Below, one piece after another: positions 1-64,000 of a stretch of DNA of 64,000 nt. The translations under genes were made by a program, and so were the position numbers. Source of the DNA: Mobula hypostoma (taxonomy: Eukaryota); contig NC_086108.1 in NCBI RefSeq assembly GCF_963921235.1, positions 14,074,001 through 14,138,000 of the forward strand, in the 5' to 3' direction. Every line of letters starts with the position of its first letter. The first letter of the stretch is position 1. The notes beneath the pieces were generated by a model. The model did not search any database. It had not been told where the DNA came from and worked only from the letters and a program-made list of their open reading frames with translations.

Positions 1-619
1 GATCACTGATGTAATTTTGTAGTCTGTTAAGAGGAAATTTGTATGCTGCAGATTGTGGTGAAAGTAACCCAGAAGAAGTATATTGCCCATGTAGTGACTT
101 TGGTCAAAATGATTTTAGATCTTCTATATCAAGAAAGTATTGCCTAGAATTGTTATGCCTTCCTGTCCAGCATTAAACAAGTGCTGTGCACATCTCTATT
201 CAGTCAGATCTAATTAAAAGATCTTGAAATACTTTTTAAAAACGTGCTTAAACAGGGTTATTGGAGTTCCTGTGGAAAACAAATCAGTACTTAAAAGTTC
301 TCTCCCAATGCAGCTATAGCATGGCTACAGAAAGGTGACTCTTGAAGGAGTGGAAAAATGTGGAGTCACAGCACTCTCCAGTGTGTCTGGTCTGACCAGT
401 TTCCACACCTCCCCCTCTGCTATCAGGGATGTTGTATGTTGGATGTTGCATATTACATTGGACCAAGGAGACAGACTTTGTTCCACATGTCCAAGCTGAC
501 TACCGAGTATTTATCTATACTAATCCCAATTACCAACCCTTGGTTCATCACTTGCAATGTTTTGACAATTTAACTGCTCCTCCAGATTTTCTTAAAATTG
601 TGAGTATACATGCCTTCTC

Positions 620-1390
620 CCATGGTGAGTTCCAGATTGCAAACACCCTCAAGTGGAAAAGCTCCAATTTCCCTAAACCTCTCACTCCTCACCTTACACT
701 TTTACCTTCTGGTCTTAGACACCTCAGACATGGGGAAATGTGCTTCACTATCTGCCCTATCCATGCCTCTCATAAACTTTGTACATCTTCACTGGGTTCT
801 CTCTCTGCCTCCTCCACTGCATGGTAAAGAAACTCAGCCTTCATAACTGCATCCCAGGCAATATCCTGGTGAATCTTGCTGTTCTGGAAAGGGTTCATTC
901 AGGTCCCTCCTATAATGTAGCGATCAGAACTGCACACAGTACTTCTGGTAGGTCCACACTAATGTTTTGTAAATGCCCTCTGTTCTTGTAGTCGAGTGCT
1001 TTGCCCAGTGAAGGCAAACAGCCTGTGTTCTGTCATCTTCTCTATCTGTGCTGCCACCTTCAGGACTTTTTATTCTTGTACATCAAGGTTCATTTATTCT
1101 TCAATTTTGCTCAGTTCCCTACTGTTCATGATGTGTGACTCATCCGTATTAACACTTTAAAATGCATGGCCTCACACCTACCGGGATTAATTTCCATTGT
1201 TCCACACAACTTCCCAATGACCAAAATTATTTTCCTCCTCATTCTCAAAAATGTTCAGGTCATCTTCAAAATTATTAATCATATTAATCACCGATGTATG
1301 CAACAAACACACGAGTCCCACGACTAATCTCTGTCATCCACAGCTGGTTACAAACTTCCAGTCATAAAGATACCTTCCTCCACCTCCCAT
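620..1390 (-). mobile_element. CR1 LINE 3' fragment, degenerate
   Basis: Minus strand resembles the end of CR1 ORF2 (EYCVQF, RFTRILPG-like motifs). Confidence 0.6.
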
Positions 1391-1394
1391 TATA

Positions 1395-2215
1395 AACACA
1401 AAATACTCTGCAGATGCTGGGGTCAAGGCAACACTCACAACACGCTGGAGGAACTCAGCAGGTCGGGCCGTATCCCTGGAAATGATCAGTCAACGTTTTG
1501 GGCCGGAACCCTTTGTCAGGACTGAAGAGGGGAGGGGGCAGAGGCCCTATAAAGAAGGTGGGAGGAGGGTGGGAAGGGGAAGGCTGGTAGGTTCCATGTG
1601 AAAAACCAGTAAGGGGAAAGATAAAGGGGTGGGGAAGGGGAGGCAGGGAGGTGATAGGCAGGAAAAGTGAAGAAGGAATAGGGGAAAACACAATGGGTAG
1701 TAGAAGGAGTTGGAACCATGATGGAGGTGATCAGCAGCTGGGAGAGGGCAGAGTGACATAGGGATAGGGGAAGGGAGGGGGAGGGAATTAACGGAAGTTG
1801 GAGAATTCTATGTTCATGCCAAGGGGCTGGAGACTACCTAGACGCTATATGAGGTGTTGCTCCTCCAACCTGAGTTTAGCCTTATCATGGCAGTAGAGGA
1901 GACCATGTATGGACATATCTGAATGGGAGTGGGAAGCAGAGTTGAAGTGAGTGGCTACCGGGAGATCCTGTCTGTTGTGGCAGACGGAGCGGAGGTGCTT
2001 GACGAAGCAGTCCCCCAATCTGCGTCGGGTTTCACTGATGTAGAGGAGGCCGCACCGGGAGCACCGGATACAATAGATGACTCCAACAGACTCACAAGTG
2101 AAGTGTTGTCTCACCTGGAAGGACTGTTTGTAGCCCTGAATGGTGGCAAGAGAGGAGGTGTAGGGACAGGTGTAGCACTTGTGCTTACAGGGACAAGTGC
2201 TGGGTGGGAGATCCA
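1395..2215 (-). mobile_element. Penelope-like element 3' part (GIY-YIG endonuclease + terminal repeat)
   Basis: ORF 1845-2114 has VIYCIRCSRCGLLYISETRRRLGDCFVKH (GIY-YIG). Hammerhead-like motif at 1487-1524. Confidence 0.85.
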
Positions 2216-2229
2216 GAGGCAGAGGTAAG

Positions 2230-4220
2230 TGGAACAGCCATCGTTGGGCTGGTCAGAGTCAGACTGGAGATTCTGAGGCTTCAGCAAGGAGAAGCTTGAG
2301 GAAAAAAGCAAAAAAGCTGTTGTTGGAGTTTTTTTAAACCCCAGAGTTTATTGTTCATCCTTCCTTGTACTTGCTCAGTTAGGAACAGTAGAGATACCAG
2401 GCAGGACAGTGGAATGCTGCTCTTGTGGGATGTGGGAAGGCAGGGTGGCCACCAGTGTCCCTGACGAAAACACCTGTGAGAAGTGCATCCGGCTGCAGCT
2501 TCTAATGCTACGTGTTAAGAGTTGGAGTTGGAGCTGGTGCGAGAACTAGATGAACTCTGGATCATTTGGGAGGTTGAGGGGGTGATAGATAGGACAAGGT
2601 GCAGGATACGGGAAACTGGGTGACAGTCAGGAAAGGGTTAAACAGCCAGTACAGAGTACCCCTGTAGCCATCCCCCTCAACAACAAGTACACCACTTTGC
2701 ACACTGTTGTGGCGGGGGGGGGGGGTGGTGACCAAGCAGAGGAAAGTCACAATGGTCAGGTTTCTGGCACTGAGTCTGGCTCTGTGAATCAGAAGGGAAG
2801 CGGGGGGCGGGGAGAGGCATGCTGTGGTGATAGGGGATTCGTTAGGTAGGAAAACGGAAAGGAGGTTCTGTGGGTGAGAGGGAGATTCCTGGATGATGTG
2901 TTGCCTCCTGGGTGCCAGGATCTGGGACATCTCAGATCAAATCCTCAGCATTCTTAAGTGGGAGAGTGAACAGAGGTCATGGTCCATGTAGGTACCTATG
3001 ACATGGGTAAAAAAAGTCATGATGTTCTGCAAAGTGAGTTCAGGTGCTCAGTTAAAGGGCAGGACCTCCAGGGCTGTGATTGCTACCTGTGCCATGTGCT
3101 AGTGAAGCCAGAAATGGGAAGATTATACTGTTTAACACATGGCTTAGGAGTTGGTGTAGGTGGCAGGGCATTAGATTTTTGGATCATTGGGCTCTCTTCT
3201 GGGAAAAGTGAAACCTGTGCAGAAGAGATGGTTTGCACCTGAATTGGAAGGAGACGACTATCCTACCGGGAAGGTTTGCTAGTACTGCACAGGGTGTGTG
3301 TGTGTGGGTGGGGGGGGGGGGGATGTTAAACTAGAAATGCAGGGAATGGGAACCAGAGTGCCAGAACAGATAGTGGAGAGATTGTGGAAACAGATGTTGT
3401 TAAGACCTCAGACAAATTCAGGAATCAAAAGGTTGAGCATAGTGCAACTAGTGTCCTGAGCTGCATATATTTCAAAACAATAAGTATTGTAGGCAAGGCA
3501 GATGAACTCAGGGCATTGATTCAACTCCTGGAATTATGATATTGTAGAAACACTTGGTTGCAGGAGGGGCAGGATTGGCAGCTCAATATTCTGGGGTTCA
3601 GACGATAGAGCAGAAGGGATTAAAGGAGGAGGGGTGACATTCCTAGTCAAGGAAAATATCATGGCAGTGCTCAGCCAGGAGAACTCGTCTAGAGAGGTGT
3701 TATAGGTGAAACTGAGGAATATGAAAGGTATGACCACATTAATCGGGCTATATAACAGACCACCCAACAGTCTGAGGGATTTGGATGAGGTTTGTGGAGA
3801 GATCGCAGAGTGCTCCAAGAAGCATAACACTGTTACAGTAAGTAGTTTTAATTTTCCACACTGACTGGGACTCGCATACTGTAAAAGGACTAGGTGGGAT
3901 AGGGTTTGCCAAATGTGTTCAAGAAAGTTTCCTTAATCAGTATGTAGAAGTCCCAATGAGTAAGTGTGCGATATTTGATCTGCTGTTAGGGAATGAGACA
4001 GGGCAGATGACAGAAGTTTGTGTAGGGAAACACTTTGTATCTAGTGATCATAATGCCATTAGCTTCAAAGTAAATATGCAAAAAGATAGGTTGAGATTCT
4101 AAATTGGAGCAAGGTCAATTTTTATGGTATCAAAAAGTATCTGGCAAGTGTGGATTCGGACAGGCTGTTTTGTGACAAAGGTATACTTGGTAGGTGGGAG
4201 GCTTTCAAAAGTGAAATTTT
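2230..4220 (+). mobile_element. CR1 LINE 5' part (ORF1 esterase + APE), split by an L1 insertion; resumes at 10066-10345
   Basis: VVIGDS / VHVGTYD ORF1 motifs, then APE motifs (ETWL, SDHNAI). The sequence continues after the L1 TSD. Confidence 0.85.
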
Positions 4221-4623
4221 CTTTTTAAAATCTTTTTATTAAATAAGTATACAAAAGGTAAGCCATATAGGCACTAATACACTGTTAGAATATAATAAAA
4301 TTACAGGAGATATTAAAACAGAAAAGAAATGATACAAACAATGTAATTTAAACATAAAATAATAAGGTAACATAATAGTATACTAATTTTTATATATATA
4401 TATATCAATAGAAAAAGGAAACCCCCCCCCCAAAAAAAAACCCCAAAAAACCCACCGTGCAACTAAACTAAAAGCAAAGCAAAGCAATGGGCTAACTTGG
4501 AAACAAGTAGAGTTAAAAGACTTAAAATCACGTCCTCAAACCCGACCTCCATTAAAAACAGTAGAAAAAAACAAGAAGGGAATATAAATATGGAGCAAAA
4601 AGGGGAAGAAAAAAAAATTACAT

Positions 4624-7600
4624 TTAATGAAAATATTGAATAAAAGATCTCCAGGTCTGTTCAAATTTAGGTGAGGAATCATAAAGATTGCTTCTAATTT
4701 TCTCCAAATTCAAGCATAATATCGTCTGAGAAAACCAAAAAAAGGTAGATGGAGCATTAAGCTCTTTCCAATGTTGTAAGATACATCTTTTCGCCATTAA
4801 AGTAAGAAATGCAATCATTCTACGGGCTGAAGGAGAAAGATTACTGGAAGTTTTAGGTAATCCAAAGATAGCAGTAATAGGGTGAGGAGAGATATCTATA
4901 TTCAATACCTTTGAGATAATATTAAAAATGTCTCTCCAAAAAGTTTCCAGAGTAGGACAAGACCAAAACATATGAGTTAGAGAGGCTATCTGCCCCGGAC
5001 ATCTATCACAAAAAGGATTAATATGAGAATAAAAACGAGCTAATTTATCTTTGGACATATGTGCTCTATGAACAACTTTAAATTGAATTAGGGAATGTTT
5101 AGCACAGATAGAGGAAGTATTGACTAATTGTAAAATCTGCCCCCAGTCATCCACGGAAATGATAGAGCCCAATTCCTGTTCCCAATCTACCCAAATCTTA
5201 TCAAATGGAGCTTTCCTAAGTTTCATAATAATATTATAAATCATAGCCGACGCACCTTTCTGACATGGATTAAGGTTAATTATAGTATCTAAAATATATG
5301 TAGGAGGAAGCATTGGAAAGAAAGAAAGAAAGTATAGTACTTAGGAAATTCCTAACTTGTAGATATCTAAAAAAATGTATTCTTGATAAATTATATTTAT
5401 TAGATAATTGTTCAAAAGACATAAGGGAACCATCTAAAAATAAATCCAAAAACCGTGAAGTACCCTTAGTCTTCCAAATTTGAAAAGCACGATCCGTGAA
5501 AGAGGGAGGAAAAAATATGTTACCTAAAATAGGAATTGCTAGCCCAAATTGGTTAAGATCAAAAAATTTTCTGAATTGAAACCAAATACGTAAGGTATAT
5601 TTAACTATTGGGTTAGAGACCTGTTTGAGGCGTTTCAAATCAAAAGGAAGAGAGGGACCTAAAATACAGCCAAGTGTATAGCCCTGAGCAGATTGTAATT
5701 CCAATACTACCCATTTAGGAATGGATAGTATATCCTGGTCAAGTAACCAAAATTTCGTATGTCGAATATTAATTGCCCAATAATAGAATCTAAAGTTAGG
5801 TAATGCTAAACCTCTATCTCTCTTAGCTTTCTGTAAACGTATTTTACCCAATCTCGGGTTTTTATTTTGCCAAATAAATGAAGAAATTTTTGAGTCAACT
5901 TTATCAAAAAAAGATTTTGGAACAAAAATCGGTAATGCCTGAAATATATATAAAAATTTTGGCAAAAAAAACATCTTAACTGCATTAATACGACCAATCA
6001 AAGTTAAATATAATGGAAACCATTTAGATGAAAGTTGAGTAATATGGTCAATTAAGGGTAAAAAACTAATCTTAAATAAATCTTTGTGTTTACAAGTAAC
6101 TTTAATCCCAAGATATGAAAAATAATTATTAATCAATTTAAACGGAAAGTTGTGATATAAGGGAAGTTGTTTATTAATTGGGAAAAGTTCACTCTTACTA
6201 AGATTTAATTTATAACCTGAAAAAAGACTAAATTGTGCTAATAAATCTAAAACAGCAGGGATGGATTTTTGAGGATTAGAAATATATAAAAGTAAGTCAT
6301 CAGCATAGAGTGATATTTTATGGGACTTTAAGCCCCGAGTTATCCCAGTAATATACGGAGATTCTCGAATGGCAATTGCAAGAGGTTCTAATGCAATATC
6401 AAATAATAAAGGACTAAGAGGACAGCCTTCTCGAGTACCTCGAAAAAGAGGGAAAAAAGGTGAGCTTAAAGAATTAGTACAGACCGAGGCTACAGGAGAA
6501 TGATATAACAATTTGATCCAGGATATAAATTTCGAGCTAAAATTAAACATTTCAAGCACCTTAAATAAGTAAGGCCATTCTACTCTATCAAAAGCTTTCT
6601 CAGCATCTAAAGAGATAACACACTCAGGAACATTTTGTGAGGGGGTATAAACAATATTTAACAGTGTATGTATGTTATAGAAAGAGTAATGACCTTTAAT
6701 AAAACCCGTTTGGTCTTCCGAAATAATAAAAGGAAGTACTTTTTCTAATCTGTTTGCTAATAATTTAGAAAAAATTTTAGAATCAACATTTAATAAAGAT
6801 ATTGGTCTATAAGATGCACATTGAGCAGGATCTTTATCCTTCTTTAATATTAGAGAGATTGAAAGATTCGGGAAGTTTACCCAGTTTTAACGAAGCCTCG
6901 AAAACCCTACAGAACCACGGGATTAATGAAGATGCAAAACATTTATAAAATTCTGCGGTAAGCCCATCAGGGCCAGGAGCTTTCCCCAGGTTCATAGAGG
7001 AAATAACATTCTTAATCTCATCAGTGGTAATGGGAGTATCTAGCATAGAAGACATATCCTGTGAAATCTCAGGGAGTTCTAGGTTATCTAAAAAATCATT
7101 CATATATTTAGAGTCTCGAGAGGACTCTGATTGATATAAGGAAGAATAAAAATCAAAAAAAGTTTGATTAATCCCCGCATGATCAAGTATCAGTCGATCA
7201 TTTTGATTATAAATCTGATTAATTTGAGACTTAGCATAATTAGATTTCAATTGGTTAGCCAACAGTTTGCCAATTTTATCACTGTGTACATAAAATTCAC
7301 TTCTTGTTTTCTTTAATTGGTTTACAATCGACGACGAAAGTAATAAACTGTGTTCCATTTGAAGTTCAGTTCTTTGTTTATATAACTCCTCAGAGGGAGC
7401 TATAACATATTTCTTATCAATTTCCTTAATCTTGTCCACAATTACCAACTCCTCCTGCTTCAGCTTCTTCCTCAAAGCAGCAGAATACGACATAATCTGA
7501 CCACGAATATAAGCTTTAAAAGTATCCCAAAGAATGTTCACAGAAATATCCTCTGTATAGTTGATTGTAAAAAAAAAGATCAATCTGTTCATTCATAAAG

Positions 7601-8387
7601 TTAACAAAATCCGAGTCCTGAAACAACAGCGAATTAAAACGCCATTGTCTATTATTTTGTGTATTGGCCTGAATTTTAATAGAAAGCTTAAGTGGAGCAT
7701 GATCCGAAATGGTTATAGAGTCATAATCACATTTAATCACTGAAGAAATAAGACGAGAGTCAATAAAGTAATAGTCAATTCTTGAATAGGAATGGTGAAC
7801 ATGTGAAAAAAAAGAAAAATCTTTTTCCTGAGGATGCAAAAAACGCCAAATGTCCGTTGACCCAGAATCAGAGAGGAATGAATTAATCAAAGTTGCAGAT
7901 TTATTAGGTAAGGTCCGTAGAGGAGCCAAACGGTCCAAAGCTGGAGATAAACAGGTATTAAAATCTCCGCCCCAGATCAATGAAAACTCATTCAAATTCG
8001 GGAACTGATTGAATAATGATTTATAAAATTCCGGACAATCCATATTGGGAGCATAAACATTAACCAAAACTACCTTTTTATTAAATAGTAAACCACTAAC
8101 CAGTAGAAACCTACCATTGGATCAGAGATAATATCATGTTGTATAAAAGTAACTGAGGAGTCTATAAAAATAGAGACGCCTCGAATCTTAGCATTAGAGT
8201 TCGAATGAAACTGTTGACCCTTCCAGAATTTAAAAAAACATAGTCTGTCCCCCCTCCACACATGGGTCCCTTGTAAAAATAGAATTTGTGCTTTAAGTCT
8301 CCGGGACACTTTAAAAATTTTTTTCCTTTTAATAGGATGGTTAAGACCATTAGTATTCCAGGAGACAAAATTAATAATAGACTCCAT
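4624..8387 (-). pseudogene. L1 ORF2 (APE-RT-CCHC), frameshifted or interrupted by stops
   Basis: MESIINFVSWNTNGLNHPIKR, NVYAPN, GGDFN, SDHAP, KAPGPDG, GCPLSPLLF, YADDLL and CDRC...HMFWSC are spread over several ORFs. Confidence 0.9.
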
Positions 8388-9101
8388 AAACCCTAAAGTC
8401 AACTCGCAAAAAGGAGGATTGATGATAGGCTCGACCCACGAACCCGGAAAGGGAACAGAACAAGCAAGAGATACCGGGAAGGAGAACGCAACCAATACTT
8501 CAATAGTGTAAATAGCCCAAGAAGAAAAAAACTAAAATGTGAAGCCCCTCCCACCACCACCCCACCCCATGACCCCAAGGCTAGATCTAAAACAGACTAG
8601 TCGGAAAGAAGCAAGCACTAAAACTACCCCCATGACTTCCGATAGACGCTCACTTAAAAAAAAGTGTAAATATAAAAAAAGATCAGCAAATTATAAAACA
8701 GTAAAAGAATAAAAAAAGTAAATCAATTAAAACAAACACTTACTATAACAGAGAAAAAGCCAGAAAATATTTTTTAAAAACCGCAACAAACCCCAGACCC
8801 TATGAATAAACAAAAAAAAATGAAATTATTAACATAAACTAGTTATAAAAATCTACAAAAAAAGTAAATTTAAAAAAAAACTACAAAATTTAAGGCCTCA
8901 AAGGAAATACGTAGAATGACGCTGAGGACATACCCACCCAGAATCCCCTGGGAAAAAGAAAGGGATGACGCAGATAGAAAGAAAGTTTAGCAACCATATT
9001 AATGAATCAAAAATAAACTTTTCTGCCCATATAAGGCAAAAAAAAATTAAGGCCGGCAGATTCACAACCTCCGATCAAACGGAGATAGTTAAAAATTACA
9101 A

Positions 9102-9926
9102 TTAAGATGTCGAAGGTGAAAATTGATCCAGATAACTCTGGGCATCCGATGGAGATTCAAAAAAACGGAGGGCTCCATCCAACGTACGAATCCTTAGACG
9201 TGCCGGGTAAAGCAGCGCTGGTTTTAAATCCATCTTGTAGAGTTCCGACATCACAGATCTATAACGAACCCGTTGATCCCGAATTGGTTTACTGAAATCC
9301 TCCAAGAATCGGAAATTAAGATCCGAAAAATCAATGTAACCTTTAGATCGAATGAATCGAAACAGTTTCTCCTTGTCTTGAAAGTAATGAAAACGTAAGA
9401 TGACATGTCGAGGTTTATCTGACTTAGACGAGTATGATGGAACTCTGTGAACACGATCCAATAACGGTGGTTGGTCAGGAAATACAGTAGGAAATGCATC
9501 TTTTAAAAGTTGAGAAAAAAACTTCATAGGGTTGTCAGATTCCACAGCTTCACACACACCAATCATTCGAAAATTCTGCCGTCGCATTCTGGATTCTAAG
9601 TCAGAGTTTTTAAAGGTCAGAAAGTCAAGTTTTTTCTTCATTATAGTAATTGGTTCTTCAATTTTCTCCATCTTGAGTTCATTTTGTTGCGTGGATTTTT
9701 GAAGATTAGATATAGCCGACTGATGTTCCGTAATAGATAATTGTATTTTATCGATTGAATCGGCAATTTTCTGGAAATTAGTTGAAATTTCTGAATGAAT
9801 CAGTTCCGTAATAGAGGTTGAAATTTCCCTTTGAATTAGATCTGATATAGCTTTCAAAGTCACCGGTGGTCCTCCCATAGCAGACCTTAAAAACATCCGA
9901 TTATCGAAGAGCCCAGTTTGTTTCAA
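9102..9926 (-). CDS. L1 ORF1 (coiled coil + RRM); start uncertain
   Basis: Coiled-coil region followed by DLESRMRRQNFRMIGV, LDRVHRV, PRHVILRF, LLYPARLRI. Confidence 0.8.
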   Translation of the reverse strand: MKQTGLFDNRMFLRSAMGGPPVTLKAISDLIQREISTSITELIHSEISTNFQKIADSIDKIQLSITEHQSAISNLQKSTQQNELKMEKIEEPITIMKKKLDFLTFKNSDLESRMRRQNFRMIGVCEAVESDNPMKFFSQLLKDAFPTVFPDQPPLLDRVHRVPSYSSKSDKPRHVILRFHYFQDKEKLFRFIRSKGYIDFSDLNFRFLEDFSKPIRDQRVRYRSVMSELYKMDLKPALLYPARLRIRTLDGALRFFESPSDAQSYLDQFSPSTS

Positions 9927-10519
9927 AGTATTGTGAAAGTCGATGCCTTAATGGTTAGTTAAAATATAGCTGATCATAAGAAAAAAAACTCAGAGGTAAT
10001 GGAGCGAGTCAAGAACACGACTTCACTCCATGAGCTCTACCGGAAGTCCCCAAAAGTGAAATTTTGAGAGTACAAAGCATGTATGTGCCTGTCAGAATAA
10101 AGACAACAGGTTTAGGGAACCTTTGTCTTTGAGAAATATTGAGGCCCTGGTGAAGAGGGATAAAGGAAGTGCATGGCAGGTAGAAACAAATGAGTTGCTG
10201 ATGGAGTATAAGAAATGCAAGAGAACACTCAGGAGGGCATGAATTTGCGCTTGCAAAAATGTGATGGAGAATCCTCAGGTGTTTTACAGATATGTTAAGA
10301 AGGACTGCAAGGGACAAACTTGGTCCTCTGGAAGATTAGAAGGGCAGTTTAGCCTTCCAGTCATGCCTTGCATCCTTATTTATCTGGTTTACTTTTGGGA
10401 CTAGCGAAGTTCTACATTTCACTGAAACTTCTGTTTTCTCTCCCCCCCCACCCCAAACTAAACATCTCCTGTGTGGTTCTACCTCTGCGGGTGAGGCTGA
10501 AACAGCATTAGTTCAAAAC

Positions 10520-13450
10520 ACCACACCCCTCCCCAACATATTAACTAGCTAATGTCCAGGCCATCAAGAATGAAGTTGATGAACTAAGGGCATGTTATGT
10601 ATCTGGCAACAATGAATATTAATTGAGACAGGTTATATAAAAACAATCAAACATTTATTAAACACGTATAAACGATAAGGGAAAAAAAAACAAAGGAAAA
10701 CTTTAACCAAAGGTTAACAGGTACACAGCTGTTCACCAACTCGCCACGCGGCTCTGGTTCTTAAAGCGTTAAATGCGAAAACAGTTCTTAAAGAGATACA
10801 GTCGGAGATAGTTCTTAAAGCGATAACTTCGAAAGTCCAACAGTTTTACACATTCAATTGGGAGAGACTTCTCTGGAGAAGGATTTCTTCACAGACGCAC
10901 CTTTACTGCTGGTTCTGTCCACAGGATTCCCGATGCCGAAAATAAACAGTTTAGATCGACTGACCTTAAATTCCTTTAGAGAGAGAGAGAGAGAGACAGC
11001 ACTTTTTTGCATGAACTTTTCGCTCTTTCTGGCAAGAGTTATCTCGATGCAGGTACTTCCCCAACGAACTCTCAATAAGGTCGATTCTTTATTAAACTGC
11101 CAAACGATGCCGACTTCTCTCGATCCTTCACTTCGATGAATTCTTCACTCTCCCTTCAAAACTGTCGGAATTGAGCAAATTGGCATTTCCAGACACAAAT
11201 TCCCAGTCCAAATATACTGTATCTTATAAAAGAACACACCCTCTGTTTTAAAAATGAAACTGCATCACAAAAACAAACACGCAACAGAAACGGAGGCACA
11301 ACACGTCCTACCTGGAAATCTACAAACTCAAAAACTAACTGTGTCACCTGGGTCGACCCTTATATATTCATGGGGGGGGGAGGGGGGACATGTCATCACG
11401 TGACCTCGCATCGGTGGGAAAATCACATCAGGTGACCTCCAAAAGACCATTACATCATTCTCACAAAAAAACAGATCTCCTTCAGCATGCAATAGGCAAG
11501 ACTGACCTTTCAAAGAGATTGAAGGATTGTGCTATTTCTCATTGAAGCTTACACCTGCTTCACCTGACAGCATCACTAAGAGCTTCTCAATTCATCAGAT
11601 GGACCATCCATGGGCAAAGTTAGAGATGGGGGGGGTGGTTCTATTTAATTAATTTGGGGTGCTTGGATCTGACAGTTCTGGTGAACTCCTGCTCATTCAA
11701 CTTGGAATATCTTGTAGTGAAGTGTTACTCATTCTACAGGTGTTCACTTCAGCGGTCCTGACAGCAGTCTACACCCCAGCTCAGATGTGAAGCCCACACT
11801 CAATGAACTGTACCCTGGGGTCAACAGCCTTGAAACAGGATACCCAGAGACCCTCTTCATCATTGCTGGTGATGTCAACCAAGACAGCTTCAATAGTGCG
11901 TTACTAAATTACTACCAGCATGTCTCCTGTCCCACAATCATCAAGGATGCCTGTATAGCACTTTTCTCCCACTCTTCCCCCCCCACACCCCATCCACACT
12001 TGGGTAAGTCAGACTGCCAGGCTGTGCTCCCACTCCCTGCATTCAAACGGAAGTTGAAATGTGAGAATTTAGTACAGAAAGTACGATGCTGGTCTGGGGA
12101 ACAGATGACCTTCCATGTATCTGCTTTGGTTTGCTAGACTGGTCCATATTGAAGACTTAGCTGCCAGCCTCGATGAGTATGTCACTACTATCACAGACTT
12201 TATCAGCAAGTTTGTTGAGTACCGTGCACTAATCCAGATGTTCTCAAACCGGAAACCATTGAACTGGGAGATCTACACTTTACCGAAGTCTAGGTCCGCA
12301 GCATTCAAATCAGGTGAGCATGCTCTTTGCAAAATATCAAGATATGACCTCCATGAAGCCATCAGAGATGTTGAAAGCCAGTCCATGATCAAGTCGCAGT
12401 CTAGCCGTCAGCTGTGGAGGGGCCTGATTACTATAATGGGTTACAAAAGGAAGTCGGGCAGCATCACTGACAACAGCACATCCCTTAACAAGTGAACATA
12501 TATATGTTCATCTTGAACAGCACGGAATTGATATGTCACTACCCACCTCAGCAGTGTCCAGTGCACCTGAATCCAGTCACCATCATGGACATAAGATCAG
12601 TCTTCTGGAGAGTGAGCCCATGGAATTCATTGGGCCGGATAGTTCCCCGCACAGTGTCCTTACATCCTGTGCAGATCGGCTGGATAGGGGTATTTGCAGT
12701 CATTCTTAATCTCTCCCTGCTTAAGGCTGTGGTTCCATTCTGTTCAAAGAAAACCACAATAATCACAGTACATCCTCCCCCCCACCCCCCATGTGCACCA
12801 CCCACTTCCTGAGGTTAGTGGCCAGCTCTTGTGTTTTGTTGATATTGAGGGAAAGGCTGCTGTAATGACACCCTGTAACTAAGCTCCCTACCTCCCTGAA
12901 GATGAGAACTATAACTTGGATTTCTTTTGGGGGGTGGGGTATCAAGATATGACTTCATGGAGGTCATATCTTGACAACCCCCCCAAAAAAGCGAATGCAA
13001 GCTAATGTGCCTTAACAGCTACTACCCTGTGGCCTTGACATCTACCATCATGAAGTGCTTCAAGAGGCTTGCATTGGCACACATCCACTCCTGCCTTCCA
13101 GACAACCTTGACCCACTGCAAGTTACAGTTTTCATCCTCAAGGAGGTAGAGAGCTTGGTTACAGGGTGTCATTGCAGCAACCTTTCCCTCAATATCAACA
13201 AAACACAAGAGCTGGCCACTAATCTCGGGAGGTGGGGTGATACATATGATCCTGTCTACATCATTAGTGTTGAGGTTGAGAACTTCAGCTTCCTAGGTGT
13301 GAACATCACCAATATGCTGTCCAAGTCCAACACCTTAGTGTCACAGCTCAGAGAGCTCACCAACATCTCTACTTCAGGAAGCTAAAAAACAAATTATCAT
13401 GACCCCATCAACCCGAGCAATTTTTTTTTATCAGTTCACCATTGAAAAGA
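10520..13450 (+). mobile_element. Rex1/Babar-like LINE, degenerate, containing a solo LTR and an internal inverted duplication
   Basis: ANVQAIKNEVDELRA-RLT, GKSD, YYPVALTSTIMKCFKRL, NINKTQEL motifs. Confidence 0.8.
10593..11494 (-). mobile_element. Solo LTR (about 900 bp, Gypsy-like)
   Basis: Starts TGTTA and ends GCAATA. 4-bp TSD GGCA (10589-10592 and 11495-11498); removing it restores the host LINE frame ELRARLT. Minus-strand TATA near 11365 and AATAAA near 10655. Confidence 0.75.
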
Positions 13451-13613
13451 CTGAATCCGAATACATAATGGCTGATGACTGCAAGAAACTGAATTTGAAT
13501 CTGAATTGACTTTTTCTTACATCCTTCACATACATGAGGAGTAAAAATCTTTGTTATGTCTCTGTCTGAATGTGAAAATTATAGTAATTTGTAATAATAT
13601 GTACAGTAAGATA

Positions 13614-14362
13614 ATTAAGACTCAGAATCAAAACTTCAAGAACTACTCACTATAGTGACAGCAGAAAGTAATCACAGAGCCCTCTCAATCAACACCATGA
13701 AGACAGAAAGCATAGTCATCTCCAGACAGACAAACATTCCACAATGTGCAATCAAGATCGGAAATACAAACATCAAACAAGTCCACAAATTTGGATATCT
13801 TGGCAGCCTAATAACAAGTGATGACAGGTGCAACACAGGTATCAAATACAGAATAGCAATGGCGAAAGAAGTTTTCCAAAAATGAAGACCATATTAACAG
13901 ACAGAAAGATGAGCACGCACACTAAAAACAGTGCTACATTTATTCTATCCTGTCTTATGGAAGTGAATGCTGGACCATTTCCCCAGCAATGGAAAAGAGA
14001 CTAGAAGCAGCTGAATTATGGTTCTACAGGAGAATGTTAAAAATATCATGGACCACACACACATCAAATGAAGAAGTTCTCAGAAGAGCCCAAGCAGTTA
14101 GATCACTCATACCAACAATAAGAGAAAGACAACTCAGATTCCTAGGACACATCATGCAGAAAGATGAACTAGAAAAACTCATACTCTGTGGAAAGATCGA
14201 GGGGAGCAAACTGAGAGGAAGATCTCAGCTTATGTACATCAAAAGCCTAGCCAGGTAGCTACACATCGAGGAAATGGAAGTCATCCAAAGAATGAGGGAT
14301 AGATCTATATGGAAAACCATGGTCACCAACGTGCACATCAGATATGGTACCTAGACAGACAG
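13614..14362 (+). mobile_element. 5'-truncated RTE-clade LINE
   Basis: FGYLGSLIT, RIAMAKEVF, RLEAAELWFYRRMLKISW motifs; (AGAC)n tail. 11-bp TSD ACAGTAAGATA at 13603-13613 and 14363-14373. Confidence 0.9.
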
Positions 14363-14570
14363 ACAGTAAGATATATCACAGAACAGTCAATATAGAATGG
14401 AAATACAATTGAGTCAGCGTGATGGCCTGGTGGAAGAAGCTGTCCCAGAGCCTGCTGGTCCTGGCTTTAATGCTATGATACCATTTCCCAGATGGTAGCA
14501 GCTGGAACACATTGTGGTTGGGGTGATTTGGGTCCCCAATGATCCTTCAGGCCCTTTTTACGCACCTGTC

Positions 14571-17362
14571 AATGTAAAGTGTCTGGTGAATAAAATTGAC
14601 GATCTCAGAGCCAGGGTGCTGAATCAGAGGGGCATTAGGACCATGTGTGTCCTTTGTTTCACAGAATTCTGGTTACCCTCTTCCGTACCGGATGCAGCAA
14701 TTCAGATCAACAGGTTTACTATACACCGTCGGGACAGATCTATAGAGTCTCTCAAAAGCAGAGGTGGAGGAGTATGCCTCATGATCAACTCTTCTTGGTG
14801 CACAAACATATCAGTCCTGTCCCAATTCTGCTCAGCAGACCTGGAATATCTAGCAGTAAAGTGCCATCCTTTTTACCTACCACGGGAGTTCTCTGGGGTC
14901 ATTTTGGTAGCAATTTACATTCCACCTCAGGCCAATGTCAAGCAGGCTTGAGATGATCTGAGCAATGGGATCAACATGCATGAAACAGCGCACCCTAATG
15001 CCTTCATTTTGGGAGATTTTAACCAGGCCAGTCTGAAAAAATCACTAAGCAACTACCATCAACAGATCACTTGCAATACCAGAGGGAACATCACACTGGA
15101 CCTTTGCTACACCACCATCAAGAATGCCAACTGTGCTATTCCACGCCCTCACTTTGGGAAGTCTGATCACCTAGCTGTACTTCTACTCCCTGAGTATAGG
15201 CAGAGACTGAAGACTGCAGAACCAGTAGTGAGGACCAAGAAGGTATGGACAAGGGAAGCACAGGAGCAATTACAGGACTGCTTTGAATCGGTGGACTGGA
15301 CTGTATTCAGGGATTCATCTTTGAACCTGAATGAGTATGCTGTAGTTATTACCAACTTCATTAAAACTAGTGTGGATGAGTGTGTGCCCACAAAGACTTA
15401 CTGTACATTCCTAAACCAAAAGCCATGGATGAACCAGGAGGTACGTCGCCTGCTGAAGGCTAGATCTGTGGCATTCCAGTCTGGCAACCCAGACCTGTAC
15501 CAGAAAACCAGATATGATTTGTGGAGGGCTATTTCAAGGGTGAAGAGACAATTTCAAACAAGTTTGGAGGCGACATCGGATGCACGGCAACTCTGGCAGG
15601 GTCTGGAATACATTACTTCCTACAAAACGAAACCCAATAGCATGAATGGCAGCGATGCTTCACTACCTGATGAACTCAATGTCTTATATACACGCTTTAA
15701 AAGGAAGAATACAACTACAGTTGTGAAGATCCCTGATGCACCTGATGACCCTGTGATATCCATCTCAGAGGCTGATGTTAGGCTATCTTTAAAGAGAGTG
15801 AACCCTCACAGGGTGGAAGGTCCCGATGGAGTACCTGGTAAGGATCTGAAAACCTGTGCCAACTAACTAGTGGGAGTATTCAAGGACATTTTCAACCTCT
15901 CACTGCTACAGGCAAAGGTTTCCACTTGCTTCAAAAAGGCAACAATTATACCAGTGCCTAAGAAGAATAATGTGGGCTGCCTTAATGACTATCACCTGGT
16001 AGCGCTCACATTGACAGTGATGAAATGCTTTGAGGTTGGTTATGACTAGTCTAAACTCCTGCCTCAGCAAGGACCTGGACCCATTGCAATTTGCCTATCG
16101 CCACAATAGGTCAATGGCAGATGCAATCTCAATAGCTCTCCGCACAGCTTTAGACCACATGGACAACACAAACACCTACATCAGGTTGCTGTTCATCGAC
16201 TATAGCTCAGCATTTAATACCATCATTCCCACAATGCTGATTGAGAAGTTGCAAAACCTGGGCCTCTAACTCCCTCTGCAATTGGATCCTCGACTTCCTA
16301 ACCAGAAGACCACAGTCTGTGCGGATTGGTGATAATGTATCCTCCTCCCTGACGAACAACACCGGCGCACCTCAGGGGTGTGGGCTTAGCCCACTACTCT
16401 ACTCTCTGTATACACATGACTGTGTGGCTAGGCATAGCTCAAATACCATCTATAAAGTTGCTGATGACACAACCCTTGTTGGTAGAATCTCAGGTGGTGA
16501 GAAGACGGCATACAGGGGTGAGATATGCCAACTAGTGGAGTGGTGCTGCAGCAACAACCTGGCACTCAACGTCAGTAAGACGAAAGAGCTGATTGTGGAC
16601 TTCAGGAAGGGTAAGACAAAGGAACACATACAAATCCTCAGAGGGATCAGAAGTGGAGAGAGTGAGCAGCTTCAAGTTCCTCGGTGTCAAGATCTCTGAG
16701 GATCTAACCTGGTCCCAACATATCGATGTCGTTATAAAGAAGGCAAGACAGTGGCTGTACTTCATTAGGAGTTTGAAGAGATTTGGCATGTCAACAAATA
16801 CACTCAAAAACACCTATAGTTATACCGTTGAGAGCATTCTGACAGGCTGCATCACTGTCTGGTGTGGAGGGGCTACTGTACAGGACTGAAAGAAGCTGCA
16901 GAAGGTTGCAGAAGGTTGTAAATCTAGTCAGCTCCATCTTGGGTACCAGCACAAAGTACCCAGGACATCTTCAGGGAACAGTGTCTCAGAAAGGCAACAT
17001 CCATTATTAAGGATCTCCAGCACCCAGGGCATGCCCTTTTCTCACTGTCACCGTCAGGTAGGAGGTACAGAAGCCTGAAGGCACTCTCTCAGTGATTCAG
17101 GAACAGCTTCTTCCCCTCTGCCATCTGATTCCTAAATGGACATTGATTCTTTGGACACTACCTCAGTTTTTTTAATATACAGTATTTCTGTTTGGGCACG
17201 TTTTAAAAAATCTATTCAATACACATATACCGTAATTGATTTACTTATTTATTTATTTTTTTTTTTCTCTCTGCTAGATTTATGTATTGCATTGAACTGC
17301 TGCTGGTGAGTTAACAAATTTCATGTCACATGCTGGTGATAATGTACCTGACTGTGATTCTG
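14571..17362 (+). mobile_element. Rex1/Babar-like LINE, APE-RT nearly complete but disrupted
   Basis: [49 protein letters not shown] motifs; CTGATT-type tail. Confidence 0.9.
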
Positions 17363-18024
17363 AAATGTCCTGAATAGTGGGAAGTTCACATCCGCAGATG
17401 CACTGGGCTGTCTGCACCACTCTTTACAGAGCCCTGTGATTGAGGGAAGTACAGTTCCCACATCATCTAGTCAGGATGCTCTCAATGGTGCCCCTAATGG
17501 AAGTTCTTAGGATATGGGCACTCATGCCAAACTTCTTCAACCATCTGGGGTGAAAGAGGTGCTGTTGTGCTTTTTTCCCACCACACAACCGGAATGTACC
17601 AAGTGAGATCCTTGGTGATGTGTATACCAAGGAACTTAAAGCTGTTCACCGTCTCAACCCTAGATCCATTGATGTCAATAGGGGTGAGTCTGTCTCCATT
17701 CCTCCTGTAGTCCACAACCTGTTCCTTTGTTTTTGTGACGTTGAGGGAGAGGTTGTTTTCTTGACACCACTGTGTCAGGGTGATGACTTCCTCTCTGTAG
17801 GCTGCCTCGTTATTATTTGAGATAAGGCCAATCAATGTAGTATCATCTGCAAATTTAATTAGCAGATTGGAGCTGTGGGTGGCGACACAGTCATGGGTAT
17901 ACAGAGAGTAAAGGAGGGGGCTCACGTGTTGAGGACACTGCAGAAAGTTGTGAACACAGCTGAGTACATCACAGGAACCAGCCTCCCCTCTATCGACCTC
18001 TGTCTATATTTCTTAGAGTAACAG

Positions 18025-18255
18025 TGCTAGCAAGCACTGCAGTACGGAAACAGGCTCTTCAGCCCATCTAGTCTGTGCTGAACTTTTACTCTGCTTCGTC
18101 CCATTGAGCGGCATCTGGACCGTGCCCTCCATTCCCTACCTATATTCTCTTAAATGTTGAAATCAAACCTGCATTCACCACTTCCAGTGGCAGTTCATTC
18201 CACACTCCCACCACCATTTGAACAAAGAAGTTCCTCCTCCTACTCTCTTCAAACA
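18025..18255 (-). mobile_element. CR1 3' end fragment
   Basis: RRNFFVQMVVGVWNELP and a CR1-type 3' UTR. Confidence 0.7.
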
Positions 18256-18383
18256 TTTTATGGATTTTGAGTGCAGGAAAGTCAGCGGGGTCATGTTGCA
18301 CTCTTGTGATCAGCAGAGACATTAGCCTGTGGATTCTGAGCAGGAGTTTTGTAAAAGCTCTTTTCAGCTGTTCAGCACTCTTA

Positions 18384-18930
18384 AGACTGATTTTATACTT
18401 GTGCATCAAATCGACGCCGTAGGTACTGCGTAGCCGCGAACCCTACGCAGTGCCTACACGGATCCCTACGCCGTTGCCTGACACACATCTCTCCAAAAAT
18501 GTAACTAGGCGTCACGGCAACGCAGACCGCAACAACTGTGATTGGTCCGCTTGGTAGCATCGTATTTCCACCTACGCTGCAAAAGCTTCCCATTGGGCAA
18601 CTGAAGGGCAGGGAAGGAACTCTGGCTGCAATGCTTTCCATAAAGCTTTACAGACCTCCGAAATTATGGAGGACACATTTCACTTTTACAAAAAAAAATG
18701 CTCATTTTAAACTTGTTTACCCCGAGAAAGACTACCATGACCATGAAGCCTTGCACAGGCAGGTGTGCTTGCATGCGCGACGTGTGAATACGTGACGTGC
18801 ACATGCATGTATGTGCCTGAATTGCAGAGTGACGCAGACACACCAGCGCACAAGTATAAATGCTCACAATGGTGTAGCCCACTTGCGTAGGCTACAGTGC
18901 AAGCTAGTACGCATAAGTATAAATCGGCCT
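18384..18930. mobile_element. PIF/Harbinger-type MITE
   Basis: Imperfect terminal inverted repeats AGACTGATTTTATACTT / AAGTATAAATCGGCCT, flanked by TTA on both sides. CpG-rich and non-coding. Confidence 0.7.
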
Positions 18931-19389
18931 TTAAAATCAGTAATCAGGCATTTTGCAAGGGCCAATTAATGTTAGGTTATAGCACTTGAGGCTTTGGCTT
19001 GAGAGGCAGAGGCTAAGGTAGATTTTGGGTAAGTTTCCTTCTTTCTTTATCCATGACTGCCTTGTAGTGTAGTAGGAGTAGGTCCAGGGCCAGTGGTGTA
19101 TTTTTCATGTCATATGTGGGAGACCAGATTTCTGATTGTTCATAAATCCATGATAACTATTTCTCCCTGATAACTACATCGGCATGAACTGCATCCAGCT
19201 AAATCTCCTCACAGGCCATTTCGCAGCAACCTTGCTCTCATCATCTGTAAGACCAATGAATTGATTGTAGACTTTAGGAAGAGGAAGATCAGCAGTGGAA
19301 AGAGTGAGTAAAGTTCCTGGGTGTGAACCTCTCTATTGTGGCCCAACATATCAATGCAATTAATAGGGCCAAATTGCAGTCATTGGGAT

Positions 19390-20520
19390 GGGATGAAGTG
19401 TGTCATTGTAATAAAAGTATCAGGGTCAAGGGTAATAAACTTAAAGCATGGTTTAGTACATGGGACTATGACACTGTGGCCACTACAGAGACTTTCACAA
19501 AGGCGTGAATGGCTGCCGGATGTTCCGGGCTTGGATGTTTCAGAAGGAGCAGGAAGGGAAGTTGAGAAGTGGGGAGGTGGTATTGATAATTGGGGATAGT
19601 ATCACAGCTGCAGAAAGGGAGGATGTCAAGGAAGGATTGTCTACTAAGTCAATGTGAATGGAAGTCAGAAATGGGAAGGGAGCAATCACTATTTGGTCTG
19701 TTCTATAGACCATCAATAGCAAAAAAGCCAGGAACAGATTGGGAGGCAAATTTTTGGAAAGATGTAAAAATAACAGGGTTATTATCATGGATGACTTCAA
19801 CTTCCCTGATATTGATTGGCACTCTCTGAGTGAAAAGGATTTGGATGAGGCAGAATTTGTTGGGTGCGTCCAGGAAGAATTCTTGAGGCAATATGTAGAC
19901 AGGCTGATGAGAGGAGAGGCCATACTGGATCTGATGCTCGGCAAGGTGTCAAATTTCTCAGTGAGACATAGACTGCAACTCCCTAACCTTTACCATATCC
20001 TTGCAGAGGGACAGGCACAGGTGGCATGGAAAGGTATTTAATGGTGGGAAGGGCAACTGTGATAATATTAGTCAGATGTGGAACATCTCACCAAGAGGAC
20101 AACAGAAGCTTACTTAGGGTTTAGGAAGCAAGGATCAGCCAGGGTTCTAGAGAGTTACAAGGTAGCCAGGAAGGAACTGAAGAACAGACTTGGGAAAGGT
20201 AGAATTGGGCATGAGAAAACTTTGGCAGATAAGATTAAGGTTTTCTACGCATGCAAAGAACAGGAAAATAACTGAAATGATCAGTCAATGATAGAAGAAG
20301 AATCATATGCCTGGAGTTGGGGGAAGTCCTGAAAGAATACTTTGCTTCAGTGAGAAGGACCTTGATGTTTGTGAGAACAGCATAAAACGGCCTGATATGC
20401 TAGAATATGTCGACATTAAGAAAAAGGCTGTGCTGGAACTTTTGGGAAAAACATGAGGACAGATCGATCCCGGGGCTGGATGGGATATACCCCAGGCTGC
20501 CATGGGAAGTGAGGGAAGAG
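19390..20520 (+). mobile_element. CR1 LINE fragment (APE region)
   Basis: RVIIMDDFNFPDIDW, EFVGCVQEEFLRQYV, EAILDL motifs. Confidence 0.85.
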
Positions 20521-20524
20521 ATTG

Positions 20525-20685
20525 GTCCACTTTCCTCCCACAGTCCAAAGACATACTGGTTAGTAGGTTAATTGGTTATTTTAAATTGACTTGTGATTAG
20601 GCTAGGATTAAACAGGTAGGTTGCAGACAGGTGTGGCTCATTGGCCTGGAAGGGTCTGTTCCATGCTCTAAATAAATAAATAAAA
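20525..20685 (+). mobile_element. V-SINE (HE1-like) fragment
   Basis: TTCCTCCCACAGTCCAAAGAC core with a CR1-like tail and (TAAA)n. Confidence 0.6.
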
Positions 20686-21074
20686 TGTCGACGCAATATT
20701 GTGGGCCAAAGGGCCTGTGCTATACTCTGTGTTCTATGTTCCTTCACCCTTAACCCATGACCTCTAGTTCTAGTGTCATCCAACCTCAGTGGAAAAAGCC
20801 TGCTTACACTTACCCTATCTATACCCTTCATAATTTTGTAAACATTGTTGCCTCTGTAAAGCAGCTACCATAATCAAAGATCCCTCCCACCCCAGACATT
20901 CTCTCTTCTCCCCTCGCCAAGCAGGCAGAAAGCATGTACCACCAGGTTCAAGGAAACCTTCTATCCCATGTTATCAGACACTTGAACAGACCTCTTGTAG
21001 AAAAAGATGGAGTCTTCAGCTCTCAATCTACCTCATTACAACCTTGGATTTTATTGTTTAGCTGCACTACCTTT

Positions 21075-22020
21075 AGACCATAAGACATAGGAGCAGAATC
21101 AGGTTATTCAGCCCATCGAGTCTGCACTGCCATTTTTATCATGGCTGATCGATCATCCATCTCAACCCCATTCTATTGCCTTCTCCCTGTAACTTTCGAT
21201 GGCCTGACTAACCTATCAACCTCTGCTTTAAATGGACTCAATGACTTGACCTCCACAGCTGTCCATGGCAATGAATTCCACAGATTCACCACCATCTGGC
21301 TGAGAAATTCCTTCTTATCTGTTCTAAATGGATGTCCCTCTATTCTGAGGCTGTGCCCTCTGGTCCGAGACTCACCCACTTACAGAAAACATCCTCTCCA
21401 CGTTCACTCTGTCACAGTCATAGTCATAGTCATACTTCATTGATCCTGGGGGAAATTGGTTTTTGTTACAGTTGCACCATAAATTATAAATAGTAATAGA
21501 ACCATAAATAGTTAAATAGTAATATGTAAATTATGCCAGTAAATTATGAAATAAGTCCAGGACCAGCCTATTGGCTCAGGGTGTCTGACCCTCCAAGGGA
21601 GGAGTTGTAAAGTTTGATGGCCACAGGCAGGAATGACTTCCTATGACACTCTGTGTTGCATCTCGGTGGAATGAGTCTCTGGCTGAATGTACTCCTGTGC
21701 CCAACTAGTACATTATGTATTGGATGGGAGACATTGTCCAAGATGGCATGCAACTTGGACAGCATCCTCTTTCAGGCACCACCGTCAGAGAGTCCAGTTC
21801 CATCCGCACAACATCACTGGCCTTACGAATGAGTTTGTTGATTCTGTTGGAGTCTGCTACTCTCAGCCTGCTGCCCCAGCACACAACAGCAAACATGATA
21901 GCACTGGCCACCACGGACTCATAGAACGTCCTCAGCATCGTCTGGCAGATGTTAAAGGACCTCAGTCTCCTCAGGAAATAGAGGCCTTTCAATATTTGAA
22001 TAGTTTTAATGAGACTCCCC
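21075..22020 (-). mobile_element. CR1 3' end with a nested Rex1/Babar-like 3' fragment (about 21411-21983)
   Basis: GESRTRGHSLRI...NLWNSLP (CR1). LYFLRRLRSFNIC...CWGS with a (TGACTA)n tail (Rex-like). Confidence 0.8.
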
Positions 22021-22574
22021 ATCTACCCAACCCCCCCCCTCCCCCAACCACATTTTCTCTGTAGCTTTTACACTTTATTCTGTATTGTTATTGTTTTATC
22101 TTCTAACTCAATGCACTGTGTCATGATCTGATCTGTATAAGCTTTCTGTTGTATCTTGGTACACGTGACAATTATAAATCAACGCCCCCTGCTCCGTAAC
22201 ATTTCTAACAACATTAAATGTGACTAATACAAGTTTGGCTGTTGGGTATTTACATCATTTAAAAATTGGAAATGAGAATCATTTGTGGTTGTTGGGAATT
22301 AAATGTTAGTTTTGAGCTATTGGTTATTGGATGTTGAGAAATTAATCTTTGGTGTAAGGTCCTGGATATTGGGAACTGGAAGTTGGGGGTTGGTAACTGA
22401 ATGCTAGGATTTGGAGTTTGGGAATTGGGTGTTGGAGATTGGATGTTGGGTGGGAGTTGAGCGCCGGGAGCTAGAATGAGTATGTAATGGGGAAAACTAG
22501 CCTTGGTGTTGAAGGTAGTAACTACATGCCCTGTTTAGAACTCTGACCTGTCTCTTACTCTGTATCTCCCAAAG

Positions 22575-22993
22575 GCACCAGAGATGTTTGCCGTTGCCTC
22601 GGAGAACTTGTCTCCCACCATGGACCAGTCGTTTGAAGCCGTGATAGAGGCCGACCCTCAGGACAATCTGCTGCCGAGTTGGAGGATGGTGTCCAGGCGA
22701 CCTTGCTCCATGATGATGGCGCACTGCAGGCTAGACAGCTCCCTGGGCAGCCCAAGCCCCAGCCCTGGCACTATGGCCCGTGACACCAGTTCCTGTTTCA
22801 GCTTTGATGGCAGCAGTTGGTCTAGTGTACCGGTGTGGGGGCTCAGCCCACTGCCTCTCGACCAGGCTGCTTTCCTCCTCAGTCCCCGCGTCATGCAGAG
22901 GAGGGGAGGCTTGGTGGAACAGCGAGACATCATCAGGGCGCACGAGGCGCACAAGCTGCAGAGCACGCCACAGGCTCGTCGCAGGGAGTGGGA
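22575..22993 (+). CDS. Putative upstream coding exon of the same calcium channel gene (N-terminal extension)
   Basis: Unique sequence open for 139 codons. CTGAC branch-like site, pyrimidine tract and AAG acceptor at 22574; GA|GTAAGT donor at 22994. The phase-2 end is completed by G61811, giving ...ARRREW-E-MARFGE in frame. Confidence 0.72.
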
Positions 22994-23114
22994 GTAAGTT
23001 TGTCTCCCAGTGGGACTGGGAGTGAGTGTTCCCAGAGGTGGGAGTGAGTGAGTCGGAGGGTGGGAGTGTGTATGTCCAGCGCTGGGTATGGGATGGAGGC
23101 AACTTGGATGGACG

Positions 23115-23342
23115 CCATGGCAGCATAGAGGTTAGTGCGAAGTTATTACAGCTTGTGGTGTCGGAGTTCGGAAGTTCAATTCCAGCATCCTCTGTGTGTG
23201 CTTGGGTTACCTCCCCCATTCCAATGAGTACCAATCACTAGGTGAATTGGTCATTATACGTTTTCCCCTGATGAGCTAAATATGTGGGCTGCTGGTCAGT
23301 ACAGATCAGTAGGCCAGAAGGGCCTGATCCACTGTAAATAAA
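23115..23342 (+). mobile_element. tRNA-derived V-SINE-like copy
   Basis: A/B-box-like head (GGTTAGTGCG...GTTCAATTCC) and a tail similar to the copy at 40470-40672. Confidence 0.55.
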
Positions 23343-23689
23343 CAGCAGCCCAAGCTCAGTGCAGGGTGCAGGAGCTGGTACTGCCACAGGGAGTGAAGGA
23401 TGAGGGCAGACAGTGAAAGGCGGTGGGGGGGGAGGGAGGTGGACAAAGAGTTGGTGGTAACTGAGATTGAGAGGGGTTGGGGAGGGTGTAGGAGAGAGAG
23501 AATAAGGCAAGGGAGAATGAATGGCCAAGTCGTCAAAATCTTTTTGCCATTCTCTGGGTATCAAATGGAAGAGGGCATAGGTTTAAGATGAGTGGAGGGA
23601 TTTTCACAAGATAAGTTCCTTTTACACAACAGGATTGATAACTAAGAAGTATTAAAAGAGGATCTAGTGCTTTCCTGGCATTTATGATG

Positions 23690-24067
23690 AATAAACTCTT
23701 CTTGGGCTTCTAACCGGGTAAAGGTATCGATTTTAACTGACATTTCGATGACAAACAAAATGATGCGTGGGGATGTCTGGTCTATGGTATTTATACTCCC
23801 ATAGTCCATCCTCCTGATTGGTTAGTCCTCATCCAATCAGGTTTCTGCTATCCCACCTTGCTTACAATTGAATTCCAGTTCCAAGGTAGGACAGTGGAAA
23901 CCTGATTGGATGAGGACTAACCAATCAGAAGAGATGGGCAAGAGGAGTATAATTACAACGGGACTACACATGCCCAAGCACCATCTCTGAAGATGCCAGA
24001 GTTTGTCATCAAAACATTAGTCAAAATCGATACCTGTACCTGGCTGAAAGCCCGAGAAAAGTTTATT
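23690..24067. repeat. Palindromic (foldback) element, probably Penelope-derived
   Basis: Arms 23690-23860 and 23882-24067 are imperfect reverse complements. Hammerhead-like CTGAAGA...AAAAC motif in the right arm. Confidence 0.75.
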
Positions 24068-24829
24068 TCCCTGGAAAGTGTTGACAGAGAAGGTGGTAGA
24101 GTCAGATACATTTGTACAGCATTTATATAGATATTTTAAGTTGCAACAGACACAGAATGTTGGGGAAAATCAGTTAGTCAGGCAGCATCAATGGAGGAGA
24201 TTTAACAGTCGACATTTCAGCCTGCAACATGGAAGAGAGGAGACTGGATAACGAGGGACCGGGGCATGGAGGTGGATGGGATGAGAGAGAGAGGAAACAC
24301 TTTAGACATGGAAGCAGAATAGCAGAATAGGCATTTGTTTAATGTGCTTTCACTACCAGTGAACAAGGACAGGACTGTACTCCTTCATTGCTACCTTATT
24401 AAATAAACTATATCCTTTCATTTCTTTAGAGCAATAGAGAGATACAGACAGACCATTCAGCCCTACTGGATCTGCACTGACCCAAACCCTATACTTAGTA
24501 CCCTGATATCCACTGATCTCTGTTCTGAATGAACTTGATGACTGAGCGTCCACAGCCCTTCAGGGTAGAGAATTCCCAAACATTATCACAGTTTCTCTTC
24601 ATCTCTCATTCATTCTGACTCTCCCTTAATCTGTGCCCGTTCATTCTCGTCAGGGGTGTCAAGAGTTTGAAGCAGTTGAGATCACCTTTCATTCTTCTGA
24701 ACTCCACACAATAAAGGTCTAACTACTCAATCTCCTTTCATGTGACATGCCTGCCACCCCAAGAACCATTTGCATCCTCCCTTTGCCAGGTACACCCTTT
24801 TTTCAGTGGGCTGCAATCACGTGGGGCCA

Positions 24830-27800
24830 ATATAAAGGATAAGAGGTGTAAGCAGAGCAGCCATTGTTGGTGCAGTCATTGTAGAAGTGGGGGAGTGTTA
24901 GAGTGGTCTGGCTTTGGCTCAACAGGCTGTAAGAATAGACTGGGGCAAGCACAGGTGAAGGTTTGAAATAAGTTTTTAGGAAGGATTTTTGTTAGTACGT
25001 AGCTAGTGTGCTGAGAATAGATCTGGAAGTAGTGGTATGTTCTTTGCGTGTGATGTTTGAACTCTGGAGACCTCCAGTCTACCTCATAACTATATCCACA
25101 TGAAGTGCATCAAACTGCAGCTCCTTAGAGACTATGTTAAGAACTGGAGCTGCAGTTGAATGACATTCCATTCATGTGGGAAAATGAGATGATAGATAAA
25201 AGTTACAGGGAGTTGGTCGCCCCTAAGTTGCAGGAAGCAGGTCACTTGGTGACTATCAGGAGAGATAAAGAGAATAGGCAGCGATTGTAGAGTACCCCTG
25301 TGCCCATTCCCCTCAAAAATAAGTGTACTGCTTTGGATACTGTTGGAGGAGATTACCAGCAGGGTCTCCAGCACTGATTCTCGCTTTGTGGAGGGAAGGG
25401 GGAAGAAGAGGGGTGCAGTGGTGATAGGGAATTCCATAATTAGAGGAGCAGAAACAGATTCTGTGGATGTGAAAGAGACACATGGACGGTATGTTGCCTC
25501 CCAAATGCCAGGGTCAGGGATGTCTTGGATCAGGTCCATGGCATCCTGAAGGGGGAGGATGAATAGCCAGAAGTCATGGTGCATATTGATACCAACAACA
25601 TAGGGAAGAGGTCCTGAAGAGAGAATAGAGGGAGTTGGGATGAAAGCTGCAAAGCAGCACCTCCAGGGTAGTAATCTCTGGATTGCTGCATGTGTCACTC
25701 TTTAAAAAGGGAGGGAAAGAGAATAGGATGAGTGAATGAAGAATTAGTGCAGGGGACAGGGTTTCAGATTTCCAGATCATTGGGATCTCTTCTGGGGCCT
25801 GTACAAAAAAAAGGACAGTTTACACCTGAAACTGAGGGAGACCCAATGTCCTTGTGGGCAGGTTTGCTTGAGCTGTTGGAGGAGGTTTAAACTAATTTAG
25901 CAGGGGGATGGGAACTGGTGAAATAGAGCTGAGAACAGGGCAGTTGGTATACAGCTAGATGCAATGTGTAGGGAGACTGGGAAAGAACAGGCAGATGATG
26001 GGAGGGGATTGCAGTCAGTGGGATGAGTCAAAGTGTAACAGTGGCGTGACTCTGTTGGTAAAAATGAAATCAAATCCTGAGAAAGAGATGATGTAGTATT
26101 GGAACTTGTTGAATCCTTGTGGGTAAAAATACACTGATGAGATTGTATACTGCACTCTGAACAGCAGCCAGGATGTGAGCTACAAATTACAATGGGTGAT
26201 AGAAAAGGCATATCAAAAGGGTAACGTAGCAATAACCATGGGAGATCTCAATATGTGGGTAGGGGAAAGTTGGGTTGGTGCTGATTTTAGATCCCAAGAG
26301 AGAATTAAGAGCAGTTTGTGGTTGCGCCCACTAAGTCAAAGGCAATTCTGGATTGGGTGTTACGTAATGAACTAGATTTGATTAGGGAACTTGAGGTAAA
26401 GGAACCCTTGGGAGGTAGTAATCATAATATGATAGAATTCGCCATGTAGTTTGAGAGGGAGAAGATAAAGTCAGATGTATTAGTATTACAGTGGAGTAAA
26501 ATGAATTACAGAAACATGAGAAAGGAGCTGGCCAAAGTTGATTAGAAGGGGACACTTGCAATGATAATGGCAGAACAGCAACGTTGCTGCTATTATTAAG
26601 GAGAAGGTACATGGGAAGCTAAAAGGTCTGAAGTCATTTGGATCAGATGGACTACACCCCAGGTTTCTGAAAGAGGTAAGTGAAGTAATTATAGAGGCAT
26701 TAGTAATGATCTTACAAGAATCACTAGATTCTAGAATGGTTCCTGAGGACTAAAAAACTGCAAATGTCCCTTCACTCTTTTAAAAAGGGAGGGAGGCAGC
26801 AAAAAGAAAACATAGGCTAGTTAGTCTGATTTCCATCACTTGGAGAGATGGAGTCTATTATTAAGGATGAGGTTTTGGGGTACTTGGAGGAAAATGATAA
26901 CATAGACCAAAGTCAGCCTGATTTTATAAAGGGGAAATCTTGCCTGACAAATCTGTTGGAATTCTTTGAAGAAATAACAGGCTGGATGACAAAGGAGACA
27001 GTGAATGTTGTTTATTTGGGTTTTCGGATGGCCTTTGACAAGGTACCTCAAATGAGGCTGCTAAACAAGACAAGAGCCCATGGTATTACAGGAAAGATAC
27101 TAGCATGGACAGAAGATTAGCTGACTGCAAAGTATGGGAATGGGGAGCGGGGTGTCTTTTCTGGTTGACTGCCAGTAACTAGTGATGTGCCGCAGGGTTC
27201 TGTGTTGGGACCACTTCTTTTCATGTTGTACGTCAATGAATTGGAAAAAGGGATTGATGGCTTTGTGGCCAAGTTTGCGATGATATGATGATAGGTGGAT
27301 AGTCAGGTCGTGTTGAGGAAGAAGGGTGGCTGCAGAAGGGCTTAGACAGATTGGGGGAATGGGCAAAGAAGTGGCAGATGGAATGTAGTGTAGAGAAGTG
27401 CAAGGTCATGCACTTTAGTAGGAGTAAAGGCAACAACTATTTTCTTAATGGAAAGAAAATTCAAAAATCGGAAGTGCAAAGAGACTTGGAAGTCCTCTTG
27501 TGGCATTCGGTATTCCCTGAAATTTAATTTGCAAGTTGAGTTGATGGTAAGGAAGGCAAATGAATTGATTGAGAGGGCTAGAAAACAAAAGCAAGGACGT
27601 AATGCTGAGGCTTTATAAAGCATTGGTGGGATCACACTTGGAGTATTGTGAACCCCTTATCTAAGAGAAGACCTGCTGGTATTCCAGAGGAGGTTCACAA
27701 GAATTATCCCAGGAATGATAGGGTTAACATATAAGGAGAGTTTGATGGCTCACGGCTTGTACTGGGAGTTTAGAAGAACGAGGTGGTGGGGATGTCTCAT

Positions 27801-28122
27801 TGAAACCTATCAAATATTGAAAGGCCCCAATAGAGTCAACGTGGAGAGGATATTTCCTGTAGTGGGGGAGTCTAGGACCAGAGGACATGGCCTCACAATT
27901 TAAGACCATCCAATTAGAACACAGATTCACAGATGGTGAGTTTGTGGAATTCATTGCCATAGCCAGCTAGGTAGGCCAAGTCATTGGGTATATTTAGGGT
28001 GGAGGTTGATAGGTTCCTGATTTATCAGGGAGAAGTCAGGAGAATGGGATTGAGAGAGCCATGTTGGAACAGCAGAGCAGACTCGATGGACCAAATGGCC
28101 TAATTCTGCTGCTATGTCTTAT
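24830..28122 (+). mobile_element. CR1 LINE spanning both ends, degenerate with internal deletions
   Basis: ORF1 VVIGNSIIRG; ORF2 KGKSCLTNLLEFFEE, VPQGSVLGP, GESRTRGH; CR1-type 3' tail. Confidence 0.9.
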
Positions 28123-28719
28123 GAATTTTCATTACATGAGGAGACTAACATTGTACAGAGTCACTAAAGCCCTAACCCTATGTGATGCAGTAACATATCT
28201 TTATTCTCGTATTGAAGTGCTCTTGAAATAAAGCTAACTTAACACTTGTCTTCATAACTGCCAATTGAACCTGCATTTCAGCTTTCAGTAACTTGCAAAT
28301 TCAGACACCCGGCTATGTTTGAACATCAACATTTCCCAATCTCCCACCACTTAAAACATACAATTTTTACTTTTTCTATTGATGAATCACCTCACATTTT
28401 TCACATTATATTCTACCAGCCACATTGTTGCCCACATTGAGTTGAAGCCTCTTTACATCATCACCCACATCCCCCTCAGTTTCACATTATCAGCAGACAG
28501 GGAAATGACAGATATAGTGGCCTTTTCCAGATTGTCACTGTGGGTTGTGTATTGTAGGGGTCCACAGGTGGATTCAGTCACTAGTTATAGCCTACTGATC
28601 TGAGAAAGGTCAGTTTGTTCCTGCTCTTGGTTTTCTGTCAGTTAATAATGACAATCCACACTAGCATATGATCTCCAATTCCATGTACTCTGACCTCGTT
28701 CACCAATCTCCTGTGTGGG

Positions 28720-29320
28720 TCAGAGGGAGTAAGGGGAGTTATAGAGGCCAAGGGGAATGAAGGAATTGGGGATGAGAAGAGAAAGAAGTCCAAGTGATCA
28801 GAGAATGTTGATGAGGAGAGATGAGGATTGGGAGAGTGGGACGAGGAGAAAAAGTAAAAGATATAAAGCAAGATTTGGAGAAAGAGAATGGGCAAAGTAA
28901 AGGTAAAAGAAAGAGGGAAGACATTTGAAAATCAAGAGGATAAAGATGAGGGTTGAGGAGACAGAAAGAGAACAAGGAGATGGATAATAAGGAAAGGAGT
29001 TGAGCTGAGAGTGGGGAGAGAGGGGGAGACATGGCAGTCAGAGGAAAGAGTGGATAAATGGCAAGGGAAGCAGAGAGTGAATTTGAGGGGAGAGACAGGA
29101 TGAAGAAGGGTAATGGGGTGAAGAGAAAGGGCATGAGGGAAAGAAGTGAGGGAAATGGGGAAAAAGAAAGATAGGATGCAGAGTGAGAGGAGGAGATGGG
29201 AGGTGGAGGCTGATATACAAAAACAGAAGAAGAGAGTGGACAAGCAAAGAAAGCAGAATGAATGGGATAAAAAGGGGGAAAGATGAGAAATAAATATTGG
29301 AAAAGGGAGAAAAAAGCGAT
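28720..29320. repeat. Purine-rich (GA) low-complexity tract
   Basis: About 600 bp dominated by A and G on the + strand. Confidence 0.85.
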
Positions 29321-29829
29321 GCAACCAGCCAGAATGCTCTCCTCTGTACATCTGGAGAAACTCCATAAACTTCCTCTACTACCATTGGGGAGGAGGTAGA
29401 GGAGCCTAAAGATCCCCACTCAATGATTCAGGAGCACCTTCTTCCCCTCCATTCTCAGATTTCTAAATGGTCTCTGAACCCATGAATGCTACCTCATCAT
29501 TATTCCTTTTTTTTTGCACTATTTATCTTGTACTTTATAGTAATTTCCTACCTTTGCACAATGCTGCTGTCACAAAATAACAAACTTCACGTCATAAAAA
29601 GCAGTGATAGTAAACCTCATTTAGATTCTGATTCCGTAATTCCCTGGAGAGTCTGCTTAAAAGAGTTTTCATAGAATCATATAATTTTTGTGTCATCTGC
29701 AAATTTATTAATCATACTCCTACATTCACATCTAATATATCAATGTATATAACAAGCACCTTTCTCTGTGCTACACTGCTGGGTAGAGGCTTCCAATCAC
29801 AAGAACAGCCCTCCAACACGACCTTCTTT

Positions 29830-32800
29830 CAAAGTCAAGGTAAATTTTTTTTCAATTGGCGCACAGCTGCCATATACTATCCTTGCAGGCATTCAGACAA
29901 AGAAATACAATAGAATCAATGGAAAACTAAACACAAAGACAGAGAGCCAATGCGTAAAAGAAGACAGACTGTGCAAACACAAAAAAAAAAGAATAAATAA
30001 ATCACACCGAGAATATGAATTGTAGAGTTCTTAAAAGTGAGTGCATAGGTCGTGGAATCAGTTCAGTGTTGAGTTGAGTGAAGTTATCCACGTTGGGTTT
30101 TTGGAGCTGTACTTAGCCTCACAGTCATAAGCATAAAGTAAATAGAGCAAGGGCTAAGCACACAGCCTTGTCGTGCAACTATTCTGATTATAATTGTGAA
30201 AGAAATGTTGCCAATCTGTACTGACTGGGGTCTGCTGTTGGGGAAATCAAGAATCCAGTTGCACAAGGAGGCTTGGAGGCTTAAGTCTTGGAGATTTTTG
30301 ATGAGTTTGAAGGGGATGATGGTGTTAAATTCTGAGTAGTACAATGCAGAGCATTCTGATGTATGCACCTTCACTGTCCAGATGTTCCAGAGCTGAGTGA
30401 AGAGCTAATGAGATGGCATCTGCTTTGATCTGTTGTGACAGTAGGCAAATTAGAGTGGATCCAAGTCATTCCTCAGGTAGGAGATGATGTGCTTCATAAT
30501 CAATCTTGCAGACCACTTCATTACAGTGGATATAAGTGCTACCGAATGTTAATCATTAAGGCAAGTTACCACATTCTTTTTGGGCACTGGTATCATTGAA
30601 GCAGGTGGGTACCTCAGACTGCCAAAACAAGAGGTTGGAGATGTCAGTAAGCACTCTACATATTGGCAGGGACTCCCATACTGTAAAATGACTAAATGGG
30701 ATAGAGTTTGTCAAACATGTTCAGGAAAATTTCCTTAATCAGTACATAGAAGTTCCAATGAGAGAGTATGCGATACTTGATCTCCTATTAGAGAATGAGA
30801 CAGGGCAGGTGTCAGAAGTTAGTGTAGGGAAATGCTTTGCATCTAGTGATCATAATGTCATTAGTTTCAAAGTAAATATGGGAAAAGACAAGTCTGGACC
30901 ACGGGTTGAGATTCTAAACTGGAGAAAGGCCAATTTTGAAGGTATCAGAAAGGATCTGGGAAGTGTGGATTGGGACTGGCTGCTTTGGTGTACGTGTTAC
31001 GTGGGAGGCCTTCAAAAGAAATTTTGACAGAACAAAGCTTGTACATGACTGCCAGAATGAAAAGGTAAAGATAACAAGTTTAGGGAACCTTTGTTTTGAA
31101 GGGGTATTGAGGCCCTGGTTATGAGAAAAAGAGGTGCTTTGTAGGTATAGGCAGGTAGGAACAAATGAGGTACTTGAGTACAAGAGATGAAAGAGAACAC
31201 TGAAGAAGGAAATCAGGAGGGCTAAAAGAAGGCATAAGGCTGCTCCAGTAGACAAGGTGAAGGAGAATTTTAAGGGAGTCTACAGCTATGTTAAGAGCAA
31301 AAGGATTGCAAGGGACAAAACTGGTCTTCTGGAAGATCAGAATGGTAATCCATGTGTAGAGCCAAAAGAGATGGGGGAATCTTAAATGGATTATCTTAAA
31401 TAAATTTGCATCTATATTTATTTGGGAGATGGACACGGTCTATAGAAGTAAGGCAAAGCAGCAGTGAAGTCATGGACCCCAGAGATTACAGAGGAGGAGG
31501 TGTTTGCTGTCTTGAGGGAAATTAGGGTGGATAAATCCTCTGGGCCTGACTGGGTGTCCCCTCGGACCCTGTGGAGGTAAGTGCTGAAATTGCAGAAGCC
31601 CTTGCAGAAATGCTTAGATAATCCTTCGTGACAGTTGAGGACTGGAGGATAGGTCATGTCATCCGCTGCTTAAGAAAGTTCTAGTGATAAACCAGGAAAT
31701 TATAGGCCAGTGAGCCTGACATCAGTAGTTGGAAAGTTATTAGAAGGTAGTTAAGGAACTGAATTTATGAACATTTGGATATACAGTGACTGGTTAGGGA
31801 TACTCAGTATGGCTTCATGCGTTACCAGAAAAGTTGATCAAGGCAAACCAGTGGATGTTGTCTAAATGGACTTCAGCAAGGCATTTGACAAGATCCCACA
31901 TGGGAGGCTAGTCAAGAACATTCAGTTCAAGATGAGGTAATGAACTGGATTAGACACTGGCTTTCTGGGAGAAGCTAGAGAGTGGTAGTAGATAGTTTCC
32001 TCTCTGATTTAAGGCCTGTGACTAGTCGAGCGCTGTAGGGATCGATGCTGGGATTGTTGTTGTTTGTCATCTATATCAACGATACGGACGATAATATGGT
32101 GAAACTAGATCAGCAAATTTGCGGATGACACCAAGATTGGGGGTGTAGTGAATAGTGAGGGAGACTAGCATGGCTTGCAGCAGGATCTGGACCAGCTGTT
32201 GTTGTTTTTTTTTAAAATGGCAGATGGCAGATGGAACTTAATGCAGACAAATGCGAGGTGTTGCACTTCAGCAGGAATAACCAGGGTAGGTCTTGTACAG
32301 AGAATGGTATCATACTAAGGAATGTGGCAGAACAAAGGGATGTGGGAATACAGGTTAATAATTCATTGAAAGTGGCAACACAGGTAGACAGGGTTGTAAA
32401 GAAAAATTTTGGTATATCGGCCTTTATAAATCAAAGTAGTGAGTACAGGAGATGGGATGTTATGATGTTATTGTATAAGACATTGACGAGGCCTAATTTG
32501 GAGTATTGTGTTCAGTTTTGGTCACTTACCTACAGGAAAAAATGTAAATAATGTTGAAAGCCTACAAGAGTGTTGCCAGAACTGGAGGACCTGAGTTGTA
32601 AGGAAAGATTGAATAGGTTAGGATTTTATTCCTTGTAATGTAGAAGATTGAGTGGAGGTATATAAAATTGAGGCATATAGGTAGGGTAAATGCAAGCAGT
32701 ATTTTTCCTCTGAGGTTGGGTTGGACTAGAGGTTATGGGTTAATGGTGAAAGGTGAAAAGTTTAAGGAGAACATGAGGGGGAATCTTCTTCACTCGGAAG

Positions 32801-33810
32801 GTCAAGAGATTGTGCAATGAGCTACTAGTGCAAGTGGTGCATGCGAGCTCGATCTCAATGTTTAAGAGAAGTTTGGATAGTTACATGGATGGGAAGGGGT
32901 TTGTAAGGATATGGACCAGGTGCAGTTTGATGGGACTAGGCATCTTAAATCATTTAGCACAGACTGGATGGGCCAAAGGGATTGTTTCTGTGCTGTACTT
33001 TCCTATGACTCTGCAACTCCAATCAGTTGCTTATCCAGGCTTCAGTACTCAGCCAGGTACGCTGACTGGGCCAAATGCTTTCAGTGGGTTTAACCTCCTG
33101 AAGAATGCTCTCACATTGGCCTCAGAGACTGAAATCACAGGGTCATTAGGGCCTGTGAGTTTGTGAAGGTGCCCCATGTTCTTGGGTCAAGGTGAGCATA
33201 AAAGGCATTGAGCTCATCTGGGAGTGAAACCTTGTCACATACAGTATATACATATTGCTTGGTTTTGCTTTGTCAGTTGTGATGGCATTGAAGTCCTGCC
33301 ACAGCTGTTGAGCTTCTTTCTGTGATTCGGATTTAATCTGGAATTGCCATTTCCAGACTAAATGTGAGATGGCTTCCTGGAGGCCATAGCTGGACCTCTT
33401 CTTACGTTCCTGAGATACCAGACCTATCTGGCCCTGAACAGATTACAGATCTCTTGGTTCATCTGCGGCTTCTAGTTAGGGAAGACTAAATGATTTTCTG
33501 GGGACATTCTTGTCCACAATTATCTTTATAATGTCCGTGACAACTGTGGCATATTCTTTCAGATCTTCTAATGAGTACTTGAACATAGCCCAGTCTACCA
33601 ACTCGAAGAAACCCCGTCACAAGTCCTCTGCCTCCAGCGACCACCTGTTTGTTGTTGTTATGATTGGTGCCTTGTTTTTTAGCCTCTGCTTGTATGTAGG
33701 TAAAAGGAACAAAACCAAATGATCAGATTTGCTAAAATGTGGTGAAGGGATGAAATAGTAGGCATTGTTGATAGTATTGTAGCAGTAGCTGAGTATGCTA
33801 GATTCCTCTA
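29830..33810 (-). mobile_element. Rex1/Babar-like LINE split by a CR1 insertion (pieces about 29830-30657 and 33015-33810)
   Basis: [17 protein letters not shown] in the first piece; the GP/KPQMNQEI/KSDH region continues in the second. Confidence 0.75.
30660..33012 (+). mobile_element. 5'-truncated CR1 LINE
   Basis: AILDLLL, SDHNVI, DFSKAFDKIPH, KFADDTKIG, RPNLEYCVQFW; CTATGACT tail. Confidence 0.9.
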
Positions 33811-34915
33811 CTTAAAGTTTGCATAAACTTTAAGAAAGTAGAGACACAACCATGCCTTCTTTGTAACAGCAGTTATGTGTTGGACCCAGAAAAGATCCTT
33901 CAAAATGATTTCCCCTAACCCTAAAGGTACTAACCTTCTCCACCGCTGATCCCTTAATGAGGACTGGCTTATGGACCTTTCTGGGAATAGGGTAGTTGGT
34001 TTACAAACAGGCAGTGTGTCGTGGGACAGGCTGATGATGGGGCAAAATTGCAGTTAATGGGATCAGTTACAATCTGAAAGGGGGACAAAATCGAAAAGGG
34101 TGACGAATACAAGACTGAAGGTATTGTATTTGAATGCACACAGTATATGGAATAAGATAGATGAACTTGTAGCTCGGTTACAAATTTGCACACATGACAA
34201 TGTGGGCATCACTGAATCGTGACTGAAAGAAGATTATATCTGAGAGCTTAACGTCCAAGGATACACATTGTATTGAAAAGACGGGCAGGTGGGTAGAGGG
34301 GTTGGCTTGGCTCTGTTGGTTTAAAAAAAATGAAATCACACCCTTAGAAAGAGGTGGCATAGGATTGGAAGGTGTAGAATCATTGTGGGTGTAGTAAAGA
34401 AGCTGCGAGGGTAAAAAGATTCTGACGGGAGTTGTATACAGGCCTCTGAACAGTAGTAAAGATGTGGGCTACAAATTACAGTGGGGAAACAGCAAAGATA
34501 TGTCAAAAAGGCAATGTTATGATAACCATAGGGGATTTCAGTATTCAGGTTGATTGGGTAAATCAGTTTGCTGCTGGATCCCAAGAGGGGGAGTTTGTAG
34601 AATGCCTACAATATGGCTTTTTTAGAGCAGCTCATGGTTGAGCCCACCAGGGGATCAGCTATTCTAGATTGAACCAGAATTGATTCGAGAACTTAAAGTA
34701 GAGAAACCCTTGGAGGGGTGGGGGGAAGTGATCATAATATGATTGAAATTTGAGAAGGAGACACTAAAGTCAGATGTATCAGTATTACAGTGAAGTAAAG
34801 AGGGCATGAAGAGAGAAACTGGCCAAAATTGAATGGAAGGGGACACTAGCAGGGATGATAGAAGAACAGCAATGGCTGGAGTTTCTGGGAGCAATTTGGA
34901 AGGCATAGGATAGTT

Positions 34916-35709
34916 CAGTGGTCCCCAACCACTGGGCCTCGGACCGGTACCAGGCCGCAAAGCATGTGCTACAGGGCCGCGAGGAAACGATATGATCTGG
35001 CGGTATGAAACGATATGAGTCAGCTGCACCTTTCCTCATTCCCTGTCACTCACTGTTGATCTAGAACATAGGGTTGCCAACTGTCCTGTATTAGCTGGGA
35101 CATCCCGTATATTGGGCTAATTTGGTTTGTCCCATACGGGACCGCCCTTGTCTCGTATTTCCCCCGCTAATGTAGAACGTTCCTGTGAAACCGTTCGTAA
35201 GCCAAAATGGCGTAAAGTGAAGAAGCAATTACCATTAATTTATATGGGAAAAATTTTTGAGCGTTCCCAGACCCAAAGAATAACCTACCAAATCATACTA
35301 AATAGGACATAAAACCTAAAATAACATAACATATATAATAAAAGCAGGAATGATATGATAAATACACAGCCTATCTAAATTAGAAATAATCTATGTACAG
35401 TGTAATTTCACTTAACAGAATCGGGAAGATTAAGCCAAAACCCCGATTTGTAGAAAAAAAAGGCACGTACACACATGCGCATGTCATGCATGCGCACACA
35501 GGTGCCCGCGCAAGGCTTTATGGTCATGGTAGTCTTTCTCGGGGTAAACACAAGTGTCCCGTATTTGACTGCTATTTTTGTCCCTTATTTGGGGGTGAGA
35601 AAGTTGGCAACCCTACTTGAACAACGCTCCCCCCCACCACCCCCGCTGACTGTTCCGCAAGAATATTGCCAATATTAAACCGCGGTGCAAAAAAGGTTGG
35701 GGACCCCTG
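34916..35709. mobile_element. hAT (Charlie-like) non-autonomous element
   Basis: TIRs CAGTGGTCCCCAACC / GGTTGGGGACCCCTG. Perfect 8-bp TSD GGATAGTT (34908-34915 and 35710-35717). Confidence 0.92.
35069..35615. mobile_element. Second hAT-type MITE nested inside the first
   Basis: TIRs TAGGGTTGCCAACT / AGTTGGCAACCCTA. 8-bp TSD CTAGAACA / CTTGAACA (1 mismatch). Confidence 0.88.
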
Positions 35710-36129
35710 GGATAGTTACAACCCTAAGAAAAAGAAGTGTTCTAAAGGCAAGATGACACAACTGGGGCTGACAAGGAGAAGTCAAAGCCAGCATAAAAGC
35801 TAAAGAGAGGGCATATAATAGAGCAAAAATTAATGGGAAGTTAGAGGATTGGGAGGCTTTTAAAAGCCAACTAAAAAAGCAATAAAGAAGGAAAAGATGG
35901 AATACAAAGGTAGGCTAGCCAATAATATTAAATAGGATACCAAAAGTTTCTTCAGTTATATAAGAGTATTTAACAGGAGTTAATGGACCGCTGAAAAATG
36001 ATGCTGAAGAGGTAGTAATGGGTGGCAAGGAAATAGTGGACGAATTGAATAAGAATTTTGCATCAGTCTTTATTGTGGAAGACACTAGTAGTATGCCGGA
36101 AGTTCAAGAGTGTTGGGGGACAGAAGTGA

Positions 36130-36345
36130 GATATACCACCCAGCAATCCTCCAATCTAATCCCACAACTTACAATGACCAACTAACCTATCAGCTGGTAC
36201 ACCTTTGGACTGTGGGAGAAAACTGAAGCACCCAGAGAAAATCCACAAGGTCACAAGGCAAATGTGCAAACTCCTTACAGGAATTAAACTTGGGTCGCTG
36301 GGACTGTATAGCATTGTGCTGACCGCTGATACCATGCCACCTGTT
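36130..36345 (-). mobile_element. V-SINE copy
   Basis: Reverse complement of the V-domain (CTTTGGACTGTGGGAGAAAACTGAAGCACCCAGAG). Confidence 0.7.
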
Positions 36346-37619
36346 TAATTAAGGGAAAATCTTGCCTGACAAATCTGTTGGCATTCTTTGAAGAAATGAA
36401 AAGCGAGTAGGCAAAGGAGAATCAGTGGATGTTGTGTACTAGGATCTTCAGTAGGTCTTCCAGGTGCCAAACATGAGGCTGCTTAACAAGTTAAGAGCCC
36501 ATGGTATTATAGGAAAGATACTAGCATAGAGGGAGTATTGACTGATTGGCAGGATGCAAAGAGTGTGAATAAAGGGAGCCTTTTGTAGTTGATTGCTGGT
36601 GTCTAATGGTGTTCCACAGGGGACTGTGTTTGGACTGATCCTTTTTACAGTATATATCAATAATTTTGGATGAAGGAATTGATGGCTTTGTGGCCAAATT
36701 AGTGGATGATACAAAGATGGGTGGAGGATCAGGTAGTGTTCAGGAAGCAGAGAGGCTACAAGAGGACAAACAGATTTGGAGAATGGGCTAAAAAGTAGCA
36801 GATGGAATACAGTGTCAGGAAGTATGGCCATGCACATTGGCAGAAGAAATAAAAGCGAGACTATTTTCTAAATGGTGGAAAAAAAATTCAAAAACTGAGG
36901 TGCAAAGGGACTTGGGAATCCTCATGCAGGATTCCCTAAAGGTTAATTTGCAGGTGGAGTCAGTGGTGAGGAAGGAAAATGCGATGTTGCCATTCAGTTC
37001 AGAGGATTAGAATATAAAGGCAAGGATGTAACTTTGAGGCTTTATAAGGCACTGATGACACCTTAGTTGTAGTATTGTGAGCAGTTGTGGGCCCGTATCT
37101 AAGAAAGGATGTACTGATACTGGAGAGGGTTTAAAGGAGGTTCACAAAAATAATTCTGGGGTTGATAGGGTTATCTTTTGATGGCTCTGGGCCTGTTGTC
37201 ACTGCAACTCAGGAGACTGAGGGGATTCTCATCTAACCTATTGAATGTTTAAAGGCCTCGATAGAGTCAATGTGGAGAGGATGTTTCCTATGGTTGGGGA
37301 GTCTTAAGACCAGAGGACGCAGACTGGGAATGGAGGGACATCCATTTAGATTGCAGGTGAGGAGGAATTTCTTCAGCCAGAGAGATGAATCTGTGGATTT
37401 GTTGCCACAGGCAGCTGTGGAAGCCAAGTGATTAGGTATATTTAAGGCAGAGGTTGATGGGCTCTTTATTAGTCAGGTCATGAAGAGCTACGGGGAGAAG
37501 GCAGGAGATTAGCGCTGAGGGAAATGGATCAGCCTTGATGAAATGATGAAACAGGCTTGGTGGACCAAATGGTATAATTCTGTTTTTACTGTATAACCTG
37601 TGGTCTTCCTCCTGTAGTC

Positions 37620-38850
37620 AATAACTCTATAAATGCATGGTTCCCTGAAAGTGGGGTCACAGGTAGATAGAGCAGTGAAGAGGGCTTTTTGTACACTGGC
37701 CGTTCAATCATGGTGATGAGTATTGAAGTTGGAATGTTATGACACAGCTCAACAAGACATTGGTGAGGCCATCTTTGAAACATTGTTCAGTTTTGGTCAT
37801 CCTGCTATAGCAGAGTTGCCACAAAGCAGGAAAGAGTGCAGAGGATATTTATTAACATTTTGCTAAGACTCGAGGGACAGAATAATGGAGAGAAATTGAG
37901 CAGATTGGGACTGTATTCCCTGGAGCACAGGAGGTTGAAGGATAATCTTAGCAGTGTACAAAATCATGATGGGCATAGATTGGATGAACGCCCAAGTTTT
38001 TCTCCAAAGGATGGGGAATCAATAAGTTGAGCACCAGGGTTTAAGATGAGAGGGGAGGGGAGATATATAACAGAGAGCTGAGGGCAAATTTTACAACTGG
38101 AGTGTGAAATGGGGAATGAGCTGCCAGTTGAGGCAGGTATATTAACAATGTGGAGAGGAAATGTTGAGAGGGATATAGGCTAAACATGGGTAAATGGGTC
38201 TAGCTTAGATAAAAATATTGGTTGGTGTGGACCAGTCGGGCTGAAGGGATTGTGTCCATAACAGATAGGTGGTAAATATACTTTCATTAGCATACAAGAT
38301 AAGGATAGCGAGGTTGGGGTACAACTTTACAAAACATTGGTTAGGCCACGGGGAAGTAATAGTTACAGTTTTGGATTCTCCACTGTAGGAAGGATGTGAT
38401 TGTACTGAAGAGGGTGCAGGGGAGATGCGTCAGGATCTTGTCTGGGATAGAATATTTCGGTTCTGAGGAGAGGCTGGTCTGTTTTCTTTGGAGTGGATAA
38501 GGCCAAGAGGGACCAAATAGAAGTGTATAAAATTGAGGAGTATTTTTAAGGCGGATAGTGGGAAATTTACCCCACCTCCCCCCAGCAGTATGGCCAAAAC
38601 TGACGGACTTGGGTTAAGGCGAAGAGTTTTAAAGTGGATCTGAGGAAGAACTTTTTATTCCAAATGGCAGTTGGAATCAGAAGAGCACTGACTGAATCGG
38701 TGATGCAGACATTTAAGGGCTACTGAAACAAGCACTTCAAGGATATGGACCAGTACTAGTTAATGAGATTAGTGTTGATGGGTACCATGATGGTTAGTGT
38801 TGACTTGATGGGCCGAAGGGTCTGTGTCAGAGCTGTCTCACTCAGACTTT
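37620..38850 (+). mobile_element. Two tandem CR1 3' fragments
   Basis: RLGLYSLEHRRL and RVQGR-type ORF2 ends, each followed by a CR1 3' UTR. Confidence 0.75.
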
Positions 38851-39004
38851 AAACAACCGTTTCATGGGACTGCTTTGCGGAACACTGTTTATCCAGATCC
38901 ATGATGTGACTGGGAGGACCATCCTCTCACCACCAGGTGGCAGAATGCACTGCCATGACAGGGCAGGATGGCAGACACTGTCAACGAAGTGGAAAGACTA
39001 TGGG

Positions 39005-39540
39005 AGCAATCTGCAGATGCTAGAAATCTGAGCAACACGCACAATGCTGGAGGAACTCAGCAGGCCAGGCAGCATGTAGGAAAAGGGTACAGTCGACGTT
39101 TCGGGCCAAGACCCTTTGTGGCAGGACTGGAGAAATAAAGCTGAGGTGCAGATTAAAAGGTGAGGGGTGGTCACTGAGAGATCCTGCTTCTTCTGGCGGA
39201 CAGAGCATAGGTGCTTGGTGAAACGGTCTCCCAATCTACGTCGGGTCTCACTGATATACAGTAGGCCACACTGGGAGCACCAGGCACAGTATATGACCCC
39301 AACAGACTCACAGGTGAAGTGTTGCCTCACCTGGAAGGACTGATTGGAGCCCTAAATGGTAGTGAGGGAGGAAGTGTAGGGGCAGGTTGTAGCACTTGTT
39401 CTGCTTGCAAGGATAACTGCTAGTGGGGAGGAATGAATGGACAAGGGAGTTGCGTAGGGATGGATCCCTGCGGAAAGCAGAAAGGGCGGTGGGAGTGGGT
39501 GGGGAGGGAAAGATGTGCTTGGTGGTGGGATCCCTATGAC
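39005..39540 (-). mobile_element. Penelope-like element fragment (GIY-YIG)
   Basis: VIYCAWCSQCGLLYISETRRRLGDRFTKH; same family as 1395-2215. Hammerhead-like motif at 39090-39129. Confidence 0.85.
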
Positions 39541-39589
39541 TGTGGGTGCAGCCTGGACAGGAAGGACCTCCATGTGGTCACAGAGTGAT

Positions 39590-39870
39590 ACAGAATATAA
39601 AAAGGTCCTTTGCCCCATGAGTCTACACTGACCATTTATCGCCCATTTACTTCAATCCTGTATCAGTCCACGTTCTCCTCCACTCACCTACACTTTAAGG
39701 GAAATTTACTGTGGCTAATTAATCTTCCAATCCACACATCTTTGGGAGGAGGTAGGAAACAAGAAGAAATTCATACGGTCATAGGAAGAACTTGTAGCCT
39801 CGATACAAACAGCACTGAGGTCAGGATTGAGCCCAGACGTTTGCTGCTGTGAGGCAGCAGCTCTGTCAGT
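39590..39870 (-). mobile_element. V-SINE-like copy
   Basis: Reverse complement has a tRNA-like head (GCTGCCTCACAGC...GGCTCAATCCTGACCTC) and a V-domain. Confidence 0.6.
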
Positions 39871-39874
39871 GTCA

Positions 39875-41520
39875 CCTTGAAGGGGGAGTTTCCAGTGGAG
39901 TCACTCAGATTGTGAGTGACCAGCAGCCAAGTTTCTGGTCTGAATCTGATGAGCATTTCCATCCCAGCAGTGGGGGGGGGGTCCTTCTGGGATAAGATTG
40001 CCCCACGCCATTGAGCCCCTCAACACCCACTTTGGTGGGACCAGCAGAGGCTTTCCCATGGGCCATGATGGTATGTGGCTCACTCCCCTACCCACACCAA
40101 CCGCTTGACCGGTCACCCTGATAGACAGAGTCCTCTGCTGGTAAAAGAATAGAGACACCCTTACTCAAGGTGACCATGTCCCCGACTCTGAACATGTTCC
40201 AGTTAAAGATGGGCTACTCCCCTGGAGCAGCTGATCTCCACTGATGAGAGCTGCATGGCAACTTCAAGGCCATGCCCAGTCGGGGAAGGATACCAACAGA
40301 GGATACTTTATGGATGGGTCAAAAGTAGAGTCATGACCCAGGTACAGACGTACACCAATGACTGGCCGCTTTCCTCAGTCAGGACACCCTGAATAGTGGT
40401 GTTGACCTGATGCTCCCTCTTGCTCAGGTAGAAGTCCATGAGCGCAAAGTTACAGAAGCAGAACAGGGTGCATGGCAGTTAGTGTGGTGCTATTGCAGCT
40501 CGAGGCGTTGGAGTTCAGAGCTCAATCCTGGTGTCCTCTGTAGATCCTGCCCGTGAAATGCTTGCGGGTTTCCACAGGTCAGGGTTAAATCATGTTGGTT
40601 GGGGTTTGCTGGGTGGTGCAGCTTGAAGGGTGGAAGGGCCAATTCCGCAAGGTAACACTAAATAAAAATAAAACAAAGACAGGCCCTTCATCCCATTTTG
40701 TCTATGCTAACCAAATTGCCTACCTGAGGGGTAGATTACAGGCAATGTTTTCTCTTGGAGATAAACTAAAACCAGTGGACATAGATTTAGGGTAAGAGAT
40801 TTAGAGGGAATGTGAAGTTTACCCAGACAGTGCTGAGCACCTGCAACATCATCAGTAATGTTCAGACATGGCAGCTGAGGCAGGGACTCCAGTTGTAGGT
40901 TTGAGACGAGAAATACTGTGATCCCAAGCACAATACAAGTGAGTCATCTCCCTTTATAGTTGGTATCTGGTCCTTACTGCCTATGCTTGGAGGAGGAAGA
41001 TGAACACCTGTATGCTTTGCCAGTGTACGTCTCATGTGCAGCCAGGGCTCTGTTTACCCCACCTGGTGTGAGCAGAGCTCCTCAACTGTGTAAACAGGCA
41101 GAGGTGAGACCCTGTAACTTCACCAACCAGCTGCTGAAGGATGAGTGGCTTCCATTGACTCCAGATTGGCCAGAGGAAGAAGCAGGGATGCTTGTCTTCA
41201 AGACTATGGTGGATGTCAACAAGACTCGTACTTGTTTCTTCTGCGAGGAGCCAACTGAAGGGCAGGGCTCGGGGACAGCACGCCTTGAGAGGGAGGTGCA
41301 AGAGAAAACCTCTCCAGCTTTAAGAAACTACCATCTGGTTACCTTTTCCAGACAGTCAGTTTGCAAGTCGCATTTCTCCTGACCACAAGTAACTTCTTGG
41401 GTCTTTATGCTTACTTGGACTTGTAAGCTAGTCACAGTGAAGAAATCCTCAGGGCTGCACAACATCTGGCCAGCTGTATTCCATCTGTGTGGCGTGTACC
41501 TGTGTCATTCCTGTGAAGAT
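39875..41520 (-). mobile_element. Highly degenerate element, possibly Tx1/L1-like, with SINE and CR1 fragments inserted at about 40470-40820
   Basis: Only weak APE-like and zinc-knuckle-like remnants; no intact motif. Confidence 0.3.
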
Positions 41521-41589
41521 GGTGGGTTTGGCTATATGAAGGATGTGCAAATGAAGAGAGAAAACTGAGCCAATGTCACAGATGTATGG

Positions 41590-44570
41590 GTATTGAATTG
41601 ACTTTATTTCTTACATCCTTCACATACATAAGGAGCGAAAATCTTTACGTTACATCTCCATCTAAATGTGAAATCGTAGTAATTTATAATAAAGAGAACA
41701 GTCAATGTAATATTGAGTACACACAAATCAGCGTGAGTTTATCAGTCTAATGGCCTGGTGGAAGAAGCTGTCCCGGAACCTGTTGGTCCTGCCTTTTATG
41801 CTGCGGTACTATTTCCTGAATGGTAGCAGCTGGAATAGATTGTGGTTGGGGTGACTCGGGTCCCCAATGATCCTCGGGCCCTTTATAAGCACCTGTCCTT
41901 GTAAATGTCCTGAATAGTGGGAAGTTCACAACTACAGAGCGCAGGGCTGTCCACACCACTCTCTGCAGAGTCCTGCGATTAAGGGAGGTACAGTTCCCTT
42001 ACCAGGCAGTGATGCAGCCAGTCAGGATGCTCTCAATTGTGCCCCTGTAGAAAGTTCTTATGATCTGGGGGCCCATACCAAACTTCCTCAGCCGTTTGGT
42101 GTGTACAGACCACGTGATGTGGATGCCAAGGAACTTAAAGCTGTTCACCCTCTCAACCCCAGATCTATTGATGTCAATAGGGGTTAGCCTGTCTCCATTC
42201 CTCCTGTTTTCCACAACCAGCTCTTTTGTTTTTGTGACATTGAGGGAGAGGTTGTTTTCTTAACACCACTGTGTCAGAGAGATGACTTCTCTGTAGGCCA
42301 CTTTGTTATTGTTCGAGATAAGGCCAATCAATGTAGTGTCATCGGCAAATTTGATTGGCAGATTAGAGCTGTGGGAGGCGACACAGTCATGGATATACAG
42401 GGAGTAAAGGAGGGGACTTAGTACACAGCCCTGAGGAGCGCATGTGCTGAGAGTCGGAGGGGTGGAGATGAGGGAGCCCACTCTTACCACCTGCTGGTGA
42501 TCTGACAGGAAGTCCAGGATCCAGCTGCACAAGGCAGGGTCAAGGCCGAGGTCTCTGAGCTTCTTGTCGAGCTTGGATGGAACTACGGTGTTGAATGCTG
42601 AACTGCAGTCCAAGAACAGGATTCTCACATAAGCATCCTTCTCCAGATGTGTAAGGATGGTATGTAGAGCAATGGCTATTGCGTCGTCTGTCGATCGTTT
42701 GTGTCGATAGGCGAATTGTATTGGGTCCAGTTTGGGTGGTAGCAAGCTGCAGATGTGATCCGTGACCAGCCTTTCAAAGCATTTGCTTATTATTGAGGTG
42801 AGTGTGACAGGACGCCAGTCGTTTAGACATGTTACCTTGGTCTTTTTAGGTACAGGGACAATAGTGGATAATTTGAAGCAGGAGGGCACTCTACACTGGG
42901 AGAGGGAGAGATTAAAACTGTCAGTAAACACACCTGCCAGTTGTGCTGCACACATTCTGAGTACTCGTCCTAGGATGCTGTCTGTTCCCACAGCCTTGCG
43001 ACTGTCCACTCGTTGGAAACATCTGTGTACCTCAGATGACCAGGTTGCAGGTTGTGGCGATGAGCCTCCGAGGAAAGCCAGAGTTAGCAACATCGAACCA
43101 AGCATAAAGGTGATTGAGCTCATCTGGGAGAGAGGCCGCGATGTTGGTGGCACCACAACGTTTGGCTTTGAAGTCTGCGATGGGATGCAGCCCTCGCCAC
43201 AAGTCACGTGTGCTATTCATTGTGAATGTTGACTCAATCTTGTCCCTCTATTGTTGTTTCACAGCCTTGATAGCTTTGCGCAGATCATAGCTACTTTTCT
43301 TGAGCTCTGGATGATTGCTGGCAATGTAAACTCGATGTCGCGCTGTAAGTGCTGCTCGCACAGAACTATTGACCCAGGGTTTCTGGTTCAGGAAGACCCT
43401 GACCAACTTCTGGGGGACTACATTATTGATGCACTTTGGGACAAAGCATGTAACTCCATCAGTGAACTTGGAGACATCCTCATCATGGAAGACATTCCAG
43501 TTGACGTCATTGAAGCAGTCCTGCAGCATGGAGGCCAACTGGTCGGACCAACAGCGAACAGTTTTAACTATGGCCACCTACTGTTTAAGCTTCTGCTTGT
43601 ACGTTGGCAGAAGCAGGATTGAAGAGTGATCTGATTTTCCAAAAGCTGGGCGAAGGAGAGCTTTGTAAGCATTGCAGAAGGGAGTGTAACAGTGGTCAAG
43701 TATCTTAGCTCCACCAGTGCTCATTTGGATGTGCTGACAAAACTTCGGAGAGATTTTCGTCAGCAATGCTCAATTAAAGTCACTGGAGAAGATGAAGGCA
43801 GCCTCTGGGTGTGCAGTCTCCAGCGTGTTGATGGTCTCGTACAGTTCCTTGAGAGCCAGGTCAGTATCAGCCTATGGCGGAATGTATACCACCGTGATGA
43901 TAACAGCCGTGAACTTCCTTGGCAGCCAGTAGGGTCTGCACAGCAGCACCAGGTATTCCAGGTCTGGGGAACAAAAGGAATTGAGTGCATACATATTCTG
44001 GGGGTCGTGCCAAGCATTGTTGACCATGAAGCGTACTCGTCCTTCTTTACTTTTCCCAGTGAGGCTTTTCAACCTGTCTGCCCGGAACAGGGAGAACCCA
44101 AAGGGCTCGATAGCGTGGTCCGGTATCTCCTCCATCAGCCAGGCCTCCACGAAGCACGAAACGTTGCATTCCTTCGTATCCCGCTGATAGGAAATTCTGG
44201 CTCCCAGTTCACAAAGCTTGTTATCCAAGGACTGAACGTTAGCCAGTAGTATGTTAGGGAGCAGCGGCCAATTTTCACCCTGTCTCAGCCTCAGCAGGAC
44301 GCTGGCCCTTCTCCCTCGCCTCTGTGGTGCTTCTTCCGAGGTAGTGTCATAAGAGATGAGTCTCCCATGGATCATGCAAGCAGAGGTTCCCCGTGTAGGA
44401 AAGGCGGCACATAGTGGGTAAATGCCATCTTTCCAATGTTCAGAAGGGCTAGTCTATCATATCTGATGTGACTATCAGCTACTTGAACAGAAAATTCTAA
44501 GAAAATCGTAGAAATTAGTAGATTTGGAACGGAGCTCGCAACACAGCCGCTAGACACGGCACCATCTTGA
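41590..44570 (-). mobile_element. Rex1/Babar-like LINE spanning 5' end to tail, disrupted
   Basis: 5' AAGATGGTGCC. RRGRR...[48 protein letters not shown] motifs. Confidence 0.93.
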
Positions 44571-45709
44571 TCTTGGTAGTTCAGATGTGAACAAAAAAAG
44601 CAAGATACGTGATGTTGTAGAGTTTGAAAATATCCAGAAAACTACAATGTTCTCCATTGGTGGCATTCCTCAAGCTTTATTGGCCATTGGTATAAAAGTG
44701 TAGGAGGCTACAAATAGATTGGTCAAAATGCGAATGGGAAAGAGAATTAAATAAAGTACACAAAGTTAGAAACCCTGGCGAATCACTGCCTCACTAGAAG
44801 ATTACTTTGGTTTCAGGATGGTGAGAGGGGAAGAAGTAATGGGACAGGAGCTACATTTCCTGAGGCTGCATGGCCAATTGAAGGGGAAGTGGTAGGTAGC
44901 AGTGAAAAACTAGGCCAGCGAGTCTTGAACAGAATGACCCCTTTGAGAATAGGCAGGAAGATGTGTATGGTGGTGGATCTTATTGAAGGTGGTGGAAATT
45001 TTAAAGAAGGGTCTGTTGAATGCAAAGGCTGGGTGGATAGTGAGACCCTGATGAAGTCTATCCTCCTGTATCAGGAAGAGATGGATGAGAAGAGAGATGC
45101 AGTTAATAGAGGAGATCTGATCAAGGGTTTATTGTCTTGCAGTCAAGTTATTGTCAAATATATGCATAGATGAAATGAAAAACCTGCAATTATACACAAT
45201 TTTTACAAGAAAGAACATAATTAGAACAAATGAAAAGCAGGTACCTCATGAAAGTCATTATGGTGTTACAATGCTGAGGTAGTGATTAGGTTCTTCAACC
45301 CAACTAGCTCTTGGCACTTAGGAGGTCTGTCTCTATCCCTATCCTTTCCTTTGTCCAGTTCTCTCAGATCCTGAGGTAGGCCTGAAGTAAGCTTGGAGCT
45401 TGGGCCTCTCCTCAGTTTCCAGGCAACACGCCTCAAGATATCTAGTCATCCTCCATGGCTTTCATCTGAATAGTCCCTTCACCTACTTACCAGTCTCTGT
45501 CCCCTGCTGACAACACCACCACAGGACAGAGGGGAATGGCAGCAAAACAATCTTTGGGCTGCTAAATTGGAATTTGCCACTCAGAGGTTAGAACATCTGT
45601 GAATATACCGTGCCTCTTGTAGGATGGACCTGCACTTCATTTGGGGTCCAGAAGGGGACCTGGAATTTGGGACTGAATTGTCCCCATGTCCACCACCTTT
45701 TGCCAATAT

Positions 45710-46420
45710 GAAGAGTCATACAGCATGGAAAAGGCCCTTCAGCCCAACTGGCCTATACTATCCAAGGTTCCCACCTAAACTGGTCCCATTTGTCCCCATT
45801 TGGCCATATCCCTCTAAACCTTTCCTATCCATGTACTTATCCAAGTGCCCTTAAATGTTGTTAATGCACCTGACTCAACAACTTCCTTTGGCAGCTGATA
45901 TTATATTCTGACCACCTCTAGGTGAAAAGATTCCGATTTGATCTCTCCTCTCTCACCTTCAAAACTGATGTCCTTTAGTTCTTGATTCCTCAACTCTGGG
46001 GAAAAGACCAAAATGACCTTGCCTATGCCACTCATGGTTTTATCTATCTCTATAAAATCATCCATCTGTCTCCTTCACACCAAGGAATAAAATCCCAACC
46101 TGCTCAAGCCCTCTCCATATATCAGTCCCTTAAGTCCTGGCAACAGTTTTGTAAATCTGTTCTGCATTCTTGCCAGTCTGGTGACATCTTGGCTGTCTCT
46201 GAAACCGAATACAATATTCCAAGTGCAGCCTCACCAACTCCATGTACAACGACAACATAACATCTTAACTTCTATATGCTGAGTTCTAACTGATGGAGGC
46301 CAGCAAGCCAAAATCCACCTTCACCACCCTGTCTATCTATAACACCATTTTCCGGGTCCTATACGCTTGCAATCCCAGATCCTCCAGTTCTACAACACTC
46401 TCCATGATCCTACAGTTCAC
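45710..46420 (-). mobile_element. CR1 3' fragment
   Basis: CR1 3' UTR and ORF2 end on the minus strand. Confidence 0.7.
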
Positions 46421-49400
46421 TGCGATGAGTTGGCAGTGGAAAGAGAAAATGTATTTGAGGTATTCTACCAGACCAGGAAGAATTAGGGTGATCCCTGGCT
46501 TCCCCACCACCACACCAGCCCCTTTGGTTGGTTCAGGTGGGAAAGGTGAAGCTTTCCAGGAATGAAGGGCAGGAATATTGTGCGGTGCTCTCCAGTGGGT
46601 TCCACTCTCAGTGAGCCTATTCTGAAGGCCAGAGATGCAGCCTAATTAGACTTCAGGAAAATACATTCTTCCTGTACAATAGCCTGAAAACCCAATGGCC
46701 TCTGCCTTCACACAGGTCTCCATACCCATGATGGGATGGATCGATCTTTGATATTAGAAAAGGTGACAGACAGGACCACAGATGCACCATTACAGTCACA
46801 AAGCTGTAGGAGCACGTGAAGTGGACACAGATCTACATGCTACACCAACCTCCAGTAGAACCAGCAGCAAAAATACACAGTAAAGGGTTAAGGAGATGAA
46901 TTGCCAAGGAGGATGACAATGTTATTATGGTAGACCTTCAGTTGGAGGAGGATTCTGATCCCTTGAAATTCCCTCTGTTTACTACACTTCAAGGTAGAAC
47001 ACAGAACAGTACAGCACAGTATAGGTCCTTCAGTCCACTACATTTATGCCAATTTAAACTAGCCCCATCTGCCCTCCATCCCCTACCTGTTCATGTGTCT
47101 TATCTAAATGCTTTGTAAACATTGCTATAGGGAGAAGATCATGACCATTCCCCTTATTTATACCCCTAAACTATGACTTTGACTTTATTTAACTCAGACT
47201 CCTGAGCTCCAGTGAGAATTTTCCATTCTATCCAATCTTTCCTTGAACCAAATGACTCAATTCCAGGCAGCATCTCTTCTGCACTCTTTCTAGCACTACT
47301 GGATTCTTCCTTGCTTTCCATGACATCCTGAGATAGATTTCATCAGCTCCTGGGGATTTCCACACCTTGGTGTATGTCATTTTTCCTAACCTTCCTCTTT
47401 CCTGATACAAATTCCGGACTATCAGCTAAAGTAGGACATACTGTATACAGTAAATAGGGTGTCAGAGAACAGTGCATGGAGGCACCTTGGTATTCAAGTC
47501 CATACTTCTCTAAAATTGGCAACATAGGTGGATTTGGTGGTGAAGAAGGCACATGGCATAGTCCAGTACAGAGAATCGAAGATTTGGTACATGAAGCACC
47601 GGGTCAATGCTTTTTTGATATCATGTACAGTTCTGGTCACACTGTAGGAAGGGTGTGGTTGTGGTGGAGAAGGTGCAGAGGAGATTCACCAGGATTGGAC
47701 CAGAGAGAAATTTATAAAATTATCAGAGGCGTAGGGTAGACAGTTAGGGACATTTTTTTCCAGGGTGGCGGTGACCTAAGACAAAAGGGCATAGGTGAGA
47801 GGAAGGAGATTTAGAGAATCTGAAGCGTAATATTTTCACATAGTGTTGGAATCCGCCTGAGGTGGGGGTGGACATTCTCCCAACATTTAAGAGGCATCTA
47901 CTGTAGATCCATATTTGAATTACTAAGGCATAGAAGGCTGTGAACCTAATGAGGGTAAAGAGCAATTGTATTAATGCATATACTGGTCGGTGTGGATATC
48001 TTGAGTAATTCTCTGCTGTACAGCACTGACTCCATGAGCATGCTTACAAAAATTATTTCCTCTATGCCTTTTCCTAGACCTATGTTATCTCATAATCATT
48101 TCTGTCACGGAGAAAAGTTTGCTTTTATCTACCCTCTCTGTGCACCCCATTATTTTGTCTACCTCAATCAGATCCCCTCTGAGCTCCCTACCCACCTTGG
48201 GACTGCTGGATGGAATGCAGCAGTTTCCATGCCTATCACATGATTTCTGCAACAGTATGGAGTGATCTATCGCTTAAATTGCAGTAGTTCGCACTTCCAG
48301 GCCTTGGATGTTTTGCCAGCATCTAGCCAAAACAAGAGGTGTACATGCCCATGAGAGAGGCAGATATTAGGGTGTACAGAAGCCGTTAAATAATGAGGTG
48401 AACCACATGGTTAAATGATCTGCTTCCATACTGCAAACTTGATGTCATTCAGTGCAGCCCAAATGCAGACCACTGGAACAGTTGAAATGGCAACAAAAGT
48501 AAGTGCATAACTTTAAATGCAGTAGGTCCTTTTCTCAGAACCCAGCCAATGTCCACCACAGAGGGTGAACCTGTTGACATGTCTTCACACTGTACCTGCC
48601 CGGTGAGTGTTGAACAAGTATTTCAGCCAATATCCACTCTGCAATATAACTGCACTAGGGATGTTTTCTGATTGAATATTGACATTGTTGTGTCTGTCCT
48701 GGGCAGTGGAGATGGAGATCTACTCTTTCTCTACTGCATGCAGCGCTTGCCCTGGGAATTATTGATGGGATAGTGCAAGTGAGTGGTTCTATATTTGCCC
48801 TGTGTTGGCTCTGCCCTGGAAGGTTAAATGGAGCAATGGGATAAGAATTCCACTGACAGTCTGCTTGAACTATCTTCTCATGAATGATGGACGGTCAGTA
48901 TTGGCCGCCACATGTTAAACTTAGTGAGCTTTCTTTGCTGCCCTGGGTCAGTACTGATTATTTAGCTTTTTTGTCAATGTTTTCCAATGTTACAACATTA
49001 CCTTTCAAAAGTAGCTGCAGAACATAGTGATGAGGAATAGACACCTGAATTTGGCCCCATGATTTCCAATGTCTTCCATCTCTGGCGTCCAGTTCATCTC
49101 AGCTGTATGTCATCTTTGGAATACTGAAAGAAACAGATTTCTCTAATTCATTGTCAGCTTCATCTTTAGGGCCTAATTTTAAGGTGAGGAGTAAGGGGTT
49201 TGGGGTGGTGGGGAGGGGAGATTAGTCTGAGGAAGAACAATTTTTACCTGGAAGATGATTGCAATCTGGCATGCAGTGTGTCTGAGGCAGGTATGGATGC
49301 AGGTAATAGGTTAAGATTTAAGAAACAACTGGAAAACACTTTATCCCCAGGCCATAGTAGACAGCGGAACAAGTGCAGATGAATAGTAAACACAAAATAC

Positions 49401-52209
49401 TCTGCAGATGCTGGGATCAAAGCAACACTCACAACACGCTGGAGGAACGCAGCATGTTGTGTGTTGCAGATAAATAGTTAGTTACTTGATGGTTATCTTT
49501 TTAAAATTTTTTTTTTCGGCAGGATTATTGGGATCAAAGAACAATGTGTCGGAGAAAATCAGGAGGTCAGGATCAGTGGAGTGAAGCTCCTGGGATATCG
49601 TGGACATTCTTGTTGCCCAGTTCCTGTGTTGTAATAGTCTGCATTTGGGCTGACTACATCTGATTTGTAGCAGAGAAACAGACACTTTAACCCACCAGAT
49701 CCATGCCAGCATTTGTGCTGCTCCTCATCATTTAACCCCTTTCAATACATCTGAATATTCCTCTTTCCCGTACATTTAAACAACACTTGTTTAAGGATGG
49801 AATACACTGAATTCGTCAGGTTCTGTTCTATGCTTTATTTTCCTCCAAGTGAGCCCCTGAATTTCTATGCTTTTGGTGTACTCAGCTGCAGAGAGTACAA
49901 ATTGAATCTGTTTTTCTCACTTGCTCCATTTGCATTAATTTAGTTCAATAATGAATTTTCATATTTATGAGTAGATGTTTATTTAAAGAAAAATATCATA
50001 TTTTAATTGTGCCCAGGCTGCAAGGTAAAAGCACATTCCTATAAACACTCTCATTAACATCAAAATGTGTTCTGTTCTGATGACTCTGTGATTGCCCCCA
50101 GCTGAACGCATTATCAAATTGGGTTAGGGGTGGGCAAGTCAGCCAGGGAACCTGTTCTTGATCAAAGTCTTGTGCTGGAGAGTGCACATGATGCTGTGCA
50201 TGGAGAGGGCTGGTGTAGCTGATATGCTTTACTGCAGACCTTTACTTCTGTCTGTAGACCTTAGTTGAATGACCTAGAAATTCCAAAGTGCATACAAATG
50301 TATGCAAATCTGTTGCTGTAAAGGGACATGGGCCAGTTGTTGGTGTGGTCAGATGGAATTGGATGTGTTACATTGGAAGATGTAAATGTTGTGATGCCTT
50401 GGCTTTAACTACCCAAATGACCATGTGTTATTTTACTCATCATCTGAATATAAAGGCACAAATTACAGCAGAGGTGCTGTTGTAATTGAGAGAATGTTAA
50501 TGATGTACTTCAGCAAACCTTAGTGAGAAAGGGGCTTTCCTTCATCCCTTTCTCAACCTAATTCTATAGAATGTATCTTGCTCTTGGTCTTTTCTCCTTA
50601 TTGATCTATCTTAGCCAACCTCCATTTTGTCGCCTGTCCTACATCTCACCCCTTTCTCCCAGCTCTACTTTTCAAAATGTAAATTCCCCAGTTCTGTGGA
50701 AGTGTTGACCAATGACCCATAATGTTGACCAATGTTTCTTTCCACAGATGTTGCTTGACTGGCTGAGTTTTTCCAGCATTTTTATTCTTAGAAATATTTT
50801 TTTATTTAGTAAGCTTTATCCGGTGTGGTTGGATGGGTGACACTAGTTTTAAATAACTTGTTGAAAGATATCTTAGCAACACACACAAAATGCTGCAGGA
50901 ACTCAGCAAGCCAGGAAACATCTATGGAAAAGAGTAAACAGTTGATGCTTTGGGCTGAGACCCTTTATCAGGACTTTTGTTTGTATTGCTTGGTCTTCAA
51001 GCATCTGCAGAGTTTTCTCTTGTTTGTGATTGGAAGGTATCTTACTACGTTCTAGTCTCACCTACTTTGGTAGAACTAATGTTCTCTATTTTTAACCAGA
51101 TAGGTGAAACTTCTTCAGTATTATTTCATCCACGTTGGTGTGATGGATATCACCAAGTGTTATATAATGTTTTGAGTCTAATTTTAATTTTACCCACCTT
51201 GGTGGGACAGAACTTATCTATCTTTATTTAGTTTGTAAAACTGATCTTACTAAATTTTGTCTGGTTTATTGGACAGTCATTTAATCATTTGTTGTCCTGT
51301 TGAATGGATCTGCTTGTTTTATTCCTTTATTGTAAATTATTTTACAAGATTCTCTTGTCAGAGATGCAGCCTGACCTGCCCCCCACATGCCAACTCTACT
51401 GTTTCAAACGAGGGTTGGAAGTTTATGACAAACTGTTTGCAGTCTCCATTTCCAACTTGCTCAGCAGTCTGGGGAGCATTCCATCTACAGCAGTTGATTT
51501 GCTCACCTTAAGAGTTGCCTTTCCAACATCACCTCTAATTCATTATCTCCGTCCACGAGACCTTTGCAGAATCTTCCTTGATGAAGACTGTTTAAAAAGT
51601 ACTCAGTTGGCATTCCAATACTGCTCACTATTTCAATTCAAGTCTTTTGGAATCTCTGCTGTTCTCATGCCACAGAGGTTTCCTATATATCTTACTAGTT
51701 ACAATAGACAGATTCTCCCATAGTTGTTATTGTCTTCTGTCATTGTCATCTCTCCTTTCAGATGACAATTAGTTTTGTCTCACTTGAATTATCATCTGAC
51801 ATGTGCCACACACCATTTTTTATGTCATTTCTATGTCCTTTGTCATCCACAAATTGTGGCTTGCTTCCCCTTTAGGCATGTACCCAGTCTGTACCTGTTA
51901 AGTCACCAGTAGAAATAGCACTGTGGCTCCATTTTACCCACACCGGATCTTCGTGAGTCACAGAGCACTACAGCACAGAATCAGACCCTTTGACACATCT
52001 AGTCCATGCTGACCCAGTTTTCCACTTCGTCCTATCCGCACTCAGACCATAGCCTCCCATACCTCTGTCAAGCAAGAGTCTCTTGGGTAGGCACAACAAT
52101 GTACAAAGAACGAAGAGATGTGGACCATGACCAGGTGATTGAGTATCATTAACTCAAATAGTTTCACACCAATATCATGGGCCAAAAGACTTTTCCTGTG
52201 CTGCATTAT

Positions 52210-54280
52210 TCTTGATTCTAAGGATTGGGAGAAGAAGGCTTTAAGTTCCAGAGGAAATGAAGAGGGGCAAGAGAACTAAAGGAAAGGTCTATGATGAGGT
52301 GGCAGTCAAGATTGAATGATATGGCATGGTGCCAGCTGAGAAAATGTGGTGAGGGCTGATGAACAACACAATGTGTGTCTTGGGAAGATATAAATAGAAT
52401 AAAATCTGATCCACCAGATGAGGAGAGAAAAGTGAATATTGGAAACGTAAGCAGCAGGCTGGTTATCCGCAATAACTGAATTCAGTGTTGAGTCTGAAAT
52501 TCTGTGATGCCCCAAGTTGGGATATGAGCACAGTTCCACACGCTTACATTAGGCATCGTTGGAAAAAGTTGGATTGGAAATGGGAGGGAGAATTAAAGTG
52601 AGAGACAGCATGATATCAGGTTTACCCTTGTAGACCAAATGAAGGTGTCCGGTAAAGTTGTCACCTAGTCTGTGTTTGGTTTTAAAGCAGGCAACATTGT
52701 GAGTGGTGAATAAAGCACACAAACTTGGAAGAAATTCCAAAATGAATGTAATGAGAAGGGTGATGACAGACTGCTCTGGTGTGAGTGCCCCTTTGGAATT
52801 TTGAAATGTGAGTAGGTGCAAGTTGCTAGTACCACATTAAAGGTGTGAAAATTGGAGGCAGTTGGGATTGAATATGAGAACGAAAGGATTTCTATCTGTG
52901 CTCTGGGTGGGAAGAAAGGTTAGAACAGAAGCACAAGAAATGGAAGAGACGTGCTTTAGAGCCATGTTGACCTTGGGGGGGGGCGCGGGGGGAGTCCTAG
53001 TTGAGGAACCAAAGATGCAATGGAAATGGAGAAAATAGGAGAACCGAATTGAGTCTTTGTGGCAAACAGAGTAAGCTGCAAAAACAAACTTGCACTAAAC
53101 GTATAAGATCAAGGAATTGATTGTGGAGGTCAGGAAGTAGAAGTAGATGGAAGATGCCTAAGACCTCATTGAGAGATCAGCAGTGGAAAGGGTGAGAATT
53201 TTCTTCCTGGGTGTCAATATCTGAGAATCTACAAGTTTGTATCTTGAGCCCAGCAGATCATTGCGCTACAAAGAGGTCACAACAGCAGATATATTTCATT
53301 AGGAGTTTGAGATTTGGTATGTCACCAAATAGTCTACAGATACTGCCGAGAGCATTCTAACTGGTTATATCAGCTTCTGGTATGGAGCTGCAGAACTTAC
53401 AAATACAGCCAGCATCATCATGGGCACTCACCTCTCCAGCATCCAGGGCATCTTCAAAAGAGCTGCATCCATCATTAAGGACTCCCATCACCTAGGACAT
53501 GCCCTCTTCTCATTGCTACAATTAAAGATGAGGCACAGGAGTCTGAAGATGCACACTCAACATTTTAAGAACAGCTTCTTCCCCTCCGCCATCCTCTTTC
53601 TGAATGGACATTGAAGCCGGAAACACTACTTCACTATCTTTTTCTCTTTTTACACTAATGGTATCTTATTGTAATGTATTTTTTTAATGATGTATTCCAC
53701 TGTACTGCTGCCACTAAACAACAAATTTCATGACAAGTCGGTGATATTAAAGCTGATCTGATTTAGAAGTAGAAGTGTATTTAAACAAAACTGGTTGCTA
53801 ACCTGTCAACTGAAAAGCAGAGAAAGGGGTTGAGGAACCGAATGGAAATGTCAGAGACAAGTGAGAACAAGGTGGAAATTGACAGTGACAGCTACACAAT
53901 TTTTCAGTTTTGTACAAGAAGCAGTGCCAATATAACCACTAAGGTAAAGAAAAATGAATCCAGAAGAAGCTCTGTGTAGGATCAAAACAAAGGTCGTTCC
54001 ACATCTCCCGCAGGGAAAGGCACAGCTTGAGCCCACATGAGTTCCACCTTCTGAATGAAAGGAACTGAGAGAGTGGCAAAAGGAGGAGTTCAGTGAAATG
54101 AGGACAGCTCAGTCAGATGGACAGTGGTGGTTCAAAGCGACTGGTTGGACCTCTGCTCTAGTAGGTAAAGGGTACTCAGACCACCCTGGTATGAAATGGA
54201 GGTACAGAGGGATTGGGTGCCCATGCTGGAGCAGAGCTAGTTAGGGTCTGAGCACTGGAAACAATCAAAGCAGTCGAGAG
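52210..54280 (-). mobile_element. Degenerate Penelope-like element split by a + strand Rex-like 3' fragment (about 53080-53762)
   Basis: KHRLGDNFTGHL (GIY-YIG remnant) and an RT-like remnant near 54030. The insert has SIIKDSHHLGHALFSLL...KNSFFPSAI. Confidence 0.6.
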
Positions 54281-55014
54281 CATTGCTAAATTCTGATTAC
54301 ATTGGAGACTCACCAGAATGCTGCTTTACTTGGAATGTTTTAGCTGGAAGGTGAGACTGGATAGGCTGGGTTACAAGCAGCATGAACAGAATTGAGAGTG
54401 ATCATTTTTTTCAATAGCAGGGCTGTTAGTGATGGGAAATTGGGGTTTAAGATACTAGGCACAAGATTTAGGGGGAATCCAAGGAAACACCTTTACACTT
54501 AAAGGATAATCGGTATCCACACCACACTGCCAGTTTGTGTAATGAAGGCAGAAGCTCTCAGTATTGAAGAAGTAAACAACAAGAAGTAGAACCATTAAGG
54601 TATATTACGCTATCAACCAAGTGTTAGTAAATGGGGCAAAAGCTGAGCTGCTGCAGGAACACTGGTGGTCAGTCAGCATCTATGGAGGGAAATGGATGTT
54701 CCCATCGATCCACTTTGCCTCCCTTATTTGGTTCCTCTCTACCATCTTTTCTTGTCAGACTCCAGAACTGGCAATACTTTATTACATTTGTACCTCCACC
54801 TGTCACCTCCCAGCCTCTGTTACTATCTCCACTCTTTCCTCCCCAATCTGACTTTGTCAGCCAATCAACCCTTCCTCACCTGGATCTACCTATCACCTGC
54901 AAGCTCTTGACTCACTCCTCCCTCTTGACAATTATACTGACCATCTTTCCTCTATCAGTTCAATTGAATTGTTTCAACATGAAACATTGACTGTGCATTT
55001 CCCTCCTCGCATTT

Positions 55015-55430
55015 CAGAATCGGGTTTAATATTATTGGCGTATGTTGTCAAATTTGTTGCTATGAGGCACCAGTACATTACAGTACATACTAATAAAAAC
55101 AGTAAAAATATATATCTAAAAAATTAAATTAATTGGGTAAAAAGAGGGGAGAAATAGTGAGCTGGTGTTCATGGGTTCAATGTCCTTTCAGAAATCTGAT
55201 GGCAGAGGGGAAGAAACTATGCCTGAATTGTTGAGTGTGATCCTTCAGGCTCCTGTACCACCACCTAGATAGTAGCAATGAGAAAAGGGCACGGTCTGGG
55301 TGACGGAGGTCCTTAATGATGGATGCTGCCTTTTTGGAACACCTTGCCTTGAAGATCTCCTGGATGCTAGGGAGGCTAGTGCCCATGATGGAGCTGACTG
55401 AGTTCACAACTTTCTGCAGCTTATTTCAAC
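55015..55430 (-). mobile_element. Rex1/Babar-like 3' fragment
   Basis: KKAASIIKDLRHP...SFFPSAIRFL. Confidence 0.8.
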
Positions 55431-57842
55431 CATTGGATATGACTCCTCAGATGCTGTCCATTCTGCTGACTACCTCCAACAGCTTGTTTTTAGCTCCATA
55501 TTCCAATACCTGCAAGAGGTGGCAATGGAGATAATGGATCAACTTCCAAAATATCATACATCTGAGAACACTTCCTTGAAGCTGCAGTTGTTTCTGACTT
55601 GCTGCATCTCCAAGCAATGTTTTCTGGCATAACCAGTCCTTGTGCTGAAAAATACTGGAAGGAGTTCAAAACAGCCCCCACTTGGCAAGTGACGAATCCA
55701 TTGGCGACCTCACCCACTGGCACCAGGGCTGTTTTGATGAAAAGAGAAAACAATGCTTAGATTTGAAATATCCCCAGATTGAATGGAGGAACTTGCTGCA
55801 CTTGGAACATCAACATTTCATGGCAGCAAATAAAAGAGGTGCTCAGGGAGAAAAACTCAAAGATCTATATTATCAAAGAAAATTTGGTGAAAATACAAGA
55901 AGAAGGAGATCCAGCTCTATATTGATAAATGATATTTGGAGCTCTTTCCAGGTCAACAGTTCATTTATGGTTCAATGCCCTTGGGTTCCTCCCTGGTTTG
56001 GAGGATATGTGCTTTAAGAAAAGTTTTGGCAAGCTGGGGCTATTTCCTCTATACCAGTGGTGGCTGAGGGCAGATTTGATATTAGTTTATAAAATGATGC
56101 ATAGCGCAAATAGAATAAACAGCCAGCATTTTTCCCAAGATTGAATCTCTGATACTAGAGGGCATATATTTAAGGCGAGAGGGGCAAACTACAAAGGAGA
56201 TGTATGGGACAAGTTTTCTTTTAAACCAGAGGTTCTCAGCCTTTTTTAAGTCATGGATCCTTATTATGAACTGAATGGTAACCCCTGTGGGTTGGTAGCA
56301 TGCACTGCCAGCTATGGGGGTGGAGACAGAGAGCATTGGAGTTTTTAAAGAGATTCTTTAATAGATACATGGATATGCTGAGGAGAGAAGGATATGGACA
56401 ATAGGATAAGAGGGATAAGACACACCGAGAGGGATAAAAGCCAAGTCCTGCCAAAGAGAATCATTCACTTCCCCTAAACTCAAGAATGTGTCAAGTAAGC
56501 CAATAGTCATGAGGCTTCAGAAGGAAATGTTTTGCCAGTTAGTCTTCATGGCTGGGGATAGGGAATTGGTTTCATGAACTTATTTTTTTTGGAATATGGG
56601 ACAGAAAGTGGAGGAAAACCAACACATTGATTTCATTAAGAATGGAGACATGCCATTGTGGAAATTTTTGAGAGATTGGCTTGTGCTTCACTGTCCGGAA
56701 GTCAACCTGGAATCTTAAGGAGAATGTTAGAAACTGCATCCAGACCTGTGCATTTCCTCCGTGACCTTGACAAGACTTTGACCCAGTGCAAAGATATTGA
56801 CAAGGGTATTGTCTTATGAAAGATAGTGACTAGATTTGATTTCCCAACCCAATACAACAGATTTCTAAAGCTTTTGTTGTCCATTCTCTGTATAGATCAC
56901 GGTTAGTTTCATATGTCCTTTAAACAGCTTTCAAGTTAGCTCTCATCACTCTGTCCGGTTACCTCAGGAATTATTTAATCCTCACCAAAGGCTACTTCCA
57001 CATTGGAATTTGATTTGAGTAAGTGCAATGAGAGTTCTTTACTATTTTTAAACACTCAGGTTTCTAAGACATCTATCTGATGAACCAACCATTCTTGTTT
57101 ACACCAATGACCATCTCAAGTCTGCATAAAATCCCTTTGCTGAGGCTTGGCCAGTTCAGGAACTCTTCCTCTATACAAGAAGGTCAAGGTAGCTTATTAG
57201 CCAGCTCAAGTTCCTGAAAATGACTCTCTCTGATTTTCACTGAGAGATAGACCCTGGAGACAACTCCTTTCCTCAGTGGTCACCTCCTTTCCTGTGAGTG
57301 TCGCTGGTGAGATTCGCCACTGAATCAGTTCTAGTTGAAACTATGAGGCCAACAGAGAAATTGAGCTGGATTTGCCAGACAGCCTTGGTTTTAAAGTTTT
57401 GGTCTCTTCTTTCCAGTGGTATACCTTGGAATGCTATCAACAGTGGAAGGTCATTTGTTCTACTTGAATGAAAGACCACAAACATGTCTGATTTCATATG
57501 AGTAAAAATCATAATACACTGCTTGTAGACAACTGCTATCTCCATTCCTATTTGTGAGGTACAACAGGAGTTTAACATGTCATTGGAAGCCATGAAACAA
57601 CTGGCAGAATATGTGAGGTTGCTGCAGCTATGTGAAACTAGAATCAGAAGGTCATACAGCAGGGAACGGGCTCTTCCGCTCAATTCATTCATACCAACAA
57701 AGGTGTTGTCCTGACCTAGCCCCACCTGCCTGCATTTGGCCCATATTCTTCTAAACTTTTTCTATCTGTACCTGTCTAAATGCCTTTTAAACATGTTTAA
57801 AACCCCTGTTTTTTCAGTCCTGAAGAAGGGTCTCAGATCAAA

Positions 57843-57896
57843 ATGTCAATTGTTTATTCATTCCCGTAGATGTCAATTGTTTATTCATTCCCGTAG
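57843..57896. repeat. Perfect 27-bp tandem duplication
   Basis: ATGTCAATTGTTTATTCATTCCCGTAG x2. Confidence 0.95.
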
Positions 57897-58179
57897 ATTC
57901 CTCCAGGATTCTGTGTATGTTGCTTTAGATTTCCAGCATCTGCATGTTTATCTTTGGCCTTCATGCCTGTGGTGAACACTATGTTCAATTAAACTAAATC
58001 TCTTCTGTCTATATGTGATCCATATATCTCCATCCTTGCGGATTCATATGTCTATTTTTTAAGCAGCCTCTTAAATGTCACTATTGTATCTACTTCCATC
58101 CCTCCTCCTGGCAGTACATTCCAGACATCTAGCAGTCTCTGTGTAAAATAAATTGCCCCACACATCTCCTCTGAACCTA

Positions 58180-58450
58180 AAAACAAACAAGAGAATATCT
58201 GCAGATGCCGGAAATCCAAGCAACACACACAAAATGCCGGAGGAACTCAACAGGCCAGGCAGCATCTATGGTGAAAAGAACAGTCGACATTTCGGGCAGA
58301 GACCCTTCGGCAGGACTGAAGGAAAAAAAATCTACTCCTCATCATATTTTCTCCCGTCCTTCTGAAAGGTCTCGGTGTGAAACGTCAACTGTACTTTTTT
58401 CCTTAGATGCTGCCTGGTCTGCTGAGTTCCTCCAGCATTTTACGTATGTT
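58180..58450. mobile_element. Palindromic Penelope-derived non-autonomous element
   Basis: Inverted arms about 58218-58325 and 58350-58450. Flanked by CCTCTGAACCTA / CCTTTGAACCTA (58168-58179 and 58451-58462). Confidence 0.75.
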
Positions 58451-59869
58451 CCTTTGAACCTAGCTTTTTATCTTAAATTGTATGCCCTCTAGTTCTACAC
58501 GTTTTGACCCTAGGAAAAATATTCTATGAGCCCAAAAATAATTTATGCACTATAATTTCATAATTATATAAACTTGTATCAGTTCTCTTCTCAGCCTCTG
58601 ACACTCCAATGAAAAGACAAGTTTGTCCATCCTCTCTTTGAAACACATGCCTCATAATCCAAGCCACATCCTAGTGAACTTCTTGTACACCCTCTTTAAA
58701 GGCTCCACATCTTTCTGGTAACAGTATCACACAGTACTTCAAGTTCAGCCGAACTGAAGTTTTATACAGTTCCAACATGATTTCCTTATTCTTACACTCA
58801 GTGTCCCAACCAATGAAGGCAAACCATCCTATCTACCCTTTCAGGGGGATATGGACTTGGACACCCTCAAGATCCCTCTGTGTAACAATATTGTTAAGTG
58901 TGCCATTTACTGTATATAGTAGACCTCCCAAAGTACAATACCTCATACTCCATCTGCCCAGATCTATAACTGACCTATTTCTAAGACTTGTGAAAAATAA
59001 TTGTAAAGACAAAACAATCAGTATTGAGTGAGTGGAATGTTGGGTTACTTGGCACAAGGGGGAATTGTCCGGTATAGAATGATTGTGAGCAAACGGTGCA
59101 GGTGCTCCTCTTCAGCTTCTCTAAACTGAGCTTCCCCTCATTAGGAAACAAGCAATGGAAACAAGAATTGGAATTACAGTGCAGAGAAACCAGGGGTGAC
59201 ACTTCCAGCCCAGGGGTTTTCCTGGAGATGTGCAAGGAGGGAGTCAGACAGGAGCTCAGAAGCTTGGACAATGGTCTAAGAAAAGACACTAGAGTCTTCA
59301 AGAGGTCTGGACAGATGTAAGAAGGAATTGAAAGAGTTCAATTAAAATCACAAGAGGTTCTGCAGATGCTGGAAGTCTTGAGTAACACACACACACACAC
59401 ACAATGCTGGAGAAACTCAGCAAGGCAGGAAGCACCTATGGACAGGAATAAATAATCCATCTTTCGGGACCAGACCCTTCATCATTACAAAAAAACAGAA
59501 TGCAGCATGTACTTAGCGGAGCATCTGTGCAAGGACAAACAGTTGAAAATTTTTTAAAAAGCAACTGAAGATATTGGAAATCTGAAATTAAAATAAAGCA
59601 AAAAAATACTGGAAGTACTGGGCAGGTCAGGCAGCATAGACCTGAAACATTAACTGGTTTCTCTCTCACAGATGATGGCTCACCTGTTGAATGCTTCCAG
59701 TATTTTCTGTTTTTGAATTTATCGATTTTCACGCAAAGACCATGGAGATTTAATACATGCCTAGAGGTAAATAAAGACAAGTGAATGATGGGGGACTGAA
59801 GGAATCACGCGATACACAAATCTAATGGAGTTGTGTGTGTAAGGATAACTATCAACCAGGAATACAAGG

Positions 59870-60800
59870 TAGTCAGCGTGAATTTAACAGGATTAGGACG
59901 ATAGAAGTGCGGCTGTTCCCGATGTGTGTGTGTGATCGTGTAAAAGAGATGGATGAGTATGAATCATCTTCGAGGTGTGGATGGGTTCGGATGCAATGGG
60001 AAGGACGGCTATGTGTCAGTATTGGGGGAGGGTGTGGGGAGCTGCAGCGAGCGGATGGGCAAGGTTTGAATGTGGAGCAGCGACGCTTTGAGGGAGCGGG
60101 CTGTGGTGGGCAGTCGCTGCCGTGCCGCACCTTGTCCCACAGGCGGCAGTGTGAGGCTGTCCGGGGGCGCCAGGGCGCTGGCTGCGACCTCGGCGGATCC
60201 ACGGTCACCCGGCAAACGGAGAGCCCGCGCACATCAGCGCCCGGCCGGTCGCAGGTTCGATCCTTCGTGGGGGCGCACAGTAAGGAACATTTCTCGACAT
60301 CGTGCTTTGTTTTGTATTGCCTTTGGATGAATGAATCGTGTGGATGGGTTCGGATGTGTTTTACACTGCAGAGAGACAAAAAACCTACCCGCTGTAGTCA
60401 ACGGAGGGTCGTCCTGATTTGGAACGAGGGAGGAAAGGACGATGGAGTGGGGGAGGAGGGAGAAGGAGAGGGCAGAGTGAGTGAGTGAGTGAGGGAGGGA
60501 GGCAGGGGGGGCCGGGGTTTAGAGTCCAGCTGGGCGCAGGTCGGAGGTCATCCCCAGTTGTGGCGAGCGTGACCCCGAGGCGGTGGCGGCGGCGACGAGC
60601 GCCCTCCCTCCATCACTTTCTCCTCTCCATCCGTCCGCCGGTAGTGAATGAAGCACTGGGCCAGCGAGAGGGAGCCCGGCAGTCATTGTCCAGCCTCGCC
60701 GTCTGTCTGCGGACGAGAGTGAGTGCGGGGGGCGAGGGAGGGACAGCGGATCAACATCCCCACAACCCTCGCCCCCCCGTCCCTTACTCTCTATCGCGCT
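59870..60800 (+). promoter_or_regulatory. CpG island / probable promoter with candidate non-coding first exon(s)
   Basis: Locally GC- and CpG-rich against a CpG-depleted background. Donor-like sites CA|GTAAGG (60280) and GA|GTGAGT (60719). Lies 1-2 kb upstream of the acceptor at 61810. Confidence 0.65.
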
Positions 60801-61099
60801 CCATTCTTCCCTCACATCAGCTCCCCCTCTCCGTTCCTCCATCTCCAGCCTCATTCGTCCTTCTCTTCTCTGTTCGTTTACTTTTCCCTCTTGAACCAAC
60901 CCTCATCTCTCACATATCCCTCTTATCTCCGTCACCCATCCCCTTACCCAAACCCCCTTACCCAACCCCCTCACCCAAATCCCTTACTCCCCTCAAATTC
61001 CCCTTCTCCTTTTCTCAAACCTCACACTTCCCCCTTCTTTCCTTGCCACTTTTACCCGTTGCCTATCATTGCCCATATTCCTCACCCTTTTCCCCATAA

Positions 61100-61660
61100 A
61101 ATATAGGAGAATTATTCAGCCATTCAGCCCATTGTGTCTACTCCACTACTCGATCAAAGCAGATCTTTTTTTCAACCCCAGTTTCTCACCTTCTCTCCAA
61201 AACCTTTAATCCTCTTAAATACAATCAATCTCTGCCCTTAAATACACCCAATAACTTGGCCTCCACAGCCCTCTGTTGTAGCAGTTTCCACAATCTCAGC
61301 ACTCTCTGGCTAAAGAAATTCTTCCTCATCTCAGTTCTAAAGGGACAACCCTGTACCCTCAGACATAAGACTCTTCTACTAATGGAAAAATCCTCTCTAT
61401 GTTCATTCTCTCTTGGCTTTTCAGTATCAAACATTCTCCACAGGTTCTGAGCCAAAAATTGCACAGAGTGCACCAAATGTGGTCTGACCAATCCCTTCTA
61501 TAGCCTCAGCAGTACATCCTTGCCTTTATATTCTAGTTCCCTCGAATTTAATATCACTGTATTTGCCTTCTTCCCTACCAGCTCAGTCTGCAAATTAACT
61601 TTAAGGGGATCCTGAACTAGGACTCCCAGGTCCCTTGCAGCTCCTACTTTTGAAAATTCA
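61100..61660 (-). mobile_element. CR1 3' fragment between the CpG island and the ATG exon
   Basis: VRPHLVHSVQF, MRKNFFSQRVLRLW motifs. Confidence 0.85.
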
Positions 61661-61810
61661 CCATCCATATCCTAATCCCCCCTCTCTGCATCTGTCACCC
61701 TTCTGATTCCTCAGCCATCCTATTCCCCTCTCCTTCCCTCTTGCCACTTGCCCACCTTCCTACCTCCCTGAACTGCTCAGCCATCTCAGCTGCCTGCTCT
61801 CTCTCCACAG

Positions 61811-62131
61811 GATGGCTCGGTTTGGGGAAGCAGTGAGCGGTTTGTCTGCCGATGCCAGCCCGGAGCAGGGAAAGAGCCGACACCAGGTGCCGGTGAGTGG
61901 GGAAACGGCCGCGGCGGCAGCCGCAGCAGGAGCAGCAGCAGCAGTGGCAGCAGCAGCGGCGGCACAGGGCTCGGCTGGTTTCAAGCAGAGCCGGGCACAG
62001 CGGGCACGCACCATGGCTCTCTACAACCCCATCCCTGTTCGACACAACTGCTTGACCGCGAACAGATCCCTCTTCTTGTTCGGAGAGGATAACATCATCA
62101 GGAAGTCAGCCAGAAGAGTCATCGAATGGCC
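61811..62131 (+). CDS. CACNA1E: Voltage-gated calcium channel Cav2 alpha-1 subunit (CACNA1E/doe-1-like): exon carrying the canonical start codon (ATG 61812)
   Basis: Translates MARFGEAV...[50 protein letters not shown], the Cav2 N-terminus up to IS1. MARFGEAV is the Cav2.3-type start. Pyrimidine tract + CAG acceptor ends at 61810; U12 donor ATATCCTT starts at 62132. Confidence 0.92.
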
Positions 62132-62140
62132 ATATCCTTC
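62132..62140 (+). other. U12-type (minor spliceosome) AT-AC 5' splice site
   Basis: ATATCCTTC immediately after the TGG CC (WP) codons matches the /ATATCCTT consensus. Channel similarity stops exactly here. Confidence 0.9.
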
Positions 62141-64000
62141 CACATCTACTCGCCCGAGCAACTGTCTTTGTTGCGTCTCACCCAATCCACCACCTTCCCG
62201 CTGCCATCTCATCCCAAATCTCAGAGTGCTACAGATCCGAAACTGCCCTTCGGCTCACCACGTCATGTCCACCTTTCTGTCCATTTATACTATCCCCATT
62301 TGCCTGCATTAGGACATTATCCTATTGTGTCTGCTTGCACCATGACCTCTGGCACTAAGTTACAGATATCAATCACTCTCTGTAAAAAAGAACTTACCTC
62401 CCAGATCCCTTTTAAATTTCCTTTCTCTCACTATAAACTCACTATAACTCTTGTTTTTATTAAAAGTACTGTGGGGAAAATACTTCTGAGTATTTACCCT
62501 ATCTACACATTTCATAACCTTATATACGTCTACCAGGTCATCCTTCACTCAAGAAAAAACAAGCCCAGCCTGCCCAATCACTTCCCATCACTAAATCCTT
62601 CAATCCAGTCAACACTCCAGTAAACCTCTGCTGCCCTGTCTCCAGAGCAGTCACATCAGAACTGCACACAGCACTAGTGTTTTCTAACATGGTGACATAC
62701 TGCCCAACTTTTACTTTATATTCGACATCCCGATTTTATGTTGGGGCATGGAATATCTTCCCATTCATCTGTCCCACCATGAACTCAGCCCTGCCACCCA
62801 TCCGCTCATCCATTCCCCCCCCCCCGCATTCCCCCAACTTTCCTCATCTCTCAGTGACTGTTCAATGATGTGTAACACATTCATTCCCTAGTTTCACGTC
62901 TCTGCATCTTTGCCCAAGCCGCCACAAGAAAATCCCAAGTACACTGATGGAACTAGATCAGCCCAGGTGCTGTTTCTTTGTCATTTCACGAAGAAACAAG
63001 GGAGCGTTAAATGGGGGTGCTGAGAAACTCTGGTCCATGGAAGCTGCTGTCCCTGTTACAAAAGCTAGGGTAAAACTGAAAGTTTCCCTGACCTGGAAAT
63101 GTGGCCCTGGCTGGTGCACTTCATAGATTTCAATGTCAGACATGTGGCTTTATGTTGTATTCTTGACATATTGTAGAAAATTTTCATCTGCTGGACTGAG
63201 CTATTAAATGGCTTCGCTACTTGTTTCAATCATCAATGCAGGTAATTTTTTTTTTACCATTTAATCAGTGTGTGAGAGTACATTGTTATGCAGAATTGTA
63301 ATGAGGTAAGCTAACTTGTAGCTGGCATTAACACTGCTTCTTGATTTGTTGATTTGACTGGATGCCTTCAGTGAACTCTTAAGAGATTTTCTCTGAATTT
63401 CTCCTCCACCCAACTCACAATTTGTGATGCACCTTGAAATGTGGTAGTGTTAGCACAAGCCTTCACCCAGAGTTGCCTCATGATTATACTTGTGCTTTCA
63501 CTGTGTACCGCTGTCTAATGCCAGTTAAGAATGGGTCTTTTACTGTAGCCCATGGTTGGATCAGGTTGGTTTCTGCTTTTGGTTGATCCCAAATGGTGAT
63601 GGAATATGTTGTTGGCAGTAGTTGTTGCCTGATACCTGAGTAGTACAGAAATGTTAAGCACTTTATAAAATTAATATATGTGCACATTTCAATTTAAGTA
63701 TACATTTCCCATCCTGGGAGTATTTCGGGAAGGAAGAGTAGACCAACTTTCCGATGCCAATCCAGTGCTGATGAAGGAACGGTCAATATGTTTCCAAGTA
63801 GACACAGTGCAAGACCTGGAGATGAGGGTTTATCTTGGAAGAAATATTAAGCTTCTTGTTTGTGCATTTGTACATGTTTGAATGACAACATAGTCACGGT
63901 GTTGCTAAATTTTAGTGCTTGTTTGCTCAAGAACTGAATGATTGAAGGGAAGCATCTGTTCTTGAACTTGAGAGTGTAGCTTTCTGCTTGATGGTATGGA

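Follow-up and report, generated by a model that had tools for sequence, protein, structure and literature searches.

The long N-terminus of the calcium channel Cav1.2 arises from an alternative promoter. Passages of PMC4042065 describe the NSCaTE element of Cav1.2 and Cav1.3. The ray locus investigated here is alike in outline, in that promoter choice would add a regulatory N-terminal segment to a channel, although it belongs to a different subfamily and no sequence relation was seen (the extension matches no PDB chain by sequence). For Cav2.3 the splice variants a–e/f are known, which stem from the same gene and diversify its cytoplasmic parts as a long N-terminal form would. In passages of PMC7351833 and PMC6986797 these variants concern insertions at exon 19 and exon 45, a C-terminal insertion and one unconfirmed shorter N-terminus, whereas a longer N-terminus is absent from the variants listed there. 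The N-terminal region of Cav2 channels is required for G-protein modulation according to a passage of PMC5043047. The closest counterparts are long CACNA1E isoforms predicted by RefSeq for mouse, rat, chicken and lizards, which contain the orthologous exon with the same motif and the same join to the usual start, and whose extension mostly measures 129–157 aa. They are automated models without a printed description; the ray differs from them by a more diverged linker (a long branch) and in that the join was not seen in its own RNA. Two human CACNA1A matches, K7EIF8 (89 aa) and KAI2589172.1 (81 aa), also resemble the ray exon, since their A-type form of the motif extends to the same splice point. 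There it is spliced to non-channel tails, a situation resembling the ray join at 49523 described below. We found no description of the exon in the literature searched, which was mostly open-access with few supplements and was also queried with the motif strings, nor in passages including those of PMC10676324 and PMC3649712. A proteomic survey of translated 5' regions (PMC11317171, main text and one supplement) likewise contained no match for CACNA1A, CACNA1B or CACNA1E.

We analyzed a stretch of 64,000 nt from the genome of Mobula hypostoma, hereafter the window. An initial annotation had pointed out a stop-free exon of 419 nt on the plus strand at 22575–22993, and its acceptor, donor and splice phase all match the sequence. 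The acceptor consists of a pyrimidine tract followed by AAG with the last base at 22574, the donor GTAAGT starts at 22994, and frame 1 runs without a stop through 139 codons plus GA, i.e. the exon is entered in phase 0 and left in phase 2. The TAA terminating the genomic ORF (22539–22997) falls within the donor, as had been noted, and the reported CpG retention was confirmed with an observed/expected ratio of 0.50 in the exon versus 0.29 in the window. The exon was also described as unique, which does not hold, as a paralogous exon is present elsewhere in the genome (contig C81, see below). The usual start codon lies in the context CAG/G ATG, where the acceptor ends at 61810, 1 nt before the ATG, and the G is base 61811. 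Joining 22993 to 61811 spans an intron of 38,817 nt, and GA plus G keeps the reading frame. The flanks of the exon are rich in repeats. Elsewhere, the window contains a near-complete, frameshifted LINE-type retrotransposon on the minus strand (4624–9947) with pieces that are presumably ORF1-like and ORF2-like, labels we gave by recognition, as well as many smaller LINE fragments.

A dN/dS comparison, which the initial annotation had proposed, was made with contigs of four related data sets. These yielded at least 28 distinct differences within the exon (place-and-letter pairs among the differences listed, contig ends excluded), of which 19 are synonymous and 21 are located at third codon positions. 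The synonymous share expected by chance is 22–27% (p about 1e-5 to 3e-7), which gives an omega of about 0.14–0.18. In the two other frames 4 and 1 of the 28 differences are synonymous. Indels were not found inside the exon among the listed differences, while data set X4 shows several in the flanks. The distribution of the differences points to an uneven constraint: 16 of 18 are synonymous in residues 61–139, and 3 of 10 in residues 4–60, which appear near neutral among these relatives. The substitution pattern indicates that the exon is under purifying selection in the proposed frame.

We also searched for use of the splice sites in RNA. Data sets X1–X3 are transcript-like, from which we infer their RNA nature, and weight was placed solely on joins at GT-AG sites; contigs of this kind demonstrate the presence of a junction but cannot demonstrate its absence. 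In all three runs contigs span the exon and leave the adjacent unique intron uncovered. One X2 contig enters at the acceptor (22575) from single-mapping sequence 165,756 nt upstream that is followed by a GT donor. This distal upstream exon (contig C50, ending at 13930818; L009 1478–1532) is open over 39 codons in the genome studied, none of them an in-frame Met, and the contig letters of the X2 relative contain an in-frame stop seven codons ahead of the joint. The upstream exon is therefore likely untranslated and the start is likely Met 22584. The same contig carries about 100 upstream letters as against 55 nt behind the nearest acceptor, so that either the distal upstream exon is longer or a further exon lies upstream. 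The initial annotation had placed the start either at Met 22584 or in an exon further upstream; the first option agrees with these results and the second lacks an in-frame Met in the exon found. Met 22584 (22584–22586, plus strand) is the fourth residue of the exon and its column is at least 90% conserved in an alignment of 22 homologues. Another candidate on the same strand, Met 22620, has the stronger Kozak context. We consider Met 22584 the most likely start of the long form, which results in an extension of 137 aa.

At the other end of the exon one X1 contig (depth 3.2) exits at the donor (22993) and continues at 49523, a site in single-copy DNA with a good acceptor in front. The alternative downstream exon on the plus strand was assigned to 49523–49848, its start being taken from this one RNA contig and its end from the sole GT(A/G)AG donor within 49523–50100. 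It has an in-frame stop at 49632, and if the contig is colinear the join ends after 36 codons and gives a product of 173 aa. Since neither AATAAA nor ATTAAA occurs in 49523–51500 the exon may be internal. The contig extends 509 letters beyond the joint (window 49523–50032). Among the contigs of this animal's RNA covering the exon the junction from 22993 to 61811 was not seen and the donor is joined solely to 49523. A break between two X1 contigs was considered as a branch to the ATG exon and rejected, as its position does not fit such a branch. Of the splicing predicted by the initial annotation, the use of both splice sites was thus found in RNA and the particular join to 61811 was not. With its open frame, both splice sites used and selection acting on its codons, 22575–22993 is a genuine spliced coding exon.

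To identify the gene we examined the usual first coding exon (61811–62131, plus strand). It matches PDB chains of Cav2.1, Cav2.3 and Cav2.2 with E values of 1e-21 to 1e-22, and the scores of 84.2, 83.2 and 79.2 bits do not separate the three Cav2 types. We call the gene CACNA1E-like because FGEDNI is common to this exon and Cav2.3, because two other genome loci match Cav2.1 (C81) and Cav2.2 (C67) best, and because the extension clusters with CACNA1E-annotated proteins at 100/99. In a tree of extensions built from 36 chosen rows, in which the row of the window is a long branch, E-type and A-type are split at 100/99 and each ray exon stands beside its own gene; the C81 exon pairs with an electric-ray protein as its sister (99/92). 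A mouse II-III loop query gave no match in the genome. An alanine-rich run in the usual N-terminus (window 61905–61975) is far longer than in the mouse protein.

On C81 the paralogous exon precedes the CACNA1A-like start by 65,358 nt; its last 33 residues show 67% identity to those of the window exon, and its donor context is the same. When the 200 kb preceding the CACNA1B-like gene were searched by tblastn with both peptides, the best E value was 0.25 and the exon was not found; two genome-wide searches returned the two exons and no more. The exon appears to be lost or unrecognisable at CACNA1B, and it is older than the duplication that gave rise to CACNA1A and CACNA1E. The three Cav2 genes share the layout AG/N-ATG, with the acceptor 1 nt ahead of the ATG, and a rat guide target printed in PMC9333357 shows it as well.

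Exon 1 is followed in all three Cav2 genes by a ATATCCTT donor (window 62132, L004 and L005), which we take to be U12-type. A passage in PMC12149502 agrees with this type. Many database models read through the ATATCCTT donor and appear as 'uncharacterized' proteins in their own right, 230–250 aa long, and short joined models that end just past exon 1 fit such a read-through. In addition, the A-type exon follows an Asterix-like (PF03669) N-terminus in three teleost models (P0093, P0095 and P0195); this fusion is probably an artefact of gene prediction that marks the neighbouring gene.

A profile of the two ray peptides matched 161 proteins among 454 candidates, and a second protein library contributed 55 matches. 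The taxon names, taken from the 120 matches listed, comprise sharks, lungfish, gar, sturgeon, teleosts, salamander, lizard, bird and mammals; among the matches listed, many of which are unnamed, no named one lies outside the jawed vertebrates. The initial annotation had made its reading depend on frame-preserving conservation in vertebrates, and such conservation is found from sharks to mammals. It had also suspected a conserved, possibly helical motif in the C-terminal 35 or so residues. We found that the last 31 residues (22899–22993, plus strand) are nearly invariant in the column profile of 183 homologues from sharks to mammals, with helices predicted for them. In 66 aligned short homologues all 13 invariant columns are within these 31 residues, and conservation extends up to the final codon ahead of the donor. 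A weaker second motif, S-(Y/F)-D, is located in the linker (window 22740–22790) and is common to E- and A-type homologues; it is kept in the ray CACNA1A-like exon and in sharks and lost in the ray CACNA1E-like exon. Pfam returned no family at cut-off for 10 proteins, Foldseek with the low-confidence model gave no match and is uninformative, and the best score in the ESM Atlas was 0.76, which has the value of a lead.

We determined where the homologues continue beyond the motif. Among longer proteins (521–2000 aa) a mammalian query gave 27 matches out of 47 candidates. In 24 of these the motif passes directly into the usual start, in one it does so with a substitution, and two do not join. The species are mouse, rat, chicken, duck, lizard, frog and cod, and most of the proteins are named CACNA1E isoforms, among them mouse XP_017168356.1 and XP_006529168.1 and rat XP_038946946.1. 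An earlier search with the ray peptide had returned no longer homologue from 324 candidates, a blank that we ascribe to a failure of sensitivity because the mammalian query later gave 27. The joined homologues come from automated gene prediction; RefSeq predictions generally draw on introns from RNA-seq. Matches of up to 2000 aa included no human channel-fused form, and none of three Logan-derived Cav2.3 proteins, long or N-terminal, in a mouse cluster carried the extension. Of 156 short matches, 14 join the usual Cav2 start; three of these 14 are CACNA1A-type, one being a RefSeq model from the electric ray Narcine bancroftii. The motif is the end of the protein in 119, six run on into the intron past the site of the genomic stop, 14 have other tails and three could not be parsed. 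The guess that the extension already exists in predicted gene models was therefore right, and the proposed long N-terminal isoform is supported by the join in models of other vertebrates, although this animal's RNA did not display it. In our judgment the exon is probably spliced in frame to the usual first coding exon of the CACNA1E-like gene, so that Cav2.3 would gain a cytoplasmic N-terminus of 137 residues.

Three other explanations were weighed against this assignment. Short transcripts could encode a free microprotein of 80–175 residues whose motif acts in trans, the channel fusion being minor or merely predicted. The 173-aa product of the sole donor junction seen (if colinear), the non-channel nature of both human CACNA1A matches and the 119 short proteins ending at the motif agree with such a product. 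However, those 119 ends are also expected from genomic read-through of a phase-2 GT(A/G)AG donor, and searches for short proteins favor such pieces. Behind the motif, the tails of different species show no relationship, all three paralogues and rat retain the acceptor directly preceding the ATG by 1 nt, and 24 of the 27 long matches are channel fusions, so that we regard a microprotein as the main product as unlikely. Arrest peptides have their invariance concentrated at the C-terminal end, and the clustering of invariant residues at the end of the exon is reminiscent of them. The exon could accordingly be a conserved-peptide upstream ORF or poison module. Channel output would then be throttled by translating the exon or by splicing it to the stop-bearing exon at 49523, and the peptide would owe its conservation to ribosome stalling instead of to a role within the channel. 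That this stop-bearing exon is used in RNA and may be internal, given the missing AATAAA and ATTAAA, speaks for such a module, but no conserved stop follows the motif (the six short matches running on lack the genomic one) and the in-frame join has persisted in many species and in a second paralogue. We rate the upstream ORF as still less probable than the microprotein. Both readings would account for the join at 49523 and for the short human proteins. Both explain poorly why conservation reaches the last codon of a phase-2 donor, why a stop behind it has not been conserved and why two paralogues retain the join; both are compatible with a long isoform and can coexist with it. The lack of a Pfam family and the repeat-rich flanks might suggest that the ORF arose by chance within transposon-derived DNA or that the exon belongs to an unrelated gene. 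This reading is refuted by selection, splicing, the 161 homologues and a paralogue in the corresponding position at a second Cav2 gene, and we give it almost no weight.

For the in-frame Cav2.3 extension we propose the following scheme. Transcription would start at a distal promoter, over 165 kb upstream, that supplies non-coding exons, and translation would begin at Met 22584. The following 100 or so residues would form a disordered, fast-evolving linker and the last 31 a docking module composed of an extended RRGGL, a helix, an STP turn and a second helix that continues into the usual start. Promoter choice would switch the channel between a short and a long N-terminal form, and the docking module would be positioned directly before the Cav2 N-terminal region for G-protein modulation. 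The likely proximal promoter is a CpG island at 60001–61000 (plus strand), as suggested by a GC content of 0.61–0.62 and a CpG observed/expected ratio of 0.73–0.90. A candidate proximal first exon in this island ends at 60718 with the donor GTGAGT at 60719. The stretch 60648–60718 (plus strand) has an ATG at 60648, and its phase-2 donor at 60719 would permit an in-frame join to 61811 with about 24 extra residues.

We also assessed the predicted structure with an AlphaFold2 model of a bird protein comprising the extension and exon 1 (81 sequences, mean pLDDT 54.7). The model is mostly coil with few helices. The motif forms a confident helix (block pLDDT 88). After an interruption of three residues at STP, a second helix (block pLDDT only 64–67) is predicted to span the exon junction into the usual first residues. 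In front of the first helix the RRGGL site (22899–22913, plus strand) fits the PKA pseudosubstrate consensus R-R-x-(A/G)-hydrophobic, as given in passages of PMC5059767 and of a preprint on Smoothened (10.1101/2021.07.05.451193), in all 183 homologues, a pattern that was spotted post hoc and that 2.6% of motif shuffles also fit. Arg occupies P-3 and P-2 in 183 of 183 sequences, the P-site is Gly in 180 and Ala in three and never Ser or Thr, and P+1 is L, V, I, M or W throughout. PKI, RI subunits, Smoothened and ARHGAP36 share these features with the motif, namely two Arg at P-3/P-2, Gly or Ala at the P-site and a hydrophobic P+1. PKI and Smoothened have a helix before the site, whereas the Cav2 motif instead has two predicted helices after it; a helix N-terminal to the RRGG site was not predicted (coil of low confidence). 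The residues upstream of the site, where a pseudosubstrate inhibitor would be expected to carry a helix and an aromatic residue, differ between E- and A-types, and the site accounts for only five of the 31 conserved residues. We do not assign the motif to the PKA pseudosubstrate inhibitor family. As the most likely single partner of the motif we tentatively suggest a basophilic kinase, either the PKA catalytic subunit or one related to it, bound via RRG(G/A)-hydrophobic; alternatively, the motif may bind the channel itself or some other conserved partner in the cytoplasm. The full combination, in which a long N-terminal isoform of jawed-vertebrate Cav2.3 and Cav2.1 would predate their duplication, have been lost in Cav2.2, be driven by a distal promoter and use its motif as a pseudosubstrate that tethers or inhibits the PKA catalytic subunit, is somewhat more doubtful still.

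In summary, the sequence of the extension is already contained in databases and is therefore not strictly a new part of the gene, yet our searches turned up neither a Pfam family nor a solved structure or paper for it. We regard it as an ancient, uncharacterised N-terminal module of the P/Q-type channel Cav2.1 and the R-type channel Cav2.3, both major calcium channels of neurons whose genes are linked to disease. The matched solved Cav2 structures begin at the usual start, one of them after a likely tag. Should neurons commonly use the long form, the cloned channels would be missing a regulatory module, the effects of N-terminal knock-in tags and of exon-1 knockouts may differ between the two forms, and variants in the exon would be missed when interpreted against the short transcript.
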